In this document: one piece after another, positions 1 through 64,000 of the stretch | Position numbering within the stretch: position 1 is the first letter of the stretch | Layout of the letters: every line of letters starts with the position of its first letter | NCBI RefSeq assembly: GCF_011038975.1 | Contig: NZ_JAAKEC010000015.1 | Location: 18,501 to 82,500 of the forward strand | Source of the DNA: Adlercreutzia sp. ZJ176 | GTDB taxonomy: Bacteria; Actinomycetota; Coriobacteriia; Coriobacteriales; Eggerthellaceae | DNA length: 64,000 nucleotides | Direction of reading: 5' to 3' | Program-made: the position numbers and the translations under genes | Notes under the pieces: model-generated | What the model saw: the letters and a program-made list of their open reading frames with translations, nothing else | Database searches by the model: none | What the model was told of the DNA's origin: nothing

Positions 1-66
1 GCAGGGGGACGGTGCCCTTCCGCCCCTTGCGAAGCAGGGCGGCACATGGCGAAAATCTGATGATGC

Positions 67-94
67 TTGACAGAGATTTCCTGCGCTATAGAAT
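67..94 (+). promoter_or_regulatory. Putative sigma70-like promoter (TTGACA-16-TAGAAT) upstream of htpG
   Basis: Read directly: ttgaca at 67-72 and tagaat at 89-94 with a 16-nt spacer, in a low-GC patch just 5' of the htpG leader. Confidence 0.4.
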
Positions 95-100
95 TCCTTC

Positions 101-127
101 TTAGCACTCGAAGGCTGTGACTGCTAA
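101..127 (+). promoter_or_regulatory. CIRCE-like inverted repeat (HrcA operator-like), TTAGCACTC-N9-GACTGCTAA
   Basis: The sequence ttagcactc gaaggctgt gactgctaa matches the CIRCE consensus TTAGCACTC-N9-GAGTGCTAA with one mismatch. It lies between the putative promoter and the htpG start. Confidence 0.5.
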
Positions 128-167
128 AACGCCTCAGCCACCCGCAAGCGAAAGAAGGACAAAGCCC

Positions 168-2132
168 ATGCGCAAGTTCAAAACCGAGAGCAAGAAGCTG
201 CTCGACCTCATGATCAACTCCATCTACACCAACCGCGAGATCTTCCTGCGCGAGCTCATCTCGAACGCGTCCGACGCGGTCGACAAGCTCTACTTCAAGA
301 GCCTCACGGATTCGAGCGTCGAGATCAACCGCGCCGACCTCGCCATCCGCGTGGCGTTCGACGCCGACGCGCGCACCGTCACCGTGTCCGACAACGGCAT
401 CGGCATGAGCAAGGACGACCTCGACAAGAACCTCGGCACCATCGCGCACTCCGACTCGCTCGAGTTCAAGGCCGCCAACGCCGAGGAGCCCACGGCCGAC
501 GTCGACATCATCGGGCAGTTCGGCGTGGGCTTCTACTCCGCCTTCATGGTGGGCTCGAAGGTGCGCGTCGTCTCGCGCGCCTACGGCAGCGACGAGGCCT
601 GGGCCTGGGAGTCTGACGGCATCGAGGGCTACACCATCGAGGCCGCCGAGCGCGCCGAGCACGGCACCGACGTCATCGTGTCTCTGAAGGAGAACACCGA
701 CGACGAGCGCTACGACACCTACTGCAGCGAGTACGGCCTGACTGACCTCATCAAGCGCTACAGCAACTACGTGCGCTACCCCATCCAGATGGAGCTCGAG
801 AAGTCGCGCATGAAGCCGAAGCCGGCTGACGCGCCCGAGGACTACAAGCCCGAGTTCGAGAACTACACGGCGATCGAGACCATCAACTCCATGATCCCCA
901 TCTGGAAGCGCAAGAAGGCCGACGTCTCCCAAGACGAGTACAACGAGTTCTACAAGACCGACTTCCACGACTTCGAGGACCCGGCGCGCACCATCTCGCT
1001 GCATGCCGAGGGCACGCTGACCTACGACGCGCTCATGTTCGTGCCGAGCCACGCGCCCTACGACATGTACTCCAAGGAGTACAAGAAGGGCCTCGCGTTG
1101 TACAGCTCGGGCGTGCTCATTATGGACAAGTGCGAGGAGCTCGTGCCTGACTTCTTCAACTTCATGCGCGGCGTGGTCGACTCGGCTGACCTCACGCTGA
1201 ACATCTCGCGCGAGACGCTGCAGCACAACGGCCAGCTCAAGGCTATCGCGCGCCGCCTCGAGAAGAAGGTCAAGTCCGACCTGGCCGACATGCGCGACAA
1301 CGACCGCGAGGCGTACGAGAAGTTCTTCGGCGAGTTCGGCCGCACCATGAAGTACGGCGTGTACTCGAGCTACGGCATGGCCAAGGACGTGCTGGCCGAC
1401 CTTCTGCTGTTCTACTCGGCGAAGCAGAAGAAGATGATCACGCTCGACGAGTACCTCAGCCAGGCGCCGGCTGACGCCGAGTCCGTCTTCTTCGCCGCGG
1501 GCGACTCGCTCGAGCGCCTCGCGCAGATGCCCATCGTGACCACGGTTCTGGCGAAGGGCTACGACGTGCTTCTGTGCGACCAGAACGTCGACGAGTTCTG
1601 CATGATGGCGCTGGGCTCCTACTCCAACAAGGACATCGTGTCGATGGACGCCGAGGGCGATGCCGAGGCCGAGCCGAAGGTGTTCACGATCAAGAACGTC
1701 GGCGGCGAGGATTTGGGCCTGACCACCGACGAGGAGAAGAAGGAGGCCGAGGAGGCCACCACGGAGAACTCCGAGCTGTTCGACGTGATGAAGAAGGCGC
1801 TTGAGGGCAAGGTCGAGAAGGTGGTCGTGTCCACGCGCCTGACCGACGCGCCGGTGGTGCTGACCACCGAGGGCGCGGTCTCGCTCAAGATGGCCCAGAT
1901 GTTCAAGGAGAACGCCGTGGGCAGCGATGAGGCGCCCGAGCTGCACGTGATCCTCGAGGTGAACGCCAAGCACCCGGTGTTCGGCACCTTGAAGGCCGCG
2001 CACGTGGCGGGCGACGACGACAAGGTGAAGACCTACACCGGCATCCTCTACGACCAGGCCATGCTCATGGAGGGCCTCCCCGTGGAGGATCCCATCGCGT
2101 TCGCCCAGGCCGTGACCGCGCTCATGAAGTAG
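168..2132 (+). CDS. htpG: Molecular chaperone HtpG (Hsp90 family)
   Basis: The translation MRKFKTESKKLLDLMINSIYTNREIFLRELISNASDAVDKL carries the classic HtpG N-terminal ATPase motif. The ATG at 168 has an upstream AAGGA RBS. The track ORF starts earlier at a GTG at 117 that overlaps the CIRCE element. Confidence 0.9.
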   Translation: MRKFKTESKKLLDLMINSIYTNREIFLRELISNASDAVDKLYFKSLTDSSVEINRADLAIRVAFDADARTVTVSDNGIGMSKDDLDKNLGTIAHSDSLEFKAANAEEPTADVDIIGQFGVGFYSAFMVGSKVRVVSRAYGSDEAWAWESDGIEGYTIEAAERAEHGTDVIVSLKENTDDERYDTYCSEYGLTDLIKRYSNYVRYPIQMELEKSRMKPKPADAPEDYKPEFENYTAIETINSMIPIWKRKKADVSQDEYNEFYKTDFHDFEDPARTISLHAEGTLTYDALMFVPSHAPYDMYSKEYKKGLALYSSGVLIMDKCEELVPDFFNFMRGVVDSADLTLNISRETLQHNGQLKAIARRLEKKVKSDLADMRDNDREAYEKFFGEFGRTMKYGVYSSYGMAKDVLADLLLFYSAKQKKMITLDEYLSQAPADAESVFFAAGDSLERLAQMPIVTTVLAKGYDVLLCDQNVDEFCMMALGSYSNKDIVSMDAEGDAEAEPKVFTIKNVGGEDLGLTTDEEKKEAEEATTENSELFDVMKKALEGKVEKVVVSTRLTDAPVVLTTEGAVSLKMAQMFKENAVGSDEAPELHVILEVNAKHPVFGTLKAAHVAGDDDKVKTYTGILYDQAMLMEGLPVEDPIAFAQAVTALMK

Positions 2133-2442
2133 CGGGCTCGCCAGGCCGACCGCGCTCATGAAGCAGCGCGCTTGTCAGGCCGTCTTCGCTGACGACGAGG
2201 GCCCTGCGACGACGAGTCGCAGGGCCCTCTGCTTGTGGGCTATGCCTCGTGCGAAACCGGCAGCATGCGCGCGGCCGAAGGGCGATAGGCTGACCACAGG
2301 TGGCGCTTCCTTCCCAGTTGAGCATAAAAGGTTTGAAAGCCTTGCTATTAGCCTCTATTACAGGAACACGCGCGCCGTGTGGCGCGGCGCGCGTGTTAGC
2401 ATGGACTCCGCACGAAAACCGAGGCGAGAGACGCGAAGGAGC

Positions 2443-3324
2443 ATGAAGGTGAGAGAGCGAAAGAACGCGTTGCTGCTGTTCAGCAAGGTACCGGAGGCCG
2501 GGCTGGTGAAGACGCGCCTGACCACGTTGAAAGACGGCGCCTTCGCGCCCGAGGTGGCGAGCGCCCTGTATCACTGCATGCTCTTCGACGTGGTGGAGAT
2601 CTGCTGTGCGGCGCTCTCCGTGCTCGAGGAGCGCTCCGAGGCGGCATGCGCGGCGGCCGAGGCGCGCGGCGAGGAGGGCGTGCGCGACGTCTACGAGCTC
2701 GTGATCTCCACGACGCCCGCCGGCAACGTGGAGGTGATGCGCAAGCTGTTCGCGGACGCGGGGGAGTGGCCGCGCGAGCTGGTGATGATCGCCGACGAGG
2801 GCGCGAGCTTCGACGAGCACTACAACCACGCGTTCGAGCAGGCGTGGGAGCGCGGTGCCGACTGCATCCTGTCGATGGGTGCCGACATGCCCGCGCTCAC
2901 CGTGAACGACGTGCTCGCCGGGTTCGAGGCCCTGCACAAGCTTGACGGCGTTGACGGCGGCGGCATCGTGCTCGCGCCTGACCAGGAGATGGGCGTGTCG
3001 GTGATCGGATGGACGCGCGCGACGGACTTCGACCACTCAGGCGTGTTCTACAACCCCGACGGCCTCACGGTGCTGCCCGCCTACATCCGGAAGGCCCGCG
3101 CGCTCGGGCTGCCGGCGCTCTACCTGCCGCCCATCCCCGACGTGGACACCATGGCCGACCTCATGCACAACATCACGCTCGTCGAGGCGCTCAACTACTG
3201 CGCGCCCTTCGACGGCAACACGCCGCCGTGGCGCACCGCTGACGCGCTCGCGCAGATGGGCTGGGACGAGGTGCGCGTGATGTCGAACGACCTGCGCGAC
3301 CCGCGCGAGCACATCGACCAGTAG
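2443..3324 (+). CDS. DUF2064 (TIGR04282-like) family protein, putative nucleotidyl/glycosyl-transferase-like
   Basis: The N-terminus KNALLLFSKVPEAGLVKTRLT resembles the DUF2064 signature (ALLvFaKaPvPGrVKTRL). The ATG at 2443 is chosen over the upstream part of the track ORF, which reads as unconserved low-complexity sequence. Confidence 0.55.
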   Translation: MKVRERKNALLLFSKVPEAGLVKTRLTTLKDGAFAPEVASALYHCMLFDVVEICCAALSVLEERSEAACAAAEARGEEGVRDVYELVISTTPAGNVEVMRKLFADAGEWPRELVMIADEGASFDEHYNHAFEQAWERGADCILSMGADMPALTVNDVLAGFEALHKLDGVDGGGIVLAPDQEMGVSVIGWTRATDFDHSGVFYNPDGLTVLPAYIRKARALGLPALYLPPIPDVDTMADLMHNITLVEALNYCAPFDGNTPPWRTADALAQMGWDEVRVMSNDLRDPREHIDQ

Positions 3325-3427
3325 GGGCGCGCTGGCGGCGGCGTGCCCAGGCGCTTGCGCTCGCGTGCTGGCGGCGCTCCCGCGCCCGCGCCCGGCCTCC
3401 CGCCCGCAGCCCCGCGTTCGCGCCCGC

Positions 3428-4309
3428 CTAGCGCGGAAGCCCCGCCAAGTTCCGGAACTGCCAGAACGCCACGGCGGAGGCGGCCGCCACGTTGAGCGAG
3501 TCGACGCCGTGCGCCATGGGGATGCGCACGGTGCAGTCGCACTGCGCGATGGTGGAGGGTGCGAGCCCGTCGCCCTCGGTGCCGAACACGAGCGCCAGCC
3601 TCTCGGCGTGCGCGAGCTTCTCGTCGTCGAGCGGCACCGAGTCGTCCTCAAGCGCCATGGCGGCCACCGTGAACCCCAGCCCGCGCAGAAGCGGGATGCC
3701 CGCGCTTGCCCAGGCAGCGCTCGGGCGGCCGGGGCGCCCCTTCGCAGGCGTTGCATCGTCGCCGATGCGCGTCCAGGGCACCTGGAACACCGTGCCCATC
3801 GACACGCGCACGGCGCGTCGGTACAGCGGGTCGTAGCAGGTGGGGCTCACGAGCACGGCGTCCACGCCGAGCGCCGCCGCCGAGCGGAAGATGGCGCCCA
3901 CGTTGGTGTGGTTCGTGATGTTCTCGAGCACCGCCACGAGGCGCGCGTCGCGCACCACCTCCTCCACGCTCGGCAGCGCGGGGCGGCGGAACGCGCCGAG
4001 CGCGCCGCGCGTGAGCTCGAAGCCCGTGAGCTCCTCGAGCGCCGCGTGCGGCGCCACGAACACGGGCAGATCGGGGCAGGCTGCCTCCATGCGCGCGATG
4101 AGGCCGTCGGTCGCGTGCAGCCACTTCTCCTCCATGAGCAGCGACAACGGCTCCATGCCTCCTTCGAAGGCGCGCTCGATTACTTTGGCGCCCTCGGCGA
4201 TGAACAGCGCGCGCTCGGGCTCGAGGCGGCTGCGCAGCTGCGCCTCGGTGAGCCGCGCGTAGGCGTCGAGCCGCGCGTTGTCGAGCGTGTCAACGTGAAT
4301 CAGGGGCAT
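3428..4309 (-). CDS. SpoU/TrmH-family RNA 2'-O-methyltransferase
   Basis: 293 aa with a C-terminal SpoU methylase core (LVAVLENITNHTNVGAIFRSAAALGVDAVLV ... ALVFGTEGDGL ... IPMAHGVDSLNVAAASAVAFW). Confidence 0.8.
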   Translation of the reverse strand: MPLIHVDTLDNARLDAYARLTEAQLRSRLEPERALFIAEGAKVIERAFEGGMEPLSLLMEEKWLHATDGLIARMEAACPDLPVFVAPHAALEELTGFELTRGALGAFRRPALPSVEEVVRDARLVAVLENITNHTNVGAIFRSAAALGVDAVLVSPTCYDPLYRRAVRVSMGTVFQVPWTRIGDDATPAKGRPGRPSAAWASAGIPLLRGLGFTVAAMALEDDSVPLDDEKLAHAERLALVFGTEGDGLAPSTIAQCDCTVRIPMAHGVDSLNVAAASAVAFWQFRNLAGLPR

Positions 4310-4332
4310 AGCGGGACTCCTTGCAGGTTCAG

Positions 4333-4520
4333 AGGGGGAATTTTGGCAGAAATCTTCAGATATTTGTCATCTGGGGAGTGCTGTTTGGGTCTTTTTGGGT
4401 TTCTGCTCTTGGCGTGCTCGGCAAAACACCAGGTCAGTTTTCCTCACCATTATCTTATGCATCCATGCGGAGGAGGTTTCCCCCTCAAATCGACAAATAT
4501 CTGAAGATTTCTGCCAAAAT
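4333..4520. mobile_element. MITE-like element: ~190 bp AT-rich segment bounded by 28-bp perfect terminal inverted repeats
   Basis: ttttggcagaaatcttcagatatttgtc at 4341-4368 is exactly reverse-complementary to gacaaatatctgaagatttctgccaaaa at 4491-4518. GAGGGGG and CCCCCTC sit next to the two arms. Local GC is far below the window average. No transposase is present. Confidence 0.45.
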
Positions 4521-4604
4521 GGCGGCGAGAAAACGCAAAGGGGCGCGCATCTTATCCGATGCGCGCCCCTTGAGGCGGCTTCCGCCGACGTATGGGCGTC
4601 GGAT

Positions 4605-4911
4605 CTAGGAGAGCGCTTCGAGCAGGTTCTTCATCTGGTTGGAGCCGAGGCCCTGGATGCGGCGGTCGGCCGGGATGCCGAGCTCCTCGAGGAGCTTCTC
4701 GGTCTTCACCTTGCCGAAGCCGGGGATGGCGCTCACGAATGCCTTGACCTTCATGCGGCCGATCACCGGGTCGTCGACCTTGTCGAGGACCTCCGCCGGG
4801 GTCATGATGCCCATGGAGAGCTTCTGGGTGATCTCGGAGCGCTGGGCGCGAACGGCGCGGGCCTTCTCAAGCGCGGCGGCGCGCTGCTCGGGGGTCATGG
4901 TAGGTGCAGCC
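4605..4911 (-). CDS. mihF: Integration host factor, actinobacterial type (mIHF)
   Basis: 102 aa: MAAPTMTPEQRAAALEKARAVRAQRSEITQKLSMGIMTPAEVL...IPGFGKVKTEKLLEELGI. This matches actinobacterial mIHF in length and motif pattern. The track ORF runs further upstream without conservation. Confidence 0.8.
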
Positions 4912-5193
4912 ATGTCAACTCTTTCTCTAAGGCTGCCGAGCAGGTGCCCGGCAGCTTCCGACGAGAGCGCATAAAGCCGCGTCACGCGAAGGCGGGGCGG
5001 GCGCGCTCTGTAAAACAAACAGAATTGATGGTACTCGAACAGGCGCGGAAATGCACTAGTTTTCTTCGGAACGGCTGCGCGGGGGCGTCCTGCTGCGCTG
5101 CGGGGTATAATGAGGGTTCGCACAGGGGGGACAATCGAGGCCGCGGCGCCGCAGGGCGCGCGGCATGGCAGAGACCGAAAGGCTCAGAAACAT

Positions 5194-6117
5194 ATGACCA
5201 GCAAGAGCGTAGCTGAGGTGACGGCGCAACGCCACCCCGACTTCGACGCGTTCGTGGCCACCATCGAGGCGCTGCGCGCGCCCGACGGCTGCCCGTGGGA
5301 TCGCGAGCAGACGCATCGTTCCATCGCGCATAACATGATCGAGGAGGCGTACGAGGCCGTCGACGCCATCGAGCGCGGCTCGGTCACGCATCTGCGCGAG
5401 GAGCTCGGTGACGTGCTTCTGCAGGTGGTGCTGCAGAGTCAGATCGCCGCCGACGCGGGCGCGTTCACCATCGACGACGTGTGCCGCGACGTCAACGAGA
5501 AGATGATCCGCCGCCACCCGCACGTGTTCGGCGAGGAGGCCGCGGCAGACTCCGGCGAGGTGCTGGGGCTGTGGGAGAAGGTGAAGCTCGCCGAGAAGGA
5601 GGCGGCCGACGCAGCCGCCGCCGACGCAGGCGACGGCGCGCCCGAGGGGCTGCTCGACGGCGTGCCCGCGAGCTTTCCGGCGCTCATGCAGGCGCAGAAG
5701 ATCTCGCGCAAGGCGGCGGCCGCGGGGTTCGAGTGGGACACGCTCGACGACATCTGGGGCCAGGTGGCCGAGGAGGTCGGCGAGCTCAAGGAGGCCTACG
5801 CCGCAGCTCCCCAGTCGAAGAGCGGCAAGATCGTCAAGAGCGGCGACGCGGGCGCGACGTCCGAGGCCGCCGCGGCGGCCGACGCCGTGGAGCTCGAGTT
5901 CGGCGACGTGCTGTTCGCTCTCGTGAACGTGGCGCGGCGCATGGGCGTGAACGCCGAGAACGCGCTGCGCGCCACGTGCGTGAAGTTCCGCCGCCGCTGG
6001 GCCTTCATGGAAGGCGCCGCCTGGGGGCAGGGCCGGCGCGTGGAGGACCTGCCGACCGAGGAGCTCGAGGAGCTGTGGCGCATGGCGAAGATGCTGGAAG
6101 GGGGCGAGGTGCGATGA
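5194..6117 (+). CDS. mazG: Nucleoside triphosphate pyrophosphohydrolase MazG
   Basis: FDAFVATIEALRAPDGCPWDREQTHRSIAHNMIEEAYEAVDAIE matches the MazG N-domain, and a second MazG-like domain follows (FEWDTLDDIWGQVAEEVGELKEA...LEFGDVLFALVNVARRMGV). Confidence 0.85.
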   Translation: MTSKSVAEVTAQRHPDFDAFVATIEALRAPDGCPWDREQTHRSIAHNMIEEAYEAVDAIERGSVTHLREELGDVLLQVVLQSQIAADAGAFTIDDVCRDVNEKMIRRHPHVFGEEAAADSGEVLGLWEKVKLAEKEAADAAAADAGDGAPEGLLDGVPASFPALMQAQKISRKAAAAGFEWDTLDDIWGQVAEEVGELKEAYAAAPQSKSGKIVKSGDAGATSEAAAAADAVELEFGDVLFALVNVARRMGVNAENALRATCVKFRRRWAFMEGAAWGQGRRVEDLPTEELEELWRMAKMLEGGEVR

Positions 6118-7007
6118 CGGCAGACGGATCGCTCGAGGCCATCCGCACGAGTGCGGCGGCCGTCTACCACAAGGGGATGGACGACGTGTCGCAGCAGCGC
6201 TCGCGCAAGCTCACCCAGAGCCGCATGCTCACGGGCAACGACATCGACGCCCTCGCGGTGCTCGAGTACGCCGCGCAGGACATCCTGCAGAAGTACCACG
6301 CCGCCATGCGCCAGATGGAGGTGCGCCTCGAGACGCTCGACCAGGATCTCAAGCTGCGCCAGCGTCGCAACCCCATCCACCACATCGAGTCGCGCATGAA
6401 GTCGATCCCGTCCATCTTCGAGAAGCTCGAGCGCTACGGCAAGTCCACCACGCTCGAGTCCATGGAAGAGCACATCATGGACATCGCGGGCCTGCGCGTG
6501 ATCGTGTCGTACGTGCAGGACGCCTACGACATCCTGAACTACCTCGAGCACCAGGACGACCTCACGGTGGTCACGGTGAAGGACTACATCGCCGCCCCCA
6601 AGCCCAACGGCTACCGCAGCCTGCACCTCATCGTGAAGATCCCGGTGTACTTCCTCGACGCGAAGGAGGACATTCCCGTCGAAATCCAGATCCGCACCAT
6701 CGCCATGGACTTCTGGGCCAGCCTCGAGCACGACCTGAAGTACAAATCGGTGCGCGAGCTGGAGGGGGTCGACATCAGCGGGGAGCTCAAGGAGTGCTCG
6801 CGCATCATCCAGAGCGCGGAGGAGCGCATGCAGGTGCTCGCCCAGGCGCTCGAGTCCGACCGGCGCGCGCACCCGAAGCCCAAGGCCGTGGACAGGGCGA
6901 AGACGCTCGACCTCAAGGCCGAGATCGAGATTCCCGAAGGCGAGGAACACAAGGTTCCCTCGCCCGCGCGCACGGTGGTTCCCCTGCGCTACCTGGGCCC
7001 GCATTGA
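6114..7007 (+). CDS. Small alarmone synthetase (RelA/SpoT-domain GTP pyrophosphokinase, RelQ/YjbM-like)
   Basis: MTADGSLEAIRT...IESRMKSIPSIFEKLERYG...MDIAGLRVIVSYVQDAYDI...KPNGYRSLHLIVKIPV...EIQIRTIAMDFWASLEHDLKYK is the synthetase fold. The start ATG overlaps the mazG stop (ATGA). Confidence 0.85.
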   Translation: MTADGSLEAIRTSAAAVYHKGMDDVSQQRSRKLTQSRMLTGNDIDALAVLEYAAQDILQKYHAAMRQMEVRLETLDQDLKLRQRRNPIHHIESRMKSIPSIFEKLERYGKSTTLESMEEHIMDIAGLRVIVSYVQDAYDILNYLEHQDDLTVVTVKDYIAAPKPNGYRSLHLIVKIPVYFLDAKEDIPVEIQIRTIAMDFWASLEHDLKYKSVRELEGVDISGELKECSRIIQSAEERMQVLAQALESDRRAHPKPKAVDRAKTLDLKAEIEIPEGEEHKVPSPARTVVPLRYLGPH

Positions 7008-7252
7008 GGCGGCGCGATGCGGCTGCGGCGCGGGCGCGGAGCGTTGGCCGCAGCTTCGAGCTGCGCTGCGGCGCGGGCGCACGACGGCTTCGCCGCCCGC
7101 GATCAGCGGCCTCGTTCGCTCGCAAACCTTACACGAATGCAACGAATGGGCGCGTTTTGCGGGCAAACGTCTTATAATTGCCTTGTCGAGATGAACGATG
7201 CGCCACGCCGGAGAGCCCGGGGCAGCGGCGCAGGGAAAGGGGACGAAGAAAG

Positions 7253-8077
7253 ATGAAGATCAAGAAGTGGGGCGCGCTCGTCGCCTGCGGCGCGCTGGTC
7301 GCGGCGCTCGGCCTGTTCGGCTGCTCCTCGAACAACGCCGCGAGCTCGGCGAGCTCCTCTGCGGCCGCTGACGGCGACGCGGGCAGCCTCACGCTGCTGA
7401 AGGAGGGCACCCTCACGGTGGCCACGTCGCCTGACTACCCGCCGTTCGAGAACCTCGAGGACGGCGAGTACGTGGGCTTCGACATCGACCTCGCGAAGGC
7501 TGTCGCCGAGGAGATGGGCCTCGAGTGCGAGTTCGTGAGCCTGCAGTTTGACGGCATCACCCCGGCCATCGCCGCGGGCGGCCAGGCTGACGTGGGCTTC
7601 TCCGGCATCTCGGTGGATCCCAAGCGCGCCAAGGAGATCGACTTCACCGACTCCTACTACATTGACGACCAGGCCGTCGCCGCCATGAAGGGCGGTGCCA
7701 TCACGCCTGACAACGCCGCTGCGGAGCTGAACAAGGAGGGCGTGGTCATCGCCGTCCAGTCCGGCACCACCGGTGAGACGTACGCCCAGGAGAACTTCCC
7801 GAACGCCACCGTCAAGGGCTACGGCAACTCCACGGACTGCTTCGCCGCGATGCAGTCGGGCAACGCCACCGCCGTGTGCACCAACCTCGCGGTGGTGAAC
7901 CGCATGCTGGAGAGCGCCTACGCTGACGCGCAGGTCGTCATCGAGGTCGCCACGGGCGAGGAGTACGCCGCCGTGGTCGCCCAGGACAACCCTGAGCTGA
8001 CCGAGGCCATCAACGCCGCGCTCAAGACGCTGAAGGACAACGGCACGCTCGACGAGCTGACCAACAAGTGGTTCTAG
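7253..8077 (+). CDS. Amino-acid ABC transporter substrate-binding lipoprotein
   Basis: Lipoprotein signal MKIKKWGALVACGALVAALGLFGCSS followed by a polar amino-acid SBP family 3 fold (TLTVATSPDYPPFE...GFDIDLAKAVAEEMG). Confidence 0.85.
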   Translation: MKIKKWGALVACGALVAALGLFGCSSNNAASSASSSAAADGDAGSLTLLKEGTLTVATSPDYPPFENLEDGEYVGFDIDLAKAVAEEMGLECEFVSLQFDGITPAIAAGGQADVGFSGISVDPKRAKEIDFTDSYYIDDQAVAAMKGGAITPDNAAAELNKEGVVIAVQSGTTGETYAQENFPNATVKGYGNSTDCFAAMQSGNATAVCTNLAVVNRMLESAYADAQVVIEVATGEEYAAVVAQDNPELTEAINAALKTLKDNGTLDELTNKWF

Positions 8078-8173
8078 CGCCACGCAGTTCCTCACGTGGA
8101 ATTCCGGGCCCTTCCCGCCTCAGTCGGGCGGGAAGGGCCTCCTTTTCTCTCGCACCTGATCGGGGGAGTCGCC

Positions 8174-9766
8174 ATGACTGATCCAACCGCATCTGCAACC
8201 GCATCTGCCCGCCGCTCCAACGTTTCCGCCCCGCGCGCGACGGCCCGCGCCGCCCGCCCGCGCGATCCCCGCCGCGCCGCCGCCCGCCGCCTCTTCGTCG
8301 GCGCGCTCATGGCGCTCGCGCTTCTGTGCGGCGCCGTGCTGGCGCAGGCCGCCCAGCCCTCAGAGGCGCTGGCGCTCGACACCGCCAAGTGCACCGCGCG
8401 CCCCAACGGCGACACGGGCTCGGAGGTCTACGGCGCCACCGAGACGCGCGTCACCTGGGAGGGCCAGGCCGCCCCCGACGAGTCGCTGACCGCCCTCGAG
8501 CTCACCATGCCCGAAGGGACCACCTTCGGCCTGGACGACGCGCGCGTGATGCTGCTGTCGGGCGACAACCTCATGACGCGCGACATCCCCGACGTCGAGT
8601 TCTCCGCTGACGGCGAGACGCTGCGCGCCGTGTTCGCCGAGCCGACGGTCCCCGGTTCCTACGTGCGCGTCGAGGTGTACGAGGTGTTCTTCCCCGCGGA
8701 GGGCGGGGCCATGGGCTTTTCTGGCTCCTACACCACTGCCGAGGGCGACACGCTGCCCATCGACGACGTCACGCCCATCCAGGTGACGGGCAAGAGCGCG
8801 TTCGACCAGCTGGTGAGCAACCTCGAGCAGCAGGAATGGGTGAAGCAGTGGAACTCCAACAAGTTCCTGCGCCTGTTCTTCAACCCGCCGCTCATCGTGT
8901 CGAGCATCCCCGTGGTGTTCAACGGCTTCCTCATGGCCATCGGCATCGTGGCCGTGGCGTTCCCCGTGGCCATCCCCATCGGCCTCCTCCTGGCGCTCAT
9001 GCGCATGTCGAAGTGGCGCGTGCTGCGCGGCATCGCCACCACGTACGTGAACGTCGTCCGCGGCACGCCGCTGTTCCTGCAGATCTACATTGCGTTCTTC
9101 GGCCTGCCGCTGGCGGGCGTGCAGATCCCGTCGTTCCCGCTCGGCGTGATTGTGCTGTCGATGAACTCGGCGGCGTACCTGTGCGAGATCTTCCGCGCGG
9201 GCATCCAGTCCATCCCGAAGGGGCAGTTCGAGGCGTCGCGCAGCCTCGGCATGAACGGCGCGCAGACCATGGTGTTCGTCATCATCCCGCAGACCGTGCG
9301 CCGCGTGATCCCCACCATGACCAGCGAGTTCATCCTGCTGTACAAGGACACCTCGATGCTGGCCGCCGTGGGCGTCATGGAGGTGGTCATGTACGCGAAG
9401 ACCATCGTGGCCTCCACGGGCTCCATTACGCCCTACATTGTGGCCGCGTGCTTCTACCTGATCGTCACGCTGCCGCTGGCGAAGGTGGTCGGGAAGCTCG
9501 AGAGCCGCCTGGCGGGCACGGCGGCGCCGAAGAAGCGCAGGAAGAAGGGCGCGGGCGCCGTGGCGAGCGCGGCAGGCGCAGGCGCTGCGGGAGCGGGCGC
9601 GTGTGCGGGCGCGGGCGCGAGCGTGGGCGTGACGGGCACCGACTCGGCGGGCGTCACGGGGCTCGCGACCGACGTGCTCACCGCGCAGCCGCTGCTCAAG
9701 AACGAGCTCGGCGACGGCTTGGGCGGCTTTGGCGACCACAGCTTCGGCATGAAGAACACGAAGTAG
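8174..9766 (+). CDS. Amino-acid ABC transporter permease with a ~270-aa N-terminal extracytoplasmic domain and low-complexity C-tail
   Basis: N-terminal TM ([18 protein letters not shown]), then ~250 aa with no TM segments, then a His/Gln-type permease core ([13 protein letters not shown]...[16 protein letters not shown]...[21 protein letters not shown]), and a C-terminal Gly/Ala-rich tail. Confidence 0.8.
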
Positions 9767-9776
9767 AGGAGCGGTT

Positions 9777-10811
<1,035 letters not shown>

Positions 10812-10919
10812 CGCGCGGCGTGGCGCGATGCGGCGGGGCAAAGGGTGCGCATGCCCTTGCCCCGCCGTCTCATCCGCCCCGGGCTCTTGAAGCCCGAATC
10901 GCCGACAAGCTCTCTTCTG

Positions 10920-11150
10920 GGCTGGATCCTTAGGGCCCAGAGGATCGTGCGTCGAAATCACCGACAACGCCCCCTTTGCATCCACGGTTCTGAAAAGCTG
11001 ACTGGAGAACGCCCGTTGTCGGTGCTCTGGGCCCCTAAAACCACCGACAACGCGCATTCTCCAGCCACTTTTCTCAAAAAACCACCGATAACGGCCTCGT
11101 TTCATCCAGAATCGCCTGAGGGGTGGATGGAAAAGCACCGTTGTCGGTAA
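10920..11150. repeat. Composite hairpin repeat element, copy 1 (same family as 46060-46270)
   Basis: Nested inverted repeats caccgacaacg...cgttgtcggtg. The block aaaaccaccgataacggcctcgtttcatccagaatcgcc(t/a)a(g/a)gggtggatggaaaa is nearly identical in both copies. It is intergenic. Confidence 0.6.
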
Positions 11151-11367
11151 CGCCGTCGGCGACCAGCGTGCGGAGCGGGAGGAGCCGGTAAGGCAGCAGG
11201 AACCGGTAAGTCAACGCGAGCCGGCAAGGGCCGTTTCGCCTATAATGGCCGAAACGGCTTGCATCCCCTGCGGCAGGTGGCTCCGAAAGGCGGTGACGGC
11301 ATGGCATTGTCTCGCTACACGCTCATTTCGGCACCTCGCCAAGGGTACACCCTCGGGCAGCGGCTTT

Positions 11368-11398
11368 GCGCCCCGTCGCTCCCTGTGGGGCGCTTTTT
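11368..11398 (+). terminator. Intrinsic terminator/attenuator hairpin inside the 5' leader of the amidinotransferase gene
   Basis: gcgcccc gtcgctccctgt ggggcgc followed by ttttt. It lies ~85 nt upstream of the start codon and downstream of a tataat box at ~11243. Confidence 0.5.
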
Positions 11399-11482
11399 CC
11401 CTGTGACGTGGCGGTTTGTTAATGCACTCTACGGCAAAAGGTGGTATAACGTCGGAGGCTAGTAAAATGAAAGGAGATTTTC

Positions 11483-12631
11483 ATGGCGAAAATCGTTAAT
11501 TCCTGGAATGACTGGGATCCGCTGAAGCACGTGATCGTCGGCCGTTGCGACAACGGCATGATCCCGCCCGAGGAGCCCGCGACTTCCGAGAAGGTTCCGG
11601 TCGACTCCGACATGCGCGGCATGTGGGGCCTGCGCCCGCTGCGCACGGTGGAGAAGGGCAACGAGGCCCTCGACCGCCTGGTGAAGATCCTCGAGGACCG
11701 CGGCATCAAGGTCGACCGCCCGACGCCGCTGCAGTGGAACCAGAAGATCGCCACGCCCGACTTCACGAACGACTCCATGATGGGCTGCATGCCGCCGCGT
11801 GACGTGCTGCTCACCATCGGCAACGAGATCATGGCTGCCGCGCAGTCCTTCCGCTGCCGCTACTTCGAGTACCTGGCGTACTGGCCGCTGATGGAGAAGT
11901 ACTTCGAGGAGGATCCCGAGTTCAAGTGGACCCAGGCTCCGCGTCCTCGCCTGACTGACAAGTCCTACAAGCACAACTACTACGACGAGTCCATCACGCT
12001 CGAGGAGCGCCTGGTGCGCACCGCCAACAAGGACTTCGTGACCACAGAGGTCGAGCCGATGTGGGACGCCGCCGACTGGATGCGCATGGGCAAGGACATC
12101 TTCGTCCAGCACGGCCTGACCACCAACCGCGCCGCCATGGACTGGATGCAGCGCTACCATCCCGAGCTGCGCATCCACGCCGTGAACTTCCCCGGCGACC
12201 CGTACCCCATCCACATCGACGCCACCTTCGTGCCGCTGCGTCCGGGCCTGATCATCAACAACCCGGTGCGCCCGCTGCCCGAAGAGCAGCGCGCCATCTT
12301 CGAGGCGAACGACTGGCAGATCGTCGAGGCGGCCAAGCCGGCTCACACCGAGCCGCCCGAGCTCTGCTACAGCTCCGTGTGGCTGTCCATGAACTGCCTG
12401 GTCCTCGACCCGAAGACGGTCGTCGTGGAGGCTTCCGAGGTCTACCAGATGGAGCAGATGGACAAGCTCGGCATGAACGTCATCCCCTGTGACCTGCGCG
12501 ACGCCTACCCGTTCGGCGGCGGCCTGCACTGCTGCACCGCTGACGTCTACCGCGAGGGCGGCTGCGAGGACTACTTCCCGAACCGCGTCAAGGACACCAC
12601 GCTCGTGCGTCCGGAGATGTGGAACGACTAG
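11483..12631 (+). CDS. Amidinotransferase, close homolog of L-arginine:glycine amidinotransferase (AGAT/StrB1 family)
   Basis: NSWNDWDPLKHVIVGRCDNGMIPP, TPDFTNDSMMGCMPPRDVLLTIGNEIMAAAQSFRCRYFEYLAY and FVTTEVEPMWDAADWMRMGKDIF align motif-for-motif with vertebrate AGAT and Streptomyces StrB1. The C-terminus GGGLHCCTADVYREG carries the catalytic Cys motif GGG(F/L)HC. Confidence 0.85.
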   Translation: MAKIVNSWNDWDPLKHVIVGRCDNGMIPPEEPATSEKVPVDSDMRGMWGLRPLRTVEKGNEALDRLVKILEDRGIKVDRPTPLQWNQKIATPDFTNDSMMGCMPPRDVLLTIGNEIMAAAQSFRCRYFEYLAYWPLMEKYFEEDPEFKWTQAPRPRLTDKSYKHNYYDESITLEERLVRTANKDFVTTEVEPMWDAADWMRMGKDIFVQHGLTTNRAAMDWMQRYHPELRIHAVNFPGDPYPIHIDATFVPLRPGLIINNPVRPLPEEQRAIFEANDWQIVEAAKPAHTEPPELCYSSVWLSMNCLVLDPKTVVVEASEVYQMEQMDKLGMNVIPCDLRDAYPFGGGLHCCTADVYREGGCEDYFPNRVKDTTLVRPEMWND

Positions 12632-12736
12632 CCTTGTTTCGCTCGCCCTGGCGGGATGAGCGGGTTGCTCGGCGCTGCGGGAGCCCTCGCTGACGTTGCG
12701 AGCGGCCTGCGAGCTTGCCGAGGGTTTGCTATGATG

Positions 12737-12771
12737 AGCTGGCACGCAGCTGAGCTGCGTGCCAGCTTTTT
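12737..12771 (+). terminator. Rho-independent terminator after the amidinotransferase gene
   Basis: agctggcacgcagc tga gctgcgtgccagc followed by tttttg. Confidence 0.7.
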
Positions 12772-12791
12772 GATGCGCGGGAAGGGGTTTC

Positions 12792-13823
12792 GTGGGCGGT
12801 GACGGCGGCAAGAGCGACGGCGGCAAGGGCAACGACGGCTTTCAGATGGACAAGCGGCGCGGCGTCATCGCGCTGCTCGTGGCCACGACGGGCATGGGCC
12901 TGTCGGGGCTGCTCAACCGCGGTTCCACGCGCGTCGACTTCTTCGGCGGCGAGCTCGTGGCGGGCGAGTCCATCGGCGCGTTCATGACGGTCGGCCGCAT
13001 GGGCATGGGGCTCGTGCTCTTCGCCATTCTGCTCGTGCTCACGCACAAGACGGCCCTCTTCCGCCGCACGCGGATTTCGCCCGCCATCGTGCTCGGCGGG
13101 CTCTCCGTGGGCGTGTCGTTCGCGTTCTACCTGGTGAGTGCGCTGCTTACCTCGCTCGCCAACGCGGTGTTCCTCATCTACACGGGGCCTTTGTTCTGTA
13201 CGCTGCTCGCGCGCGCGTTCCGCAAGGAGCCCATCAGCCGCTTCCAGGGGCTGTGCCTCGGCGCGGTGTTCGCGGGCATGCTGCTCACCTCGGGCGTCGT
13301 CTCGGTAGGGTCGGGCGGCGTGAGCGTGGGCTTCTCCCTGGGCGCCTCCACGCCGGAGTTCCCCCAGAAGGGCCTCGGCGACGCGCTCGGCCTCCTGTCA
13401 GGCGTGTTCTACGGGCTGTCGCTGTTCTTCAACGGCTACCGCAAGGACTGCGACTCCACGGTGCGCGGCGTGTGGAACTTCCTGTTCGCGACGGTAGGGT
13501 CGCTTGCCGTCGCGTGCGCCATGTGCGCGGCGTGGCCGCTCGGCGAGGTGGCGATGACCCCTGCGAACTGGGGGTTCGCCCTGGCGCTCTGGATTATCTG
13601 CGGGCCCGTGGGCCTCGGCTTTCTGCTCGTGGCGGGGCGCAACCTGCCGGCCGTGGAGTACTCCACCATCTCGTACTGGGAGTGCGTCGTGTCGCTTCTG
13701 ACCAGCGTGCTCGTGTTCCACGAGGCCATGACGGCGGGTACCGTGATCGGCGGCGCGCTCATCATGCTCGGCGGCGCGCTGCCCGCCTTCCAGGCGCTGC
13801 GCGGCTCGGCGGCCCGCCCCTGA
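12792..13823 (+). CDS. EamA/DMT-family transporter
   Basis: 10-TM hydrophobic profile with EamA-like repeats. Start uncertain: the GTG at 12792 has a GGAAGGGG RBS; an alternative ATG at 12846 (MDKRRG) has no RBS. Confidence 0.65.
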   Translation: MGGDGGKSDGGKGNDGFQMDKRRGVIALLVATTGMGLSGLLNRGSTRVDFFGGELVAGESIGAFMTVGRMGMGLVLFAILLVLTHKTALFRRTRISPAIVLGGLSVGVSFAFYLVSALLTSLANAVFLIYTGPLFCTLLARAFRKEPISRFQGLCLGAVFAGMLLTSGVVSVGSGGVSVGFSLGASTPEFPQKGLGDALGLLSGVFYGLSLFFNGYRKDCDSTVRGVWNFLFATVGSLAVACAMCAAWPLGEVAMTPANWGFALALWIICGPVGLGFLLVAGRNLPAVEYSTISYWECVVSLLTSVLVFHEAMTAGTVIGGALIMLGGALPAFQALRGSAARP

Positions 13824-14276
13824 CCTGCCGCCCGGGTCCCGCGCGGCCCGCCAGCTGCCGCCCGGGCTCTGCGCAAGCCCTGCCGGATCGACTCTGTCCC
13901 TCCCCTGACGTATACGCGGCTCGTCGCTCGCCCGCTGACCTGCCGCTCGCCCGCTGTAAAGCGCCGTTAACCCGTTATTTCCCCCCGCATCCTCCCTCGT
14001 GAGGGGCGTGTAAAGCGCTGTTGAAAGGCGGGTATGATACGGTATTCGTGTAGAAGAGTCCGCGCAGGGGGCGGGCTAACAGGTAGTCAGCAGATCGATG
14101 TGAGCGCGGCGGAAGGCTCGTCGTGCATTGGGCTGATTCTTCAGCTTGCGGGATCCAGCGATTCGTAGACTGGTTGGTTGGCTTCCTCTTGCCGAAGCTC
14201 GAGATGGTGCGTGAGGCGCGCCGCGTGACGCGGCCGCTTGCGCGCGCCGTGAGGCAACAGGGAAGGGAAGCGGTTC

Positions 14277-15623
14277 ATGAGCGAGAGCACCAAGGCTGCC
14301 CCAACGGCGGCCTATACTGCCGACGAACAGCAGAAGACCCTCAAGAAGGTGGTCTTCTCCTCGTTCTTGGGAAACTTTATCGAATGGTTCGACTACGCGA
14401 GCTACTCATACCTCGCGACGGTCATAGCGTTGGTGTTCTTCCCCGACGCGGACAAGACCGTCGCCGTCATGAGCACGTTCGGCGTGTTCGCGCTGTCGTT
14501 TCTGGTGCGCCCCGTCGGCGCCATCTTCTGGGGCAACATGGGCGACAAGAAGGGGCGCAAGTGGGCGCTGTCCATCTCGATCCTGCTCATGAGCGGCGCG
14601 ACGTTCCTCATCGGGTGCCTGCCGGGCTACGCCGTGCTCGGCGTCGGCGCGCCGCTGCTGCTTCTGCTGCTGCGCATGCTGCAGAGCTTCTCGGCCTCGG
14701 GCGAGTACGCTGGCGCGGCCACGTTCATCGCCGAGTACGCGCCGAAGAACCACCGCGGCTTCTACTGCTCCATGGTGCCGGCCTCCACGGCAGCGGGCCT
14801 GCTCATCGGCTCGATGTTCGCCACGTTCATGTTCAACACCTGGGGCGCCGACTCGTCGTTCGTGATCGAGTGGGGCTGGCGCATCCCGTTTCTGCTGGCG
14901 CTGCCCCTCGGCTACATCACGCACTACATCCGCACGCACCTGGAGGACTCGCCGGTGTACGCCGAGATGCAGCGCAAGCTCGAGTACACGGGCAACCCGC
15001 CTGAGAAGCAGCCCATCCGCACGCTGCTCACCAAGCACTTCAAGGTGCTCATCATCTCGTTCGGCGCGTGCGTCCTCAACGCCGTGGGCTTCTACGCCGT
15101 GCTCACCTACCTGCCGAACTACCTGGAGACCACGCTCAGCTACGACGCGAGCGCGGCATCGACCATCACCACCATCGTGCTCGTGGTCTACATCGCGTTC
15201 ATCTTCCTGTCAGGGCGCGTGTCCGACCGCTTCGGCCGCAAGAGGATGCTCATCATCGCGTGCGTGGGCTTCATCGTGTGCACCATCCCGGCGTTCATGC
15301 TGCTCGGCACGCTCGACTTCACGGTTATCCTGGTGGTGGAGCTTCTGATGTGCCTCATCCTCACCATCAACGACGGCACGCTGGCGAGCTACCTCACCGA
15401 GACGTTCCCCACCGAGGTGCGCTACTCGGGCTTCGCGCTGAGCTTCAACCTGGCCAACGCCATCTTCGGCGGCTCGGCGTCCTACGTCTCGTTCTGGTTG
15501 ATCTCGATGACGGGCAGCGACATCGCGCCCGCGTTCTACATGGTGTTCATCGCGGCGATCGCGCTGGTGGCCATGGTCGCCTCGCACGAGCACACGAACA
15601 AGGACCTCTCCGAGGTGCGGTAG
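14277..15623 (+). CDS. MFS transporter, metabolite:H+ symporter (MHS/ProP-like) family
   Basis: FLGNFIEWFDYASYSYLA...RPVGAIFWGNMGDKKGRK is the MHS family signature. 12 TM segments. A strong RBS (GGGAAGGGAAG) precedes the ATG. Confidence 0.85.
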   Translation: MSESTKAAPTAAYTADEQQKTLKKVVFSSFLGNFIEWFDYASYSYLATVIALVFFPDADKTVAVMSTFGVFALSFLVRPVGAIFWGNMGDKKGRKWALSISILLMSGATFLIGCLPGYAVLGVGAPLLLLLLRMLQSFSASGEYAGAATFIAEYAPKNHRGFYCSMVPASTAAGLLIGSMFATFMFNTWGADSSFVIEWGWRIPFLLALPLGYITHYIRTHLEDSPVYAEMQRKLEYTGNPPEKQPIRTLLTKHFKVLIISFGACVLNAVGFYAVLTYLPNYLETTLSYDASAASTITTIVLVVYIAFIFLSGRVSDRFGRKRMLIIACVGFIVCTIPAFMLLGTLDFTVILVVELLMCLILTINDGTLASYLTETFPTEVRYSGFALSFNLANAIFGGSASYVSFWLISMTGSDIAPAFYMVFIAAIALVAMVASHEHTNKDLSEVR

Positions 15624-15848
15624 GCGCGCGCTGGCGCCCCGCTGCGCGACTGTGAGGCGCCTGGCGTGGCTGGGGGCTTTCGCGTTCGCTGGCTTCGCTG
15701 GGGGCTTTCGCGTGCGTCGCTGGCGTGGCTGGAGGCTTGGCACGTGCGTTGGCGTGGCCGGAGGCTTGGCGCGCGTCGGCTTGCGCGCGGCGTCTCTCGC
15801 TTCGCTCCGATGTCCTGCTGTGCGTTTTCCCTGAGCCCTCCCGTCTGA

Positions 15849-16694
<846 letters not shown>

Positions 16695-16775
16695 CCGATC
16701 ATCTGACTGACAGCATGCGCGCCGCAGGGCCTGAAGGCGCGGCGCGCCCTTTGAAGAACAGGGGAAGGTGGCATC

Positions 16776-17339
16776 ATGGCCGACATTGACGAGATCATGC
16801 TTCAAGTTGAGGAGCGCATGGAGAAGGCGATCAGCGCGCTGGGCGACAACTTCGCTTCCGTCCGCACGGGCCGCGCGAGCGCCCTTCTGCTCGACCGCAT
16901 CAAAGTTGACTACTACGGCGTGCCCACGCCCATCAACCAGATGGCCGGCGTCAAGACGCCCGAGGCGCACCTGCTGGTGGTCGAGCCGTGGGACAAGTCG
17001 ATGCTGCGCGCCATCGAGCACGCCATCCTCGAGAGCGACCTGGGCGTGACGCCCAACAACGACGGCTCGGTCATCCGCCTGCCCTTCCCGGCGCTCACCG
17101 AGGAGCGCCGCCGCGAGCTGGTCAAGCAGTGCCGCACCTTCGCGGAGGAGGCGCGCGTGGCCGTGCGCAACGCCCGCCGCGACGCGAACACCGCCATCGA
17201 CAAGGCGCAGAAGAACGACAACCTGCCCGAGGACGAGGCCAAGCGCGCCGAGGCCGAGGTGCAGAAGACCACCGACAAGTTCGTCGCCGAGGTCGACGTC
17301 TTGCTGAAGAAGAAGGAAGCCGAGGTCATGGAGATCTAG
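16776..17339 (+). CDS. frr: Ribosome recycling factor
   Basis: 187 aa. IKVDYYGVPTPINQMAGVKTPEAHLLVVEPWDKSMLRAIEHAI is the canonical RRF pattern. Confidence 0.9.
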   Translation: MADIDEIMLQVEERMEKAISALGDNFASVRTGRASALLLDRIKVDYYGVPTPINQMAGVKTPEAHLLVVEPWDKSMLRAIEHAILESDLGVTPNNDGSVIRLPFPALTEERRRELVKQCRTFAEEARVAVRNARRDANTAIDKAQKNDNLPEDEAKRAEAEVQKTTDKFVAEVDVLLKKKEAEVMEI

Positions 17340-17591
17340 GGGGTTCCGCCGTTGCTGCGCAACGGCGGAACCGGCCGACGCTGCGAAGCGCTCGGGCACC
17401 CCGCCTTGCCGCTCCAAGCATTCGTCGCGTACCGAGGTACGCTTTCTCATGCTTTCGCGGCAATGCGGGGCACCGGAGCGCTTCTCGCTGACGTTATGGA
17501 CGACCAGGACTCTCTGGCCTGCTGTGGATGCGCAACGGCGGAACGGGCCGCGATCCCGTCCCCTCTGACACCTTGAGGTGGTGATGGTGCT

Positions 17592-18371
17592 GTGAACAGG
17601 ACGCTCGACTACATATTCCCCAACCCGCCTGCCGGGCTTGACCCGGCGGCGCTTGACTGCGCGAACATCCCCGAGCACGTCGCCGTCATCATGGACGGCA
17701 ACGGGCGCTGGGCGAAGAAGCGCGCGCTCAATCGCCTGCGCGGGCACAAGGCGGGCATCGAGGCGGTGCGCGAGACGATTCGCTGCGCATCTGACCTGGG
17801 AGTTCGCTACCTCACCATCTACTCGTTCTCCACGGAGAACTGGAGGCGGCCCCAAGACGAGGTCATCGGCCTCATGGACCTGTTCGCCAAGACCATGCTC
17901 GCCGAGGTCGACGGCCTGCACGAGGAGCACGTGCGCGTGATGACCATCGGCGACATGGCGGCGCTGCCCGACGAGACGCGCGCGGCCTTCGACGAGGCGT
18001 GGGAGAAGACGAAGGGCGACGACGGCATGACGCTCGTGGTGGCCGTGAACTACGGCTCGCGCCAGGAGATGCTGCACGCCGCGCAGGCGTGCGCCCAGCA
18101 TGCCGTCGACGTGGCGCGCGAGACGGGCGAGGTGCCCGCCATCACCGAGGAGCTGTTCGAGCGCGGCCTGCACACCGCCGGCATCCCCGACCCCGAGCTG
18201 CTCATCCGCACGTCGGGCGAGATGCGCGTGTCGAACTTCCTGCTGTGGCAGATCGCCTACTCCGAGTTCGTGTGCACCGACGTGCTGTGGCCCGACTTCG
18301 ACCGCTACGAGCTTCTGCGCTGCCTGCTGGAGTACCAGCGGCGCGACCGCCGCTTCGGGGGAGTCAAGTGA
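17592..18371 (+). CDS. uppS: Isoprenyl transferase / undecaprenyl-diphosphate synthase
   Basis: HVAVIMDGNGRWAKKRALNRLRGHKAG...YLTIYSFSTENWRRPQDEV...SGEMRVSNFLLWQIAYSE. Confidence 0.9.
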   Translation: MNRTLDYIFPNPPAGLDPAALDCANIPEHVAVIMDGNGRWAKKRALNRLRGHKAGIEAVRETIRCASDLGVRYLTIYSFSTENWRRPQDEVIGLMDLFAKTMLAEVDGLHEEHVRVMTIGDMAALPDETRAAFDEAWEKTKGDDGMTLVVAVNYGSRQEMLHAAQACAQHAVDVARETGEVPAITEELFERGLHTAGIPDPELLIRTSGEMRVSNFLLWQIAYSEFVCTDVLWPDFDRYELLRCLLEYQRRDRRFGGVK

Positions 18372-19531
18372 GGGACTCCGAGGCGAAAGACCAGCTCACC
18401 GAGAAGCAGCGGGAGGCGCGCGCCCGCCTGCGCGCGCGCACGGCGTGCTTGCGCGAGCAGGCGTCGTCCGACCTGCCGCCCTTCTCCACGCGTCCGACCA
18501 CGAAGGATCTGGTCGAGCTCGACGAAGGCGCGTCCGCGCAGGTCTCCCCCTCTGACGCTCCCGGCGCCGTTCCCGACGGCCCGCCCTGGCGCTACGGCAT
18601 GACGCCGGAGGAACGCGCCGAGCTGCTCGAGCGCAAGGGGCACCGCGCCGAGAAGCGCCAGAAGATCAAGGAGGCCGCGCTCGAGAAGACGCCCGAGAAG
18701 CTGAAGAACCCCTCGGGCTTCCAGGTGCGCTTCCGCACGGGCGCGGTGTACACGGTCGTCACCGTGACCTGCGTGCTGGCGGGCGATCTGCCCATGCTGT
18801 GCATGCTCATGGTGATGGCGGGCATCTGCGCGGGCGAGTTCTACTACATGCTGCGCTCCGACGCGAAGCTGCCCAACGAGATGCTCGGCATCATCGCGGC
18901 GGTGCTCTACCCGCTGAGCGTGTACTTCTACGGGCTCGCGGGCGCCCTGATCGTGAGCCTCGGGCTGCTTCTGGCGCTTCTGGTCTGGTACGTGTTCTGG
19001 ATGCGCGCGCGCATCCCCGACGTGGGCGTGAGCTTCTTCGGCGCGGCGTACACGGGCCTTCTGCTGTGCGGGCTGGTCATCATACGCCAGGCGCTCGGCG
19101 ACCCGTGGGGCGGCGTGGCGGTGCTGCTGCTGTTCGTGAGCGTGTGGGCCAACGACGCGTTCGCCTACCTGGTGGGCAGCAAGATCGGCAAGCACAAGCT
19201 GGCGCCGCGCACCAGCCCGAAGAAGAGCTGGGAGGGGTTCATCGCGGGCCTGGTCGGCTCGGTGGCGCTCTGGTGCGCGCTGTCGCTGGTGCCGGGCATC
19301 ACCATGCCCATTCCCCTGGCCATGGTGTTCGGCCTCGTCTGCGGCCTCATGGAGGTGCTGGGCGATCTGGCTGAGAGCCGCATCAAGCGCAACTCGGGGT
19401 TCAAGGACTCGGGGACCATCATGCCGGGGCACGGGGGCCTGCTCGACCGCTGCGACTCCATCTTCCTGGCGTCCATCACCGCATCCATCCTGCTCATCGC
19501 GGGCGGGTGCATACCGTATTCGGTGTTCTAG
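18368..19531 (+). CDS. cdsA: Phosphatidate cytidylyltransferase (CDP-diglyceride synthase) with ~75-aa charged N-terminal extension
   Basis: C-terminal CdsA core (WANDAFAYLVGSKIGKHKLAPRTSPKKSWEGFIAGL...GDLAESRIKRNSGFKDSGTIMPGHGGLLDRCDS). The GTG at 18368 overlaps the uppS stop (gTGA) and has a GGGGGAG RBS. An alternative ATG at 18599 has no RBS. Confidence 0.75.
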   Translation: MRDSEAKDQLTEKQREARARLRARTACLREQASSDLPPFSTRPTTKDLVELDEGASAQVSPSDAPGAVPDGPPWRYGMTPEERAELLERKGHRAEKRQKIKEAALEKTPEKLKNPSGFQVRFRTGAVYTVVTVTCVLAGDLPMLCMLMVMAGICAGEFYYMLRSDAKLPNEMLGIIAAVLYPLSVYFYGLAGALIVSLGLLLALLVWYVFWMRARIPDVGVSFFGAAYTGLLLCGLVIIRQALGDPWGGVAVLLLFVSVWANDAFAYLVGSKIGKHKLAPRTSPKKSWEGFIAGLVGSVALWCALSLVPGITMPIPLAMVFGLVCGLMEVLGDLAESRIKRNSGFKDSGTIMPGHGGLLDRCDSIFLASITASILLIAGGCIPYSVF

Positions 19532-19588
19532 CGTTTCGTCGGCGCCGCGGGCGGGTCATGCCGCCTGCGGCGCGCTGCTTTCGGAGGG

Positions 19589-20830
19589 ATGACATTGGCT
19601 AAGAAGCGCGTTGTTGTTTTGGGATCGACGGGGTCCATCGGCACGCAGACGCTCGACGTGGTGCGCCGACATGCCGACAAGCTCGAGGTCGTGGCGCTGG
19701 CGGTCGGCGCGCGCGCGGACGAGCTGCTCGCGCAGGCGCGCGCGTTCGGCGTGCGGCATCTGGCCGTGGGGCGCGAGGAGGTGGCGGGCCTGCCCGTGGC
19801 CGACGACCTGCGCGCGCAGGCGCACGGCGGCGAAGGCGAAGGCTCGCTTGCGTTCGGGCCCGAGGGCGTGGCGGCGCTCGCGCACCTGCCCGAGGCCGAC
19901 GTCGTGGTGAACGCGCTGGTGGGAGCTGCCGGCTTGCGCGCGAGCTTCGAGGCGCTCAGCGCGGGCAAGGTGCTCGCGCTCGCCAACAAGGAGTCGCTCG
20001 TGGTGGGGGGCGACCTCATCATGCCGCTGGCGGCGCGCGTCGACGAGCAGCGCCGCGCGCGCGGCATGGCCCCGAAGACGGGCCCCGCGGGCGCGCTCAT
20101 GCCGATCGACTCCGAGCACGGCGCCATCTACCAGTGCCTTCTGGGCGAGGACGAGCGCGAGGTGTCGCGCCTGTGGGTGACGGCCTCGGGCGGTCCCTTC
20201 CGCGGGAGGAAGCGCTCTGAGCTCGAGGGCATCACGCCCGCGCAGGCGCTCGCGCATCCCACGTGGAACATGGGAGCCAAGATCTCCATCGACTCCTCGA
20301 CGCTCATGAACAAGGGCCTCGAGGTCATCGAGGCACACCACCTGTTCGCCATGCCCTACGACAAGATCGAGGTGGTGGTGCAGCCGCAGAGCGCCATCCA
20401 CTCCATGGTCGAGTACTCGGACGGCAGCGTGAAGGCGCACCTCGGCACCACCGACATGCGCATCCCCATCCAGTTCGCGCTCTCGTATCCCGAGCGCTGG
20501 AGCGCGCCGGTGGCCCCGCTCGACTTCCGCACGCTCGGCTCGCTCGAGTTCGCCGCGCCCGACACGGAGACGTTCCGCTGCCTGGCGCTCGCCCGCGAGG
20601 CGGGGCGCACGGGGGGCACGCTGCCGTGCGTCATGAACGCTGCGAACGAGGTGGCCGTGGCGGCGTTTCTGGCCGAGGAGGGAACCTACCTCGGCATCGC
20701 CGCATGCGTGGAGGCCGTCATGGAGGCCCATGCGGCCGAAGGCGTCCAGCAGGTGGAGAGCCTCGGCCAGCTCGAGGAGGTCGACGCCTGGGCGAGGGCG
20801 AAGGCCCGCGCCTGGGTCAAGGCCCGCTAG
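19589..20830 (+). CDS. dxr: 1-deoxy-D-xylulose 5-phosphate reductoisomerase
   Basis: KRVVVLGSTGSIGTQTLDVV...LANKESLV...PIDSEHGAIYQCL...VTASGGPFRG...HPTWNMGAKISIDSSTLMNKGLEVIEAHHLF. The start could instead be the TTG at 19596. Confidence 0.9.
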   Translation: MTLAKKRVVVLGSTGSIGTQTLDVVRRHADKLEVVALAVGARADELLAQARAFGVRHLAVGREEVAGLPVADDLRAQAHGGEGEGSLAFGPEGVAALAHLPEADVVVNALVGAAGLRASFEALSAGKVLALANKESLVVGGDLIMPLAARVDEQRRARGMAPKTGPAGALMPIDSEHGAIYQCLLGEDEREVSRLWVTASGGPFRGRKRSELEGITPAQALAHPTWNMGAKISIDSSTLMNKGLEVIEAHHLFAMPYDKIEVVVQPQSAIHSMVEYSDGSVKAHLGTTDMRIPIQFALSYPERWSAPVAPLDFRTLGSLEFAAPDTETFRCLALAREAGRTGGTLPCVMNAANEVAVAAFLAEEGTYLGIAACVEAVMEAHAAEGVQQVESLGQLEEVDAWARAKARAWVKAR

Positions 20831-21162
20831 GCGTCATCGTCGGCGTTCTCGGCCCCCTCGCTCTCGAGGAGGCCGAGCTCATCCTCCACTGCGCAGCGGA
20901 GGAACTCAGAACGCGAGCATCCTTGCCCCTTGACGGCTTCGTCAACGCGCTTCAACTGGGATTTTCCGATCTTGAAGGTAACGCTGACGAGCTCGTCGTC
21001 TTCAAAGAGGGGAGGCCGACCGTAGCGGACAGTGACGGACTTGGCTTCGGGCCACTCCCCGCGGTCGTAAGCGTCGGCATCGCGCTTGAGCTGCTCGATT
21101 TCCTCTCGCGTCATGCCGAGTTTCTCCACGAGGTCCTTGTCGGTCAGTACGACGGCTTCCAT
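20827..21162 (-). CDS. Ribbon-helix-helix (CopG/BrnA-like) antitoxin
   Basis: The C-terminal region SVTFKIGKSQLKRVDEAVKGQGCSRSEFLRCAVEDEL is an RHH fold. The gene overlaps the upstream toxin gene and is convergent with the dxr 3' end. Confidence 0.6.
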   Translation of the reverse strand: MEAVVLTDKDLVEKLGMTREEIEQLKRDADAYDRGEWPEAKSVTVRYGRPPLFEDDELVSVTFKIGKSQLKRVDEAVKGQGCSRSEFLRCAVEDELGLLESEGAENADDDA

Positions 21163-21437
21163 CTGAGCCTCCTCTTCCTCTTCTGCAGGTTGAGCGTGCG
21201 GAGCGACCGCGTGGTCGGAGGCGTGTTCGCGTGGTAGATCAGGATCCCGAAGTCCTTCGCTCGCCCGGTCATCTCGATTATCCGGCCATTCTGGTCTGGC
21301 CCGACAGCCACGTAGTCAACGAGACCGTCTTTTCGCGCGATGCGCGTGCAGACCACCGCGTTTTTCCATGCGTGCGTGATCTGGTTCTCGTCAAGCCCGT
21401 GCTTGAGGGCGTGTTCCGCAATGGCAAGGTAAGACAA
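21144..21437 (-). CDS. BrnT-like (DUF497) toxin
   Basis: 97 aa. The toxin-first order with a following RHH gene matches BrnT/BrnA organisation. The sequence HAWKNAVV...DYVAVGPDQNGRIIEMTGRAKDFGILIYHAN resembles DUF497. Confidence 0.45.
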   Translation of the reverse strand: MSYLAIAEHALKHGLDENQITHAWKNAVVCTRIARKDGLVDYVAVGPDQNGRIIEMTGRAKDFGILIYHANTPPTTRSLRTLNLQKRKRRLRWKPSY

Positions 21438-21450
21438 AATGCTTCCTTAA

Positions 21451-21479
21451 TTCGTCTTACAATAGTATTATAAGACGAA
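21451..21479. promoter_or_regulatory. Perfect 9-bp inverted repeat (TTCGTCTTA-N11-TAAGACGAA) in AT-rich DNA upstream of the brnT-like gene; putative TA operator
   Basis: Read directly: ttcgtcttacaatagtattataagacgaa. It sits 14 bp from the toxin start, in the only AT-rich patch of the region. Confidence 0.45.
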
Positions 21480-21552
21480 AATAGAAGGCCGTCAACGAGA
21501 TGATGCCGTCGTGCCGGGGCGGCGGGTTTGCGCGCCGCCCCGGGGTTGCCTG

Positions 21553-23610
21553 CTAGCGCTGTCGGCGGGACCTTATGCGGGCTGTGATGAGGGCTGCTCC
21601 GGCGGCGGCTGCGAGGGCGGCTGCGAGCTGGAGGGGCCGGGAGCTGTCGCTTGTCCGGGGCAGGGAGCCTGAGGGCGGCGGGCTTGCGACGGCGGTTGCG
21701 TGCTCCTCCTTTGCGGAGACGGTCTGGCTCTCGTCGGCGGAATCCTCATCGGAGGTCGCCTCGCCTGCCGTTTGGTCGTCGAGGGTTCCCAGGTTGACGC
21801 TGTAGCCGTCGCGCGCGATGGTCACGTCGGCGAGCTCGATGAGCTTCAGGTGCTCGTTCGCCGTGACGGGCAGCTCCTCGACGGTGTAGGTGTCGTAGGG
21901 CAGCGCGGAAAGGCTGTCGTCAGCCTTGGTCAGCAAGCCGGCTGAGGTGAGCCCGAACCACACGCCCGCCGATGCGTCGAGCTTCGCCTCGTCGACCGTT
22001 CCGTCAGCGTTGAGCGCGGCGTCGTTGGCGTTGGTGCGGGCCGTGTGCGCGTTCCACGCTGCGCTCGTCTTGGCCTCGCCGTTCTCGTCGGTCACGATGA
22101 CGTGCCACTCGCCCGTGGTCTGCGAGGTGATCTTGAAGGGAATGCCCGAAAGGTGCCCTTGGCTGCTCTCGCGCACCTTCACGAACTCCAGATCCCCTCG
22201 TATGACCTGTTCAGGCACGGTAGGGACATCATAGGTGCTCACGTTTTCGCCTGCGCCCTCGCTCGTGACGTGGCGGACGATCACCTCGCCTTCGTTCGCG
22301 CGGTAGCCTTCGGGCGCCTTCACCTCCTGGATGAGCACGGTTCCCAAGGGGATGGCCGCCTGCCCGCGTGAGTTGCGAAACACGTCTCTGCCCTGCAGCG
22401 TGCGCGCGCTGTCGAGAGGCGCGATTCCCCTCTCGTCGGTGCTCACGAGCCAGGTTGCCGTGGGTGGGCCCGACGCCTCGGCTTGGGCGGGCGTGTCGTA
22501 GGAGCCGCCGAAGTAGCGGACGGAGAACTGCGCGCCTTCCAGGGTTGCTGCGCCTTGCGGCTGGCCGGCGTTCGTCTCGAGGTCGACTTTGGCGAGCCAG
22601 AGGGCGAGGGGGCTGCTCTGCGGGGTCTCCTCCACGTCGATGCGCGCGGTCTGCCCACCCGATATGGGCACCTCGTAGGTCGCGCCGTCAAGCGCGTAGC
22701 CTTCGGAGGGCGCCTTCTCCTTGACGTAGCAGGTGCCCACGGCAAGCCCTTCGGCGCGTGTCCAGCCGTCGGCGTTCGTGGTGAGCGTGGCGAGCTCGGA
22801 CGTGCATGTGCTGTCGCTATACACCCCGTAGGTGGCGCCTGCGAGCGAGTAGCAGTTGTTGTTGCTGGTGAAGGAGAGGTTCGCCGAGGACTTCCACAGC
22901 TCGAGGCTGCCTGTCGGCTTGTGGGGGTACGTCACGACGATGTCCTGCGTCTCTCCGGTGCGCAGGGCATAGCAGGAGTCGACGTAGGCGCGGCGCGTCG
23001 AGCTCGGCAGAGCCTGCCATGCGGCGAACATGCGCAGGTACGTGCCGTCGGGGTTCGCCGACTCGCCCATGCCCGTGTAGCGGACCCACCACTCCTGCCC
23101 TTGGCAAGAGTAGCCGTAGTACTGCCGAAACGCCTGAGAGCAACCGGTGAGGGCGGCGTCGGCGTCCCAGTACATGCGGTCGGCGATGAGGATGTGCGTG
23201 ATGGCGTAGTAGTGGTCGTCGGTCATGGGAGATCCGTCATACCAGGTGGACGGCCACATGGCTGGATCAAACCCCGGACCGCCGTAGCCGTAGTAGAGGG
23301 CCGCCGCAAGGCCTCCTACGTCCGAGTCGACCTTGTAGACGTCACGCAGCGAGAGCCTCGGGTAGGTTCCGGACGCGGGCGTGGGCTTCGAAGGCTGCGC
23401 GCAGTAGGCCGTCCAGCCGCTGCCGTCGGAGAAGAAGGTGGTGTTGTAGTTGTCATAGGAGACGTTGCGTCCTACGGAAATCCAGCCGGTGTCTGCGTAG
23501 GCTTGCCGCGAGCACGCAAAGCTCGTGAGCGGGATGAGGCCCGCTGCGATCGCGAGGGCCAGAAGGAGCCTCGCCGCCCTTGAGGTTGTCCGCCGTCGTG
23601 CTGCTTGCAT
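21553..23610 (-). CDS. Cell-wall-anchored surface adhesin (signal peptide, possible thioester domain, Cna-B/SpaA-like domains, LPxTG-like LPRTS sorting signal)
   Basis: Signal peptide MQAARRRTTSRAARLLLALAIAAGL with an AAAGGAG RBS. Prealbumin/Cna-B-like segments (TNADGWTRAEGLAVGTCYVKEKAPSEGYALDG; TVLIQEVKAPEGYRANEGEVIV). Possible thioester pair TAYCAQPS and ETQDIVV. C-terminus: LPRTSD, hydrophobic stretch, then RIRSRRQR. Confidence 0.7.
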   Translation of the reverse strand: MQAARRRTTSRAARLLLALAIAAGLIPLTSFACSRQAYADTGWISVGRNVSYDNYNTTFFSDGSGWTAYCAQPSKPTPASGTYPRLSLRDVYKVDSDVGGLAAALYYGYGGPGFDPAMWPSTWYDGSPMTDDHYYAITHILIADRMYWDADAALTGCSQAFRQYYGYSCQGQEWWVRYTGMGESANPDGTYLRMFAAWQALPSSTRRAYVDSCYALRTGETQDIVVTYPHKPTGSLELWKSSANLSFTSNNNCYSLAGATYGVYSDSTCTSELATLTTNADGWTRAEGLAVGTCYVKEKAPSEGYALDGATYEVPISGGQTARIDVEETPQSSPLALWLAKVDLETNAGQPQGAATLEGAQFSVRYFGGSYDTPAQAEASGPPTATWLVSTDERGIAPLDSARTLQGRDVFRNSRGQAAIPLGTVLIQEVKAPEGYRANEGEVIVRHVTSEGAGENVSTYDVPTVPEQVIRGDLEFVKVRESSQGHLSGIPFKITSQTTGEWHVIVTDENGEAKTSAAWNAHTARTNANDAALNADGTVDEAKLDASAGVWFGLTSAGLLTKADDSLSALPYDTYTVEELPVTANEHLKLIELADVTIARDGYSVNLGTLDDQTAGEATSDEDSADESQTVSAKEEHATAVASPPPSGSLPRTSDSSRPLQLAAALAAAAGAALITARIRSRRQR

Positions 23611-24018
23611 GGTCGCTCCTTTCTGCGCTGCTGCGCCGAGGGATGTTCGCTTTGCCTCAAGCGTAGCGGGCCCGCCTGGCAGATGCATGGCGGGGGATTG
23701 GCGCATCGTCGCGCGGGGTTGGGCCGGGAGTCGACGCGGCAGGGGGAGGGGCTGCCGCTCGTGCGGGACGCGTGCGGGCAAAAAGGCGCGGCGCGGCGGG
23801 CGGGCGTCTGGCAAAAGCTCGCTCGCAACCTGGCGCGCTTCTGGCAAAATCGCGCAGCGCTTGTAGGTTTTTCTCGCATGCAGGTTGAGCGCGGCTCTGC
23901 TTCCCTATAATGATCAGCGAAAACGCGACGGCGAGCGCGCGCGGGAGCCCTGCGGCCCCCTGCACTGCTCGCCGGGCGCGCCTTCGCGTAAGGCGCGCTG
24001 ATCGGGAAAGCGAGGCCC

Positions 24019-25296
24019 ATGACCACGTTCGTTATGATCATCTGCGCCGTTCTGGCCCTGTGCTTCCTCGTGTTCATCCACGAGGCGGGGCACTTCCTGG
24101 CGTCGCGCGCCTTCGGCGTGCGCGTGACCGAGCTCATGCTGGGCCTGCCGGGTCCGAGCATCGGGTTCACGAAGGGCAGCACGCGCTACGGCGTGACCGC
24201 GGTGCTCTTGGGCGGCTACGCGCGCGTGTGCGGCATGGAGGCCGGCGAGATGAGCCCGCATCTGAGAGACGCGTTGGCGGCGCTGTACCGCCGGGGCACG
24301 GCCACCATGGAGGACGTCGCCGCCGATTGCGGCATCACCGACGACGAGGCGTACGCGGCGCTCGAGGAGCTCGTCGAGTGGGGCAGCTGCTCGGGCCCCA
24401 CGAAGGCAGACCAGTTCAACATGTATCGCGCGCCCGAGGCGCGGCCCACGGGAAAGCAGCTCAGGGCTGCGCGCGCCGCGCATCCCGCAGGTGTGGTGGA
24501 TCCCTCGCTCGCTGTGCGGCCCGCGGCGGCCGCAGCTGGCTCCGCCGCCGCTGACGGCTCCGCCCCTGCGAGCGCTCCTGCCTCTGCTCTCGTGGACGCC
24601 CCGAGCCCCGCTCCCGCCGCGGCCAGCTCCGCGCCCGCCCCTGCTCCCGCTCCCGCCCTCGCGTCCTACGCGCTCGGCGAGCCGCGTCCCGTCAACGACC
24701 CGCAGGCCCTCTTCGACCGCGAGTACGCCCAGCAGTACCGCTCGCTGCCCTTCTGGAAGCGCTCGATCATCCTGCTCGCGGGCCCGTTCGTGAACCTGCT
24801 GTTCACCATGGTCGCGTTCGTCGTGATCTACTCGGTCGTCGGCATCGACCTGCGCTATGCCGACACGGGCGAGGTGTTCCACTTCAACGCCACGCCGCTG
24901 CAGTCCATCCAGATGGGCTTCGCCTACATCGGCATGGTGGTGCAGGCGGTCGCGGGGCTGTTCAACCCGGCGACGGCGGCGCAGACGGTCGAGAGCTCGG
25001 CGTCCATCGTGGGCATCGTCGCCATGTCGGGCGACTTCTTCGAGAAGGGCTTCGTGGACAGCCTCTTCTTCATGGCGATGATCTCGGTGTCGCTCGGCAT
25101 CATGAACCTGCTGCCCATCCCGCCGCTCGACGGCGGCCGCTTCGCGGTGGAGGTGTTCCAGAAGCTCACGCGCAAGACGGTGCCGACGAAGGTGATGGGG
25201 TACCTGACCATCGCGGGCATGGTCTTGTTCCTGGGCTTCTTCGCTATTATGCTGAGCCAGGACGTGCAGAGGCTCTTCACGGGATTCTACTCATAG
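24019..25296 (+). CDS. rseP: Site-2 protease (RseP/M50 family zinc metalloprotease)
   Basis: HEAGHFLASRAFGV zinc motif in TM1, and the downstream LDGG motif (NLLPIPPLDGGRF). The central portion has an Ala/Pro-rich low-complexity insert. Confidence 0.85.
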   Translation: MTTFVMIICAVLALCFLVFIHEAGHFLASRAFGVRVTELMLGLPGPSIGFTKGSTRYGVTAVLLGGYARVCGMEAGEMSPHLRDALAALYRRGTATMEDVAADCGITDDEAYAALEELVEWGSCSGPTKADQFNMYRAPEARPTGKQLRAARAAHPAGVVDPSLAVRPAAAAAGSAAADGSAPASAPASALVDAPSPAPAAASSAPAPAPAPALASYALGEPRPVNDPQALFDREYAQQYRSLPFWKRSIILLAGPFVNLLFTMVAFVVIYSVVGIDLRYADTGEVFHFNATPLQSIQMGFAYIGMVVQAVAGLFNPATAAQTVESSASIVGIVAMSGDFFEKGFVDSLFFMAMISVSLGIMNLLPIPPLDGGRFAVEVFQKLTRKTVPTKVMGYLTIAGMVLFLGFFAIMLSQDVQRLFTGFYS

Positions 25297-25417
25297 GGGG
25301 GCGCGGCGAAGCGGCGGGCCACTCGCCTGCGCGAAGCGGCAGGCTGCCGCCTGCGCGCAGCGGTGGAGCTGCCGTGTGCTGTTCGCGCCCTCGCACCGGA
25401 AAGGAAGGCTGACAGAG

Positions 25418-26494
25418 TTGGGAGAGACAAGAGCGGAGAAGCCGCGCTTCTCCACCCGCCGGGTGACGGTGGGGGGCGTGGGCGTCGGCGGCGGCGCGCC
25501 GGTGGCGGTGCAGTCGATGCTGAACGCGCCCGCGACCGACGTGGCGGCGAACCTCGCGCAGATCGACGCGCTCGCGCACGCGGGCTGCGAGATCGTGCGC
25601 ATGGCCATCCCGCACATCGACTGCATCGACGCGTTCGCAGCCGTCTGCAAGGCGTCGCCTTTGCCCGTGGTCGCCGACGTCCACTTCGACGCGCAGATCG
25701 CCATCGGCGCGGCGCGGCGCGGCGCGGCCAAGCTGCGCATCAACCCCGGCAACATCGGCGGCCTGTCCAAGACCGACGAGGTCATCGAGGCGGCGCGCGC
25801 GGCGGGCATCCCCATCCGCATCGGCGTGAACGCGGGCTCGCTCGACCGTGCGCTCAAGGAGCGGGCTGACCTCACGCTGCCGCAGAAGCTCGCCGTGTCG
25901 GCGGCCGACTACGTGCGCTACTTCGAGGAGGAGCGGGGGTTTGCGGACGTGGTGGTGTCGGCCAAGGCGCATGACGTGCAGGCCACCATTGACACGTACC
26001 GCCTGCTCGCCGCCGAGATCCCGCACGTTCCGCTGCACATCGGCGTCACCGAGGCGGGCACGGCGTTCCAGGGCGTCATCAAGAGCGCGTGCGGCCTCGG
26101 CGTGCTGCTCGAGGAGGGCATCGGCGACACCATGCGCATCTCGCTCACCGACGACCCCGTGCTCGAGGTGCGCGCATGCTGGACGCTGCTCGGCGCCTTG
26201 GGCCTGCGCCAGCGCTCGCCGGAGCTCATCAGCTGCCCCACGTGCGGCCGCTGCCAGGTGGACCTCATCAGCCTCGCGCAGCAGGTGGAGGAGCGCGTCG
26301 CCGCCATCCCCGCGCCGCTCAAGGTGGCCGTCATGGGATGCGTGGTCAACGGCCCCGGCGAGGCCGCCGATGCTGATATCGGGGTGGCTTGCGGAGACGG
26401 CGCGGGAGTGGTGTTCTCCCATGGTAAAATCGTCCGGAAAGTTGACGAGTCGGCAATCGTCGAGGCTCTGATGGAGGAGATAGAGAAGCTATGA
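25418..26494 (+). CDS. ispG: 4-hydroxy-3-methylbut-2-en-1-yl diphosphate synthase (flavodoxin)
   Basis: VAVQSMLNAPATD...EIVRMAIPHID...RINPGNIGG...CPTCGRCQVDL...AVMGCVVNGPGEAADADIGVACGDG. Start assigned to the TTG at 25418 with a GGAAAGGAAGG RBS. Confidence 0.85.
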   Translation: MGETRAEKPRFSTRRVTVGGVGVGGGAPVAVQSMLNAPATDVAANLAQIDALAHAGCEIVRMAIPHIDCIDAFAAVCKASPLPVVADVHFDAQIAIGAARRGAAKLRINPGNIGGLSKTDEVIEAARAAGIPIRIGVNAGSLDRALKERADLTLPQKLAVSAADYVRYFEEERGFADVVVSAKAHDVQATIDTYRLLAAEIPHVPLHIGVTEAGTAFQGVIKSACGLGVLLEEGIGDTMRISLTDDPVLEVRACWTLLGALGLRQRSPELISCPTCGRCQVDLISLAQQVEERVAAIPAPLKVAVMGCVVNGPGEAADADIGVACGDGAGVVFSHGKIVRKVDESAIVEALMEEIEKL

Positions 26495-28245
26495 CCAACG
26501 TAATGCGCATGAGCAAGCTGTACGCACCCACGCTCAAGGAGGACCCGACTGATGCGGAGATAGCGAGCCATCGCCTGCTTCTGCGCGCGGGTATGATCCG
26601 CAAGACGGCGTCGGGCGTGTACACGTTCCTGCCGCTCGGCCAGCGCGTGCTCTCGAAGGTCGAGAACATCGTGCGCGATGAGATGAACGGCATCGGGAGC
26701 CAGGAGATCATGATGCCGGCGCTGCAGCCCTCCGAGCTGTGGCATGAGAGCGGCCGCTGGAACGACTACGGCCCCGAGCTCATGCGCCTGGTCGACCGCC
26801 ACGACCACGGCTTCTGCCTCGGGCCCACCCACGAGGAGCTCATCACCTCGCTCATCCGCAACGAGCTGCGCTCCTACAAGCAGCTTCCCTGCTCGCTGTA
26901 CCAGATCCAGGTCAAGTTCCGCGACGAGATCCGCCCGCGCTTCGGGCTCCTGCGCTCGCGCGAGTTCATCATGAAGGACGCCTACAGCTTCCACGCCACC
27001 CAGGAGTCGCTGCAGGAGACCTACGACGACATGAGCGGCGCGTACGGGCGCATCTGCGAGCGCTGCGGGCTGGACTACCGCCCCGTCGAGGCCGACTCGG
27101 GCCAGATCGGCGGCAAGGTGACCACCGAGTTCATGGCGCTCGCCGAGGCGGGCGAGGCCGAGCTCGTGCACTGCACCTGCGGCTACGCCGCCAACACCGA
27201 GGCGGGCGACTGCCTGGCGCGTCCCACGGTGTACGAGGTCGGCAAGATGGAGAAGATCTCCACGCCCGGCATCCACACCATCGAGGACCTCGCGGAGTTC
27301 CTGGACATCCCGGCCACGTCCACGGTCAAGGCGCTCTCCGGCAAGGACGCCGAGGGCAAGCTGGTGGTCATGTTCATCCCGGGCGACCACGAGCTCAACG
27401 AGATCAAGGCCGAGCGCGCCGTGCCCGGGTTCACGCTGCTGACCGACGAGGAGATGCTCGCGTTCGGCCTGCACAAGGGCTCGATGGGCCCGGTCGGCCT
27501 TCCTGCGGGCGCCCGCGTGGTGGCCGCCACCAGCCTGCAGGCCGTGCCCCAGTGGGTCGTCGGCGCGAACGAGGAGGGCTTCCACTTCGTCGGCGCGCGC
27601 CTGGGCGAGGACTTCCAGGTTGACGCGTGGGCTGACCTCTGCGTGGTGAAGCCGGGCGACTGCTGCCCCTCCTGCGGCCTGCCGCTCGAGGGCGCGCGCG
27701 GCATCGAGGTGTCGCAGGTGTTCCAGCTCGGCACGAAGTACTCCGAGACGATGGGCGCCACCTTCGCCGACGAGGACGGCAACGAGCGCCCGTTCATCAT
27801 GGGCTGCTACGGCGTGGGCGTGTCGCGCACGCTGGCGGCCGTGGTCGAGCAGCACAACGACGAGCACGGCATCATCTGGCCCATGTCGGTGGCGCCGGCG
27901 CACATCTGCGTGGTCCCGCTGACGGTAGGCGACGAGGAGGTGCAGCCCGCCGCCGAGAAGCTCGCGCGCGACCTCGCGGAGGTGGGCTTCGAGGTGGTCA
28001 TCGACGACCGCAACGAGCGCGCGGGCGTGAAGTTCGCCGACGCCGACCTCATCGGCTGGCCGCTGCAGGTGATCGTGGGCAAGCGCGGCCTGGCCGAGGG
28101 CATGGTCGAGGTGAAGCTGCGCCGCACGGGCCAGAAGAAGAACGTGCCGCTCGCCTCCATCGCCGAGCTGATGACCTTCGCGCACCGCAACCTGAAGAAC
28201 GCGCGCCCCGACGGCGTGGGCAGCTTCAACACGATCTTCTCGTAA
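26491..28245 (+). CDS. proS: Proline--tRNA ligase
   Basis: SKLYAPTLKEDPTDAEIASHRLLLRAGMIRKTASGVYTFLPLG, class II aaRS motifs, and a bacterial-type editing insertion. The start overlaps the ispG stop. Confidence 0.9.
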   Translation: MTNVMRMSKLYAPTLKEDPTDAEIASHRLLLRAGMIRKTASGVYTFLPLGQRVLSKVENIVRDEMNGIGSQEIMMPALQPSELWHESGRWNDYGPELMRLVDRHDHGFCLGPTHEELITSLIRNELRSYKQLPCSLYQIQVKFRDEIRPRFGLLRSREFIMKDAYSFHATQESLQETYDDMSGAYGRICERCGLDYRPVEADSGQIGGKVTTEFMALAEAGEAELVHCTCGYAANTEAGDCLARPTVYEVGKMEKISTPGIHTIEDLAEFLDIPATSTVKALSGKDAEGKLVVMFIPGDHELNEIKAERAVPGFTLLTDEEMLAFGLHKGSMGPVGLPAGARVVAATSLQAVPQWVVGANEEGFHFVGARLGEDFQVDAWADLCVVKPGDCCPSCGLPLEGARGIEVSQVFQLGTKYSETMGATFADEDGNERPFIMGCYGVGVSRTLAAVVEQHNDEHGIIWPMSVAPAHICVVPLTVGDEEVQPAAEKLARDLAEVGFEVVIDDRNERAGVKFADADLIGWPLQVIVGKRGLAEGMVEVKLRRTGQKKNVPLASIAELMTFAHRNLKNARPDGVGSFNTIFS

Positions 28246-28323
28246 ACCCGCCTATGACGCGCTTCCGGCGGGCGGCCTGCGACGCGGACGCCGCCCGCCG
28301 GGAGGCAGGAGGAAAGCCGCTGC

Positions 28324-28977
28324 ATGTCACATGAGATACAGGGCGTGCTGTTCGACCTGGACGGCACGCTCATCGACACCCATGACCTGATCCTGTCGTC
28401 GTTTCGCCACGCCACGCGCGAGGTGCTCGGAAGGGAGCTTCCCGACGAGGTCCTCCTGCAGAAGGTGGGGCAGCCGCTCGTGGTGCAGATGTGGGACTTC
28501 ACGGACGACGACGCCACCCACGAGCTGCTCGTGCGCACCTACCGCGAGCACAACCACTCCATCCACGACGCCATGGTGCGCATGTTCCCGCAGGTGGGGG
28601 AGGTGCTCGAGGCGCTTTTGGCGGAGGGGTACCCCATGGGCGTGGTCACGTCGAAGCGGCACGCGCTCGCGCAGCGCGCGCTCGACGTGCTCGGCATCGC
28701 GCCGAGCTTCAAGTTCCTCGTGGGCCCCGACGACTACCCGGCGCACAAGCCCGACCCCGGCCCGGTGGAGCACGGCTGCGACCTGCTCGGCCTGCGCCCC
28801 GACGAGTGCCTGTACGTGGGCGACAGCCCGTTCGACATGCAGGCGGGCAACGGCGCGGGGTGCGTGACGGTCGCCGCCACCTGGGGCATGTTCCCGCCCG
28901 AGGTGCTCGCCGCCGAGAACCCCGACTTCACGCTCGCCTCCATCTCCGAGCTGCCCGCCCTGCTCGCGCGGCTGTAG
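28324..28977 (+). CDS. HAD-superfamily hydrolase (PGP/PpaX-like)
   Basis: VLFDLDGTLIDT (motif I), VVTSKRHALA (motif II), YVGDSPFDMQAGNGAG (motif IV). Confidence 0.8.
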   Translation: MSHEIQGVLFDLDGTLIDTHDLILSSFRHATREVLGRELPDEVLLQKVGQPLVVQMWDFTDDDATHELLVRTYREHNHSIHDAMVRMFPQVGEVLEALLAEGYPMGVVTSKRHALAQRALDVLGIAPSFKFLVGPDDYPAHKPDPGPVEHGCDLLGLRPDECLYVGDSPFDMQAGNGAGCVTVAATWGMFPPEVLAAENPDFTLASISELPALLARL

Positions 28978-29245
28978 GCCGCGCTCGCCCGCGGGCTGCG
29001 GGCTGCGGGCGGCTCGGGCTCGTGGGTCCGCGCGCCTCGCGGGCGTTCGCGCCCGCTCGCCCGCGTCCCGGGCTGCATGCCGCTTCGATGACGGCTCGGC
29101 AACGGCTCGGCAACGGCCCGCTTCCCGGCGTGGTTTTTCGGCGCCCCATGGGCCTGTGCGGCGCGAGGTGGTAACATGGACGGCGGGGCGCGCACGCGCG
29201 ACGCCCTCCTCAGACGGCACAACCACGAGGATTCGGAGGCATACC

Positions 29246-29701
29246 ATGTCGAGCATCACCGATGGGTTCAGGGACGCGTTTCTCGCCGGCGTAGGGGCGG
29301 TGGCCATGGGCGCCGAGAAGTCGAAGGAGCTGGTCGAGCAGCTGATCGCGAAGGGTGAGATCACGGTTGACCAGGGGCGTCAGCTCAACGAGGAGCTCAA
29401 GCACCAGGCCGTCACGGTGACCGCGACCCTGCGCGAGGAGTCGATCGCCGCGCAGCTGTCGGCCATGACGGCGCAGGAGCGCGAGGCGTTCGCCGCCAAG
29501 GTGGCCGAGATGGCCGCCGCAGCCAACGCCAAGGACGCGCTCAAGGACGAGCCGGCTGACGCACCCGCGGCGCCCGAGCCCGCCGCCGCTGAGCCCGCGC
29601 CCGCCGCGCCCGCGCCCGCCGAGCCCGCGCCGGCCGAGCCCGCCGCCGAGCCCGCGCCCGCCGAGGCCGAAGCCCCGCAAGGGGAGGCGCCTGCCCAGTA
29701 G
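29246..29701 (+). CDS. Phasin-like small protein with Ala/Pro/Glu-rich tail
   Basis: MSSITDGFRDAFLAGVGAVAMGAEKSKELVEQLIAKGEITVDQGRQ resembles the phasin/DUF-type amphipathic family. GGAGG RBS. The tail consists of PAEPA repeats. Confidence 0.5.
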   Translation: MSSITDGFRDAFLAGVGAVAMGAEKSKELVEQLIAKGEITVDQGRQLNEELKHQAVTVTATLREESIAAQLSAMTAQEREAFAAKVAEMAAAANAKDALKDEPADAPAAPEPAAAEPAPAAPAPAEPAPAEPAAEPAPAEAEAPQGEAPAQ

Positions 29702-29713
29702 GCAGGCCTCCGC

Positions 29714-31366
29714 ATGGCTGACAACACGCTGCTCAAGTACATATTCAGCGAGCAGGTCGACGTGGACCCCGAGGGGCGCTTCGACCTGTCTCCCAAGACG
29801 CGCCGCGCGCGCATGGCCGAGATCCTGAAGATCGTGCGCAAGCACAAGCTCATGAGCTCGGTCACGCCCGAGGAGTTCCGCGCCATGCTCGAGGACCTGG
29901 GGCCCTCGTTCGTGAAGATCGGGCAGACGCTCTCCACGCGCTCCGAGATTCTCCCGCAGGCGTACTGCGACGAGCTCTCCAAGCTGCAGGCCGAGTGCGA
30001 GCCGCTTCCCTTCGCTGACATGCTCGCCGCACTCGACGCCGAGTACGGCGCGCGCCGCCCGGAGATCTTCGCCGAGATCGACCCCACGCCGCTCGGCAGC
30101 GCCAGCCTGGCTCAGGTGTACCGCGCGCGCCTGGCCTCGGGCGACCAGGTGGCGGTGAAGGTCCAGCGCCCGGGCGTGAAGGCCACCATGGCGCTCGACA
30201 TCGACATCATGCGCATGCTGGCGCGGCGGGCCTCGCACGTGATGAAGGACGACCAGTTCCTCGACTTGCGCGAGGTGGTCGAGGAGATGTGGCAGACGTT
30301 TCTGGAGGAGACGGACTTCCGCCGCGAGGCCGAGAACCTCGAGGAGTTCGCGCGCCTCAACGAGAAGTGCGTGTTCATCGGCTCGCCGCACGTGTATTCC
30401 GAGCTGTGCACCGAGTACGTGCTCGTCATGGAGTACGTCGAGGGCATCCCCATCAACCAGTCCGCGCGGCTTACCGCCGCAGGCTACGACCTCGAGGAGA
30501 TCGGCGTCAAGCTGCTCGACAACTACGCCACCCAAGTGCTCGACCACGGCTTCTTCCACGCTGACCCGCATCCGGGCAACCTCATCATCCGCGGCGGGCA
30601 GATCGTCTACATCGACCTGGGGATCATGGGGCGCCTGAGCGACCGCGACCGCGCGGGGTTCGCGGGCATCATCAAGGCGGTGGGCAACCATGACGCCGCC
30701 GAGCTCAAGGAGGCGCTCATCCGCTTCGCCATCCAGAAGGACAACTCCGCCATCGACCACACGCGCTTCCTCGCCGACCTCGACGGGCTTCTGGCCGACT
30801 ACGGCTCGGTCGGCATCAGCCAGATCGACGTGGGGAACATGCTCAACGACATCATGGCGCTCACGCGCTCGTGCCGCGTGATGCTGCCGAGCTCGGTGAC
30901 GAACGTGGCGCGCGGGCTGGTGACGGTGGAGGGCACGGTGGCCGCCTACATCGCCGACCAGAACATCGTGTCCATCATCAACGACCACCTCAAGCGCACG
31001 ACGGACACCTCCGAGATGCTCGCCTCGGCGCTGCAGGAACTCGCGCTCGCGCTGCGCGCGTCGGGCAAGGGGACGCTCGAGGCGTCGGCCTACGCGGGCG
31101 AGACGCTCAAGATGCTCACGCGCGGCCAGCTCAAGGTGAACATGGAGATGACCGGCTCCGACGAGCCCTTCCGCAAGCTGTCGAAGCTGTTCACGCGCGT
31201 GACCTTGGCGCTCATCGTGGCGGGGCTGTTCATGGGGTCGTCGATGCTGTCGCTGTCGTCGATGGAGCCGCGCGTGCTCGGCGTGCCCGTGCTCGCCGCC
31301 GTCGGCTACGTGAGCGCGTTTCTGCTGTCGGTCTGGATCGTGCTCGACATCTGGCGCCGGAAGTAG
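29714..31366 (+). CDS. ABC1/UbiB-family atypical protein kinase
   Basis: PLGSASLAQVYRARLASGDQVAVKVQRPG, HADPHPGNL, IDLGIMGRL, and two C-terminal TM segments. Confidence 0.85.
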   Translation: MADNTLLKYIFSEQVDVDPEGRFDLSPKTRRARMAEILKIVRKHKLMSSVTPEEFRAMLEDLGPSFVKIGQTLSTRSEILPQAYCDELSKLQAECEPLPFADMLAALDAEYGARRPEIFAEIDPTPLGSASLAQVYRARLASGDQVAVKVQRPGVKATMALDIDIMRMLARRASHVMKDDQFLDLREVVEEMWQTFLEETDFRREAENLEEFARLNEKCVFIGSPHVYSELCTEYVLVMEYVEGIPINQSARLTAAGYDLEEIGVKLLDNYATQVLDHGFFHADPHPGNLIIRGGQIVYIDLGIMGRLSDRDRAGFAGIIKAVGNHDAAELKEALIRFAIQKDNSAIDHTRFLADLDGLLADYGSVGISQIDVGNMLNDIMALTRSCRVMLPSSVTNVARGLVTVEGTVAAYIADQNIVSIINDHLKRTTDTSEMLASALQELALALRASGKGTLEASAYAGETLKMLTRGQLKVNMEMTGSDEPFRKLSKLFTRVTLALIVAGLFMGSSMLSLSSMEPRVLGVPVLAAVGYVSAFLLSVWIVLDIWRRK

Positions 31367-31431
31367 GGCGGCGTGTTACACTAACGGCTCACGTTGAGCT
31401 CCCGTTCCCGATGTTTCGAAGAGGCAGCCCC

Positions 31432-32202
31432 ATGGCAGACTACATAGAAGGCAAGCGACCGGTCGTCGAGGCGCTGCGCACGCACGTGCCCGTGAAGCGC
31501 ATCCTCATGGCCGACAACGTCCAACGCGACGGCCTGATCGCCGACATCCTGCGCAAGGCGCGTAACCTCGACGTGCCGGTGAAGAGCGTCCCGCGCAAGA
31601 AGCTCGACGAGTTGTCCGACCATGGCAGCCACCAGGGCGTCGTCGCCGAGGCCCAGCCGTTCGAGTACGTGAACGTGACGGCCGTCCTCAAGGCCGCGCA
31701 GCGCAGCGCCGAGGAGCACAACGGGCGCGCGCTCGTGGTGGTGCTCGACCACATCACCGACGCGGGGAACCTCGGCGCCATCGCGCGCTCGGCCGAGTCG
31801 GTGGGGGCCGCGGGCATCGTCATCCCCAACAAGCGCGCGGCGCGCGTGACGGCCGCCACCTACAAGAGCTCGGCGGGCGCCATCGCGCACATCCCCGTGA
31901 CGCAGGTGGCCAACATCTCGAGCTGCCTCGAGCGCCTGAAGAAGGAGGGGTTCTGGGTGGCCGCCGCCACCGAGCACGCCGCCGACTACATCTGGGACGC
32001 CAACCTCAAGGGCAAGATCGTGCTCGTGCTCGGCAACGAGGGCGAGGGCGTGTCGAACCTGGTCCTGGGCAACTGCGACTTCGGCGTGAAGCTGCCGCAG
32101 GTGGGCGACATCTCCTCGCTCAACGTGGCGCAGGCGTCCACCGCCTGCATGTACGAGTGGCTGCGCCAGAACCGCACGGCGGCCGAGGGGCTGCGAGGGT
32201 AG
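31432..32202 (+). CDS. rlmB: 23S rRNA (guanosine2251-2'-O)-methyltransferase RlmB/YacO-like (SpoU family)
   Basis: IEGKRPVVEAL... then SpoU core LVVVLDHITDAGNLGAIARSAESVGAAGIVIP...LVLGNEGEGVS...LPQVGDISSLNVAQA. Confidence 0.8.
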   Translation: MADYIEGKRPVVEALRTHVPVKRILMADNVQRDGLIADILRKARNLDVPVKSVPRKKLDELSDHGSHQGVVAEAQPFEYVNVTAVLKAAQRSAEEHNGRALVVVLDHITDAGNLGAIARSAESVGAAGIVIPNKRAARVTAATYKSSAGAIAHIPVTQVANISSCLERLKKEGFWVAAATEHAADYIWDANLKGKIVLVLGNEGEGVSNLVLGNCDFGVKLPQVGDISSLNVAQASTACMYEWLRQNRTAAEGLRG

Positions 32203-32203
32203 C

Positions 32204-32746
32204 GTGCCGCGCCAACGCAAGAAGCTGCTGATCGTCGACGGCTACAACGTGCTGCGCTCGGGCAGCCGCTACAAGCTGGTCTCCGCGACGCACCCCGACT
32301 ACACCGACGACACGTTCAACACGGCCCGCGAGCGCCTCATCAACGACGTGGTGAACTACGCGGGGCGCGAGTGGCGCGCCATCATCGTGTTTGACGGCGC
32401 GTACAACGAGTTCTCCCAAGGCGAGGTTGAGACGGTCGGCGGCGTGCAGATCATGTTCTCGCCGGCGGGCCAGTCGGCCGACAAGGTGATCGAGAAGCTC
32501 GCGCACGATGCGCGCGAGCGCATGATCGAGACGCTCGTGGTCACCTCGGACGCCACCATCCAGGACACCGTGTTCGGCGGCGGGGTCGACCGCATGAGCG
32601 CCGAGGGCTTCTCCCACGAGGTGGGCATGTACTACGTCGAGGCGCGCCTCGACGAGGCTCCGAAGGTGGCGCGCAAGAACACGGTCGCCGACCGCATCAG
32701 CCCCGAGGCCCTCGCCAAGCTCAAGGCCCTGCGGGACGGAAGGTAG
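32204..32746 (+). CDS. NYN-domain protein YacP/Rae1-like
   Basis: LLIVDGYNVLRS...AIIVFDGAYNE...VVTSDATIQD. The rlmB-yacP adjacency is conserved, as in yacO-yacP of Bacillus. Confidence 0.7.
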   Translation: MPRQRKKLLIVDGYNVLRSGSRYKLVSATHPDYTDDTFNTARERLINDVVNYAGREWRAIIVFDGAYNEFSQGEVETVGGVQIMFSPAGQSADKVIEKLAHDARERMIETLVVTSDATIQDTVFGGGVDRMSAEGFSHEVGMYYVEARLDEAPKVARKNTVADRISPEALAKLKALRDGR

Positions 32747-32944
32747 TAATCGAGGAGCGGGCCCTCTCGCCGAGAGGGCCCGCATTTTTATTTCGCGCGT
32801 AATGCCTGGTCAGGGGCGATTGCTACCAGAGGTTGCGCAAAATGGCCCAAAATGGATATCAGAGTTGCTGGCAGGTGGCTGGACGCTACCGTAATCTGGG
32901 GAAGCGAGATCGACATGACCATCACGAAAAGGAGAGGCTTCCGC

Positions 32945-33808
32945 ATGAACATAGAGATAGCCCCGCGCCTTGCCAGCTTGCGGCGGGAGAAGGGCCTGAG
33001 CCAGGAGGAGCTTGCCGCGCAGCTGGGCGTGTCGCGGCAGGCCGTGTCGAAGTGGGAGCGCGGCGAGGCGGCGCCCGACACGGGCAACCTCGTAGCGCTC
33101 GCCGACCTCTACGAGGTAACGCTCGACCAGCTCGTGCGCGGGGAGGAGGGGAGAGCGCAGGCGCAGAAGGAGACCGAAGCGCAGGGCCAGGAGGAGGAGG
33201 ATCAGGCTCAGGTTCAGGCGCAGACGCAGGCTCGGAGGCAGGTCCAGTCGCAGGACCAGGCCCAAGAGGCGCGCGTCTCCGCGCAATCCGACGCGTCGCC
33301 CCTTCCCGCCCCGTCCGAGCCGGCGCCCTCTGCGCCTGCGCCTGCGCCGCATGATGAGCTGCAGGATGAGCCGCAGGGCGGGCTGCGAGGGGAGCTGGAG
33401 CACGTGGCTCCCGCACCCGTTGCGTCCGCAGCTGCACCGCAGCCTGCCGCTGCGCCTGTGCTGGTACCCGCAGCTGCGCCGCAGCCCGTCCCCGCGCCCG
33501 CGCCGCAGCCTGCGCCGATGCCCACGCCGACGCCCGCTCCCGCGCTACATCCTGCGCCGATGCCCGCGCCCGCGCCGCAGCCCGCGCCGACATCGGCCGC
33601 TCCCGCTCCCACGCGCTCCTCGCGTGGCGCGTGGCGCTCCTTTCCCTACCCGGTGGCGTGCCTTCTGTTCTACCTGCTGACGGGGTGCCTGTTCGGATGG
33701 TGGCACCCGGGGTGGCTCGTGTTCCTCACCATCCCGCTGTACTACTGGATCGCGCGCATCATCGAGGATGACCCGAACTATCGCGCCGAGCACAACGGAC
33801 AGGGGTAG
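32945..33808 (+). CDS. XRE-family HTH regulator fused to Pro/Ala/Gln-rich linker and C-terminal 2-TM membrane domain
   Basis: LASLRREKGLSQEELAAQLGVSRQAVSKWERGEAAPD is an HTH_XRE fold. Then ~170 aa of low complexity, then WRSFPYPVACLLFYLLTGCLFGWWHPGWLVFLTIPLYYWI. RBS AAAGGAGAGG. Confidence 0.75.
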   Translation: MNIEIAPRLASLRREKGLSQEELAAQLGVSRQAVSKWERGEAAPDTGNLVALADLYEVTLDQLVRGEEGRAQAQKETEAQGQEEEDQAQVQAQTQARRQVQSQDQAQEARVSAQSDASPLPAPSEPAPSAPAPAPHDELQDEPQGGLRGELEHVAPAPVASAAAPQPAAAPVLVPAAAPQPVPAPAPQPAPMPTPTPAPALHPAPMPAPAPQPAPTSAAPAPTRSSRGAWRSFPYPVACLLFYLLTGCLFGWWHPGWLVFLTIPLYYWIARIIEDDPNYRAEHNGQG

Positions 33809-33813
33809 GAGCC

Positions 33814-34716
33814 ATGACCAAGCTGACGAAGGAATCACGCAACAAGATCGTCGCCATCGTGGCGTGCGGGGTGCTCGTGATCGGCGGGCTGGGCGCCTGC
33901 ATGACGAGCTGGGCGCATCGGGGGCCGTGGGGCCTGTGGGCCGCGCCTGCGCCGGCGGGCGAGACCGCCGCGAACACGACGGAAGTCTCCACCAGGTACG
34001 TCGATGCGAGTGAGGTGCGCTCGCTCGACATCGACTGGGCGGCGGGCTCGGTCATCGTGCGCGTAGCGGACGACGGCGAGACGGACGGCCAGGTCAAGCT
34101 CGTGGAGCGGCAGACGGGCGCGATCGCGCGCTCGCAGCAGATGCAGTGGTCGGCCTCGAACGGGCTGCTGAGCGTGCGGTACGGCATGCCGAGGGGCTTC
34201 TTCGGCTGCATGGCCGTGAACGGCGTGAGGCACCTGGAGGTGGTCATCCCGCGCAGCGCGGCCGGCGAGCTGGCCACGGTGAAGGTCAACGGCGCGTCGG
34301 GCTCCTACGACCTGTCGGGGCTCTCATGCGAGACGCTGCGCCTCAACGTGGGGTCGGGTGGCGTCAAGGTGGCCGACGTGCGAGCCGACGTGCTCGACCT
34401 CGGCGTGGCGAGCGGGCAGGTGGACGTCGCCGGCGTCTTCGCGCAGAGCGTGCGCGCCGACGTGGCGAGCGGTCGCGTCAGCGTGGCCTGCGAGCAGGCG
34501 ATGCCGGGCAGCGCGCGCGTCAGCGTGGCGAGCGGCCAGGTGGACCTGGCGCTTCCCGACGAAGGCGGCTTCACGGCGGTCGTGGAGAAGGTGTCGGGCT
34601 CGTTCTCGTGCGCCTTCGACGCGCGGCAGGACGGGAACACCTACGTCTACGGCGATGGGAAGGCGCGCCTCGACTTCAGCGTCATAAGCGGCCGCGTCGC
34701 GCTCAACGCCCGCTAG
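33814..34716 (+). CDS. DUF4097-family beta-repeat protein (putative envelope-stress/adhesin-like, LiaG/YvlB-type)
   Basis: N-terminal TM, then repeated V-x-V-x-S-G strands (VASGQVDVAG...VASGRVSVAC...VASGQVDLAL). Confidence 0.65.
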   Translation: MTKLTKESRNKIVAIVACGVLVIGGLGACMTSWAHRGPWGLWAAPAPAGETAANTTEVSTRYVDASEVRSLDIDWAAGSVIVRVADDGETDGQVKLVERQTGAIARSQQMQWSASNGLLSVRYGMPRGFFGCMAVNGVRHLEVVIPRSAAGELATVKVNGASGSYDLSGLSCETLRLNVGSGGVKVADVRADVLDLGVASGQVDVAGVFAQSVRADVASGRVSVACEQAMPGSARVSVASGQVDLALPDEGGFTAVVEKVSGSFSCAFDARQDGNTYVYGDGKARLDFSVISGRVALNAR

Positions 34717-34792
34717 CGCCCTCGTCCCTCGCAAGGCTCAAGGTCCTGCGAGGTTGGAGGACGGGCGCGATGTGCAGAGCGGGCGTGCAGCA

Positions 34793-34925
34793 CGCAGGGC
34801 GCCCGCAAGGCGCGACGTGCGGATCGGGCGCGCGGCGCGCAGGGCGCCTGCAAGGCGCGTAGCGCAGAGGGTGCGCGGGGCATGCAGGGCGCCGCTTGCC
34901 GCAGGGCGGTCGCGCCCATGGCGCA
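34793..34925. repeat. Degenerate ~45-bp tandem repeat (3 units) in intergenic DNA
   Basis: cagggcgcc(c/t)gcaaggcgcg... is repeated with ~45-bp periodicity. Confidence 0.4.
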
Positions 34926-35047
34926 GGGATCATAAGGCTCTCACGAGCAGGCCGCCGCCGAGGACTCCCCGGCGGCGGCCTGCCGCGTTCGGTGGCGCTG
35001 CGTCCGACGCTGCTGCGCTGAGCGACGTCGCGTTCGGCGGCTTCGCG

Positions 35048-35455
35048 CTAGGCGATCTGGTCGCCGGCGGTGGGGCCGGCCGCCGAGGTGTAGACGGCGT
35101 CGACGTGCACGAACACGCCGCCCTTCGCCTTGATGGGCATGCCGATCTGCGCGAACTTCGCGTCAGCCTTCGCCTTCTGCTCCTCGAGCTCGGCTCCCTC
35201 GGCGATGCGCGCGGTGCCGTGGATCTGATAGGCGTCGTGTCCCTCCCAGAACACCACCGCCACCTTGGCGTTGTCCAGCACGTTCGCGTGCGTCTTCTTG
35301 AAGAACTGGTCGGACAGGTAGATCGTCTCGTCGTCGATGACCCACTTCATGCCCACGATCGACGCGTTGGGCTGCCCGTCGGCGGTCGCGGTGGCGAACG
35401 CGACGGCGGGCACCTTCTCGAACAGCTCCTTGACTTCCTGCGGCATAACGGCCAT
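35048..35455 (-). CDS. Pyridoxamine 5'-phosphate oxidase-like FMN-binding split-barrel protein
   Basis: 135 aa. VAFATATADGQPNASIVGMKWVIDDETIYLSDQFFKKTHANVLDNAKVAVVFWEG is typical of the PNPOx-like family. RBS GAAAGGAC. Confidence 0.7.
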   Translation of the reverse strand: MAVMPQEVKELFEKVPAVAFATATADGQPNASIVGMKWVIDDETIYLSDQFFKKTHANVLDNAKVAVVFWEGHDAYQIHGTARIAEGAELEEQKAKADAKFAQIGMPIKAKGGVFVHVDAVYTSAAGPTAGDQIA

Positions 35456-35586
35456 GGCTCGTCCTTTCTCGTTGCGATTGCCTGCCATGCACAATAGTAC
35501 GCCTTTTCCGCGCCCCTCTTCGCTCAAATGGGAAATCTTGCCGCTGCGCCGAGCTTCAAGGGCTCTCATGGCGTACAATGCCGTTA

Positions 35587-35606
35587 AATTGTCCTAGGAT
35601 AATCAG
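35587..35606. promoter_or_regulatory. AT-rich near-palindromic motif AAATTGTCCTAGGATAATCA (copy 1 of a shared 17-mer)
   Basis: 17 of 18 nt identical to 39492-39510. Centred on a CCTAGG palindrome. Lies in the divergent intergenic region upstream of the NrfD-like/GntR/SPFH block. Confidence 0.45.
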
Positions 35607-35691
35607 TGTGGCCAAAGGGCAAGGTCCGAAGCGTCGCACGGCGTGACGACGGGATGCTTTGAAGTCGAGAGTTCGCAAGCGGAGGGAGGGC

Positions 35692-36666
35692 GTGGTGTTC
35701 AGCTCGCTGATGACATGCTATCTCTTCCTCGGCGGCACGGGTGCAGGTGCTTGCTTCGTCGCGAGCGTGCTCGCGAAGCTCTCTCCGCGTGAGCTGAGGG
35801 AGAGCGCAGGCGCGGCTCAAGCGTATCGGCGCCTGCTCGCGCCGAGTTTCGCCGCAGCATTCGTCCTGCTTGCGCTCAGCGTGCTTTGCCTCATGGCTGA
35901 CCTGGGGCGCGCTGATCGTCTGTTGCTGCTGGTTACGAGTCCGACGTTCGTGCATATCACGGTGGGCGCGTACGCTCTGCTCGTCACGCTCGCGTTCTCC
36001 GCGGCACTCGCTCTCCTGTGGCGCTGCGCGCGCCTGGGCGCGCCGGCGCGCGCGTTGCGCTCGGTGCTCGAGGCAGTATCGCTTGTGACGGCGGGCGTGG
36101 TCATGGGATACACGGGCCTTTTGCTCCAGGCGCAGGCGGCGGTCCCGCTGTGGGCGAGCCCGTGGCTGCCTGCGCTGTTCGTGCTGTCCTCGTTGTCGTG
36201 CGGTGTGGCCGTGACGCTTGCAACGGCGCAGTTCACTGGCGTTGCTCAGACGTTCTCGCGCGTCTCCGCGCGCATGGCAGCCTTCGATGCGATTCTTATT
36301 CTGCTTGAAGTCGCGGTTCTCACGGCTTTGCTCGTGATGGCGAGCCAAGGCGGTGCACTCGATGGCCAGAGCGCGCTTGCCGCGCAGGCGTCAGCGGAGA
36401 CGCTTACGGGCGGTGCGCTTTCCGAGGTCTTTTGGGGCGTGCTCGTGGTTGCGGGCCTGATCGTGCCTTTCGTGTTCGATGCGGTTGTCGTGCTCAGCCA
36501 AGTGCCGGAGTTGACACGATTCTCGGTATTTGATGTCTTGCGTACGAGGCTGCCCGTCATCTCTCTTGTTGCCGCAGCATGCGTTCTCGCGGGTGGCGCA
36601 GCGTTGCGCTTCTGCATTGTGGAGGCAGGTATCCATCCCATTATCTCAACTCTAGGAGTGATGTAA
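35692..36666 (+). CDS. NrfD/PsrC-like polytopic membrane protein (orphan, no cognate catalytic subunit adjacent)
   Basis: ~8 TM segments. The N-terminus YLFLGGTGAGACFVASVLA parallels the NrfD signature seen in the bona fide anchor at 42810 (LFVGLSAGGLIVASSA). The GTG start has a GGAGGGAGG RBS. Confidence 0.4.
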   Translation: MVFSSLMTCYLFLGGTGAGACFVASVLAKLSPRELRESAGAAQAYRRLLAPSFAAAFVLLALSVLCLMADLGRADRLLLLVTSPTFVHITVGAYALLVTLAFSAALALLWRCARLGAPARALRSVLEAVSLVTAGVVMGYTGLLLQAQAAVPLWASPWLPALFVLSSLSCGVAVTLATAQFTGVAQTFSRVSARMAAFDAILILLEVAVLTALLVMASQGGALDGQSALAAQASAETLTGGALSEVFWGVLVVAGLIVPFVFDAVVVLSQVPELTRFSVFDVLRTRLPVISLVAAACVLAGGAALRFCIVEAGIHPIISTLGVM

Positions 36667-37152
36667 GTGTTTCCCTTCGAAGTCGACGAGCAAAGCGATC
36701 TGCCCCTGTGGGTGCAGCTACGGCAACGGTTGATCTACTTGATCAATTCGGGCTACTTCAAGCCAGGTGACCAGCTGCCCACGGTGCGCGGGCTGGCATC
36801 GGACATATCTATCAACTACAACACGGTGAACAAGGCGTATCTGAGCCTGGTGTCCGACGGCTACTTGGAGTCTGCGCGCGGGCGTGGCGTGTTCGTGCGC
36901 GACCTTGCGGCTGAGGTGGGTGAAGAATTCGGGCAAGACGTTGAGGCCGTGATGGATGAGTTCATCAATACATGCCGTGATTTGGGATTGAACTATGACG
37001 ATATGCTGGCGCGTATCACGCATCGCGTCAAGCAGCGCAAGTTTGAGGAAGCGCATGTGGCGCAGGGCGGCATGCCGGGTGGTCGCGGGCGCATCGTGGA
37101 AGTTGAGGTAGGCGTGCGGAAGGGAGGCGACCATGCGGCGTTCGGAGGATAA
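36667..37152 (+). CDS. GntR-family transcriptional regulator (YtrA-like short form)
   Basis: LPLWVQLRQRLIYLINSGYFKPGDQLPTVRGLASDISINYNTVNKAYLSLVSDGYLESARGRGVFV is a GntR winged HTH. Confidence 0.85.
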   Translation: MFPFEVDEQSDLPLWVQLRQRLIYLINSGYFKPGDQLPTVRGLASDISINYNTVNKAYLSLVSDGYLESARGRGVFVRDLAAEVGEEFGQDVEAVMDEFINTCRDLGLNYDDMLARITHRVKQRKFEEAHVAQGGMPGGRGRIVEVEVGVRKGGDHAAFGG

Positions 37153-38176
37153 GGCGGGCATGCCTGCGGGTGGAGGGCGTGCGTCGCGGGGAGCTGATGC
37201 GGGCGTTGCGGGCGGCGATGCGAGCAGCGTTGGGCGGACGGCGCGGCGTTCGTGGCGCGTGGTGCCCGACAGCCAAAGCGGCTACGCATATACCGAGGTA
37301 ACGGGCGAGCGGGCGTCGAGCGCAGGCGTGCTGCTGTTCTCGACGGTGGTCTTCGCGGTGGTTTTTGTCGTGGCGTTGGGCGCGGTATATCTGGTTGCGG
37401 GCGGGATCGGTCTCGTGGGTATCGCCGTAGCGGTTGTGGCGGCGGCGCTCATGACGTGCTCGGTGCACATCGCGCAGGAGTGGGAACGCGTGGTGGTGCT
37501 GCGATTCGGCAAGTTCAACCGCGTGTCAGGGCCGGGTTTGTTCTGGACGTTTCCCGTGATCGAGCAAAACACCATGCGTGTTGACACGCGCGTGCGCGTG
37601 ACCACCTTTGGCGCCGAGGAGACGCTTACGAGCGATCTGGTGCCGCTTGACGTGAACGCGGTTCTGTTCTGGCACGTGTGGGATGCGAAGTCGGCATGTC
37701 TCGAGGTGGGAGACTTTACGCGTGCTGTTGAGCTGGCGGCGCAGACGGCCCTGCGCGACGCCATAGGGCGCGGCGGAGCTGCTGAGGTGGCCATTCGCCG
37801 TCAGCAGCTCGACCGCGAGCTCAAGCACATGCTTGAAGAGAAGGTGGCGCCGTGGGGCGTGACCGTGCTGTCCGTTGAGATTCGCGACATCCTCATGCCG
37901 TGCGATCTGCAGGACGTGATGTCGCTCGAGGCCCAGGCTGAGCAGCGCAAGAAGGCGCGCATCATCCTCATGGAAGCCGAGCAGGACATCTGCGAGATGG
38001 TGGGCGAGATGGGCGCGGCTTACGCCGAGAATGACGTCGCGCTGCGCCTGCGTGCCATGCACTTGCTTTATGAGAGCATTCGCGAGACCGGTGGCACCGT
38101 GGTGGTTCCCTCAAGCTTTAGCGAAGGTTTCGGTGACATCTTGGGAGAGGCTGGAAAGGCTCCCTTCGTGAGGTAG
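37133..38176 (+). CDS. SPFH/band-7 (stomatin/HflK-like) membrane protein
   Basis: N-terminal TM, then the SPFH core (VVVLRFGKFNRVSGPGLFWTFPVIE...TSDLVPLDVNAVLFWHVWD...). The start could be the ATG at 37160. Confidence 0.8.
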   Translation: MRRSEDKAGMPAGGGRASRGADAGVAGGDASSVGRTARRSWRVVPDSQSGYAYTEVTGERASSAGVLLFSTVVFAVVFVVALGAVYLVAGGIGLVGIAVAVVAAALMTCSVHIAQEWERVVVLRFGKFNRVSGPGLFWTFPVIEQNTMRVDTRVRVTTFGAEETLTSDLVPLDVNAVLFWHVWDAKSACLEVGDFTRAVELAAQTALRDAIGRGGAAEVAIRRQQLDRELKHMLEEKVAPWGVTVLSVEIRDILMPCDLQDVMSLEAQAEQRKKARIILMEAEQDICEMVGEMGAAYAENDVALRLRAMHLLYESIRETGGTVVVPSSFSEGFGDILGEAGKAPFVR

Positions 38177-38284
38177 CCCAGGTAGCGTTGGAGTTGGGAT
38201 GGTAGGGGAAGGCTCCTCTGGGATCATGCCTCGTGCTATAATCGCTTTGCGCTTGGTACCAAGCGATTGGCGAAAGGAGCGTCT

Positions 38285-38890
38285 ATGACGCAATCGACGT
38301 TGGCCAACCCCCAAACCGTTCGCATCTCCAGCAAGCGGCAGATCACCATTCCCTCGAAGCTTTACAAGAAGAAGGGCTTCACTGAGTATGCGTGGGTTGA
38401 GGAAACCGAAGACGGCCTGCTCATCAAGCCAATCGACGTTGAAGACGAGGATGTCTCGCTGTTTGTGCTGCGCCAGCTGGTTGCGGCGGGCTTTGAGGGC
38501 GAGGAGCTCGTCAATCGCTACCAGGAGGCATGTCCGCGCGTGGTGAGCGTGCGGCCTTTGGCAGCGGAAAAGCACCCGGCGTCTTCTGGCGAGTGCGTGC
38601 GCGAGGCTGTCGCTCAAGCTGCCGCTGCGTTTCCCGCAATCAGGAAGGCGTATCTGTTCGGCTCGTTCGCGCGGGGAACCTTCGACGACGAGAGTGACGT
38701 TGACGTGCGCATCGAGTACGATGCTGGCGGCTCGTTCAGCTTGCGCGAGCTCGCGCAGTTCCAGAAGCGCATTGAGCGGGCTACGGGTCGCGAGGTTGAC
38801 GTGGTGTCGGCGAGGCGGCTGAAGAACCGAAGTCTCGAGGCGGCGATTGAGAGGGAGAAGGTGCTCGTCTATGAGCGCGAAGAGCAGTGA
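38285..38890 (+). CDS. Fusion protein: N-terminal AbrB/SpoVT-like swapped-hairpin domain plus C-terminal MNT-type minimal nucleotidyltransferase (MntA-like antitoxin)
   Basis: N-terminus RISSKRQITIPSKLYKKKGF (AbrB/MazE-like). C-terminus KAYLFGSFARGTFDDESDVDVRIEY (GSxxRG...DxD NTase motif). AAGGAG RBS. Confidence 0.7.
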   Translation: MTQSTLANPQTVRISSKRQITIPSKLYKKKGFTEYAWVEETEDGLLIKPIDVEDEDVSLFVLRQLVAAGFEGEELVNRYQEACPRVVSVRPLAAEKHPASSGECVREAVAQAAAAFPAIRKAYLFGSFARGTFDDESDVDVRIEYDAGGSFSLRELAQFQKRIERATGREVDVVSARRLKNRSLEAAIEREKVLVYEREEQ

Positions 38891-39248
38891 CCTTGCGCGA
38901 CTGCAGGAGATCTACGACGTGATAACGCAGACCAAACGCCAGATGAGGGCGCTTGGCATCACGCGGGAGCGCTTTCTTAGCCCAAAGGACGATCAGGACG
39001 ATTTGGTGGCAGAAGGCGTCATGAACCGCGTGTTTCGCGTGACCGAAGAGGCGGGGCATCTCTCCGAAGAGGTTGTGGAGCAGTACGGGTTTGATCGCCG
39101 CGGCGTGCTGGGCGTGCGCAACCGCTTAGCCCATGCCTATGGAGACGTTGATCGGGAGATCATCTGGCTTGTTGTGGAAGACGACTTCGACGCCCTGCTG
39201 AGGTCATGCCAGAGGTATTGCGACGACAACGGCCTTGAGCTCGAATAG
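38871..39248 (+). CDS. HepT-like (DUF86) RNase toxin
   Basis: GVLGVRNRLAHAYGDVD contains the R-x4-H-x-Y HepT active-site motif. The start overlaps the 3' end of the MNT gene. Confidence 0.75.
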   Translation: MSAKSSDLARLQEIYDVITQTKRQMRALGITRERFLSPKDDQDDLVAEGVMNRVFRVTEEAGHLSEEVVEQYGFDRRGVLGVRNRLAHAYGDVDREIIWLVVEDDFDALLRSCQRYCDDNGLELE

Positions 39249-39491
39249 CCGTCGGTGCCGGTGCGGGTCCTCGACGCCGGTGTCAGTGCTGATGCTGATG
39301 CTGATGCCAGTGTTGCTGATGATGCCGGTGCCAGCGTCAGGCATCTTTTTCCAGCGCTGTTGATGCTGGCCAGCTTGCGGTTCGCTGCGCTCTCATGGCG
39401 AGGGCCTTTTGGAAGCGAGGCTGCAAGAGACGTCTGCGTGTGAGGTTCTCGTTCGCAAAGCTCTCGCCTGTAAAACGTCTCTGTCTCTCAA

Positions 39492-39529
39492 AAATTGTCC
39501 TATGATAATTCTTGATTGTCATAGGACAA
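39492..39529. promoter_or_regulatory. AT-rich motif AAATTGTCCTATGATAATT (copy 2) forming an 11-bp inverted repeat with TCATAGGACAA
   Basis: attgtcctatga at 39494-39505 pairs with tcataggacaat at 39519-39530. Sits ~230 bp upstream of the molybdoenzyme operon in a low-GC patch. Confidence 0.45.
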
Positions 39530-39753
39530 TCCTGCTATAGTAACCTCAATGGAATTTGGCCGATTCTATCGTGACGTAAAGAGGTGGATGGCTTCGAGGA
39601 GTTGTCCACGAGGGGCATCGGTAGTTCGAGCCTTAAGCCAGGTGGCATGCGCAGCTGTCTGACGAAGGGGAGAGCGAGGCGGAACGCAGGAAGAGGTGGG
39701 CGTTTTGCCCAATGCGTTCAGCAAGAGATGCTTCGCCAATTCTAGGAGGAGAA

Positions 39754-42168
39754 ATGTCAACAGCGAACAGCTCGCGAGGCGGGCTCACGCGTCGAAGCTT
39801 TCTCAAGACGGCAGGGGCAGCGGCTGGCGCCGTCGGCCTTGCGGGCGCTGCCAGCATGACCAGCACGAGCGGCTGGCTGGCCCCGGCCCAGGCTCACGCC
39901 GAGCCCGAAGAGCGCGTAGCGTACACGTTCCACTATCGTCATTGCCAATGCAACTGCCATCTGAAGTGCACCGTGCGAGATGGACGCATGGTTCTGATCG
40001 AACCCAACGACTGGCCGAATAAGCGCAATGAAACCGTCTGCCTCAAAGGGATTTCGGAAATCCAGCACACGTACAGTGCCGATCGCATCCAGGCCCCTCT
40101 TAAGCGCGTAGGGGAACGTGGCAAAGGAGAGTTCGTTCAGATTACATGGGATGAGGCGTTGGATACCATCGCTGACAAGGTGAAGGAGACTTGGGAGAAA
40201 GACGGCCCTCAAGCAATAGCCTTCCAGACGGCGGTCGACTCCCTAACCACTTTTCTGCCCAAGCTCCTAAAAGGGCAGGAGAAGCCTCGTCGCGGCATAG
40301 ATATCGGTTTGGGCAATGGATTCTCTCCGGCGTTGGCTGAGTCGGGTCAGCAGGGTGCGTCTTCCAACGAGGTAACCGACTGGAAGAACGCCAAGACCAT
40401 TCTGAACGTAGGGTGCAACATGCTTGAAACCTGCATGGTCACATCAAAGTACTTCTTCGATGCGAAGGATGCGGGTTCGGAAATCATTACGATCGATCCC
40501 AACTTCTGCACTACGGCTGCGAAGAGTTCGCGTTGGATTCCCATCGTTGCCGGGACCGATCCGGCGCTCTACTTGGGAATGGTGTCTGTCATTCTCGAGA
40601 AAGGTTGGTATAACGAGAGCTATCTGAAGGTAAACACGAGTATGCCCTTCTTGGTAAAGCGCTCTGACGGATCGCTTCTGAGGCGTGATATCGTGTCTGA
40701 TGCTGCTCAGACGGGTACCGAGAACCCCTTTATGGTTTGGGATGAAGGGACGGAATCAGTTGTTGAGTACCTGGCGAACGGCGTTTCTCCAGCGTTAGAG
40801 CACGAAGCAGTCGTTGATGGTGAGGCTTACGCCACGGTATTTTCCCTGTTGAAAGAGAATCAGCGGCAGTATACGGTCGCGTGGGCCTCTGAGCTTACAG
40901 GCATTGCGGAGGAGACGCTTGTTGAACTGGCGGACAAATATGCTAACCACGGTCCTTCCATTCTCTCGTTTGGATTCGGTGGCGGCGAGAAGTTCTACAA
41001 CGCTGATGTGGCTGGCCACGCAGCAGTTTTACTTGCGACGCTCGTGGGCTCCTTCGGGACGGACGTTCCTGGTTGGGGCGCTGGTGCCTACGTGAACTCG
41101 TACCAGAAGATATTCGGCGCGGGCAAGTTTGCGAGTTGGCCTTTGCCGAGCGAGTGCAAGACCGCAAAAGCCGCCAAAGGCAGCGTAGACTGCCGAGATG
41201 ACAAAAGCGGCATCAAGTTCCTGTGGGCGCAAAATGGAGCGTTTCAGCAAGTTGCGGGAAACCAGAATCGAACCGACGAGTGGGCTCGGAGCCTTGATTT
41301 CATTGTCGTTCAGGATATTTGGCATACGCCGACGGTCGACTGGGCTGACATCGTTCTACCAGTCTGCTCTCATTTTGAGTGTGACGAGGAAATTGGCTTC
41401 GTTCGAGCCTTGCGAGGGCACGTTCTTCTGCAGCAAAGAGTCCTCGATCCCTTGTTCGAGAGCAAAACAGACTTCTGGATCGAGCGTGAGATGGCGAAAC
41501 GTCTCGGCTATGGCGACAGCATGCCCGCAAGTCAAGAAGAGCTTACCCGGTTCCAGCTAGAGAACTCCACTGACAAAGCCGTCGCAGGTATAACGCTCGA
41601 TGAGGTCGTTGCGAGCAAAGGTGTTGTGGCATTGAGAAATCAGCCCGAGATAGCACGCAGCTACAGCGGCCAGACTTATAAGACGAAGTCTGGGAAGATA
41701 GACGTGTACTATGAGGATCTCGTGAGCTATGGGCAAGCGCTTCCCACTTGGGAAGCTCCGCACGAGGCGTATGCGGGCAACGTTCTGCGGGAGCGATACC
41801 CGCTCCATATGACGCAGCGCCGATCGAGGTATTTCGTTCATCAGAACTTCATGGATGCGACGTGGATTCGCCAACACTACGATCCCGCCGTCGAGATGAA
41901 CCCTATCGACTTGGCTGCGCGCGGCTTGGTCTCAGGTGATACGGTTGAGGTGTTCAACGACAGGGGCTCGTTCAAGTGTGAATGCGTGGCGACGGAGGCT
42001 GTCTGTCCCGGTATGGCGATCATCGTTGAAGGCGTATGGCCAAAGTTCATGGTCGAGGGTAACTTGCAGAATGTGACGAACGATGCGGTGAACCCGAGGG
42101 GCAAGGCGCTTGCGAAGGGACGGGTCATTCCTTTCAATGACACGCTTGTTGAAGTCAAGAAAGCATAG
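39754..42168 (+). CDS. Molybdopterin (bis-MGD) oxidoreductase catalytic subunit, DMSO-reductase family, TAT-exported
   Basis: Twin-arginine signal RRSFLKTAGAAAGAVGLAGAA. N-terminal Fe-S Cys motif HCQCNCHLKCTVRDGRMV. MopB and C-terminal molybdopterin dinucleotide-binding regions. GGAGGAG RBS. Confidence 0.85.
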   Translation: MSTANSSRGGLTRRSFLKTAGAAAGAVGLAGAASMTSTSGWLAPAQAHAEPEERVAYTFHYRHCQCNCHLKCTVRDGRMVLIEPNDWPNKRNETVCLKGISEIQHTYSADRIQAPLKRVGERGKGEFVQITWDEALDTIADKVKETWEKDGPQAIAFQTAVDSLTTFLPKLLKGQEKPRRGIDIGLGNGFSPALAESGQQGASSNEVTDWKNAKTILNVGCNMLETCMVTSKYFFDAKDAGSEIITIDPNFCTTAAKSSRWIPIVAGTDPALYLGMVSVILEKGWYNESYLKVNTSMPFLVKRSDGSLLRRDIVSDAAQTGTENPFMVWDEGTESVVEYLANGVSPALEHEAVVDGEAYATVFSLLKENQRQYTVAWASELTGIAEETLVELADKYANHGPSILSFGFGGGEKFYNADVAGHAAVLLATLVGSFGTDVPGWGAGAYVNSYQKIFGAGKFASWPLPSECKTAKAAKGSVDCRDDKSGIKFLWAQNGAFQQVAGNQNRTDEWARSLDFIVVQDIWHTPTVDWADIVLPVCSHFECDEEIGFVRALRGHVLLQQRVLDPLFESKTDFWIEREMAKRLGYGDSMPASQEELTRFQLENSTDKAVAGITLDEVVASKGVVALRNQPEIARSYSGQTYKTKSGKIDVYYEDLVSYGQALPTWEAPHEAYAGNVLRERYPLHMTQRRSRYFVHQNFMDATWIRQHYDPAVEMNPIDLAARGLVSGDTVEVFNDRGSFKCECVATEAVCPGMAIIVEGVWPKFMVEGNLQNVTNDAVNPRGKALAKGRVIPFNDTLVEVKKA

Positions 42169-42178
42169 GTGATGCGCT

Positions 42179-42796
42179 ATGACAAAATTCGGAATGGCGA
42201 TCAACCTCGATCGCTGCATGGGCTGCAATACCTGCGCCATGGCTTGCAAGATGCAAAACAACGTGCCTATGGGCATGATGTGGAACCGTGTGATTGTTGA
42301 GGGCTGCGAGAATGAGTTCGATGCGCAAGGCACCTACCCCAACCTTGCGCGCACCTATCTCCCCATAGCTTGTCAGCATTGCGAAAACCCCGCGTGTCAG
42401 CGCGTGTGTCCGACGGGCGCTACGTACAAGGACGATAAGGGGCGCGTGCAGATCGACTACGACAAGTGCATCGGCTGTCGCATGTGCATGGCGGCCTGCC
42501 CCTACAACGCTCGCGTGTTCAACTGGAATGATCCGGTTCGCGACCCAGATTTCTGCTACGGGGATGCAGGCGTGCCGGTGCGATCCAAGGGCGTAATGGA
42601 GAAATGCACCATGTGCAAGGAGCGCACTGACCGTGGCGACGAGCCGATGTGCGTGCGCTGTTGCCCTGCGGAGGCTCGCACCTTCGGGGACCTCGATGAT
42701 CCGAGTTCCGAGGTTTCCCGCCTTATCCGCGAGAAGAGCGCCTACGTCCTGCTGCCCGAGCAGGGCACGCGCCCGCAAGTCCGTTATTTCAACTGA
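42179..42796 (+). CDS. 4Fe-4S ferredoxin-type electron-transfer subunit (DmsB/PsrB-like)
   Basis: Four Cys clusters (CMGCNTCAMAC, CQHCENPACQRVCP, CIGCRMCMAACP, CTMCKER...CVRCCP). Confidence 0.85.
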   Translation: MTKFGMAINLDRCMGCNTCAMACKMQNNVPMGMMWNRVIVEGCENEFDAQGTYPNLARTYLPIACQHCENPACQRVCPTGATYKDDKGRVQIDYDKCIGCRMCMAACPYNARVFNWNDPVRDPDFCYGDAGVPVRSKGVMEKCTMCKERTDRGDEPMCVRCCPAEARTFGDLDDPSSEVSRLIREKSAYVLLPEQGTRPQVRYFN

Positions 42797-42809
42797 GGGG
42801 GTGCTTGGA

Positions 42810-44051
42810 ATGCAAACTGCTTCACCTAAGTTCAAGATTGTCGCGGGCGTGCTCGGCGTGCTGACGGCGGCCGGCGTAGCCGCGTGGATTTACCAGCTCA
42901 TGGGCGGCCTCGGAGTCACCGGCATGAACAACGGCACGTCGTGGGGCCTCTACATCACCATGTTCATGCTGTTCGTGGGCCTTTCAGCCGGCGGCCTGAT
43001 CGTAGCCTCCTCGGCGAGCGTGTTCCACATCACGAAGTTCAAGGCCGTGGCCCTGCCCGCCATCATCCTGTCGACGGTGTGCATCTGCGCGGCCGGCATG
43101 TTCGTGCTCATCGACATGGGCGGCATCCAGCGCGTGTGGCGCATCGTCACCGGGCCGAACCCCACGTCCCCGCTGCTCTGGGATATGTGCGTGATCACCG
43201 TCTACCTGGTGCTCAACATTCTGTACCTGCTGTTCATGACCAGGTATGGCGTCGACTCCCGCAAAGTCGAGGTCGTCTCGCGTTTCGCCCTGCCAGCCGC
43301 CATCCTGGTGCACTCCGTGACGGCGTGGATTTTCGGCCTGCAGCTGGCGAAAGAGTGGTACTCGGCCATCATGGCGCCTATCTTCGTGGCGTCGGCCATG
43401 GACTCGGGACTCGCGCTTCTGCTGGTGGTGCTCGTGGCGCTTGACGCCGCAGGATGGTTCAAGTTTTCACGCGAGCTCATGAAGTCACTCGCGGGGCTGC
43501 TTGCAACTTGCATCGCGATCGACGCGTTCTTCATCGGCTGCGAGGTGCTCACCATGGCATATCCGGGCGCGAGGGGCGCCGAGGCACTGTCCATCATGCT
43601 TGGTGGTGCTACTGCCCCGTTCTTCTGGTTCGAGATCGTTGGCGGTCTGCTCGTGCCCTTCTGCGTGTTGGTGTTCGCGAAGAACCGCGCCAACGTGAAG
43701 CTCGTGGTGGCCTCGAGCGTACTGGTGGTTCTGGGCGTGCTGTGCAAGCGCGTATGGCTGCTGTTCACGAGCTTCGTGGTGCCGAACGTCTATGGCGCAC
43801 CGGGTATCGCGAGCGGCTCGTCGGCTGCTGCGCATGCGACCGGCGTCGATATGTGGGCGGCGACCAGCTCGTACGCGCCCACGTGGGTTGAGCTCGTGGT
43901 GGTTGCGGGCGTGCTGGCGCTCGGTGCGCTGGTGTTCATGCTGCTCGCTCGCAAAATGCTGGTTGAGGGAGGCGGCAAGAAGAAGGCGCAGGTCGCCTCG
44001 GCCGTCAGAAAGGAAGCTGCTTCAGCTGCTGGGGCTGAGGCTTCCGCCTAG
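42810..44051 (+). CDS. NrfD/PsrC-family membrane anchor subunit
   Basis: 413 aa with ~10 TM segments. WGLYITMFMLFVGLSAGGLIVA is the NrfD signature. It immediately follows the Fe-S subunit. Confidence 0.8.
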   Translation: MQTASPKFKIVAGVLGVLTAAGVAAWIYQLMGGLGVTGMNNGTSWGLYITMFMLFVGLSAGGLIVASSASVFHITKFKAVALPAIILSTVCICAAGMFVLIDMGGIQRVWRIVTGPNPTSPLLWDMCVITVYLVLNILYLLFMTRYGVDSRKVEVVSRFALPAAILVHSVTAWIFGLQLAKEWYSAIMAPIFVASAMDSGLALLLVVLVALDAAGWFKFSRELMKSLAGLLATCIAIDAFFIGCEVLTMAYPGARGAEALSIMLGGATAPFFWFEIVGGLLVPFCVLVFAKNRANVKLVVASSVLVVLGVLCKRVWLLFTSFVVPNVYGAPGIASGSSAAAHATGVDMWAATSSYAPTWVELVVVAGVLALGALVFMLLARKMLVEGGGKKKAQVASAVRKEAASAAGAEASA

Positions 44052-44330
44052 GATTCGGCCTGCCGTTCTTCCGGCTGCCATCCCTGCCGGGTTTTGCCTT
44101 CCCGGCTTGATGGCGCCTTCGTCCTTTCTGGCTTAGCGGGCAAGCACCCTTGCCCACCCTGATTCGACAGACAAGCCCTCCTGCCCTCCTCGGGCTTGTC
44201 TGTCGGCTTCCTCGCTTTTCCCTTTTCCGGCGAGGAGGGCCGTAATTGCGGCTTTTCGCAGTTGCGGCCTTTAGATGAGGCATGCCCTCCTGTGCCGTTC
44301 AGAAGCTCCTATCGAAGAGAAGGTTTCACT

Positions 44331-45104
44331 ATGCTCTACTCGCAAGATTGGCAAACGCTTTCCGCGGCATATGCTTTTATCGGGAACTCCCTGCTTACGC
44401 CCATGAACCAAACATCTCACGAGGGGGCAGACCCTGAGTTCTGGGTTTCCTTCCCCGACTTTGCCGACGGGGCCGTGCGCGCTGCGGCTGACAATCTCAG
44501 CGAATGGGCGCGCCGTGCCGGAGAGGCCGGTGAGGACGCTGCTGTGCAGAAGGCTGCCGTGGAGCACACTCACCTGTTCGTGGGTCCGCCCAAGCCGGCT
44601 GCTGCTCCTTGGGAGGCCTTTCACCGGGGCTCTTCTGAGGTGAGTGTGGGCTTCGGTCAGGCCACTTATGAGATGCGCGCGTTGTTGCGAGAGGCGGGCC
44701 TTGAGTTGTCGGGTCCGTCTAACCAGTATGAGGACCATATGGGCGTGGAGCTGCTTTTGCTCTCGGAGCTGTGCCGTCGAGCTGCTGAGGCTGCGTCGGC
44801 GCGACGGGCGGCTGGTCCCGAAGCCGGGTTTGCCTCTGCCCTCGAATCTGAAGCCGTGCTTGATTCCGGGTCCGATCAAGCCGCCAAGCCCGGCCTTGCT
44901 TCTGGTTCCGCCTCAACTGCCGAGTCTGCCGATGAGCTTTTTTCCTTAGAGGCGCAAGTGCGCACGTTCATCGAGGAGCATCCTCGGGCTTGGGTGGGCC
45001 GCCTCATTGAGGCCGTGCGTGCCGATGCCCCGTGCGGCTATGTTGATGGCTTGTTGGGTTTGGAGCGGGCTCTGCTTGAGTGGCATAGGCGGCAGCTTGC
45101 CTGA
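44331..45104 (+). CDS. TorD/DmsD-family redox enzyme maturation chaperone
   Basis: AAYAFIGNSLLTPMN...HTHLFVGP...EDHMGVELLLLSEL...VRTFIEEHPRAWVGRL fits the TorD-like pattern. It is placed 3' of the oxidoreductase operon. Confidence 0.65.
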   Translation: MLYSQDWQTLSAAYAFIGNSLLTPMNQTSHEGADPEFWVSFPDFADGAVRAAADNLSEWARRAGEAGEDAAVQKAAVEHTHLFVGPPKPAAAPWEAFHRGSSEVSVGFGQATYEMRALLREAGLELSGPSNQYEDHMGVELLLLSELCRRAAEAASARRAAGPEAGFASALESEAVLDSGSDQAAKPGLASGSASTAESADELFSLEAQVRTFIEEHPRAWVGRLIEAVRADAPCGYVDGLLGLERALLEWHRRQLA

Positions 45105-45310
45105 GGCTCTTTAAGGAAGGACGCCTGGGGTTTAGCTTCGGCTTTCGGCTTTCGGCTCTCGATTCTCGATTTCGGCCTCTCGTTTCGGCCCTCGCTTCGA
45201 TTTCGCCCCAGTTTTGGCCTGCAAGCTGGCTTGCAGGCTGATTTCTCACAGCGCCGTTGGACTGGTTTGCCCATGGGGTTCCCTTCGGTGGATAACCTGG
45301 AAGCCTCGTC

Positions 45311-45952
45311 TTGGCGCACTGCTTGGATGTTGTTCGCATGCTGCTTGACCTGCGTGTTTCATGCGAAGGGCAGCAGCATGCCACAGCGTTTGCTCCAAAT
45401 GGCGAGATCGCGGCGTTGATCCGCCATGTTCCCGCTGAATTTCTGCGGAGATTTGCCATATATCTGCTAGATTTAGACGTGCTTTTCGATGGCGCCGCGC
45501 CGCGACGGGCGCTTGCGCAAGTTCACGACGGCTCCGCTTCGCCTCGTGAGACCGACCTGGTGATGCGCATAGCGCTTCCAAGCAAGTGGGGAGGCTACGG
45601 CATTGGCGGAGCGCGGCTGAACCATCGCATTGAGATGGGTGCTCGAGCTCAGTCGCAGACGAGCCAGAGCTATTATGTAGCCGATATGTGCTGGCCGGAG
45701 AAGAAGCTGGTCGTTGAATACGACTCCGACCTTCACCTCACCTCGTCGGGGATCGCCCATGATGCCGCGAAGCGTCGCGCGCTGGAAGCAGCCGGATACA
45801 AAGTCATCACGGTGACCAGGCTCCAGCTTGACAGCCTGCTGGAGATGGACCGGATTGCGCGGGCGATAGCTCGCCATCTGGGGATTCGCCTTCGCCCGCA
45901 AGCTGCTGACTTCAAGCAGCGTCAAAGCGCCCTGTTCTCCGCTCGGGCATAG
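45311..45952 (+). CDS. DUF559 (Vsr-like endonuclease fold) domain protein, possibly a remnant
   Basis: The C-terminus LVVEYDSDLHLTSSGIAHDAAKRRALEAAGYKVITVTRLQL is DUF559. The N-terminal portion is poorly defined. Confidence 0.45.
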   Translation: MAHCLDVVRMLLDLRVSCEGQQHATAFAPNGEIAALIRHVPAEFLRRFAIYLLDLDVLFDGAAPRRALAQVHDGSASPRETDLVMRIALPSKWGGYGIGGARLNHRIEMGARAQSQTSQSYYVADMCWPEKKLVVEYDSDLHLTSSGIAHDAAKRRALEAAGYKVITVTRLQLDSLLEMDRIARAIARHLGIRLRPQAADFKQRQSALFSARA

Positions 45953-46059
45953 CTGCTTGCGCGGCCGGCTCCCTACGTTGTCGGCTCTCTACGCGGCCGG
46001 CTCCCTACGTTGTCAGCTCTCTGCTCTGTCGGCTCCCTGATAGGTTGTATGGGGCGCTG

Positions 46060-46270
46060 TGAGGCACTGCGGAACCGATAACGACGTTTTTTCATCCACC
46101 TCCTCGGGAAAGGTGGATGAAACGAGTCCGTTATCGGTGCCTCGAGCCTCGAAAACCACCGATAACGCGGTTTTTCCAGCCATTTTTTCCAAGAAACCAC
46201 CGATATCGGCCTCTTTTCATCCAGAATCGCCAAAGGGTGGATGGAAAACTGCCGTTATCGGTGGTCTGCT
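46060..46270. repeat. Composite hairpin repeat element, copy 2 (same family as 10920-11150)
   Basis: ccgataacg...cgttatcgg nested inverted repeats, and the shared ~60-bp block ...accaccgata(a/t)cggcctc(g/t)tttcatccagaatcgcc...ggtggatggaaaa. Confidence 0.6.
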
Positions 46271-46296
46271 TCGGGAGGGTGGGTCTCGACGGCCTG

Positions 46297-46420
46297 CTTT
46301 AGGGAGGCGGGACGGCAGCCTGCCCCGGGGGCGCGGGCGGGACGGCAGCCTGCCTCGGAAGCACGAACGGGACGGCAACCTGCCCCGGAAGCGTGAGCGG
46401 GACGGCGACTTCCCTCAGGG
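46297..46420. repeat. 30-bp direct tandem repeat, 4 units (GGGACGGCAGCCTGCC(C/T)CGGAAGC...)
   Basis: Read directly. The units are contiguous with no spacers. Confidence 0.6.
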
Positions 46421-46589
46421 CTGCTCGCGGCAGCCGTCTGCCCTGATCGCACGCGGTTTTCTCGCCTCAAACTCCAGCAAATTTCCATAGCTCGTTAAAA
46501 TTTTCCTTGACACTGTGCCGGATTCATAATATCTTAATAAATTGCAACTTTTTGCAGATTTGCGATGCGCGTGAAGGAGGAAAAGCCTC

Positions 46590-50126
<3,537 letters not shown>

Positions 50127-50128
50127 AG

Positions 50129-54532
<4,404 letters not shown>

Positions 54533-54540
54533 CTGTCAGC

Positions 54541-54578
54541 GGGAGGGGGCGCGCGAGCTTGCGCGCCCCCTCTTCTTT
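54541..54578 (+). terminator. Rho-independent terminator after rpoC
   Basis: gggggcgcgc gagctt gcgcgccccc followed by tcttcttt. Confidence 0.7.
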
Positions 54579-54640
54579 GGCGGGGGAGGCTGGCCGGCTC
54601 GCCCTTGCGAGCTTGCGGGGCACGGTGAGTCTGCCGCTGT

Positions 54641-54748
54641 GGGAGGCGGGGCGGTGCTCAGTCGCTCGAACAGTCCTGCTCGCGCGAAATGCCCGCTGGG
54701 CATTTCGGCTCGTGCGGAACTCGCTTGGTGAGCACCGCCCCGCCTCCC
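54641..54748 (+). other. Long-range RNA stem (20-bp arms) enclosing an inner hairpin, in the leader of the hisE-like gene
   Basis: gggaggcggggcggtgctca at 54641-54660 is the exact reverse complement of tgagcaccgccccgcctccc at 54729-54748. An inner hairpin cgaaatgcccgctgggcatttcg lies between the arms. Confidence 0.45.
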
Positions 54749-54778
54749 GCGACGGCAGGGTTTGACGAAGGAATGACT

Positions 54779-55198
54779 ATGGCGGTTAAGACCTATGTAC
54801 CCGAGGGCGAGGCGGTGCCCGCCTCGCAGATCGGCTCGACGCTCGAGGCGCTCGCGGCCACCATCGCGGCGCGCCGGGGCGCGGGCGCGGAGAGCTACAC
54901 GCACCAGCTTCTGTGCGGTGAGCTGGACCGGCCGCTGAAGAAGGTGGCCGAGGAGGCCGTCGAGGTGGGCCTCGCGGCGAAGGACGCCGACGCCGCCTGC
55001 GGGGCCGACCGCGACGCGGCGGTGGACCACCTGCGCTACGAGGCGGCTGACGTGGTATACCACCTGATGGTGGTTTTGGAGCGCTTCGGCATCTCGATCG
55101 ACGAGTTCGCCGCCGAGCTCAACAACCGCATGACCGACGCGGAGCGCCCTGCGGGCGCGGTCCGCTTGCACGACCGATATGTGAGAAGGGGAAAGTAA
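54779..55198 (+). CDS. Phosphoribosyl-ATP pyrophosphohydrolase-like (HisE/MazG-type all-alpha NTP-PPase)
   Basis: TLEALAATIAARRGAGAESYTHQLLCGELDRPLKKVAEEAVEVGLA...EAADVVYHLMVVLERFGISIDEF is the HisE fold. An alternative start lies at 54773. Confidence 0.7.
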   Translation: MAVKTYVPEGEAVPASQIGSTLEALAATIAARRGAGAESYTHQLLCGELDRPLKKVAEEAVEVGLAAKDADAACGADRDAAVDHLRYEAADVVYHLMVVLERFGISIDEFAAELNNRMTDAERPAGAVRLHDRYVRRGK

Positions 55199-56571
55199 TG
55201 GCCCGTCTTTTTGGAACTGACGGCGTTCGCGGCGTGGCGAACGTCGAGCTGACGAACGAGATCGCCTACCGCCTGGGGCAGGCGTCCGCCGAGTTTCTCG
55301 GCAAGACCATCGTGGTGGGCAAGGACACGCGCCTGTCGGGCGACATGCTCGAGGCGGCGCTCGTGGCCGGCATCACGAGCGCGGGCGGCACGGCGCTGCT
55401 CGCCGGCGTGATCCCCACGCCGGGCGTGGCGCTGCTGGTGCGCGAGCTCAACGCCGCGGGCGGCGTGGTCATCTCGGCCTCGCACAACCCGCCGGAGTAC
55501 AACGGCATCAAGCTCTTCGACGCCGAGGGCTTCAAGCTGCCCGACGCGGTGGAGGACGAGATCGAGGCGTTCATCACGGCGGGCGGCCTCGAGGGCCGCG
55601 TGGCGGCCGCGCGCGCGGCGGGCGATGAGGAGGCCGCGATGCCTTCTGGCCCCGACCTGGGCGTTGCCGTCGAGGTCGAGGACGCGTGCGAGATCTACGT
55701 GGAGCACGCGGTGCGCTCCATCGAGCGCCAGGGCATCAGCTTCGCCGGCATGACCATCGCGCTCGACACGGGGCACGGCGCCTCCTCGCTCACGAGCCCC
55801 GCGGCCCTCAAGCGCCTCGGCGCCGACGTGGTGGTCATCAACGACGACTACGACGGCACCGACATCAACGTGAAGTGCGGGAGCACCCACCTCGAGCCCC
55901 TGCGCGAGCTCATGGCGGAGAGCGGCGCCGACGTGGGCATCGCACACGACGGCGACGCCGACCGCGTGATGCTCATGACGCCGGCGGGCGACGAGATCGA
56001 CGGCGACATCGTGGAGGCCGTGTGCGCGCTCGACATGAAGGAGCGCGGCGCGCTCGCCGGCAACACGGCCGTGTCGACGGTGATGTGCAACCTCGGGTTC
56101 GTGCACGCCATGCGCGACGCCGGCATCGACGTGGTGCAGACCAAGGTGGGCGACCGCTACGTGCTCGAGGAGATGCGCGAGCACGGCTACGCCATCGGCG
56201 GCGAGCAGTCGGGGCACATGATCCTGCTCGAGCACAACTCCACGGGTGACGGCCTCATGACGGCCGTGCAGTTTCTGGCCGCGGTCAAGCGCTCGGGCAA
56301 GCCGGTCGAGGAGACCATCAAGGTCATGACGAAGTTCCCGCAGGTGCTCATCAACGTGCGCGTGAAGGACAAGCACGCGGTGGGCGAGAGCGCTCAGGTG
56401 GCCGAGGCCGTGGCGGCGGCGGAGGCCGCGCTCGGCGACGACGGCCGCGTGCTTCTGCGTCCCTCCGGCACCGAGCCGGTGGTGCGTGTGATGGTGGAGG
56501 CGCTCGACGAGGCCGCCGCCGACGAGCACGCGAAGGCGATCGCCGCCGTGGTCGCCAACGTGGAGGGCTAG
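55198..56571 (+). CDS. glmM: Phosphoglucosamine mutase
   Basis: MARLFGTDGVRGVAN...ISASHNPPEYNGIKLF...GIAHDGDADR...GGEQSGHMIL. Confidence 0.9.
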   Translation: MARLFGTDGVRGVANVELTNEIAYRLGQASAEFLGKTIVVGKDTRLSGDMLEAALVAGITSAGGTALLAGVIPTPGVALLVRELNAAGGVVISASHNPPEYNGIKLFDAEGFKLPDAVEDEIEAFITAGGLEGRVAAARAAGDEEAAMPSGPDLGVAVEVEDACEIYVEHAVRSIERQGISFAGMTIALDTGHGASSLTSPAALKRLGADVVVINDDYDGTDINVKCGSTHLEPLRELMAESGADVGIAHDGDADRVMLMTPAGDEIDGDIVEAVCALDMKERGALAGNTAVSTVMCNLGFVHAMRDAGIDVVQTKVGDRYVLEEMREHGYAIGGEQSGHMILLEHNSTGDGLMTAVQFLAAVKRSGKPVEETIKVMTKFPQVLINVRVKDKHAVGESAQVAEAVAAAEAALGDDGRVLLRPSGTEPVVRVMVEALDEAAADEHAKAIAAVVANVEG

Positions 56572-56641
56572 GCGTGACGCCAGCTTGACCTGCAAGTCAA
56601 GCGTGCCTGCAAGGCAAGTAAGACGCATGGGCTGGGATTGC

Positions 56642-56676
56642 ACCTGCAATCCCAGCCCTTTTGCATGCCTGCCCAT
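56642..56676 (+). terminator. Rho-independent terminator after glmM
   Basis: gggctgggattgca cc tgcaatcccagccc followed by ttttg; a perfect 14-bp stem. Confidence 0.75.
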
Positions 56677-56790
56677 GATGCTGGGGGTGTTCGTGTTCTT
56701 GGGCGTCGATGGCGCGGGGGCGCGAGCAAGCGAGTTCTGTGGTGTTGGGGCGATCCTCGCATGCGCGCCCACTTTCTTGATCTTGTCGGA

Positions 56791-56824
56791 ATTGCATATT
56801 AAAATACGTAAGATAATATGCAAT
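56791..56824. promoter_or_regulatory. 10-bp perfect inverted repeat ATTGCATATT-N14-AATATGCAAT in AT-rich promoter region of the phd/relE pair (putative TA operator)
   Basis: Read directly. A TATAAT-like box (tttataat) follows. It lies 28 bp upstream of the antitoxin start. Confidence 0.5.
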
Positions 56825-56851
56825 TTATAATGCCCTACAAGGAGGACCAAC

Positions 56852-57214
56852 ATGACGCCTGCTGTTCTCGAGAAGCCGAGGTTCAACGTCGATCAGCTTA
56901 CTTCTGCCACTGAGGCGGCGAAGAGATTCTCCGAGGTGCGTAAACGCGCGAAGAAAGAACCCCAGTTCATAACGGATCGCAACGCGGTCGACTCCGTCAT
57001 CATGTCCTACGAAGAGTTCGAGGCCATGTACTGCGAACTTGCGGGCTACCGCGAGCGCGAGCTGCTCGCCGTCGCTGCCGCGCGCATCGCCGAGGGTGAC
57101 GCTGCCGCAGGTCGAGAGCGCGTCAGCTTGAAAGAAGCCATGGGCGAAGACGGCTACGCCGAGTACCTGGCCTGCGATGCTGACTCCATTTCCGACGAGG
57201 ATCTGTTCGAATGA
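56852..57214 (+). CDS. Phd/YefM-family antitoxin with acidic C-terminal extension
   Basis: QLTSATEAAKRFSEVRKRAKKEPQFITDRNAVDSVIMSYEEFEAM fits the Phd/YefM fold. GGAGGA RBS. Confidence 0.7.
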   Translation: MTPAVLEKPRFNVDQLTSATEAAKRFSEVRKRAKKEPQFITDRNAVDSVIMSYEEFEAMYCELAGYRERELLAVAAARIAEGDAAAGRERVSLKEAMGEDGYAEYLACDADSISDEDLFE

Positions 57215-57558
57215 GCGGCAGATTCCAGGTTGCTTTCTACAACGAAGCCGCCGCTAAGGAGTATCGCAAGCTCGATGGCTCGATGAAGAAGCTGGTCAAC
57301 ATAGCGCTCAAAAAGTTGGAGACGCGGGCTGACGAAATCGGCACCCCTCTTGAGCGGGAGTTGTCGGGCTGCAAGAAGATCAAATGGCGCAATGCCGGCC
57401 TTCGCATGGTGTTCAGAATCGTTGACGAGAAGACTGTTGAGGTCGTGGAGATAATTGCGATCGGGCAGCGCGACAACGAGCGAGTCTACAAGCTTGCAAC
57501 GCGCAGGTTCGAGACGCCTGGCGGCAGGATCGGGGTGGAAGGCGAGAGGCGCGCATGA
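57211..57558 (+). CDS. RelE/ParE-family toxin
   Basis: 115 aa. RNAGLRMVFRIVDEKTVEVVEIIAIGQRDNERVY fits the RelE/ParE C-terminal pattern. The start overlaps the antitoxin stop (ATGA). Confidence 0.65.
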   Translation: MSGRFQVAFYNEAAAKEYRKLDGSMKKLVNIALKKLETRADEIGTPLERELSGCKKIKWRNAGLRMVFRIVDEKTVEVVEIIAIGQRDNERVYKLATRRFETPGGRIGVEGERRA

Positions 57559-57600
57559 GAGAACTCGAGAGCATCCCGCTTGGCTTTGGCGGGAAGGGAA

Positions 57601-57628
57601 GGGCCCGGGATCGGATGATCCCGGGCCC
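57601..57628. terminator. Bidirectional hairpin terminator between convergent relE-like and ppk1 genes
   Basis: gggcccgggatc ggat gatcccgggccc; a perfect 12-bp stem. Confidence 0.6.
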
Positions 57629-57736
57629 TTCGTGCGTCAGGGGATAGATTGCGCGGCGCGCCCGCGGTGTTTCACGCGGCGCCCTCAGGGCGCGTCACTC
57701 CGAGGAGCGGCGCGCCCGCGCGCCCGCGGCCGCTCG

Positions 57737-60700
57737 CTACTTGCGCCTTCCCAGGGCGCCGAGCAGGCGGCTCAGGAGGCTGGGGCGCTTGGAGGGTCGG
57801 GGAGCCTCGCGGCGCGCCAGGGCGTTCTCGCGTGCCGCCTCGGCAGCCTGCTTGGCCGCGTCGGCTGCGGCGGTTCCGGCGCTGCGGGCTGCCTGGCGGG
57901 CCGCCCGCGCGGTGGTGCTCCGCGCGCTGCGCGCCGCGTCGGCCGCGCTGGCCCCCACCTGCTTGGCTGCGTCAGCCGCCACGCTGCCGGCCGACTTCGC
58001 CACGCTCGCGGCGACGCCTCCGGCGACGACGGCCGCGCTGCCCGCCGCGTGCGCCACGCTGGTGGCGGCGCTCCTCGCAGCCGCCTTGGCGTGCTCGATC
58101 TGCTCGGGGCTCGGTGCGGCCACGTGCACGCGCGTGCCTTCGCCGCCGAGCTCGCCGGGCATCTCGTCAGCTTCGTCAGAGGCGGCCCCGTCCTCGACGG
58201 GCGTGGCCTCGACGACGATCTCCTCGACGGCGGCCTCGACGCCCGGCGCGTCCGCGTCAGCTGCCGCGCCAGCTGCCGCGCCTGAGGCACCCGCGCCCGC
58301 GCCCGGCGCGCTCGCGCCAGCAGTCCCGGCGGCGATCCCGGCAGCCACGGTCCCCGCTGCGCCCACGGTTGCGCTCGCGACGCCGGCAGCCTCGCCGACG
58401 CTCATGAACACCTTCCCTGCCACCGTGGTGGCCTCGTCCTCGTCGATCGCGGGGGCGTCCACGAACTCGGACACCTCCTCGCCGAGGGGCTCGTGCGCGA
58501 ACGCGCGCCCGCCCACGCTTATGCGGTTGGCCTCGCGGTGCGCCTCGAGCTCGGCGGCGGCCAGGTGCTTGCGCTGCGCCTCGGCGATCAGGTAGTTCTG
58601 CGAGTCGAACAGGGGAGCGCCCGGCTCGGCGAAGTACCCGAGCTCGGTGTAGGCGCTCGTGGGCAGAAGCTCGCGCAGCTTGGCGGTGTCGCTCATGCAG
58701 GTGGCCAGGTAGCCGAGCACCTGGTCGCGCAAGTCGTTGTTCAGGATGGGCCAGGCGATCTCGATGCGCTTGTCCATGTTGCGCGTCATGAGGTCGGCGC
58801 TCGACAGGTACACCTTGCAGTTTTCGAGCGGGCCGAAGCAGTAGATGCGGCTGTGCTCGAGCAGACGGCCCACGATGGACACCACGCGCACGCGGTCGGT
58901 GAAGCCCTCCACGCCCGGCACGATGCAGCTGATGCCGCGCACGAACAGCGTGCAGTCGACGCCGGCCTGCGAGGCCTCGGCGATCTTGTCGATGACCTCC
59001 TTGTCGGTGACCGAGTTCGTCTTGAAGTACAGCCCGCAGGGCTCGCCCCGCCGCGCGAGCGCGATCTGCTCGTCGATCCCGGCGATGATGTTCTGCTTGA
59101 TCTGCAGTGGCGCCACCCACAGGATGTCGTAGCTGTCGGAGGCGTTCTCAAGCGCCATGTTGCGGAAGAACTGCACGGCGTCGCGCCCGATGGAGGGGTC
59201 GCTCGTGATGAAGGAGAAGTCGGTGTACAGGCGCGCCGTCTTCTCGTTGTAGTTGCCCGTGCCGAGCTGCGTGATGTGCTGCAGGCCGCCGTCGGTCTGG
59301 CGCGTGATGCAGCACACCTTCGAGTGCACCTTGAAGTCGCGGAAGCCGTAGATCACGTGGCATCCGGCCTGCTCGAAGCGCTGCGACCACTCGATGTTGT
59401 TGCTCTCGTCGAAGCGGGCGCGCAGCTCGAACAGCGCGGTGACCTCCTTGCCGGCCTCGGCCGCCGCGATGAGCGCCTCGGCGAGGTGCGAGTGGCTGGC
59501 CAGGCGGTACAGCGTGATCTTGATGGAGATCACCTTCGGGTCGGCCGCGGCCTCGCGCAGAAGCTGCACGAACGCGTCCATCGACTCGTAGGGGTAGGAC
59601 AGCAGCACCTCGCGCTCGCTCACCTGGTCGATGATGGGGCGGTTGCGGTCGAGGCATGCGGGCCACTGGGGCGTGAACGGCGTCTGCGCGAGCACCGCGC
59701 GCTTCTTCGCCGACACGCGGCCGGCGAGTCCCCAGGTGAAGCCGAGGTCGAGCGGCACCGAGGTCACGAACAGCTGGTGCTCCTTGAGCCCGAGCTTCTC
59801 GAGGAGGAGGGGCTTCACGATGCTCGACAGCTCGCGCTCGCTCTCGAGGCGCACCGGCGCCAGGCGCGAGCGCTTCTTCAGGATGCGCTTCATGTGCTCG
59901 CGGTAGTCGTCGCCCTGCTCGTCGGCGCCCTCGGTGGCGTCGAGGTCGGCGTTGCGCGTCACGCAGATCACGTTGGTGTGCTTCACCTTGTACATGGAGA
60001 ACACCTCGGCGGCGTACATCTCGATCGCGTGCTCGAGCAGGATGAACGAGGTCCCCTTGCCCGGCAGCTGCACCACGCGGTCGCACTGGCGCGGCAGCGG
60101 GATGAGGCCGAGCGTCACGCCCTCGGCGCCGAGGTCCTTGGTGGCGCGCGCCTCGCGGGCGGCCTCCTTCGCCGCGGCCTTCCCGGCCTTGTCGGCCTTC
60201 GGGTCCTTCGCGCGGGACTTCTTGTCCTTCTTCGGCAGCGCGCGCTCGTCGAGGCGCACCACGATGTAGAGCGCGCCGTTCTCGAGGTGGGGGAAGGGGT
60301 GGCGCGCGTTGATGATCTGCGGCGAGAGGAACGGCATGACCTGGGCGTGCACGTAGTCGTCAAGGTAGGAGCGCTGGTCGTCGGTGAGGTCGGCGGCGCG
60401 CACGTTCTCGATGCCCTCGGCGGCGAGCTGGGCGCGCAGGTCCTCGTAGGTGCGCTCGTAGTACGGGTAGAGCTCGTGGCAGCGCGCGTAGATGGCGTCG
60501 AGCTGCTCGGCGGGCGTCATGCCCGACTTCGAGTCGATGATCGACTTCTTGACCAATGCGAGGTCGGTCAGGCTGCCGACGCGTACCATGAAGAACTCCT
60601 GGAGGTTGCTCCAGAAGATGGAGATGAAGTTCAGGCGGTCGAGCAGGGGCACGGTGGCGTCAGCGCCCTGGTCGAGCACGCGCTTGTTGAAGGCGAGCCA

Positions 60701-60757
60701 GGACAGTTCACGGTTCTGCATGTAGGGGAGTCTGAGGGGTGCGACGTTACGGTCCAT
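57737..60757 (-). CDS. ppk: Polyphosphate kinase 1 with ~320-aa Ala-rich C-terminal extension
   Basis: PPK1 N, H, C1 and C2 domains (YMQNRELSWLAFNKRVLDQG...FISIFWSNLQEFFMVRVG...two PLD-like HKD regions). Then the low-complexity tail AAGIAAGTAGASAPGAGA...AADAAKQ...AARSARS. Confidence 0.9.
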   Translation of the reverse strand: MDRNVAPLRLPYMQNRELSWLAFNKRVLDQGADATVPLLDRLNFISIFWSNLQEFFMVRVGSLTDLALVKKSIIDSKSGMTPAEQLDAIYARCHELYPYYERTYEDLRAQLAAEGIENVRAADLTDDQRSYLDDYVHAQVMPFLSPQIINARHPFPHLENGALYIVVRLDERALPKKDKKSRAKDPKADKAGKAAAKEAAREARATKDLGAEGVTLGLIPLPRQCDRVVQLPGKGTSFILLEHAIEMYAAEVFSMYKVKHTNVICVTRNADLDATEGADEQGDDYREHMKRILKKRSRLAPVRLESERELSSIVKPLLLEKLGLKEHQLFVTSVPLDLGFTWGLAGRVSAKKRAVLAQTPFTPQWPACLDRNRPIIDQVSEREVLLSYPYESMDAFVQLLREAAADPKVISIKITLYRLASHSHLAEALIAAAEAGKEVTALFELRARFDESNNIEWSQRFEQAGCHVIYGFRDFKVHSKVCCITRQTDGGLQHITQLGTGNYNEKTARLYTDFSFITSDPSIGRDAVQFFRNMALENASDSYDILWVAPLQIKQNIIAGIDEQIALARRGEPCGLYFKTNSVTDKEVIDKIAEASQAGVDCTLFVRGISCIVPGVEGFTDRVRVVSIVGRLLEHSRIYCFGPLENCKVYLSSADLMTRNMDKRIEIAWPILNNDLRDQVLGYLATCMSDTAKLRELLPTSAYTELGYFAEPGAPLFDSQNYLIAEAQRKHLAAAELEAHREANRISVGGRAFAHEPLGEEVSEFVDAPAIDEDEATTVAGKVFMSVGEAAGVASATVGAAGTVAAGIAAGTAGASAPGAGAGASGAAAGAAADADAPGVEAAVEEIVVEATPVEDGAASDEADEMPGELGGEGTRVHVAAPSPEQIEHAKAAARSAATSVAHAAGSAAVVAGGVAASVAKSAGSVAADAAKQVGASAADAARSARSTTARAARQAARSAGTAAADAAKQAAEAARENALARREAPRPSKRPSLLSRLLGALGRRK

Positions 60758-60853
60758 TGCATCTCGCTTTCTCTTTGTGGGGGCGACGGCATGCGTGCGC
60801 AAGGCGCGCAAGCGTCAAAGGGCTTGGGGCGCGCCAGGGAAGCCTCGAAAAGC

Positions 60854-61780
60854 CTACGCTTCCAGTATACGCCTAATGAGGAATCCTTCGCGCACGCCGT
60901 ACTTGCATATTTCCAAACTCTCGGCGCCGAGCGCGCGCATGAGCGTGATCGCGATGAGGCAGCCGGGCACGAGCGTGTGCAGGCGGTCAGGCGTGGCCTT
61001 CACGGCCAGGTGCGCGAAGGTGTGCGGGTTGCGCGCCAGGAGGGCCAGCAGCGCGTCGAGCTGGTGGAGCTCGAGCACGCGCGGGCGGCCGGACGTGCCG
61101 AAGGCGGCGGCGTACATCTTGGCGGCGGCGCGCGTGGATCCGCCGACGCCGTACAGGCGCGCGGCGCGGTACGGCTCGAGGTCGCCGAGCGTGTCCAGGT
61201 GCGCGGCGAAGGCGTCCTCGATGACGTGCATCTCGTCATGCGTGGGCAGGATCATGTCCACGAACTGGGCGTACGACGACACGCTGCCCTGCGGCAGGCT
61301 CACGCCGCAGCTGTCGGCGCCGCCCTCGACGCGCGTGAGCTCGGTCGAGCCGCCGCCGATGTCGATGAGCGTGCCGCGCTCGATGGCGCGGTCGCACGTG
61401 GCGCCCACGAACCCCAGGTGCGCCTCGTCGCGCGCGGAGAGCAGCTCGACGGGCAGGCCGATGGCGTCGCTGATGGCGCGCGTGGCGGCCTTCGAGTTCG
61501 TGCAGTTGCGCAGCACGGCGGTGGCGAACACGCGCACGCGATCGCAGCCCACGTTGCGCGCGCGGCGCAGGTGCTCGGTGAGCACCTCCACGGCGCGGTC
61601 GATGCCGGCCTGGGTGAACACGCCGTCGCTCACGTAGGCGGACAGCCCCGCGATCTTCTTCTCGTTGATGACGCTGTGGAAGTCCTTCTTCGAGAAGGGC
61701 TTGCGCGCGTTGCCTGCCACCTCGTAGACCACCAGGCGAATGGAGTTCGACCCCAAGTCGATGACGCCGTAGTATGCCAT
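60854..61780 (-). CDS. ppx: Ppx/GppA-family exopolyphosphatase
   Basis: YGVIDLGSNSIRLVVYEV...VRVFATAVLR...GTLIDIGGGSTEL. RBS GGAGAGGGAGG. Confidence 0.85.
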   Translation of the reverse strand: MAYYGVIDLGSNSIRLVVYEVAGNARKPFSKKDFHSVINEKKIAGLSAYVSDGVFTQAGIDRAVEVLTEHLRRARNVGCDRVRVFATAVLRNCTNSKAATRAISDAIGLPVELLSARDEAHLGFVGATCDRAIERGTLIDIGGGSTELTRVEGGADSCGVSLPQGSVSSYAQFVDMILPTHDEMHVIEDAFAAHLDTLGDLEPYRAARLYGVGGSTRAAAKMYAAAFGTSGRPRVLELHQLDALLALLARNPHTFAHLAVKATPDRLHTLVPGCLIAITLMRALGAESLEICKYGVREGFLIRRILEA

Positions 61781-61922
61781 GAGCCTCCCTCTCCGCCCGC
61801 CCGAGGGCGCGCAGCCAGTGATAACAGTGATAATATGGTTCCATCTTATCAGTTTCGATGCAATTAGGCGCGTTCGCATGCCGTCAGGCGTTGTGCGCGG
61901 ACGCGTGCGAGGAGGCACCGCC

Positions 61923-63521
61923 ATGCTTGAGAAAGTCGACTTCAGCCAAAAGCCCCTGACGAAGGAAGCGTACAAGCAGGACTATGACGAGCTCGTCGAC
62001 CGCTTGGTGGTGCTCCAGCAGCAGGCGCGCGAGAAGGGCGTGGGCCTGGTGGTGCTGTTCGAGGGATGGAACGGCGCGGGCAAGGGCAGCCGCATCTCCG
62101 ACCTCATGTACAACCTCGACGCGCGTGCGACCAGCGTGTACGTGGCGTCTGACGTGGACGCGTCCAAGGTGCGCGACTTCCCCGGGCGCTCGAACGGCGT
62201 GTCGGACTACTTCCCGCTCATGCAGGAGTACTGGCAGGCGCTCGGCGAGCGCGGCGCCATCACGTTCTACGACCGCGGCTGGTACACCAAGGCCACGCAG
62301 CGCATGCTCGCGCGCACGGCGGGAGAGCTCCTGCATCCGCGCGAGGGCGCGCGCCACTACCTCGAGCCCATCCGCGACTTCGAGCGCCAGCTCGTAAGCG
62401 ACGGCTACGTGGTGGTGAAGTTCTTCGTCCACGTGACGAAGAAGGCCCAGCGCAAGCGCCTCGAGCGCCTCTATGACGACCCGGCCACGCGCTGGCGCGC
62501 GCCCGAGAAGAAGCTCGCCAGCACGCGCAGCTACGAGGACCAGTACGAGCTGTACGACCGCCTGCTCGAGGGCAGCAACTTCGACTTCGCGCCGTGGGTG
62601 CTCGTGAACGGCGAGGACAAGCGCGCCGCCAACCTGTCCATTGCGCGCACGCTCGTGACGGCCTTCGAGGATGCGCTCGCCCGCAAGGCGCACCGGGACA
62701 AGCAGGCCGTCCCCGCGGTGGAGCCCGACACCCCGCCCGCGGAGGCCGCGCGCATCCAGCACGCGTTCGCGCCGGCGGCCTCGCGCTTCGCCATCGTGGC
62801 CGACTACCCGCAGGTTGACACCATCGACCACACGCTCGCCCTCGAGCGCGACGAGTACAAGTGCGAGCTCAAGAGGCTGCAGAAGCGCCTGTTCCGCCTG
62901 GAGAACATGATGTACCAGGCGCGCATCCCGCTGATCATCATGTACGAGGGCTGGGACGCCGCCGGCAAGGGCGGCAACATCAAGCGCGTGGCCCAAGCGC
63001 TCGATGCGCGCGCCTACACCATCTTCCCGAGCCCCGCGCCCACGAAGTTCGAGCTGGCCCACCCGCATCTGTGGCGCTACTGGACGCGCCTCCCCAAGGC
63101 AGGGCACGTGGGCATGTACGACCGCTCGTGGTACGGGCGCGTGCTGGTGGAGCGCGTGGAGGGCTTCGCCACGCCCGAGCAGTGGTCACGCGCCTACGAC
63201 GAGATCAACGAGTTCGAGCACGACCTGTTCGACTGGGGCGCCATCCTGCTGAAGTTCTGGGTCGACGTGAGCCCCGAGGAGCAGCTGCGCCGCTTCGAGG
63301 CGCGCGCGGCCGATCCCTCCAAGCAGTGGAAGATCACGCCGGACGACTGGCGCAACCGCGAGAAGTACCCGCAGTACAAGAGCGCCATCGACGACATGTT
63401 CCGCCTGACCTCGACCACCTACGCCCCCTGGGTGGTCCTCGAGAGCGACAACAAGCTCCACGCCCGCGTGAAGGCCCTGCGCACCATCGTTGACGCCTTG
63501 GAGGATCGCTTGGGAAAGTAG
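61923..63521 (+). CDS. Two-domain polyphosphate kinase 2 (polyphosphate:AMP/NDP phosphotransferase, PAP-like)
   Basis: Two PPK2 P-loop modules (VLFEGWNGAGKGSRIS and IIMYEGWDAAGKGGNIKRV), each with its lid region. Divergent from ppx-ppk1. Confidence 0.85.
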   Translation: MLEKVDFSQKPLTKEAYKQDYDELVDRLVVLQQQAREKGVGLVVLFEGWNGAGKGSRISDLMYNLDARATSVYVASDVDASKVRDFPGRSNGVSDYFPLMQEYWQALGERGAITFYDRGWYTKATQRMLARTAGELLHPREGARHYLEPIRDFERQLVSDGYVVVKFFVHVTKKAQRKRLERLYDDPATRWRAPEKKLASTRSYEDQYELYDRLLEGSNFDFAPWVLVNGEDKRAANLSIARTLVTAFEDALARKAHRDKQAVPAVEPDTPPAEAARIQHAFAPAASRFAIVADYPQVDTIDHTLALERDEYKCELKRLQKRLFRLENMMYQARIPLIIMYEGWDAAGKGGNIKRVAQALDARAYTIFPSPAPTKFELAHPHLWRYWTRLPKAGHVGMYDRSWYGRVLVERVEGFATPEQWSRAYDEINEFEHDLFDWGAILLKFWVDVSPEEQLRRFEARAADPSKQWKITPDDWRNREKYPQYKSAIDDMFRLTSTTYAPWVVLESDNKLHARVKALRTIVDALEDRLGK

Positions 63522-63621
63522 GGCGGCGCTGCTTGCGGAAAGCGAGGGGTCGCGCTAGTATGTTCGGATGCATGTCTCGACCCGCGCGCAGCGGCGCGCC
63601 TGACGCCGAAGAGGTAGCCTT

Positions 63622-63726
63622 ATGAGCTTTATTCCCATGGAAGCGGTCTGGGTGATTGTCGCGATCATCGTCCTGATCATCGTGATCTTCATCGCGAAGG
63701 GCTTCATCGACGAGATGAAGAAGTAG
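63622..63726 (+). CDS. Candidate 34-aa single-TM small protein
   Basis: MSFIPMEAVWVIVAIIVLIIVIFIAKGFIDEMKK. GAGGT RBS 6 nt upstream. It is below the ORF-track size cutoff. Confidence 0.35.
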   Translation: MSFIPMEAVWVIVAIIVLIIVIFIAKGFIDEMKK

Positions 63727-63886
63727 CATCCGATGAGCACCTCGCCTCGCATCGCAACGTGCTCGCGCGCGAGCTTCACGCCGCGTTGCCAGGCAGGATG
63801 AATTGCATGTTAAACCTTGTGGGCGCCCCCGATGACCGGGGGCGCCTCCTATTATGATGGCGTCGCATCGTTTTTGAGAGGACCTC

Positions 63887-64000
63887 ATGGCTCGACACGT
63901 AAGACAACCGCAACCACCCGACTCCCAGCCGACGCCGCCCGCGCGCCCGCGCGCCCGCCGCGCCGCCGAGCCCGCGCCCGCGCCCGCGGGGCGTTCGCAG
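63887..64000 (+). CDS. Start of an uncharacterised ORF (Pro/Ala/Arg-rich N-terminus), truncated by window end
   Basis: ATG at 63887 with an upstream GAGAGGA. The ORF runs to the window edge. Composition alone does not establish that it is coding. Confidence 0.25.
   Translation, partial: MARHVRQPQPPDSQPTPPARPRARRAAEPAPAPAGRSQ

Follow-up and report, generated by a model that had tools for sequence, protein, structure and literature searches.

A transporter-linked amidinotransferase cassette in Adlercreutzia and a possible route for salvage of host-derived guanidino acids

Adlercreutzia sp. ZJ176, a gut actinobacterium, encodes, within the 64,000-nucleotide stretch of DNA analysed here (the window), an enzyme of the glycine amidinotransferase (AGAT) type followed by two transporter genes, EamA and MFS. 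The initial annotation of this DNA, made from the sequence alone, held that the AGAT-like gene stands alone; the AGAT-EamA-MFS arrangement is instead conserved across phyla, being common to three distant bacterial groups (Eggerthellaceae, Cutibacterium acnes and Neisseriaceae). We read the locus, with a probability of roughly 0.45, as a three-gene cassette that uses a host-derived guanidino acid: an imported compound, creatine or guanidinoacetate, would give its amidino group to ornithine, yielding arginine.

Results

An intact AGAT-type amidinotransferase

The AGAT-like gene occupies positions 11483-12631 on the plus strand and encodes 382 amino acids; its GC3 of 0.94 fits native codon usage. 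A phmmer search of the PDB aligned residues 5-365 of the protein with human AGAT (1JDW/1JDX; E=1.6e-81, 40.5% identity), with further matches to SxtG (1e-60), HsvA (1e-56) and StrB1 (1e-45). The catalytic cysteine falls inside a C-terminal GGGLHC motif. These data bear out the open reading frame, the alignment to AGAT and StrB1, and the motif as they were first described. The catalytic triad (Cys407-His303-Asp254 in human numbering, which is used throughout) is intact, and its residues are kept in 116-121 of the 121 members of the clade. The ligand residues for arginine and ornithine (Asp170, Asp305, Arg322, Ser354 and Ser355) are likewise all present, as they are in at least 120 of the 121. 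Across the 120 closest relatives these eight positions show isolated exceptions only. On the basis of the open reading frame call, homology to PDB structures, residue conservation and codon usage, the protein is an intact member of the AGAT/StrB1 amidinotransferase fold (EC 2.1.4.x), and amidinotransferase activity is predicted.

Homology to vertebrate AGAT/GATM (EC 2.1.4.1; PDB 1JDW) is full length and embraces triad and Asp/Asp/Arg/Ser/Ser ligand residues alike; the window enzyme would be expected to share the same reversible ping-pong chemistry, which proceeds via a Cys-amidino intermediate. It differs in having no mitochondrial presequence, and in the positions of human Asn300 and Met302, which, from the AGAT and StrB1 structures, we take to be residues of the specificity flap. 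These are occupied by Tyr and Ile (in 121 and 120 of the 121 clade members, respectively); the window protein, then, lacks the flap signature of a strict glycine-specific AGAT (EC 2.1.4.1).

No Pfam-A or NCBIfam family matches the protein at E<=1e-3, which reflects model coverage and not a lack of homology. Probably because no curated model covers it, the commonest RefSeq name for members of the clade is 'serine/threonine protein kinase' (hundreds of entries). Bacterial members had been thought rare; at least 2,494 database relatives were found at E<=1e-3, and the protein is encoded in 330 GTDB species genomes.

Pathway amidinotransferases of this fold – StrB1 (streptomycin), SxtG (saxitoxin), HsvA, CyrA (cylindrospermopsin) and AmtA (phaseolotoxin homoarginine) – sit in biosynthetic clusters, and the homology to SxtG, HsvA and StrB1, which have the same catalytic residues, raises the prospect that the window gene belongs to an unrecognised antibiotic or toxin pathway. 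We regard this as extremely improbable. All three are further from the window enzyme (209, 196 and 160 bits, respectively) than is vertebrate AGAT (277 bits), and further still than members of its own clade (630-871 bits). Its neighbours in the window have housekeeping functions (pyrH, frr, uppS) or encode transporters. A survey of 96 related loci turned up no recurrent PKS, NRPS or tailoring genes, and no biosynthetic neighbours that would betray a hidden cluster. The gene is instead found with transporters in a core-genome region, and hundreds of species have it; in Eggerthellaceae, where it is near-universal, its position is a syntenic core region.

Transporters and neighbouring genes

Downstream of the AGAT-like gene, on the plus strand, lie an EamA/DMT-family transporter of 343 amino acids (12792-13823; GTG start; PF00892, E=5.9e-19, two repeats) and, after a spacer of 453 nt, a putative MHS-type MFS metabolite/H+ symporter of 448 amino acids (14277-15623; Pfam Sugar_tr 3e-38, MFS_1 2e-36). 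The top NCBIfam match of the symporter is TIGR00883 (metabolite/H+ symporter; 375.8 bits, under the cut-off of 443), and the ProP model gives 341 bits, also under its cut-off. Both transporter genes and the spacer between them had been placed correctly at the outset. On the other side of the gene, also on the plus strand, is a polar-amino-acid ABC importer (7178-10811), which consists of a binding protein (7178-8077), a permease (8096-9766) and an ATPase (9777-10811), with Pfam matches to SBP_bac_3, BPD_transp_1 and ABC_tran. The Lys/Arg/Orn subfamily TIGR01096 is the top NCBIfam match of the binding protein (172 bits, under cut-off), and about 20 related loci have an importer of this polar-amino-acid kind 5' of their AGAT-like gene.

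Neighbour frequencies were counted for the 66 AGAT copies whose downstream sequence extends to 4 kb or more. The MFS gene follows 53 of these copies; 38 have an EamA homologue no more than 2.5 kb downstream, and 32 have a TetR regulator nearby. The order AGAT-EamA-MFS recurs in C. acnes, Neisseria animaloris and Wielerella bovis, with a protein identity to the window of ~81-83%. Some genomes carry two tandem modules, in which the enzymes are near-identical and the MFS paralogues clearly different. Clustering of neighbours across the 96 loci returned only transporters, the TetR regulator, the ABC importer, a RelA/SpoT-type protein and housekeeping genes.

Association with creatininase

Cassettes with an internal creatininase gene are found in Neisseriaceae, in three Eggerthellaceae genomes and on 8 metagenome contigs, and at times a BCCT transporter gene is included as well. 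The creatininases from Neisseriaceae and from one Eggerthellaceae MAG score 328-337 bits against the TIGR04448 equivalog (cut-off 235), and homologues occur in the cassettes of Rubneribacter and Gordonibacter sp. An230. A search seeded with creatininase yielded 8 metagenome loci whose contig also carries AGAT; the gene order in one metagenome locus is TetR-AGAT-EamA-X186-creatininase-BCCT-MFS. The proposal of a small locus for a guanidino compound is thus strengthened, both by the company of the three genes in three distant groups and by the addition of creatininase in several lineages; the accompanying proposal that a leader regulates it did not hold (see below).

Classical creatininase-creatinase clusters (e.g., that of Pseudomonas putida) have the same creatininase subfamily as the AGAT-type clusters (>50% identity), often BCCT or NCS1 permeases, and an MHS-type MFS; the MFS of the window is 52-53% identical to creatininase-adjacent MFS genes of both AGAT-type and creatinase-type clusters. 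The two types differ in that the classical clusters have a creatinase-like M24 hydrolase, which yields sarcosine and urea. In 13 other loci this gene is found with creatininase; none of the 13 has AGAT, and the gene is absent from all 96 AGAT loci. The mutual exclusivity is not strong statistically (8 and 13 of 80 loci, for which chance alone would give ~1.3 overlaps), and phylogeny is a confounder. Only 5 of the 66 AGAT neighbourhoods contain a creatininase gene, and a tblastn search of the 64-kb window finds none; TetR, X186 and BCCT are likewise absent from the window.

Alternative donors and directions

Salvage might also be imagined with a different donor – homoarginine, 4-guanidinobutyrate, 3-guanidinopropionate, taurocyamine, methylated arginines or canavanine – and with creatininase as an occasional add-on. 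The small number of creatininase-bearing neighbourhoods, and the lack of the gene in the window, speak for such a reading; so do the clade-invariant Tyr and Ile, which point to a distinct substrate pocket, the differing MFS paralogues of tandem modules, which suggest more than one substrate, and the fall of N,N-dimethylarginine in mice colonised by Eggerthella lenta (PMC11149096). We nevertheless consider it rather unlikely: the MFS subfamily of the window adjoins creatininase in clusters of both types, and no other substrate-specific enzyme (e.g., guanidinobutyrase) is ever linked to the gene.

It is also conceivable, in keeping with the 'making' option of the initial annotation, that the enzyme works in the opposite direction, taking the amidino group from arginine and passing it to glycine or another amine acceptor, to make guanidinoacetate or a related compound that EamA would export, the MFS importing the acceptor or arginine. 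Vertebrate AGAT and SxtG, the closest relatives to have been characterised, run physiologically in this direction, and the reading would be consistent with the complete set of arginine- and ornithine-binding residues, with the Lys/Arg/Orn-type importer directly upstream, and with the fact that EamA-type proteins are typically exporters. We think it unlikely. No methyltransferase, kinase or other product-using enzyme is present in any of the 96 loci, whereas catabolic creatininase and uptake-type transporters (BCCT, MHS) have been recruited repeatedly. Since the organisms are arginine-hungry, it is hard to see why they would spend arginine on a product to be excreted. Furthermore, Eggerthella lenta consumes creatine rather than making it (PMC11149096).

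The upstream region

The initial annotation placed the gene behind a leader that suggested riboswitch or attenuation control. On such a model, a transcript from a TATAAT box near 11243 would stop at a hairpin (11368-11398) or not, as a ligand decides, and a second riboswitch would lie in the MFS spacer (13824-14276). Both named elements exist. TATAAT is found at 11241-11246, and the hairpin, which is modest and followed by TTTTT (plus strand; -17.5 kcal/mol, z=-1.8), lies 85 nt before the AGAT ATG; a hairpin with a T-run 5' of a guanidino-metabolism gene is, indeed, the one likeness to guanidine-I/II/III/IV riboswitches and attenuators. The roles assigned to these elements are another matter. 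A consensus scan found no sigma-70-like promoter near 11243, and the palindrome around the TATAAT (11230-11258) is not conserved in relatives. The hairpin is absent from all 96 related loci, in none of which does the spacer 10812-11420 have a counterpart, and the segment 11250-11482 folds no better than shuffled sequences (z=+1.5). A leader uORF had also been suggested; the two candidates (11245-11406 and 11259-11462) lack the codon-position GC bias of real genes here, whose GC3 exceeds 0.9.

About 260 nt of the supposed leader is a dispersed repeat, which is also found upstream of rpoB. The copy at 10890-11156 contains 12 matches to CACCGACAACG motifs, against 1.5 expected, and a second copy at 46066-46262 is 78% identical over 134 nt; this segment does not belong to an AGAT leader. 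The spacer further contains a strong hairpin right after the stop codon of the ABC ATPase (10831-10867, plus strand; -35.3 kcal/mol, z=-4.4), which has no T-run, and three 18-nt tandem repeats with a GAGCCGGTAAGG core, detected by repeat analysis (11175-11229).

Covariance-model searches gave no more encouragement. Rfam cmscan returned no match at gathering score in the whole 64-kb window, and none in eight orthologous loci; at E<=10, the region 10700-16000 gave only five weak chance matches of the eukaryotic miRNA/lncRNA type and one very weak match to sRNA Chloroflexi-1 (E=9.6). The guanidine riboswitches (ykkC/guanidine-I, mini-ykkC/II, ykkC-III and mepA/IV) have no match in 11150-11482 or in 13824-14276.

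The only conserved elements upstream of the AGAT-like gene are an extended -10 and a ribosome-binding site, both of which lie downstream of the hairpin. The promoter predicted from this conservation (11422-11450, plus strand) comprises a -35-like ATGCAC (11422-11427), a 17-nt spacer and the extended -10 TGGTATAAC (11442-11450). TGG.ATAA is invariant in an upstream alignment of 7 species, and of 91 upstream regions 30 have the same -10 motif, either between -41 and -65 or between -174 and -187. The strong ribosome-binding site GAAAGGAG (11469-11476, plus strand), 6 nt before the ATG, is invariant in two alignments of relatives. From the predicted promoter the 5' UTR would be short, about 25 nt. 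The hairpin thus stands 5' of a conserved predicted promoter, in an unconserved region, and not inside a transcribed leader with conserved alternative structures; some relatives carry a TetR-family regulator instead. Control by riboswitch or attenuator is accordingly very improbable. Orthologues at the 96 loci share no leader structure, as would be expected of a plain terminator, and the hairpin is most likely a terminator or insulator against read-through from the ABC operon and the repeat-filled spacer; it is not to be counted as a riboswitch candidate.

The AGAT-like gene has an intrinsic terminator of its own (12736-12775, plus strand; a 15-bp perfect stem followed by TTTTT; -30 kcal/mol, z=-5.0), with an equivalent in relatives, and for this reason we regard the gene as a monocistronic unit. 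TATGAT (12730-12735) lies just 5' of this terminator and the EamA GTG 17 nt downstream of it. For the MFS gene, a -10-like element GGTATGATA (14031-14039, plus strand), the same motif as found upstream of orthologous MFS genes, suggests a 5' UTR of about 230 nt (14045-14276, plus strand). This putative 5' UTR is moderately structured, folding somewhat better than shuffled sequences (z=-2.06), and the spacer can be aligned in part, in two short blocks, to one relative; both features would suit a second riboswitch, but the putative 5' UTR has no Rfam match and no blast match in the other related loci.

Discussion

The reading that we favour for the cassette is salvage. The MFS, as a putative symporter of the proton type, would import a zwitterionic guanidino acid, with creatine and guanidinoacetate as the likeliest candidates. 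With this imported donor the enzyme would form the usual Cys-amidino intermediate, from which the amidino group would move to L-ornithine to form L-arginine. What is left of the donor, sarcosine or glycine, would exit via EamA or be metabolised. Arginine is the known energy substrate of these bacteria; it would feed the arginine deiminase pathway, yielding ATP and regenerated ornithine, and by virtue of this regeneration ornithine would act catalytically. Relatives that bear creatininase could bring creatinine into the same amidino-transfer route. The enzyme would then occupy the place held by creatinase in classical clusters, with group transfer to ornithine in place of hydrolysis, although the window copy has no creatininase beside it. 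Compared to vertebrate AGAT, it sits among transporters in a cassette that lacks guanidinoacetate methyltransferase, and its proposed direction is reversed, towards arginine.

Several observations weigh against salvage. Sequence reveals neither the direction of the reaction nor its substrate, and guanidinoacetate would fit as well as creatine as the donor; we know of no report of creatine as an amidino donor for mammalian AGAT. The EamA family, mostly exporters, fits a biosynthetic reading too. Environmental proteobacteria have homologues (~72% identity) that are found without the cassette. The window has neither creatininase nor TetR, X186 or BCCT, and the exclusivity of AGAT and creatinase is not statistically strong.

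In gnotobiotic mice, colonic creatine is lowered by Eggerthella lenta, a species with creatininase but with no gene for the next step (PMC11149096). In the same study sarcosine fell and did not rise, which requires that sarcosine be consumed further or that the product be a different one. A 2025 review gives creatinase and N-methylhydantoin as the only creatinine routes (PMC12623156). It is possible, if doubtful, that the clade as a whole acts as a creatine (or guanidinoacetate):ornithine amidinotransferase in place of creatinase, and that it provides a third, non-hydrolytic creatine/creatinine route in host-associated anaerobes (Eggerthellaceae, C. acnes, Neisseriaceae), in which the host guanidino group would pass to arginine and thence to ATP.

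Whatever the mechanism, the label 'serine/threonine protein kinase' hides an enzyme family from metabolic reconstructions. If salvage is the right reading, the host creatine/creatinine pool would be tied to the arginine economy of Eggerthellaceae, a family previously implicated in drug and diet metabolism. Salvage would explain how gut creatine is removed by Eggerthella and its relatives in the absence of creatinase, a gap stated in the mouse study (PMC11149096). It would also be a new route in creatinine degradation, with a bearing on extrarenal creatinine clearance in kidney disease and on skin and oral commensals.

The locus and its enzyme

The window has a GC-content of 66% and belongs to a genome of Adlercreutzia type within the Eggerthellaceae; at the protein level its nearest match is Adlercreutzia sp. 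ZJ304 (98%), at the DNA level A. faecimuris (91%). The three genes named in the initial annotation were borne out by open reading frames, domain matches and a native codon signature (third-position GC, GC3, of 0.94-0.96): an AGAT-like amidinotransferase gene (11483-12631, + strand, 382 aa), an EamA gene with two EamA repeats (12792-13823) and an MFS gene (14277-15623). Of the family models, that of the metabolite/H+ symporters fits the MFS protein best; the TIGR00883 score is 376 bits, short of the 443-bit cut-off, and the ProP model gives 341 bits. PDB searches with the EamA and MFS proteins gave no informative match.

Residues 5-365 of the AGAT-like protein align with human L-arginine:glycine amidinotransferase (AGAT; E=1.6e-81, 40.5% identity), and more weakly with SxtG (1e-60), HsvA (1e-56) and StrB1 (1e-45). 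The catalytic triad (Cys407, His303 and Asp254, human numbering) is complete and the ligand-binding residues Asp170, Asp305, Arg322, Ser354 and Ser355 are all kept. By its residues, the window enzyme is predicted to be an intact amidinotransferase. An exact look-up found no database record of the same sequence.

Upstream lies a polar-amino-acid ABC importer (7178-10811), the binding protein of which scores highest against the Lys/Arg/Orn subfamily. Downstream lie pyrH, frr and uppS, and the locus is therefore part of the core genome and not an island. The ABC ATPase carries an N-terminal extension of ~100 aa with Ala/Pro/Gly-rich repeats (APDAPTSDA..., 9777-10100), and low-complexity sequence of a similar kind forms the C-terminal tail of the permease (9540-9766); both are unusual for this transporter type. 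Elsewhere in intergenic space, a perfect 29-nt inverted repeat, ATTTTGGCAGAAATCTTCAGATATTTGTC, AT-rich in this 66% GC genome, occurs at 4340-4368 and 4492-4520; the two arms are 123 nt apart and the pair looks like a miniature transposable element.

A widespread family under a misleading name

The initial annotation held bacterial members of this group to be rare. A protein search returned at least 2,494 relatives at E<=1e-3, and a genome scan placed the gene in 330 species-level genomes. The best 120 of the 2,494 are 70-95% identical to the window protein; hosts include Eggerthellaceae, Cutibacterium acnes, Trueperella, Neisseria, Kingella, Wielerella and alpha-, beta- and gamma-proteobacteria. 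RefSeq/PGAP mostly labels the enzyme 'serine/threonine protein kinase' (in Cutibacterium, Neisseria, Kingella, Trueperella, Slackia, Hugonella and Adlercreutzia; database relatives P0015, P0016, P0031, P0161 and others), and elsewhere the labels 'inosamine-phosphate amidinotransferase' and 'glycine amidinotransferase' are found. No Pfam or NCBIfam model matches the protein at E<=1e-3. The kinase label looks like a systematic mis-annotation.

Members of the clade share a distinctive pair of residues: Tyr occupies the position of human Asn300 in 121/121 aligned members, and Ile that of Met302 in 120/121. These positions belong to what we take to be the flap that shapes substrate specificity. The relation to pathway amidinotransferases was judged by bit-score ranking against SxtG, HsvA, StrB1 and AGAT; a role in secondary metabolism, to which the alignments with SxtG, HsvA and StrB1 are the nearest pointer, is barely plausible.

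Several genomes hold two AGAT-like copies that are 98.3-100% identical at the DNA level and have different partner transporters (L038, 1578-2717 and 6728-7867; L071, 747-1892 and 5159-6304; also L051 and L052). The MFS genes paired with the twins show about 69% versus 79% identity to the window MFS, which suggests gene conversion or very recent duplication of the enzyme gene. Near-identical twins also explain the ~1,146-bp contigs in draft assemblies that contain the gene only (L049, L054, L059, L060, L065 and L067).

A conserved transporter cassette

The enzyme gene had been described as standing alone. Comparison of the genomic context of orthologs, the check which that annotation had proposed, instead revealed a shared transporter cassette. 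Among the 66 AGAT copies for which 4 kb or more is available downstream, 53 have an MHS-type MFS gene on the same strand within 6 kb; an EamA gene accompanies 38, a TetR-family regulator (PF00440) 32, a conserved 186-aa protein (X186) 24 and a creatininase five. In its fullest form the order is AGAT-EamA-X186-MFS-TetR. C. acnes has the same AGAT-EamA-MFS order together with a divergent TetR gene, and Neisseria animaloris and Wielerella bovis have AGAT-EamA-creatininase-EamA-MFS. The enzymes of these three species are ~81-83% identical to the window enzyme, and such identity across distant hosts points to lateral spread among host-associated bacteria. The environmental proteobacterial homologs that we examined are without the cassette.

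The window carries a reduced version, consisting of the ABC importer, the AGAT-like gene, EamA and MFS; no TetR, X186, creatininase, creatinase or second AGAT copy occurs within its 64 kb. X186 is encoded between EamA and either MFS or creatininase (L027, 10574-11134, and about 25 other loci; L119, 7362-7922), and has no Pfam, NCBIfam or PDB match. In the A. faecimuris locus (L015, 9305-9960) an insertion of two small ORFs separates the AGAT-like gene from EamA; the first ORF, judged by eye, resembles a Phd/YefM-type antitoxin.

The spacer upstream of the AGAT-like gene

The 672 nt that separate the ABC ATPase from the AGAT-like gene form a mosaic. Directly after the ATPase is a strong hairpin without a T-run (10831-10867; -35 kcal/mol, z=-4.4), followed by a copy of a dispersed intergenic repeat (10890-11156) rich in CACCGACAACG; across the window this motif matches 12 times, where 1.5 matches would be expected. 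A second copy, 78% identical over 134 nt, lies upstream of rpoB (46066-46262). The repeat contains CACCGACAACG/CACCGATAACG motifs in both orientations, and short tandem repeats follow each copy (11175-11229, here three units of 18 nt, and about 46290-46410); a REP/MITE-like element is one possible identity, a cluster of protein-binding sites another. Right after the 18-nt repeats comes a palindrome enclosing TATAAT (11241-11246), and further on a hairpin with TTTTT (11368-11398; -17.5 kcal/mol, z=-1.8) that is real but modest. A consensus scan scored no sigma-70-like promoter in 10700-16000.

The initial annotation had read this region as a riboswitch or attenuator leader with a possible uORF. 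That reading is refuted. At gathering score no Rfam family matched anywhere in the window, and none matched in eight orthologous loci; at E<=10, the 10700-16000 interval yielded only five weak matches of eukaryotic miRNA/lncRNA type and a very weak one to Chloroflexi-1 sRNA (E=9.6). Segment 11250-11482 folds no better than shuffled sequences (z=+1.5). No frame in the spacers shows the third-position GC bias typical of this genome's genes (GC3 periodicity), and a small gene or leader uORF was accordingly rejected. When the spacer was searched by BLAST against 96 related loci nothing but its last ~70 nt matched, and when all three intergenic spacers were searched against all loci (word sizes 11 and 7) only the promoter/RBS block and one 19-nt block did so.

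In an alignment of seven species the conserved elements are confined to those last ~70 nt: a -35-like ATGCAC 17 nt upstream of an extended -10, TGGTATAAC (11442-11450), and a ribosome-binding site, GAAAGGAG (11469-11476). This places the conserved promoter downstream of the 11368-11398 hairpin; the 5' UTR predicted from this conservation would be only ~25 nt. In one relative, whose spacer measures 324 nt, a terminator-like hairpin likewise separates the ABC operon from this promoter. The simplest reading of the 11368-11398 hairpin is a plain terminator that blocks read-through from the ABC operon, preceding a leader that has no conserved structure. The initial annotation had itself named such an outcome as one that would overturn its riboswitch idea. 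Riboswitch control is highly improbable.

The TG-n-TATAA motif of this extended -10 recurs at -41 to -65 in Adlercreutzia-type loci and at -174 to -187 in Gordonibacter/Enteroscipio-type loci. The latter (L023, L027, L028, L029, L040, L042, L062, L072, L073 and L074) carry a long 5' leader beginning ~180 nt before the AGAT-like gene. Its 5' block, CAACGGCAAATCTGG, is conserved, and a hairpin just ahead of the Shine-Dalgarno sequence shows a few compensatory changes. No Rfam family matches this leader, and the window lacks it.

Signals downstream of the AGAT-like gene

A very strong terminator (12736-12775; a perfect 15-bp stem and TTTTT, -30 kcal/mol, z=-5.0) follows the AGAT-like gene, with an equivalent at the same place in relatives, which makes the enzyme gene a separate transcription unit. 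Within 12730-12792, a TATGAT lies immediately upstream of this hairpin and the GTG start of EamA only 17 nt past it. EamA expression therefore needs read-through or a start inside the hairpin arm.

In the 453-nt spacer between EamA and MFS a -10-like GGTATGATA (14031-14039) was found, a motif that also precedes orthologous MFS genes. The implied MFS 5' UTR of ~230 nt folds moderately better than shuffled sequences (z=-2.06) and has two short blocks in common with one Adlercreutzia relative; it has no Rfam match, and BLAST against related loci found no wider conservation. The possibility that this spacer is a decayed X186 gene was rejected, there being no tblastn signal.

Upstream of MFS, 15 of the 21 relatives' regions examined hold a uORF of 16-31 codons with its own Shine-Dalgarno sequence (for example, L022, 5091-5171; L029, 11431-11511; L038, 8117-8167). 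These uORFs end a few codons past the MFS start, and their peptides differ with the reading frame kept; they may serve translational coupling or leader-peptide control. For the candidate in the window, whose ATG is at 14204, the Shine-Dalgarno sequence is weak and the frame runs 266 codons without a stop; for this reason it was not counted.

A link to creatine and a possible salvage route

The creatininases found within the cassette reach 328-337 bits with the creatininase equivalog model of NCBIfam (cut-off 235). An outward search from creatininase in metagenomes gave 80 loci, in which close relatives usually have the neighborhood EamA-creatininase-MFS. AGAT and creatininase share a contig in eight metagenome loci, one of which, on a 502-kb contig, has the order TetR, AGAT, EamA, X186, creatininase, BCCT, MFS. 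In 13 other loci a creatinase-like M24 protein (Creatinase_N plus Peptidase_M24) lies beside creatininase. AGAT and the creatinase-like gene never occur together in the 80 creatininase loci, and the latter is absent from all 96 AGAT loci. This exclusivity is suggestive; with eight and 13 of 80 loci ~1.3 overlaps are expected by chance, so it is not significant. The window MFS is 52-53% identical to the creatininase-adjacent MFS proteins of both cluster types; MHS members with different substrates are usually far less alike.

Published work fits a creatine link. Colonization of gnotobiotic mice by E. lenta consistently lowered colonic creatine, and the authors found a creatininase gene and no gene for the next step (PMC11149096); a 2025 review gives only the creatinase and N-methylhydantoin routes for creatinine (PMC12623156).

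Together these considerations lead us to propose, from gene content and homology and with a probability of about 0.45, that the locus salvages a guanidino acid as arginine. The MFS would import the guanidino acid, creatine or guanidinoacetate being the best candidates; its amidino group would be loaded onto the active-site cysteine and passed to ornithine, giving arginine; sarcosine or glycine would leave, perhaps via EamA; and the arginine deiminase pathway could then yield ATP and return ornithine. AGAT is known to be reversible, including the reaction guanidinoacetate + ornithine -> arginine + glycine. To our knowledge creatine is not established as an amidino donor, and salvage from a different guanidino donor is unlikely. 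EamA proteins are typically exporters, which suits biosynthesis and export of a guanidino product equally well; we regard that alternative as possible, though improbable. Two observations count against salvage from creatine or guanidinoacetate: the window has no creatininase in its 64 kb, and sarcosine fell in the E. lenta mouse study (PMC11149096).

The suggestion of a regulated guanidino-compound locus has thus lost its regulatory part, and its functional part has been sharpened to a specific, testable salvage hypothesis. In the literature searched, with most subscription journals outside its scope, neither this clade nor the cassette is described, nor is any bacterial transamidination from creatine to ornithine. 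The AGAT-like clade belongs to a known fold family, yet it is distinct, widespread, mis-annotated and set in a conserved transporter cassette.

What the first reader, a model, noticed from the sequence alone, without database searches (positions are those of the whole stretch)
38285..39248. HepT toxin paired with an unusual AbrB-domain::MNT fusion antitoxin
HepT/MNT pairs are normally two separate small proteins, and MntA neutralises HepT by (poly)AMPylation. Here the nucleotidyltransferase (GSFARG...DVDV) carries an N-terminal AbrB/MazE-type swapped-hairpin DNA-binding domain (QITIPSKLYKKKGF). This may combine enzymatic neutralisation and transcriptional autorepression in one polypeptide. The HepT gene overlaps its 3' end and has an intact RX4HXY motif. 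The pair sits in an accessory stretch between the GntR/SPFH block and the molybdoenzyme operon.
Basis: partly seen in the sequence, partly recalled or inferred. Interest (0 to 1): 0.65.

Follow-up and report, generated by a model that had tools for sequence, protein, structure and literature searches.

The report
DNA-binding domain fused to MntA antitoxin
This is a real two-gene toxin-antitoxin operon in which the enzyme antitoxin (MntA-type nucleotidyltransferase) has gained the DNA-binding head of an ordinary antitoxin together with its matching operator, a rare variant confined to one family of gut bacteria and not described in the papers I could search.

Summary
Window 38285-38890 (+) is one uninterrupted 201-aa ORF. 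It consists of an AbrB/MazE-type domain (about residues 8-52), a two-helix hairpin (54-82), a disordered, neutrally evolving linker (87-100) and a minimal nucleotidyltransferase (102-201) with an intact GS-x10-DxD motif. A 125-aa HepT gene (38871-39248) overlaps it by 20 nt and has an intact R83-x4-H88-x-Y90 motif.

The fusion with HepT directly downstream is found full length in seven other Eggerthellaceae loci.

A conserved extended -10 box lies upstream, followed by GCTTGG/CCAAGC half-sites and then the ribosome-binding site. The same half-sites precede stand-alone antitoxins that carry this N-module and pair with ParE. They are absent upstream of the MNT genes that have a different N-terminus. 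The operator therefore travels with the DNA-binding module.

The same chromosomal site (GntR-SPFH | Mo-enzyme) holds AbrB-MNT/HepT, RHH-like-MNT/HepT or AbrB-tail/ParE in different relatives.

Most likely mechanism: the AbrB head autorepresses the operon and the MNT domain AMPylates HepT Tyr90. Both steps are inferred, not shown.

Verdict: a new variant of the known type VII HepT/MntA system. Interest is moderate.

The parts
38234..38242 (+). Extended -10 promoter element TGcTATAAT (hexamer 38237-38242); no good -35
   Evidence: Read from the sequence. cGTGCTATAaT is conserved in otherwise unalignable upstream regions of 8 loci. The consensus scan did not call it because the -35 is poor.
38250..38270 (.). 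Candidate operator. Perfect 16-bp palindrome CGCTTGGT/ACCAAGCG (38250-38265) plus a third, degenerate half-site GATTGG (38265-38270). An outer inverted repeat AATCGCTT/AAGCGATT (38240-47 / 38261-68) overlaps the -10.
   Evidence: CTTGGTACCAAG is unique in the 64-kb window (expected 0.02). The half-sites are conserved upstream of the eight fusion loci with HepT and of most stand-alone N-module loci of Eggerthellaceae. They are absent from 10/10 loci whose MNT has a different N-terminus.
38273..38279 (+). Ribosome-binding site AAAGGAG, 5 nt before the ATG
   Evidence: AGGAG is aligned in all orthologous leaders. The alternative TTG start at 38267 lies inside the operator, upstream of the RBS, so ATG 38285 is the start.
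38285..38890 (+). Fusion antitoxin gene (201 aa): AbrB-type head, helical hairpin, linker, MNT
38306..38440 (+). AbrB/MazE/SpoVT-type domain, residues ~8-52 (invariant SSKRQITIP)
   Evidence: The AF2 model gives beta-beta-alpha-beta-beta (E13-14, E20-21, H24-29, E36-41, E44-49; pLDDT ~70-77). Fold searches were inconclusive.
38444..38530 (+). Two-helix hairpin, residues 54-82 (LRxLxxxG[YF]EGExL), part of the shared N-module
   Evidence: pLDDT 83-88. Also conserved in the stand-alone ParE-linked antitoxins.
38543..38584 (+). Disordered linker, residues 87-100. Its length varies in orthologs and it is shortest here.
   Evidence: pLDDT <50. Alignment gaps. dN/dS 1.05. Homology with the ParE-type antitoxin at the same site ends just before it, after ACPRVV.
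38588..38887 (+). Minimal nucleotidyltransferase (MntA-like) domain, residues 102-201. GS-x10-DxD is at 38660-38704 (G126, S127, D138, D140).
   Evidence: Motif read from the sequence. The motif definition is from PMC13000451.
38871..39248 (+). HepT (HEPN/DUF86) toxin gene, 125 aa, overlapping the antitoxin gene by 20 nt
39117..39140 (+). RX4HXY motif: R83 N R L A H88 A Y90 (RNase residues and the presumed AMPylated Tyr)
   Evidence: R83-A87 and A89-Y90 are invariant and H88 is present in 9/10 partners. It aligns with GLRNIAVHDY of S. oneidensis HepT 5yep/6m6u.
39327..39355 (+). Weak terminator-like hairpin with a T-run after HepT
   Evidence: consensus match only.

Best explanation

The parts:
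- The first ~86 residues are the dimerising DNA-binding module of an AbrB/MazE-type type II antitoxin: a swapped-hairpin domain plus a helical hairpin.
- A flexible linker follows.
- The last ~100 residues are a minimal nucleotidyltransferase.

Proposed mechanism:
1. Transcription starts from an extended -10 promoter (TGcTATAAT, 38234-38242).
2. The AbrB heads of a fusion dimer bind the GCTTGG-TA-CCAAGC-GATTGG half-sites (38250-38270), which lie between the -10 box and the RBS, and repress the operon.
3. HepT is translated by coupling through the 20-nt overlap.
4. The MNT domain docks on the HepT dimer and uses ATP to (oligo)AMPylate Tyr90 next to the R83/H88 RNase site, silencing the toxin.
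5. Loss of the antitoxin, for example by cleavage in the linker or a fall in ATP, would both free HepT and derepress the promoter.

Shown here: the domain architecture, intact catalytic motifs, conservation and purifying selection, co-variation of the operator with the N-module, and cassette exchange at one chromosomal site.

Inferred: DNA binding and repression, AMPylation, HepT toxicity and the trigger.
For: Architecture and motifs.

AbrB assignment:
- TIGR01439, E 9e-4 over residues 11-50.
- A profile of 37 N-domains hits only MazE/AbrB/SpoVT chains in the PDB.
- 35 of 37 members hit PF04014.
- A distant relative, L061, reaches 30 bits against a 24.7 cutoff and pairs with a probable PIN/VapC-like gene, judged from its sequence only.

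Conservation: full-length orthologs with HepT directly downstream occur in L001 and L003-L008. dN/dS is 0.16 for the N-module, 0.12 for MNT, 0.125 for HepT and 1.05 for the linker.

Operator:
- The -10 box and half-sites are conserved while the rest of the leader is unalignable.
- The half-sites lie 55-86 nt before the SSKRQIT codons in the window, L001 and six fusion loci, and in 17 stand-alone ParE-type loci. They are found in 0 of 10 loci whose MNT has a different N-terminus.
- The palindrome is unique in the window.
- L009, at the same chromosomal site, has an RHH-like head on the MNT and a different 12+12 palindrome.

Established knowledge: MntA AMPylates the Tyr of RX4HXY in HepT (PMC7641770, PMC8138530, PMC13000451). 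The AMPylated complexes 7ae9 and 7aer are among the fold hits.
Against: - The window's own N-domain is below every curated threshold (12-19 bits).
- No -35 element is present, and the promoter scan did not call the site.
- The third operator half-site is degenerate here (GATTGG).
- MNT and HepT score below NCBIfam's equivalog cutoffs (50.6 and 30.8 against 60). HepT's match to solved HepT sequences is weak (E 0.27).
- No experiment bears on DNA binding, AMPylation or toxicity.
- Some relatives show decay: HepT H88R in L005, and disrupted HepT reading frames in L009 and L014.
Confidence: 0.7

Rival explanations
1. The N-module is only a dimerisation scaffold. It holds two MNT domains in register for the HepT dimer and has no role in transcription.
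For: AbrB-type domains are obligate dimers (established knowledge). HepT works as a dimer with a composite active site (PMC7641770, PMC13000451). The window's own N-domain scores poorly against DNA-binding AbrB models.
Against: The conserved half-site array sits between the -10 box and the RBS. It follows the N-module across two unrelated toxin partners and changes when the head changes. That pattern is hard to explain without DNA recognition. Invariant basic residues K17 and R18 lie in the first hairpin.
Confidence: 0.1
2. The fusion neutralises HepT mainly by stoichiometric binding, like a type II antitoxin, and the nucleotidyltransferase activity is dispensable or lost.
For: MntA-HepT form tight complexes (PMC4621449). 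MNT here scores below the NCBIfam MntA equivalog cutoff. A related long AbrB-MNT form (L033/L036) has lost the first catalytic Asp.
Against: GS-x10-DxD and VDV (D172) are intact here and invariant or nearly invariant in the 25-sequence alignment. Tyr90 is invariant in all 10 partners. MNT dN/dS is 0.12. In characterised systems binding alone does not fully neutralise the toxin (PMC8138530).
Confidence: 0.15
3. The single ORF is an artefact: two adjacent genes (a small AbrB antitoxin and an MNT) merged by a sequencing or assembly frameshift, or the true MNT starts internally.
For: Stand-alone proteins with the same N-module (121-135 aa) exist. The linker evolves neutrally.
Against: The uninterrupted frame, full length with HepT downstream, is found in L001 and six GTDB species (L003-L008), and the fusion in about 30 clusters at 90% identity from independent isolates and metagenomes. 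There is no internal Met in the 201 aa. The RBS lies only before ATG 38285.
Confidence: 0.02
4. The pair is not an addiction or stress TA module. It is an anti-phage abortive-infection module in which the AbrB head senses or responds to phage DNA or proteins.
For: The MNT part matches the PADLOC candidate defence family PDC-S09. HEPN RNases are common defence effectors (PMC3710099). The site is a variable cassette hot spot.
Against: No other defence genes flank it; the neighbours are GntR, SPFH and a molybdoenzyme operon. HepT has no PADLOC hit. This reading concerns biological role and does not contradict the molecular mechanism above.
Confidence: 0.1

Closest known systems
Type VII HepT/MntA (HEPN/MNT) toxin-antitoxin systems, e.g. 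Shewanella oneidensis SO_3165/SO_3166 and Aphanizomenon flos-aquae MNT-HEPN (PDB 5yep, 7aer, 6m6u, 7bxo, 7ae9)
   Same: The gene order is MNT then HepT, with overlapping ORFs. The MNT has a pol-beta minimal NTase fold with GS-x10-DxD. HepT is DUF86/PF01934 with RX4HXY and the Tyr two residues after His.
   Different: [quoted passage not shown] Here a ~100-aa AbrB-type module and linker precede the MNT, and a matching operator is present. Sequence similarity to the characterised pairs is low (11-29% identity in the fold alignments).
AbrB/MazE-type type II antitoxins paired with ParE in Eggerthellaceae and Firmicutes (uncharacterised; e.g. loci L020, L024, L035, L056)
   Same: They share the same ~90-aa N-module, with 48-75% identity for the Eggerthellaceae members. 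Those members also share the CCAAGC/GCTTGG operator and its position between the -10 box and the RBS. One of them (L002) occupies the same chromosomal site.
   Different: Their C-terminus is a ~35-aa tail ending in ...YGL, presumably wrapping ParE. Here that tail and ParE are replaced by an enzymatic MNT domain and HepT.
RHH-like/RelB-headed MNT antitoxins with HepT in Coriobacteriia (uncharacterised; loci L009, L012-L017; P0054, P0065, P0086)
   Same: The MNT (59-71% identity) and HepT (62-68% identity where the gene is intact) belong to the same clade. The plan is also the same: DNA-binding head, linker, MNT. L009 sits at the same chromosomal site.
   Different: The head is of a different kind. 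It is RelB (PF04221) for three clusters by precomputed Pfam. It is RHH-like by sequence pattern only for the others, with no Pfam hit for the two members tested. The operator also differs (TGTTGTATTGCA/TGCAATACAACA in L009).
Fused MNT-HEPN single-chain systems (FhepTA; PMC13000451)
   Same: This is another architectural variant of the type VII module that uses GS-x10-DxD and the Tyr for oligoAMPylation.
   Different: There the toxin and antitoxin are fused to each other. Here they stay separate and the antitoxin is fused to a DNA-binding domain.

Membership tests
[quoted passage not shown] | Antitoxin with a minimal pol-beta nucleotidyltransferase fold and a GS-x10-DxD catalytic motif | tested here: met
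   PF18765 at 55 bits and PF01909 at 49 bits, both above cutoff. Foldseek top hits are MNT antitoxins 8xeo, 8xeh, 7bxo and 7ae9. G126-S127-x10-D138-V-D140 is read from the sequence. The NCBIfam MntA equivalog scores 50.6, below its cutoff of 60.
[quoted passage not shown] | Toxin of the HepT/DUF86 HEPN family with an Rx4-6H RNase motif | tested here: met
   PF01934 at 34.0 bits, above the 23.5 cutoff. R83-x4-H88 is conserved. The NCBIfam HepT equivalog scores 30.8, below its cutoff of 60. The PDB HepT match is weak (E 0.27), though aligned on the motif.
[quoted passage not shown] | Conserved Tyr two residues after the His (the AMPylation site) | tested here: met
   Y90 is invariant in 10/10 partners and aligns with Y104 of S. 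oneidensis HepT.
[quoted passage not shown] | MNT gene upstream of, and co-transcribed or overlapping with, HepT | tested here: met
   A 20-nt overlap at 38871-38890. The same arrangement occurs in L001, L003-L009 and L012-L017.
[quoted passage not shown] | HepT is toxic and is neutralised by MntA-catalysed (oligo)AMPylation | not testable with these tools
   Needs growth and rescue assays and mass spectrometry.
AbrB/MazE/SpoVT swapped-hairpin DNA-binding domain | Significant sequence match to the family models (PF04014, TIGR01439) | tested here: inconclusive
   The window sequence alone gives PF04014 at 12-16 bits (cutoff 24.7) and TIGR01439 at 18.9 bits (cutoff 28.3, E 9e-4). At family level, 35/37 homologous N-domains hit PF04014 at E<0.1 (best 8.4e-10). 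Their profile hits only MazE/AbrB/SpoVT chains in the PDB (E 0.002-0.03).
AbrB/MazE/SpoVT swapped-hairpin DNA-binding domain | beta1-beta2-alpha-beta3-beta4 topology of the half-barrel | tested here: met
   The full-length AF2 model gives E13-14, E20-21, H24-29, E36-41 and E44-49 with pLDDT ~70-77. In the N-only model the first hairpin is not assigned as strand.
AbrB/MazE/SpoVT swapped-hairpin DNA-binding domain | Significant 3-D similarity to solved AbrB-type structures | tested here: inconclusive
AbrB/MazE/SpoVT swapped-hairpin DNA-binding domain | Homodimerisation and sequence-specific DNA binding | not testable with these tools
   Only indirect evidence: a conserved half-site operator that co-varies with the domain.
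Type II AbrB-type antitoxin of ParDE-like modules (source of the N-module) | Short disordered C-terminal toxin-binding tail and a ParE/RelE-fold partner downstream | tested here: not met
   The window protein has an MNT domain instead of the tail, and HepT instead of ParE. It shares only the N-module and operator with that family.

The most novel reading that the evidence does not exclude
The locus captures modular evolution of an enzymatic (type VII) antitoxin as it happens. A [promoter-operator + DNA-binding head] cassette and a [neutraliser + toxin] cassette recombine independently at one chromosomal hot spot. The result is AbrB-MNT/HepT, RHH-like-MNT/HepT and AbrB-tail/ParE alleles. If the fused head also makes operator occupancy depend on the MNT-HepT complex or on HepT's AMPylation state, this would be the first type VII system in which transcription is coupled to the toxin's state in the way type II conditional cooperativity is, that is, to a covalent modification and to ATP supply.
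Probability: 0.2. Interest if true: 0.7.

Novelty: new variant of a known kind. Interest (0 to 1): 0.5.

Why it matters
Type VII HepT/MntA modules are among the most abundant TA systems. Yet their antitoxins are described as lacking a DNA-binding domain (PMC7641770). The only reported autoregulation is a weak, mechanistically unexplained promoter shift by S. oneidensis MntA (PMC4621449).

A lineage in which MntA carries a recognisable AbrB-type head with a defined, conserved operator gives a tractable model for how enzymatic antitoxins are transcriptionally controlled. It also shows that the 'mix and match' modularity known for type II antitoxins extends to enzymatic ones.

The three natural alleles at one site amount to a ready-made domain-swap experiment. 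The hosts are Eggerthellaceae (Adlercreutzia and relatives).

Tried and rejected

2. Pfam and NCBIfam on the window's N-domain alone were sub-threshold. I therefore moved to family-level profiles.

3. A HepT profile against PDB sequences gave only E 0.27. Membership therefore rests on Pfam PF01934 and the motif.

4. The promoter consensus scan did not flag the upstream region. The extended -10 was found by reading the sequence and by cross-species alignment.

5. Six full-text literature searches and seven papers consulted by term search found no description of an AbrB- or RHH-headed MNT antitoxin. Absence from this library does not prove absence from the literature. UniRef already labels one ortholog (P0029) as a SpoVT-AbrB domain protein.

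6. I considered and rejected a mis-joined gene or an internal start (see rivals), and also the TTG at 38267 as the start, because it lies inside the operator and upstream of the RBS.

7. The PADLOC scan gave only an MNT match to candidate family PDC-S09 and nothing for HepT. That is not enough to call the pair a defence system.
Full report
**1. What is in the sequence**

Window 38285-38890 (+) is one 201-aa ORF with no internal stop or Met. AAAGGAG (38273-38279) lies 5 nt upstream of its ATG. A second ORF of 125 aa (38871-39248) starts 20 nt before the first one's TGA.

Upstream are a GntR regulator (36667-37152) and an SPFH/Band_7 protein (37133-38176). Downstream is a molybdopterin oxidoreductase (39712-42168).

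**2. Domain identities: the C-terminal half of the fusion**

Residues 110-201 match Pfam Polbeta (E 8e-15) and NTP_transf_2 (E 1e-12). They also match NCBIfam MntA_antitoxin at 50.6 bits, below its equivalog cutoff of 60.

An AlphaFold2 model was built on 25 orthologs (mean pLDDT 77.5, with the MNT part at 82-92). Foldseek found solved MNT antitoxins as its best hits: 8xeo, 8xeh, 7bxo, 7ae9, 6m6u, 1wot and 1no5 (E 2e-7 to 1e-3).

The catalytic signature G126-S127-x10-D138-x-D140 is exactly the GS-x10-DxD defined for MntA (PMC13000451).

**3. Domain identities: HepT**

The second protein matches PF01934 (HepT-like) at 34 bits, above the 23.5 cutoff. In an alignment of ten partner proteins, R83-N-R-L-A and A89-Y90 are invariant and H88 is present in 9 of 10. 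The motif aligns with GLRNIAVHDY of S. oneidensis HepT, although the whole-sequence match is weak (E 0.27).

**4. Domain identities: the N-terminal domain**

This is the weakest link for the single sequence. PF04014 gives E 0.01-0.2. TIGR01439 gives E 9e-4 over residues 11-50. Both are below cutoff.

At family level the assignment is sound:
- I collected 37 non-identical N-domains from 63 GTDB loci.
- 35 of them hit PF04014 individually (best 8.4e-10), and no other family competes.
- Their profile, searched against all PDB sequences up to E = 10, returned seven chains. All are MazE, AbrB or SpoVT-family proteins (1mvf, 1ub4, 2mrn, 7d2n, 5itm, 2l66, 5itj; E 0.002-0.03).
- A distant relative, L061, shares VRISSKRQITIPSKIF and passes Pfam's own cutoff. 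It is followed by a gene that looks PIN/VapC-like from its sequence, which I did not test.

The AF2 model gives the expected beta-beta-alpha-beta-beta order at residues 13-49. Two helices follow (54-67, 72-82), and then a disordered stretch (87-99, pLDDT <50).

**5. The fusion is real and conserved**

The search for homologous proteins returned about 30 clusters at 90% identity that cover the full length. All are from Eggerthellaceae: Adlercreutzia sp. ZJ242 at 90%, A. equolifaciens, A. wanghongyangiae, Parvibacter caecicola and several MAGs. UniRef already names the Parvibacter ortholog a SpoVT-AbrB domain protein.

All of them start at the upstream Met. Invariant residues cover both halves: S15, K17-P23, Y27, G31 and F32 in the head, and F125, G126, A129, R130, D140 and R142 in the MNT domain.

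Against the ZJ242 ortholog, dN/dS is 0.16 for the N-module, 0.12 for MNT and 0.125 for HepT. It is 1.05 for the linker (counts are small). So both domains and the toxin are maintained by selection, and the linker is free to vary. The linker's length also varies, and it is shortest in this window.

In the library of 1.84 billion representatives at 50% identity, only about five clusters show full AbrB+MNT coverage: P0010, P0035 (frameshifted), P0098, P0122 and P0124. The architecture is therefore rare and restricted to this lineage.

**6. Where the parts came from**

The same ~90-aa N-module (AbrB head plus helical hairpin) is widespread as the front half of 121-135-aa stand-alone proteins. It occurs in Raoultibacter, Paraeggerthella, Rubneribacter, Gordonibacter and Slackia, and more distantly in Firmicutes. 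The downstream partners I tested, one from each group, are ParE toxins: PF05016 at E 2e-8 and PF15781 at E 1e-24.

Conversely, the closest MNT domains (59-71% identity) belong to 170-200-aa Coriobacteriia proteins with different N-terminal heads:
- Three clusters have RelB (PF04221) by precomputed Pfam.
- Others are RHH-like by sequence pattern only (VSLRLP..., helix, KTDAYLHFL). The two members I tested have no Pfam hit for that region.
- L009 and L012-L017 have a HepT gene directly downstream, though its reading frame is disrupted in L009 and L014. L023 has none within the flanks.

The window protein is thus a chimera of a type II antitoxin's DNA-binding module and a type VII enzymatic neutraliser.

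**7. One chromosomal site, three cassettes**

tblastn of the window's flanking proteins against all fetched loci shows that the GntR-Band_7 | Mo-enzyme site holds different cassettes in different relatives:
- AbrB-MNT/HepT in the window, in L001 and in L008.
- RHH-like-MNT/HepT in Adlercreutzia sp. Marseille-QA1605 (L009; HepT is frameshifted there).
- AbrB-tail plus a ParE-like reading frame in a metagenomic relative (L002; Band_7 79% identical).

Homology between the window protein and the L002 antitoxin runs through ...YxEACPRVV (residue ~88). It stops exactly where the linker begins.

**8. Promoter and operator**

The 110-nt leader is unalignable between species except for one block. That block is cGTGCTATAaT (an extended -10; window 38234-38242), then GCTTGG-TA-CCAAGC-G(C/A)TTGG (window 38250-38270), then the RBS.

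Anchoring all Eggerthellaceae leaders on CCAAG shows two or three CCAAGC/GCTTGG half-sites, always between a TAnAnT box and AGGAGG:
- They are inverted in the fusion loci.
- They are direct plus inverted, or three direct repeats with an 8-bp period, in the ParE-type loci.

A pattern search found such a pair within 200 nt upstream in all six GTDB fusion loci with HepT (L003-L008) and in the window. The leader alignments show it in L001 as well. It was also found in 17 stand-alone loci of Eggerthellaceae and relatives, and in none of the ten loci whose MNT has a different N-terminus. It is usually the only occurrence in the ~6-kb locus.

CTTGGTACCAAG occurs once in the 64-kb window, against 0.02 expected.

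At the same chromosomal site, the RHH-headed allele L009 instead has a perfect 12+12 palindrome, TGTTGTATTGCA-tt-TGCAATACAACA.

The operator therefore follows the DNA-binding head, not the toxin module. This is the expected signature of autoregulation by that head. It is comparative inference; no binding was measured.

**9. Mechanism**

Best explanation, confidence about 0.7:
- An AbrB-mediated dimer of the fusion binds the half-sites that overlap the transcription start region and represses the operon.
- HepT is translationally coupled through the 20-nt overlap.
- The MNT domain AMPylates HepT Tyr90 beside the R83/H88 active site, as shown for S. oneidensis and A. flos-aquae MntA/HepT (PMC7641770, PMC8138530, PMC13000451).
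- The neutrally evolving, disordered linker is a plausible protease-sensitive hinge. That last point is speculation.

Rivals are a scaffold-only N-module (0.1), sequestration without catalysis (0.15), an annotation artefact (0.02) and a phage-defence role (0.1). The defence role is compatible with the same chemistry.

**10. Comparison with what is known, and novelty**

The system passes every sequence-level membership test for type VII HepT/MntA. The exception is NCBIfam's strict equivalog cutoffs.

It differs in having a fused DNA-binding head. [quoted passage not shown] Yao et al. 2015 found that S. oneidensis MntA, which has no predicted DNA-binding domain, shifted its promoter, with only 1.6-fold derepression on deletion (PMC4621449).

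None of the six full-text searches turned up a paper describing AbrB- or RHH-headed MNT antitoxins, and none of the seven papers I consulted by term search mentions one.

I classify this as a new variant of a known kind. Modular shuffling of antitoxin DNA-binding domains is well known for type II systems, so a specialist would find it a neat extension rather than a shock. Interest is 0.5.

**11. Limits**

No experiment was possible, and there was no multimer prediction. The AbrB fold rests on profile evidence and secondary-structure order. The -35 region is poor, and the third half-site is degenerate here. The dN/dS counts are small.

Noticed in passing
window 39494-39530: A 16-nt inverted repeat ATTGTCCTATGATAAT / ATTGTCATAGGACAAT (94% complementary, 5-nt spacer) overlaps three promoter-like sites about 180 nt upstream of the molybdopterin oxidoreductase gene (39712). 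It is a likely regulator-binding site for that operon.
   Followed up: no
window 39273-39368: Degenerate GCTGATG/GCCGGTGCCAG-type direct repeats fill the spacer after HepT. There is no convincing ORF on either strand, and a weak terminator-like hairpin lies at 39327-39345. Their origin is unexplained.
   Followed up: no
window 36667-42168 vs L001: Identity to Adlercreutzia sp. ZJ242 is 96% for GntR, 92% for Band_7, 90% for the fusion and 94% for HepT. It drops to 68% for the downstream molybdoenzyme. The TA pair therefore sits at a recombination or replacement boundary.
   Followed up: partly
L010 2995-3723; L033 1490-2302; L036 2893-3741 (Candidatus Aveggerthella and a relative): These are longer (242-282 aa) AbrB-long linker-MNT proteins. 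In L033 and L036 the first catalytic Asp is replaced (KSPVDARIE). No HepT homolog lies within 3 kb in any of the three. A CTTGGnnCCAAG palindrome is still upstream in L033 and L036. They may be orphaned or repurposed regulators.
   Followed up: partly
L005 3632-4021; L009 3254-3769; L014 3209-3640: HepT partners show decay in some species. In A. wanghongyangiae R7 the catalytic His is Arg (RNRLARAY). In Adlercreutzia sp. Marseille-QA1605 and one Coriobacteriales MAG the HepT reading frame is disrupted: tblastn matches it in two separate pieces.
   Followed up: partly
L011, L018-L041 (Eggerthellaceae) and L043-L065 (Firmicutes and others): A large family, uncharacterised as far as my searches went, of AbrB + helical-hairpin antitoxins (121-135 aa; the tail ends in ...R.KYGL in Eggerthellaceae). 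The two partners I tested are ParE/ParE-like toxins. The Eggerthellaceae members share the CCAAGC operator, sometimes as three direct repeats with an 8-bp period.
   Followed up: partly
L002 3350-3497: At the window's chromosomal site in a metagenomic relative, the ParE-like reading frame after the AbrB-tail antitoxin seems shifted by one base near its start. This could be a pseudogene or an assembly error.
   Followed up: no
L016 (record titled Alistipes onderdonkii): An RHH-like-MNT/HepT locus 64% identical in MNT to the Coriobacteriia type sits on a 13.5-kb contig binned as a Bacteroidota genome. This could be a mis-binned contig or horizontal transfer.
   Followed up: no

Follow-up and report, generated by a model that had tools for sequence, protein, structure and literature searches.

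Genes A to D of the gut bacterium Adlercreutzia sp. ZJ176, at 39754-45104 of the window (the whole 64,000-nucleotide stretch of DNA analysed, whose numbering is used throughout), probably make up half of a seven-gene respiratory cassette that is conserved in the Eggerthellaceae, with both of its promoters under the putative control of a GntR-family regulator. By sequence, the products of the four genes are predicted to be the Mo-bisPGD catalytic subunit of a reductase, exported by TAT, together with its four-cluster ferredoxin, its NrfD anchor and a chaperone of the TorD/DmsD type (Table 1). Of 16 related loci, 14 have the other three, nrfD2, gntR and an SPFH gene, immediately 5' of ABCD, and the full set of seven, with operator boxes at the same two positions, recurs in Gordonibacter, Paraeggerthella, Slackia, Rubneribacter and gut MAGs. 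The initial annotation of this DNA had proposed the four-gene module with its RRSFLK and HCQCNCHLKC motifs, and all four genes are indeed present with Pfam support; it had also postulated a common dedicated regulator, for which the gntR product is now the candidate, given a box at both promoters and the co-variation of that box with the recognition helix.

Table 1. Features of the cassette and its control regions, in window coordinates
Feature	Position	Strand	Description
Single 16-bp box	35588-35603	no strand	ATTGTCCTAGGATAAT; promoter of the nrfD2-gntR-SPFH operon
nrfD2	35695-36666	+	NrfD/PsrC-family paralogue, 323 aa; Pfam NrfD 4.4e-27
gntR	36667-37152	+	GntR family, YtrA-like, 161 aa; Pfam GntR 1.1e-14
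SPFH gene	37133-38176	+	SPFH/Band 7 (HflK-like) membrane protein; Pfam Band_7 1e-32
Operator box 1 (putative)	39494-39509	no strand	ATTGTCCTATGATAAT; kept in orthologous promoters
Sigma-70-like promoter	39512-39541	+	TTGATT, 18-nt spacer, TATAGT; TG precedes the -10
Operator box 2 (putative)	39515-39530	no strand	ATTGTCATAGGACAAT; takes in the 3 final nt of the -35 hexamer and the greater part of the spacer
Second conserved palindrome	39552-39566	+	GAATTTGGCCGATTC; GGCC centre invariant
A	39754-42168	+	Mo-bisPGD catalytic subunit (predicted), 804 aa; RRSFLK TAT signal, HCQCNCHLKC
B	42179-42796	+	Ferredoxin subunit, 205 aa; four Cys clusters = four [4Fe-4S] motifs
C	42810-44051	+	NrfD-family membrane anchor, 413 aa; Pfam NrfD 9.6e-40
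D	44331-45104	+	TorD/DmsD/NarJ-family maturation chaperone, 257 aa; Nitrate_red_del 3.7e-23

The reductase module

The mechanical ORF of A spans 39712-42168; translation probably begins at ATG 39754, preceded by AGGAGGAG. Its product matches the Pfam families Molybdopterin (PF00384, 4.8e-40) and Molydop_binding (PF01568, 5.8e-17), with TAT_signal and Molybdop_Fe4S4 slightly under cut-off (PF04879, 21.3 vs 22.7 bits), and all of 115 homologues retain the FS0 residues H60, C64, C68, C72 and C96. This combination of molybdopterin oxidoreductase and molybdopterin dinucleotide-binding domains with an N-terminal FS0 is that of complex iron-sulfur molybdoenzymes of the Mo/W-bisPGD (DMSO reductase/MopB) family, to which the top fold matches of the AF2 model (pLDDT 88) all belong. 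The Mo-bisPGD cofactor itself is predicted, with indirect support from the dedicated TorD-type chaperone and from Proteocatella, in which the operon adjoins the Moco genes moaA, mobA, mobB, moeA and moaC.

The ligand loop of A reads G181-I-D183-x-G-x-G-N188-G, and Asp183 varies neither across the A family nor among 84 remoter representatives. The molybdenum ligand is probably this Asp183, and not Cys or Ser. Against Asp183, the sequence alignment (three MAFFT modes and HMMER) pairs Asn188 with the Asp that ligates the metal in NarG, PcrA and EbdA; the Asn188 column also holds Asp, Ser, Cys or Gly within the A family. There is no conserved Cys or Ser in the A-family ligand loop, and the catalytic subunit is therefore not Psr-like. 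The label 'PsrABC-type' given earlier to the module thus holds for the subunit architecture but not for the catalytic subunit, which has no Psr-type Cys and is nearest in fold to Asp-type enzymes.

By sequence, A belongs to an uncharacterised clade of about 27 clusters at 50% identity. It has no close characterised relative, PcrA being the best match by fold and DmsA by sequence score, and in keeping with its first description as uncharacterised it does not cluster tightly with any known enzyme. The profile search placed no NCBIfam equivalog near its cut-off (TIGR02166 dmsA_ynfE 290 vs 778 bits, PhsA 201 vs 694, TtrA 65 vs 1750, ArrA 90 vs 1600, TorA 122 vs 909), and the closest solved structures are about 20% identical. 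Scored against the A-family profile, the N-terminal half of DmsA reaches 204 bits, PcrA 153, PsrA 149 and the N-terminal half of Dadh (its first 430 aa) 132.

No signal peptide was found in B, whose NCBIfam scores are all under cut-off (DsrO 193 bits, ArrB 190 bits, DmsB 135 bits) and which falls far below the type II beta profiles (TIGR03478 DMSO_red_II_bet 105 vs 480 bits; narH 79 vs 524). Subunit C has about 10 predicted transmembrane helices, and the start codon of D is uncertain within a mechanical ORF that opens at 44196. The host is a monoderm, so the 'periplasm-facing' orientation assigned to the complex is correct as to its outward direction, the face in question being that on the outside of the cell membrane. 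A would be exported by TAT with the help of chaperone D, and a menaquinol-linked electron path would lead from the NrfD anchor C through the four-cluster B to A on that outer face. Our mildest guess at the electron acceptor is a small S- or N-oxide or an oxyanion.

Operator boxes and promoter

The inverted repeat upstream of A, initially annotated as 11 bp long, is real; the strings quoted for it are 12-mers and its true arms are 16 nt, of which 15 of 16 positions are complementary across a 5-nt gap. Each arm is by itself a pseudo-palindrome, giving two boxes (consensus ATTRTCMTAKGAYAAT) whose starts are separated by 21 bp. At about two turns of the helix, this spacing puts them on the same face of the DNA. 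The second site, placed at 35587 and thought to share the left half of the repeat, also exists; it begins one nucleotide further on and matches the whole 16-mer. This single box is self-complementary at 14 of 16 positions, contains GATAAT and has a TACAAT hexamer 8 nt upstream. At up to three mismatches, the motif ATTGTCCTAKGAYAAT is expected 0.16 times in the 64-kb window. The window contains three sites that differ from it by 0-1 mismatch and a further, 3-mismatch site within the gntR coding sequence, a count that none of 100 shuffled sequences matched.

Conservation of the boxes extends well beyond this strain. Those at the reductase promoter recur, with position and spacing unchanged, in the promoters of orthologues from at least five genera, and the nrfD2-promoter box ATTGTCTTAKGATAAT keeps its position in nine other loci. 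Across about 320 kb of sequence from related loci, the box turns up at these two promoter positions and nowhere else. Slackia equolifaciens and further loci share the promoter architecture with 2-4 boxes, Slackia having three (spacings 15 and 21 bp) and locus L018 four. Operators of the GntR family follow a GT-Nx-AC pattern, which the box core TTGTC...GACAA fits.

The hexamers of the reductase promoter lie at 39512-39517 (-35) and 39536-39541 (-10). When eight promoters are aligned (from Adlercreutzia, Gordonibacter, Paraeggerthella, Rubneribacter and one MAG), the invariant columns comprise the two boxes, TTGATT, TATAGT and a GGCC element, with conservation lost downstream; the spacer is 17 nt in all but the present locus. 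The GGCC palindrome occurs once per locus at a constant position in 13 loci, 10-13 nt 3' of the -10 hexamer, which puts it at about +3 to +20 of the predicted transcript. It is a second site for protein binding or else a weak stem-loop at the 5' end. The inverted repeat has a HepT gene upstream and follows an inserted toxin-antitoxin pair.

The regulator and its operon

The mechanical ORF of nrfD2 opens at TTG 35659, with GTG 35695, preceded by GGAGGGAGG, as the likely start; the resulting 323 aa equal the sister-strain annotation. NrfD2 has about 8 predicted transmembrane helices, and its named homologues are all from Eggerthellaceae. Its stop codon is abutted by the gntR start codon, and the SPFH gene begins 20 nt before gntR ends; the SPFH product has a predicted N-terminal transmembrane segment at about residues 64-105. 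In GntR, PF00392 covers residues 17-77 of 161 and is followed by a short C-terminal part in which the Pfam search found no second domain, an effector domain included; the best NCBIfam matches, both below cut-off, are the Rv1152 family (62 vs 170 bits) and PmtR (51 vs 200 bits).

Loci whose recognition helix and wing read INYNTVNKAYLSLVSDGYLES retain the canonical box. In L003 and L008 (NTVSKVYQD.ERDGYI) the boxes are of the ATTGAACTAKT type, in L011 (NTVSKAFMALEREGYIV) an inverted repeat GTGTCGCATTACAC flanks the -35 hexamer, and in L006, which has no nrfD2-gntR-SPFH triad, the boxes are altered to TTGTCGTGCGACA at a spacing that is still 21 bp. As the box sequence shifts with the recognition helix and boxes are conserved at both promoters, GntR is the probable autoregulated repressor of the two.

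Transcription of ABCD would start from the sigma-70-like promoter, with box 2 in its -35/-10 spacer. Position, synteny and co-variation together suggest that each box is bound by dimers of the YtrA-like GntR, which would repress both the reductase promoter and that of nrfD2-gntR-SPFH, its own operon, and so regulate itself; at the reductase promoter the dimers would probably occupy the two boxes cooperatively. The relieving signal might be passed on by NrfD2, SPFH or both, and not be bound by the repressor, a relay weakly suggested by the lack of a ligand-binding domain in this GntR type and by the translational coupling of gntR to the genes of two membrane proteins. De-repression might then raise all seven genes together. 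Alternatively, NrfD2 and SPFH could simply serve the respiratory complex as additional subunits or as scaffolding.

Pairwise identities of SPFH and GntR correlate closely (Spearman 0.91), whereas identity in A does not track that in NrfD2, GntR or SPFH (Spearman 0.16-0.33), and catalytic subunits just 45-50% identical (L010, L012, L018) share the same regulator and operator type, which suggests several specificities on one chassis. The inducing signal thus need not be the substrate of the enzyme. Between sister strains the mature catalytic domain has been swapped, at 68% identity vs 94% for the anchor, in a recombination tract that starts about 400 nt downstream of the inverted repeat, past the signal peptide.

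Alternative readings

The boxes might be real operators of a regulator encoded elsewhere, such as a global anaerobic or redox regulator, leaving GntR to control another target or itself only. We hold this unlikely: L006 does retain a box-like pair without an adjacent triad, and the palindrome at the transcript start implies at least one more factor or structure, but in each of the loci compared a box is present in the GntR operon's own promoter, box and recognition helix change together, the core has the GntR-family pattern, and confinement to two promoters in about 320 kb is ill-suited to a global regulator. Other regulators that recognise the box, and further members of the regulon, may lie outside the 64 kb of this genome covered here. 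That the 37-bp inverted repeat is no operator, but a hairpin (a HepT terminator or attenuator) or a mobile-element or recombination site, is scarcely credible. A long AT-rich hairpin would be possible, and the repeat does come after an inserted toxin-antitoxin pair and before a catalytic gene exchanged by recombination; yet the box at 35588 stands alone with no hairpin partner, the three-box and four-box sets of Slackia and L018 form no single hairpin, boxes also occur in loci without the insertion, there is no T-run, and the recombination tract begins well past the repeat. Putative GntR control of both promoters is the reading we prefer.

As to the enzyme, it is doubtful that A is an ordinary sulfoxide or N-oxide reductase equivalent to DmsABC and divergent in sequence only. 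E. coli DmsA is the top-scoring of the characterised enzymes, the TIGR02166 match lies chiefly in residues 367-803, the FS0 resembles that of DmsA, and Eggerthella lenta uses DMSO, methionine sulfoxide and S-methylcysteine sulfoxide for respiration via tungstate-sensitive enzymes, which the source paper does not tie to a gene. Set against these are a TIGR02166 score far under the family cut-off, Phe, Leu or Tyr at the Ser-ligand position of DmsA throughout the A family, an NrfD anchor in place of DmsC, a best fold match to PcrA, Nxr and EbdA and not to DorA or TorA, and the divergence of catalytic subunits on one chassis. A catechol dehydroxylase of the Dadh/Cadh/Hcdh kind, at which the initial annotation had hinted, is very unlikely. 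The E. lenta enzymes come from the same bacterial family and likewise have a TAT signal, a 4Fe-4S partner and a membrane anchor, but the N-terminal half of Dadh scores no better than DmsA, PcrA and PsrA, its FS0 and ligand loop differ, its Cys loop has no counterpart, A is much the shorter protein, acetylene hydratase ranks low, and no membrane-spanning LuxR-type regulator was found adjacent. We retain an uncharacterised reductase within the probable seven-gene cassette.

Comparison with known systems

The module is laid out like PsrABC/PhsABC (Thermus thermophilus PsrABC, PDB 2VPW), with a Mo-bisPGD subunit that carries FS0 and is exported by TAT, a four-cluster ferredoxin, and an anchor of the NrfD family that oxidises quinol, the whole facing outward. 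Identity between A and PsrA is about 22% (TM-score 0.71). The present module further differs in an anchor of about 10 predicted helices and in a chaperone gene inside the operon. A was rejected as a PsrABC/PhsABC catalytic subunit on its loop, where the Psr-type Cys has no conserved counterpart, and on its PhsA score. The type II Asp-ligated enzymes (PcrAB, 4YDD; ethylbenzene dehydrogenase, 2IVF; Nxr; NarG) are the best match by PDB profile and by fold (TM-score 0.78-0.80 for PcrA, 0.77 for EbdA, 0.75-0.78 for Nxr), and A resembles them in its His-first FS0 (H-x3-C-x3-C) and has an invariant Asp in its ligand loop. They are only 16-22% identical to A (PcrA 21-22%), however, and their aligned Asp ligand falls five residues after the invariant Asp of A. 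Their partners are a NarH-like beta and a haem-b gamma subunit, whereas B is a small Psr/Dms-type ferredoxin and C an NrfD protein, and membership of this class was rejected on that account.

E. coli DmsABC-DmsD shares with A the C-x3-C-x3-C of FS0, its DmsB is annotated at the 205 aa of B, and D also belongs to the TorD/DmsD family. Membership of DmsABC/YnfEFGH was nevertheless rejected on the Ser ligand (DmsA S205 aligns with F190 of A), the DmsC-type anchor and the TIGR02166 cut-off. DmsABC is regulated by FNR, NarL and ModE, and the candidate here is a local GntR. The Eggerthella-type catechol dehydroxylase clusters (Dadh, Cadh, Hcdh) likewise combine an extracytoplasmic molybdoenzyme, a ferredoxin, an anchor, a chaperone and a dedicated neighbouring regulator. 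The gut actinobacterial enzymes are defined operationally as nearest to Dadh and acetylene hydratase among characterised molybdoenzymes (PMC7028382); for A, acetylene hydratase ranks 17th by profile and 38th by fold, and with the Dadh half scoring under DmsA, PcrA and PsrA this class too was rejected. Dadh (1017 aa) has the FS0 CCRGCGKMEC and the Cys loop QICKGPR, whereas the A family has H-x3-C-x3-C-x3-C, and the membrane-spanning LuxR-type regulators of those clusters contrast with a cytoplasmic YtrA-like GntR accompanied by an NrfD paralogue and an SPFH protein.

For the regulator, the nearest parallels are the YtrA-subfamily GntR repressors (the Rv1152 family of Mycobacterium, PmtR of Staphylococcus and YtrA of Bacillus), which similarly consist of an N-terminal winged helix-turn-helix and a short C-terminal part. 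Repressors of this subfamily have no ligand-binding domain, are co-operonic with membrane proteins and bind a palindromic operator that includes a self-regulatory site. Their partners are ABC transporters, whereas those of the present GntR are an NrfD-family and an SPFH protein, and its putative target, unlike theirs, is a respiratory molybdoenzyme operon.

Organisation of the cassette and its neighbourhood

The initial annotation had described a complete reductase module, and the module is real: four co-directional genes with domains recognised by Pfam, here A to D, encode a Mo-bisPGD catalytic subunit, a four-cluster ferredoxin, an NrfD anchor and a TorD-type chaperone. In A, the molybdopterin oxidoreductase and dinucleotide-binding domains were matched, with the TAT-signal and Fe4S4 models falling slightly below their cut-offs. 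The box site at 35588 lies immediately upstream of a further three tightly packed genes, nrfD2, gntR and SPFH (the triad). This triad stands directly 5' of ABCD in 14 of the 16 related loci, including that of Slackia equolifaciens, and the synteny of the resulting seven-gene cassette extends to loci in which A is only 46-49% identical. It is absent next to ABCD from one Rubneribacter copy (L006) and one Proteocatella contig, where the operon has an MCP gene on its 5' side and genes for Moco biosynthesis on its 3' side. As the cassette is followed by rpoB and rpoC in the window, and adjoins nusG-rplK-rplA in locus L018, it is part of the core genome.

Between the triad and the reductase promoter, the window carries an inserted MNT/HepT toxin-antitoxin pair, as does the sister strain Adlercreutzia sp. 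ZJ242. The pair is restricted to these two strains, where it replaces the AAAATAGAATAAT element seen 5' of box 1 in other genera; its MNT nucleotidyltransferase gave a match to PDC-S09, a candidate defence family. The intergenic repeat that follows HepT is largely missing in ZJ242, the alignment having 111 gap columns there. The XRE/DUF4097 genes upstream and the DUF559 gene downstream are common to both strains and not to other genera, and have diverged more from ZJ242 than has the rpoB flank.

Features of the cassette and its surroundings, in window coordinates
Feature	Position	Description
XRE and DUF4097 genes	32852-34716	XRE-type helix-turn-helix protein and DUF4097 'toastrack' protein
Single box	35588-35603	candidate operator, 5' of nrfD2
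nrfD2	35695-36666 (likely)	NrfD-family paralogue, ~8 predicted helices
gntR	36667-37152	161-aa GntR-family regulator; start abuts nrfD2 stop
Box-like 16-mer	36987-37002	ATTGAACTATGACGAT, within gntR
SPFH	37133-38176	SPFH/Band 7 membrane protein; overlaps gntR end
MNT/HepT	38267-39248	toxin-antitoxin pair
Tandem repeat	39276-39334	period 6 (TGCTGA, 3.5 copies) within a period-24 array (2.5 copies)
Box 1	39494-39509	candidate operator, left arm of inverted repeat
Box 2	39515-39530	candidate operator, right arm of inverted repeat
Box motif pattern		ATTRTCMTAKGAYAAT
Palindrome	39552-39566	GAATTTGGCCGATTC, just 3' of -10 hexamer; invariant GGCC centre
A	39712-42168 (ORF)	likely start ATG 39754, ten bases 3' of AGGAGGAG; this start gives MSTANSSRGGLTRRSFLK
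B	42179-42796	four [4Fe-4S] Cys motifs
C	42810-44051	NrfD protein, ~10 predicted helices
D	44331-45104	TorD/DmsD/NarJ chaperone family
DUF559 gene	45311-45952	Vsr-like endonuclease fold
rpoB	46590-50126	
rpoC	50129-54532	

Candidate operator boxes and the reductase promoter

An 11-bp inverted repeat had been noticed upstream of A, together with a second site sharing its left half. Both exist and both are larger than first described: the repeat has 16-nt arms, complementary at 15 of 16 positions across a 5-nt gap and each a pseudo-palindrome in itself, and the second site carries the whole 16-mer rather than its left half. A scan of the window that allows up to three mismatches would by chance yield the motif 0.16 times; three sites with 0-1 mismatch are present, a count matched by no shuffle. 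Orthologous promoters have retained the boxes: in an alignment of eight, the invariant columns comprise box 1, a CYTTG spacer, box 2, TTGATT (-35), TATAGT (-10) and a downstream GGCC element, 3' of which conservation drops sharply. The -35 hexamer spans the junction of the CYTTG spacer and box 2, so that box 2 fills the -35/-10 spacer, and the two boxes are set 21 bp apart, close to two turns of the helix. There are three boxes in Slackia and four in L018, which share a TCCTAGGA or TCATAGGA core, and the single box 5' of nrfD2 is kept in nine loci, beside a TACAAT hexamer. Across approximately 320 kb of related loci, the box is confined to the reductase and nrfD2 promoter positions. A box-like 16-mer with three mismatches inside gntR was judged a probable chance occurrence, coding for a peptide (LNYDD) that is not conserved in orthologues; it is similar to the box variant of loci L003 and L008.

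Each of 13 loci also has a single copy of another conserved element, GAATTNGGCCRATTC, 10-13 nt past the -10 hexamer, which may be a second operator or else a weak 5' stem-loop. A 6-bp stem is kept in these loci, its arms showing compensatory changes and G.U pairs far outnumbering A.C pairs; the predicted hairpins are nevertheless weak (-2 to -8.5 kcal/mol) and fold no better than shuffles, so that a stable RNA hairpin is doubtful. A riboswitch or other known RNA in the 205-nt leader was rejected, with no Rfam match and a leader fold of z = -1.2; Rfam gave no family at gathering score anywhere in the window, and only noise at E up to 5 within 39440-39800.

A candidate repressor

The common dedicated regulator proposed in the initial annotation can now be given a candidate, the GntR protein of the triad, on the strength of its position, the conserved boxes and the co-variation of box and recognition helix. 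A recognition helix and wing of INYNTVNKAYLSLVSDGYLES accompanies the canonical box, L003 and L008 combine a different helix with ATTGAACTAKT-type boxes, and in L011 a third helix is found together with a GTGTCGCATTACAC inverted repeat that flanks the -35 hexamer. In L006, which has no adjacent triad, the boxes are altered to TTGTCGTGCGACA with the 21-bp spacing kept. The protein is a short, YtrA-type GntR consisting of a winged helix-turn-helix only, and its top NCBIfam matches (the Rv1152 family and PmtR) are both below cut-off. In the mechanism best supported by these sequences, GntR dimers would bind each box and repress both promoters, hence regulating their own synthesis, and the signal would reach the repressor indirectly. 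A literature search found no relevant work on the GntR link, and none in the library searched that joins Gordonibacter, molybdopterin and GntR; the supplementary tables of the respiration paper contain no GntR, NrfD or Band 7 entry.

The C-terminus of GntR is a low-complexity linker followed by a conserved end motif, G-R-I-V-E/K-V/I-D/E-V, which is kept in the canonical-box group and missing from the short 131-aa variants found in L003 and L008; a partner may dock on this peptide. Genomes with two cassettes retain distinct operators, which suggests that paralogous circuits are insulated from each other: the second Rubneribacter copy (L006, 9330-9410) is the one with TTGTCGTGCGACA boxes and no adjacent triad, and Raoultibacter (L008, 21628-22399) has a divergent GntR and box at an operon of 81% identity, with a second triad and canonical box 9 kb downstream.

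Placement of the catalytic subunit

The A protein has a 100% identical match at NCBI, assigned to 'unclassified Adlercreutzia', and homologues of 77-81% identity in Gordonibacter, Paraeggerthella, Raoultibacter, Rubneribacter and gut MAGs, none of which bears a functional name; the source names of family members are all generic. An exhaustive search returned approximately 27 full-length clusters (50% identity) above 880 bits and everything else at or below 600 bits, a clear score break. Among characterised DMSOR-family enzymes no tight match emerged by profile, NCBIfam or fold comparison. No NCBIfam equivalog came close to its cut-off for A, and PDB matches of the family profile (PcrA, PsrA, FdhA, EbdA and TorA/DorA) scored 215-293 bits. 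Against solved structures, an AF2 model of A (pLDDT 88.1, pTM 0.87) gave TM-scores of 0.78-0.80 for PcrA (21-22% identity), 0.75-0.78 for Nxr, 0.77 for EbdA, 0.71 for PsrA and about 0.70 for the S-/N-oxide reductases MtsZ, TorA and DorA, with acetylene hydratase at rank 38.

For Dadh, an Eggerthella-type catechol dehydroxylase, the sequence consisted of the first 430 residues (supplementary table, PMC11887054), so N-terminal halves were compared like for like against the A family profile. The earlier hint at catechol dehydroxylation finds no support here, with Dadh at 132 bits against 204 for DmsA, 153 for PcrA and 149 for PsrA; EbdA scored 134, a Gordonibacter-type dehydroxylase-like protein 122, NarG 69 and unnamed metagenomic representatives 285-354. 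These scores place the A family outside the catechol dehydroxylase clade and without a characterised close relative.

The putative Mo-ligand loop reads G181-I-D183-x-G-x-G-N188-G. By HMMER and three MAFFT modes, N188 aligns with the Asp ligand of NarG, PcrA and EbdA and with the Cys of an Fdh, and the Ser ligand of DmsA aligns with F190. N188 could be either the Mo ligand or a second-sphere residue. Within the family, column 188 is occasionally Asp, Ser, Cys or Gly. Asn-ligated Mo, attractive from the alignments, is weakened as a firm claim by 84 more distant representatives, in which this column is variable and D183, G189 and G195 are kept; a literature search for an Asn ligand to Mo found nothing relevant. 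Since D183 is kept while column 188 varies, Asp183 is the conservative candidate for the ligand. Whichever residue serves, A is by this alignment neither Cys-type (Psr, Phs, Ttr, Arr, Dadh) nor Ser-type (Dms, Tor). Of the PsrABC-type label applied initially, the Psr/Dms-like ferredoxin and NrfD chassis therefore stands and a Cys-type catalytic subunit does not: the Psr/Dms-type ferredoxin and the NrfD anchor carry a type II-like A subunit.

Exchange of the catalytic domain

The ZJ242 locus is syntenic with the window throughout, with rpoB 98.5% identical (nucleotide) and proteins at 96% for GntR, 94% for C, 92% for SPFH, 87% for B and only 68% for A. In a sliding nucleotide comparison, identity is 0.94 over the TAT signal (nt 1-180 of A), falls to 0.53-0.73 over 39935-42130, climbs through B (0.77-0.85) and reaches 0.91-0.95 in C. 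Across 15 loci, A and B have correlated pairwise identities (Spearman 0.65), and A shows hardly any correlation with C, SPFH, GntR or NrfD2 (0.16-0.33); between GntR and SPFH the coefficient is 0.91. The A subunits form discrete classes 45-50% identical to each other, whereas B and C remain at ~60-87%, and the G+C content of the A gene is 0.556 against 0.62-0.63 for its neighbours. Together, these patterns argue that the mature catalytic domain of A has been exchanged on a conserved chassis. The window A is nearer to those of Gordonibacter and Raoultibacter (81%) than to that of ZJ242 (68%). Residues 1-50 of A (39754-39900), the TAT signal and a GWLAPA.AHAE stretch, are unusually conserved across the otherwise divergent classes, with R13, R14, F16, K18, W41 and A47 invariant, which fits both co-evolution with the chaperone and a role as a recombination flank.

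The idea of NrfD2 as a sensor co-evolving with A is not supported: its Spearman coefficient with A is 0.33, lower than the 0.65-0.68 seen for C, GntR and SPFH. A broader reading would have a modular platform, in which catalytic domains of differing specificity are interchangeable on a chassis of promoter, TAT signal, ferredoxin, NrfD anchor and chaperone, combined with a split transmembrane NrfD-like/SPFH sensor that holds or releases a ligand-blind YtrA-type repressor, and with an unusual Mo site that has Asn188 at the canonical ligand position. We consider it improbable that all of these elements hold together.

Comparison with known systems

The Eggerthellaceae carry tens of unassigned respiratory reductases acting on host, dietary and drug molecules, and the majority of the known ones have a membrane-spanning LuxR-type regulator as partner. 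E. lenta respires sulfoxides via tungstate-sensitive enzymes for which the source paper gives no gene assignment, and a literature search gave no relevant result on a sulfoxide reductase assigned in E. lenta. The cassette is set apart by its core-genome location close to rpoBC or rplKA, its wide distribution in the family and an apparently different control circuit. The original interpretation is supported and extended by a candidate regulator, and the cassette offers a precise, testable operator with its putative repressor. Genetic tools exist for Gordonibacter urolithinfaciens and E. lenta (PMC9734109, PMC11887054). The operator provides a handle on the inducer, which would then point to the substrate, and the sharp swap of the mature catalytic domain alone between sister strains suggests a route by which specificity may diversify in these bacteria. 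Known catechol dehydroxylases are either TAT enzymes of ~1000 aa or, in Gordonibacter, small soluble proteins, and most E. lenta reductase genes adjoin membrane-spanning LuxR-type regulators; compared with these systems, the cassette represents both a different regulatory solution and a different catalytic clade.

Follow-up and report, generated by a model that had tools for sequence, protein, structure and literature searches.

Introduction

Polyphosphate kinase 1 (PPK1) has been described as associated with the membrane in E. coli and with granules in Caulobacter; to our knowledge, the Caulobacter tail is the only one to have been mapped. The membrane location of E. coli PPK is said to have been reported originally by Akiyama et al. 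in 1992. The canonical enzymes, represented by those of E. coli (1XDO) and P. gingivalis (2O8R), are 683–705 aa long and consist of a four-domain core with a His motif. Both the core and the motif are common to the PPK1 described here, which differs from the canonical enzymes by two additions, a Lys-rich stretch of 33 residues inserted into the head domain and 261 residues appended at the C-terminus.

The Ppk1 of Caulobacter crescentus has a C-terminal tail of 22 residues with a pI of 11.8, which is absent from E. coli (Henry & Crosson 2013, PMC3806658). Both the colocalisation of Ppk1 with granules and normal granule production depend on this tail (PMC3806658). The full-text literature was searched for a PPK1 amphipathic helix, a PPK1 membrane-targeting sequence, a C-terminal extension or disorder in PPK1, and polyphosphate (polyP) in Eggerthella; the Caulobacter tail was the only relevant report found. 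A short C-terminal helix is also used for localisation by MinD: a single copy of this membrane-targeting sequence (MTS) binds weakly, dimerisation raises its affinity, and it can be moved to other proteins (PMC8155659).

Here, a PPK1 from the gut actinobacterium Adlercreutzia (Eggerthellaceae) is analysed, which is encoded within a window of 64,000 nucleotides, that is, the whole stretch of DNA that was examined. Its tail is proposed to be a long, disordered leash that ends in a membrane anchor resembling those of MinD and FtsA.

Results

The ppk1 gene and its catalytic core

A single reading frame on the minus strand (57737..60811) encodes the four PPK1 domains and, behind them and without a change of frame, a stretch of low complexity (Table 1). 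Family membership was assigned with TIGR03705 and Pfam PF13089, PF02503, PF17941 and PF13090. The Pfam domains PP_kinase_N, middle, C_1 and C are all present in the product, in that order and far above their cutoffs, and it scores 704.3 bits against TIGR03705 in NCBIfam, where the cutoff is 465.85. It is 95% identical to the PPK1 of Adlercreutzia sp. ZJ242. The catalytic-His motif is also present, with FKVHSKV of the query aligned to LKIHAKL of a solved PPK1, and residues H478, S479 and K480 are invariant in 42 relatives. H478 is presumably the equivalent of E. coli H435, the autophosphorylated His in the C1 PLD-like motif.

The NCBIfam PPK1 profiles align up to residue 742–760 of the open reading frame, which is 724–742 in the 1006-aa numbering, and solved PPK1s (683–705 aa) align to residues 15–166 and 222–696 with E ~1e-100. 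The core ends near residue 745 of 1006, leaving a tail of ~261 aa (window 57740..58522). The first-pass annotation was correct in placing an extension in frame behind PPK1, but its length of ~320 aa is reduced to ~261 aa by the profiles and solved structures. The coordinates 57737-58660 do not delimit the extension, as their upper end takes in ~46 residues of the C2 domain.

The break in the alignment at residues 166/222 marks the Lys-rich insertion in the head domain, which has no counterpart in solved PPK1s. The spacing of the motifs that flank it has a median of 103 in Eggerthellaceae-like PPK1s versus 70 in distant representatives, and AlphaFold2 assigns it low pLDDT.

GC3 in the ppk1 frame is 0.78–0.96 all through the tail. 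Open reading frames on the plus strand over the tail (e.g. 57648..58595) were rejected as genes: they are antisense shadow frames of a gene with GC3 of ~0.9, with nonsense products rich in Arg, Cys and Ser. Downstream of ppk1, the terminator scan found no terminator by the T-run rule. A GC-rich hairpin without a T-run is located at ~57600-57632.

Table 1. Features of the ppk1 locus, with positions given in the window
Feature	Coordinates	Strand	Residues	Description
ppk1 CDS	57737..60757	-	1006 aa + stop	Likely start at ATG 60757 (MDRNVAPL...)
Catalytic PPK1 core	58523..60757	-	1-745	Placed by NCBIfam profiles and alignments of solved PPK1s
Lys-rich insertion, head (H) domain	60095..60259	-		~33 extra residues, ~11 K/R per 30; span includes a few flanking conserved residues
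Disordered, net-acidic linker rich in Ala/Gly/Glu/Asp	58109..58522	-	746-883	Assigned from composition and pLDDT
Acidic-aromatic motif EEVSEF	58463..58480	-		Clade consensus (T)EE(E/V)SE(F/Y)V
Ala-rich, net-basic block, predicted helical	57809..58108	-	884-983	11-residue periodicity (3.7 per turn)
Pro/Lys/Arg hinge EAPRPSKRPS	57779..57808	-	984-993	Low pLDDT; family consensus P-[KR]-K-P-[SG] directly before the helix
Basic amphipathic helix LLSRLLGALGRRK	57740..57778	-	994-1006	Putative membrane-targeting sequence
ppx (exopolyphosphatase)	60854..61780	-	308 aa	Pfam Ppx-GppA; 97 nt upstream of ppk1, same strand
Two-domain PPK2	61923..63521	+	532 aa	Pfam PPK2 twice; divergent from ppx

The tail is fused to PPK1 throughout the family

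The tail is fused to PPK1 in all of the best 120 homologues. The genomes of 80 Eggerthellaceae species (Adlercreutzia, Gordonibacter, Slackia, Senegalimassilia, Paraeggerthella, Ellagibacter, Raoultibacter and others) yielded 74 complete PPK1 genes, and each of these has a tail, always fused and between 57 and 523 aa long. Distant PPK1s that bear a tail include one from Olsenella/Atopobiaceae. As every homologue examined has the tail fused to the enzyme, it results neither from a frameshift that joined ppk1 to another frame, which is ruled out by an architecture kept in 74 species, nor from a gene that is separate in orthologues, of which none was seen in the homologues examined. The comparison of orthologue lengths that had been suggested thus gives an extended, fused ppk1 across the family, and the first-pass annotation was right to treat the tail as belonging to PPK1.

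The tail bodies are of low complexity (Ala/Pro/Gly/Glu), net acidic and unalignable between genera. They diverge faster than the core, with identities to the query of 88% (tail) versus 98% (core) for P0001 and 47% versus 83% for P0002. In the query, linker residues 746–883 carry a net charge of ~-21 over three blocks, and residues 749–882 have pLDDT <50 in an AlphaFold2 model that is mediocre overall (mean pLDDT 62, shallow alignment). One short motif stands out in this region, (T)EE(E/V)SE(F/Y)V, which is found 13–36 residues past the core in 74/119 tails and is confined to the Adlercreutzia-like clade.

Database searches with the tail gave little. Pfam at E<=1 returned a chance-level match to SseC only, and NCBIfam at lenient thresholds returned no match in the tail past the end of PPK1. 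A homology search with the tail only was uninformative: low complexity swamps the word index and, of 8000 word-sharing candidates, none scored. Domain databases do not reveal these tails, and every protein concerned carries the plain label 'polyphosphate kinase 1', a point that matters for annotation.

The conserved element is a terminal, basic amphipathic helix

The 'basic tail' of the first-pass annotation, ending in ...PSKRPSLLSRLLGALGRRK, is present exactly as written. It is more than basic, however: it is conserved, and no other segment of the tail is as amphipathic. The hydrophobic moment of the tail peaks in its last 13 residues (muH 0.68 for LLSRLLGALGR), and the last 21 carry a net charge of +7. 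Within the window, ppk1 is the only open reading frame whose C-terminus combines a high muH with strong positive charge.

In the family, the conserved element comprises the last ~15 residues and has the pattern P-[KR]-K-P-[SG]-ΦΦxRΦΦxxΦΦ[RK], which is found in 70/74 species and ends 0–4 residues from the stop codon in these 70. In the anchored consensus, the position after the second ΦΦ is mostly [GSA], giving ...ΦΦxRΦΦ[GSA]xΦΦ[RK]. Positions 0, 1, 4 and 5 are hydrophobic in 90–100% of sequences, acidic residues are almost absent and position +3 is Arg in 53 of 60 distinct C-terminal sequences (88%; 90% basic). In nearly all non-redundant tails, no window of the tail body scores as high as the terminal 11-mer. 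The motif is missing from four complete tails (L009, L020, L043 and L045), three of which still end in related basic peptides that contain FF/W.

As the motif is kept at the end of the frame in 70/74 species in spite of linkers that cannot be aligned, the frame must be translated to its end and that end must be under selection; the terminal segment, being conserved, is probably functional. The tail is translated, fused and family-wide, and only its terminal helix, which is amphipathic and basic, is widely conserved.

AlphaFold2 predicts a helix at residues 994–1005 of the query, with a pLDDT of only ~55–58. In the short-linker homologue P0362, the core is modelled at pLDDT 88.7, residues 685–703 are unstructured and residues 704–715 form a helix at pLDDT ~55. 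The core of this model is very confident, and the terminal segment is predicted to be helical but not to pack on the core.

The helix extends beyond Eggerthellaceae. Around the Coriobacteriales/Clostridia clade, 74% of 110 non-redundant PPK1s end in such a helix, versus 6.5% for internal 20-mers, and these include near-canonical enzymes of 700–730 aa. Transmembrane-like hydrophobic segments take its place in the C-terminal tails of P0128/P0274 and P0156. That of P0156 is at the very C-terminus, and ~26 polar residues come after that of P0128.

Comparison to MinD, FtsA and the Caulobacter tail

The PPK1 terminal helix shares several features with the MTS of MinD and FtsA. Both are found at the extreme C-terminus, comprise 10–16 residues, follow a flexible segment and have bulky hydrophobic residues at i, i+1, i+4, i+5 and i+8 with Lys/Arg flanking them. 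Terminal variants among PPK1s include KKSFFKRLFG, KKRGFFARLFGK and KKKSWLKRLFG, with muH of 0.5–0.8. Two of these, KKSFFKRLFG and KKKSWLKRLFG, are almost identical to the MinD MTS, which we take to be KKGFLKRLFGG. Likewise, MTS peptides with the sequences we assume for them have muH of 0.41–0.69, versus 0.68 for LLSRLLGALGR of the query.

There are also differences. PPK1 is a metabolic enzyme and not a division protein of the ParA or actin family, and its membrane anchor is a putative one, read from sequence. The PPK1 linker reaches ~500 residues, far longer than that of MinD or FtsA, and there is no evidence of a counterpart to the MinD-type nucleotide switch.

As judged from its published description, the Caulobacter Ppk1 tail is like the query terminus in being a short, strongly basic stretch after the C2 domain that is absent from E. 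coli PPK. Unlike the query terminus, it follows directly behind the core with no long, disordered leash, and it targets polyP granules near the nucleoid. The solved PPK1s that were matched (683–705 aa; E. coli 1XDO, 687 aa) have no counterpart of the basic query terminus.

An Ala-rich block with 11-residue periodicity precedes the helix in one subclade

The repeat peptide quoted in the first-pass annotation, AADAAKQVGASAADAARS...AAEAAREN, occurs in the translation exactly as written. The block that contains it alternates between Ala and polar residues with a period of 3.7 residues over ~85 residues, and 0/500 shuffles reach the observed peak. The periodicity is thus significant and helical as claimed, but is not of the heptad type, since 3.7 equals 11/3 and corresponds to 11-mers. 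A heptad coiled coil was rejected for this block, as the observed period is 3.7 and not 3.5. Amphipathicity was likewise only partly borne out: it is weak, as the apolar face consists of Ala, Gly and Val and muH does not exceed 0.33 in 18-residue windows. AlphaFold2 predicts two long helices, 884–923 and 925–983, with pLDDT of 54–75.

The repeats are confined to a small subclade (query, P0001-3, P0005, P0006, P0008 and P0023), in which the periodicity of the block has z = 4–6.4. Most Eggerthellaceae tails are without them and are instead Pro/Ala/Glu-rich and non-periodic. At the DNA level, direct repeats in the tail are weak (62–86%, spaced 54–111 nt), and the protein repeats therefore do not stem from recent DNA duplications. 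Tandem Repeats Finder found only trivial GC-rich micro-repeats in the tail DNA.

A periodicity of 11/3 is that of the 11-mers of apolipoproteins, alpha-synuclein and LEA proteins. With such 11-mer repeat proteins (apolipoproteins, alpha-synuclein, group-3 LEA, perilipins) the query block shares this periodicity, one Lys/Arg per repeat and a predicted long helix. It differs from them and from phasins in having no family match, an apolar face of small residues and a distribution limited to the subclade. No match was found between the block or tail and the Phasin (PF05597 / PF09361), LEA, apolipoprotein or CHAD families, and Pfam detected no extra domain in full-length subclade members. The only match of the block to PDB sequences was to a designed helical repeat (E=0.87). 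The phasin-like gene noted at 29246 reaches only a sub-threshold match to Pfam Phasin (E=0.0018), and BLASTP against this open reading frame gave E=14.

The polyP gene cluster

The cluster is arranged as the first-pass annotation described it, with ppx upstream of ppk1 on the same strand and a two-domain PPK2 divergent from them, and it is conserved across the family: ppx is upstream on the ppk1 strand in 55/80 related loci and ppk2 is divergent upstream in 45/80. The top NCBIfam match of ppx is TIGR03706, at 190.6 bits and below the cutoff of 307, and that of PPK2 is TIGR03708 (polyphosphate:AMP phosphotransferase), at 513.8 bits and just under the cutoff of 547.65. The operon order in E. coli is ppk-ppx, which differs from the order ppx-ppk1 with a divergent ppk2 seen here. 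In the loci examined, no partner gene was found to co-vary with the terminal helix.

Discussion

The best-supported function of the tail is to bring the enzyme to the membrane or to granules, as had been suggested from the sequence. As its conserved part is a helix like the MinD anchor, a leash holding PPK1 at the membrane is the most likely role of the tail. In this arrangement, the terminal helix most likely acts as a membrane-targeting sequence of the MinD/FtsA type, with the membrane as its presumed target. The full proposal, a localisation device in which a basic amphipathic helix is the membrane anchor and a disordered segment the leash, is drawn from sequence and structure prediction, and we consider it to be just on the probable side.

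In the proposed mechanism, the leash would be the long, disordered, net-acidic segment, whose length and sequence may drift freely (57–523 aa). The anchor would be the conserved helix of ~13–16 residues that follows the Pro/Lys hinge. The helix would enter the cytoplasmic leaflet to a shallow depth with its hydrophobic face (Leu/Phe/Ile at i, i+1, i+4, i+5, i+8 and i+9), and anionic phospholipids would be bound by the Arg/Lys residues that flank this face. As PPK1 is oligomeric, several weak helices per enzyme would give avidity. By analogy, it is plausible that the MinD MTS and the PPK1 helix share the same logic, with weak affinity of the single copy being offset by oligomerisation. The enzyme would be held in a cortical zone while the membrane and the polyP product each repel the acidic leash, and the catalytic core would stay mobile. 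In the query subclade, the last ~100 residues of the leash appear to have turned into the Ala-rich, basic, 11-periodic helix, which may serve as a stalk or provide further contact with the surface.

The main rival to a membrane anchor is granule targeting. Here, the basic C-terminal peptide would bind the polyP granule or a protein on its surface, as in Caulobacter, and the leash would let the core sweep that surface. The only characterised PPK1 C-terminal tail, that of Caulobacter (basic, 22 aa), does target granules and not the membrane (PMC3806658). The motif carries a net charge of +3 to +9 in the last ~20 residues, so that a basic helix could bind polyP electrostatically, as could the Lys-rich head-domain insertion of this clade. 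However, electrostatic binding to polyP has no need of bulky hydrophobic residues, and these occupy the best-conserved positions (90–100%); some relatives swap the helix for transmembrane-like segments, and a net-acidic linker would be repelled by polyP. On this evidence, we regard granule targeting as unlikely. Less likely again is a docking or regulatory peptide, where the helix would bind a partner (PPX, PPK2, a cytoskeletal or division protein, or the shell of a microcompartment or encapsulin as a cargo peptide) or fold back on PPK1 to control its oligomerisation or activity. The format is suited to this role, as microcompartment encapsulation peptides and many docking motifs are also short, C-terminal amphipathic helices on flexible linkers, and the second short conserved motif, (T)EEESE(F/Y)V in the Adlercreutzia clade, looks like a linear binding motif. 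Against docking, AlphaFold2 does not pack the helix on the core, not even in P0362 with its short linker and well-modelled core; lipid binding is a better fit to a strongly basic, MinD-like sequence; and the loci examined hold no co-varying partner gene.

The first-pass annotation had likened the repeats to a phasin- or apolipoprotein-like coat. In its full form, this reading has an amphipathic coat domain spread over a granule or lipid surface as the main function of the tail. The significant 3.7-residue (11/3) periodicity over ~85 residues, the predicted long helix and conservation within the subclade (z = 4–6.4) are what a coat would have. The likeness is not sustained by the rest of the evidence, as the block is absent from most Eggerthellaceae tails, has an Ala/Gly/Val face with a low hydrophobic moment and matches no phasin, LEA, apolipoprotein or CHAD family, local phasin-like frame or PDB entry; a coat is, accordingly, very unlikely. 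It is more improbable still that the tail is functionless, whether as neutral read-through of low complexity in a genome of high GC content or as an artefact of assembly or frameshift. GC is 76–77% across 57500-58500, shadow frames are open on the opposite strand and the tail body evolves fast, all of which fit such an origin. But the same frame and the same terminal motif are kept in 70/74 species despite unalignable linkers and, for the terminal helix, this explanation is effectively refuted.

The membrane-anchor reading has wider implications. We propose, tentatively and as something that falls a little short of probable, that the MinD-like C-terminal amphipathic helix is a widespread and so far undescribed PPK1 module in Gram-positive anaerobes (Coriobacteriia, Clostridia and relatives), which tethers polyP synthesis to the membrane. 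Eggerthellaceae would then have inserted an acidic, disordered leash of 60–520 residues, plus an 11-mer Ala-rich helix in one subclade, with leash length setting the distance of granules from the membrane. If true, this would provide an explanation at the sequence level for the old observation of membrane-associated PPK. A conserved, transplantable-looking anchor peptide would also be a simple handle on PPK1 location, bearing on the site of granule nucleation, in a family that includes the medically relevant gut bacteria Eggerthella, Gordonibacter and Adlercreutzia. Finally, PPKs are used for ATP regeneration in biocatalysis, where trimming or keeping the tail could affect solubility.

Boundaries and composition of the PPK1 tail

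The query PPK1 (polyphosphate kinase 1) most plausibly starts at the ATG at 60757 (MDRNVAPL...), giving a protein of 1006 aa; ORF residue numbers, which count from the upstream end of the open frame, are 18 higher. The four Pfam domains of PPK1 are present in order, the last one ending at ORF residue 723, and the ORF scores 704 bits with the NCBIfam model TIGR03705 (cutoff 466). The longest NCBIfam PPK1 profiles stop at ORF residue ~756–760, which is 738–742 in the 1006-aa numbering. Residues 15–166 and 222–696 align with solved PPK1 structures (683–705 aa), which have ~35 residues beyond. From these profile and structure ends, the start of the extension outside PPK1 lies near residue 746 (window 58522) and its length is ~261 aa, rather than the ~320 aa of the first-pass annotation, whose coordinates took in the last part of the C2 domain. 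The Ala-rich peptide and basic end quoted there are both found verbatim in the translation. Third-position GC is 0.78–0.96 in the ppk1 frame throughout the tail, and open frames on the opposite strand were set aside as antisense shadows of the kind that a high-GC3 gene usually casts.

The AlphaFold2 model of the query is mediocre (mean pLDDT 62, from 42 closely related sequences) and was used solely to contrast ordered with disordered regions. Here, residues 749–882 have a pLDDT below 50. The acidic-aromatic motif in this stretch takes the family form (T)EE(E/V)SE(F/Y)V in 74 of 119 tails, exclusively in the Adlercreutzia-like clade, and sits 13–36 residues past the core; no docking of the motif on the core is seen in the query model. 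The terminal peptide has the highest helical hydrophobic moment (muH) in the whole tail, 0.68 (Fauchere-Pliska scale, 11-residue window), and the net charge over the last 21 residues is +7.

Features of the ppk1 gene, its tail and nearby genes (window positions; residues in the 1006-aa numbering)
Feature	Position	Strand	Residues	Remarks
ppk1 ORF	57737..60811	-		Single long open frame
Lys-rich head-domain insertion PKKDKKSRAKDPKADKAGKAAAKEAAREARATKD	60095..60259	-		~33 residues
Acidic stretch			746–883	Ala/Gly/Glu/Asp-rich; net charge ~-21
Motif EEVSEF	58463..58480	-	760–765	Within the acidic stretch
Ala-rich block			884–983	45% Ala, net basic; two long helices predicted, pLDDT 54–75
Hinge EAPRPSKRPS			984–993	Pro/Lys/Arg
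Terminal helix (predicted) LLSRLLGALGRRK			994–1006	
ppx				308 aa; same strand as ppk1; ends 97 nt upstream of ppk1
PPK2, two-domain				Divergent from ppx; best NCBIfam match polyphosphate:AMP phosphotransferase, slightly under cutoff
Hairpin GGGCCCGGGATC...GATCCCGGGCCC	57600..57632	- (reading)		Perfect, GC-rich; between convergent ppk1 and ParE-like genes
Phd/YefM antitoxin and ParE-like toxin	56852..57558	+		PF02604, E=2.6e-7; toxin weak, E=0.011; 4-nt overlap
PRA-PH/MazG-like pyrophosphohydrolase domain protein, then GlmM-like gene	54689..56571	+		PF01503; four-domain phosphoglucomutase/phosphomannomutase
29246 ORF and ABC1/UbiB-type atypical kinase	29246..31366	+		PF03109, 3.7e-70; kinase C-terminus hydrophobic, TM-like

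The tail is fused in frame throughout the Eggerthellaceae

In a homology search Adlercreutzia sp. ZJ242 supplied the top match (a PPK1 of 1001 aa, 95% identity), and the next 119 matches came from Adlercreutzia, Gordonibacter and other Eggerthellaceae, mostly at 840–1270 aa. Counted from the core end, tail length in these matches has a median of 182 aa and reaches 523 aa at most; values below ~60 aa are few and belong to partial or truncated sequences. In addition, one genome per species was scanned, which gave 80 Eggerthellaceae loci from genera including Adlercreutzia, Gordonibacter, Enteroscipio, Rubneribacter, Raoultibacter, Ellagibacter, Slackia, Senegalimassilia, Paraeggerthella and Parvibacter. 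All 74 loci with a complete gene have an in-frame tail after the core (57–523 aa, median 128) and none of the 74 has it as a separate gene. This rules out a frameshift fusion to an unrelated ORF as well as a separate tail gene, and the proposed fusion of tail and PPK1 therefore holds.

A conserved amphipathic terminus

The bodies of the tails are unalignable across genera; what can be aligned is the last ~15 residues, for example KRPSLLSRLLGALGRRK in the query and KKLGFFGRLLKLLFG, KKGNFLTRLLKKLFG, GNAITRFFRRLFGK, RKPSLLVRILSKFVR, KKRGFFARLFGK and KKSFFKRLFG elsewhere. The consensus of 60 distinct anchored termini, drawn from 70 of 74 species, is P-[KR]-K-P-[SG]-Φ-Φ-x-R-Φ-Φ-[GSA]-x-Φ-Φ-[RK]. 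Helix positions 0, 1, 4 and 5 are hydrophobic in 90–100% of termini and positions 8 and 9 in 48–65% (~81% and 62% where the residue is present), basic residues occupy -4, -3, +3, +7 and +10, and acidic residues are essentially missing. In almost all non-redundant tails, the exceptions being mostly truncated contigs, the terminal 11-mer has a higher muH than every window of the tail body. Among the high-GC3 ORFs of the window, PPK1 alone ends with a high muH plus strong positive charge.

Two complete tails, those of locus L020 (a Parvibacter MAG) and locus L028, are missing the terminal helix. The L020 protein ends in a Pro/Ser/Arg/Cys-rich peptide resembling a frameshifted reading, and is possibly an assembly error or pseudogene.

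A distant search covered 1.8 billion cluster representatives. PPK1s at most 48% identical to the query are mostly of canonical length (670–740 aa), and many of them share the terminal peptide type (...KKKSWLKRLFG, ...PLGLWGRFKKFFGF, ...KTFMQRLKYVLFGKF, ...KHGFFWRIFHK). Around one of these homologues, P0134, whose nearest named relatives are Coriobacteriales/Coriobacteriia followed by Clostridia, Oscillospiraceae and Eubacteriaceae, 74% of 110 non-redundant PPK1s, most of only 700–730 aa, have a terminal 11-mer with muH >=0.5 and net charge >=+2, versus 6.5% of random internal 20-mers. The model of one of these PPK1s, P0362 (719 aa, from Oscillospiraceae), was built from a deeper alignment and is confident (mean pLDDT 88.7); in it the core runs to ~684, residues 685–703 are unstructured and 704–715 form a helix at a pLDDT of only ~55, which is predicted without being packed on the enzyme. 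The speciality of the Eggerthellaceae is the long leash, a disordered acidic linker, and not the terminal helix. Two representatives, P0128/P0274 and P0156, have transmembrane-like C-terminal stretches in place of the helix, followed by ~26 polar residues in P0128/P0274 and forming the protein end in P0156.

The near-canonical PPK1s (700–730 aa) of Clostridia, Oscillospiraceae, Eubacteriaceae and Coriobacteriales with a basic amphipathic end, such as GGFFTRLFARWRKK and LKSRWKRLFGGKS, are those among P0301–P0419 and P0130–P0269.

The Ala-rich block

The last third of the tail had been described as heptad-like helical repeats. The helical periodicity is significant, with a spectral peak at 3.7 residues for both Ala and polar residues over 901–985 that 0 of 500 shuffles reach, but the period is 11/3 and not the 3.5 of a heptad; a workable 11-mer register is ASVAKSAGSVA / ADAAKQVGASA / ADAARSARSTT / ARAARQAARSA. 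The apolar face consists of the small residues Ala, Gly and Val, and the hydrophobic moment is low (<=0.33 over 18 residues). At the DNA level the direct repeats are weak and diverged. The block is kept only in a subclade (the query, P0001-3, P0005, P0006, P0008 and P0023; z = 4–6.4), and linkers in other genera are Pro/Ala/Glu-rich without periodicity. No match to it was found in Pfam, NCBIfam or PDB, nor is it similar to the 29246 ORF.

Possible membrane anchoring and its alternatives

The membrane-targeting sequences (MTS) of MinD and FtsA share the format of the PPK1 end, a terminal basic amphipathic helix on a flexible linker, with some PPK1 variants differing little from the MinD peptide of E. 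coli, KKGFLKRLFGG. PPK1 is oligomeric, a dimer in the crystal and a tetramer in solution, which makes avidity of the terminal helices plausible. E. coli PPK was reportedly first described, by Akiyama et al. in 1992, as membrane-located. As a single copy the MinD MTS binds weakly; its affinity comes from dimerisation and the peptide is transplantable (PMC8155659). Given these literature points, the occasional transmembrane-like replacement and the dominance of hydrophobic conservation, the evidence tilts slightly towards the terminal helix being a membrane anchor. Anionic lipid and polyP would both repel the acidic, disordered leash, which would let the catalytic core move about at distances of up to some tens of nanometres from the membrane.

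The main rival reading, in which the tail directs the enzyme to polyP granules, is unlikely. The only PPK1 tail mapped by experiment serves this purpose: the C-terminus of Caulobacter Ppk1 (22 residues, pI 11.8) is needed for granule colocalisation and normal granule production (PMC3806658). A basic helix could also bind polyP, and the clade has in addition the Lys-rich head-domain insertion. A role of the tail in partner docking or autoinhibition, or as an encapsulation peptide, is decidedly unlikely. An Ala-rich, phasin- or apolipoprotein-like coat as the main function, the first-pass model, is highly improbable given the low moment, subclade-only conservation, diverged DNA repeats and lack of a match to any family or to the 29246 ORF; at best it is a lineage-specific embellishment. 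A tail that is without function, or an artefact, is barely credible.

The finding is a standard PPK1 to which an unusually long leash attaches a putative localisation peptide of known type. The tail as such is of low complexity and specific to the lineage; the putative conserved anchor offers a clean hypothesis, cheap to test, on the site of polyP production in a large group of anaerobic gut bacteria. A full-text literature search of incomplete coverage returned no PPK1 amphipathic helix, MTS, disordered region or C-terminal extension except the Caulobacter tail, which is absence of evidence only.

The Lys-rich insertion is specific to Eggerthellaceae-like PPK1, is missing from solved structures and distant representatives, tail-bearing ones included, and could bind polyP or anionic lipid.

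Neighbouring genes

The proposed co-location of polyP synthesis, use and degradation genes is real and conserved: ppx precedes ppk1 on the same strand in 55 of 80 related loci, ppk2 is divergent upstream in 45, and both arrangements occur together in 38. In nine loci, a mouse-associated Adlercreutzia clade, ppk2 is downstream of ppk1. The set is composed of ordinary genes.

The supposed phasin-like gene at 29246 has only a sub-threshold Phasin match (E=0.0018). This 151-aa ORF, with an Ala/Pro/Glu-rich C-terminal tail, is directly upstream of the atypical kinase, with which it appears to form a gene pair that has nothing to do with polyP. The pyrophosphohydrolase and GlmM-like genes immediately adjoin each other, downstream of two very long ORFs (46575..54532). 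The toxin-antitoxin pair, convergent with the ppk1 3' end, lies in a low-GC island (0.58 vs ~0.69 around) and is probably a mobile insertion. The hairpin beside it, missed by a consensus terminator scan because it has no T-run, may be a bidirectional terminator.
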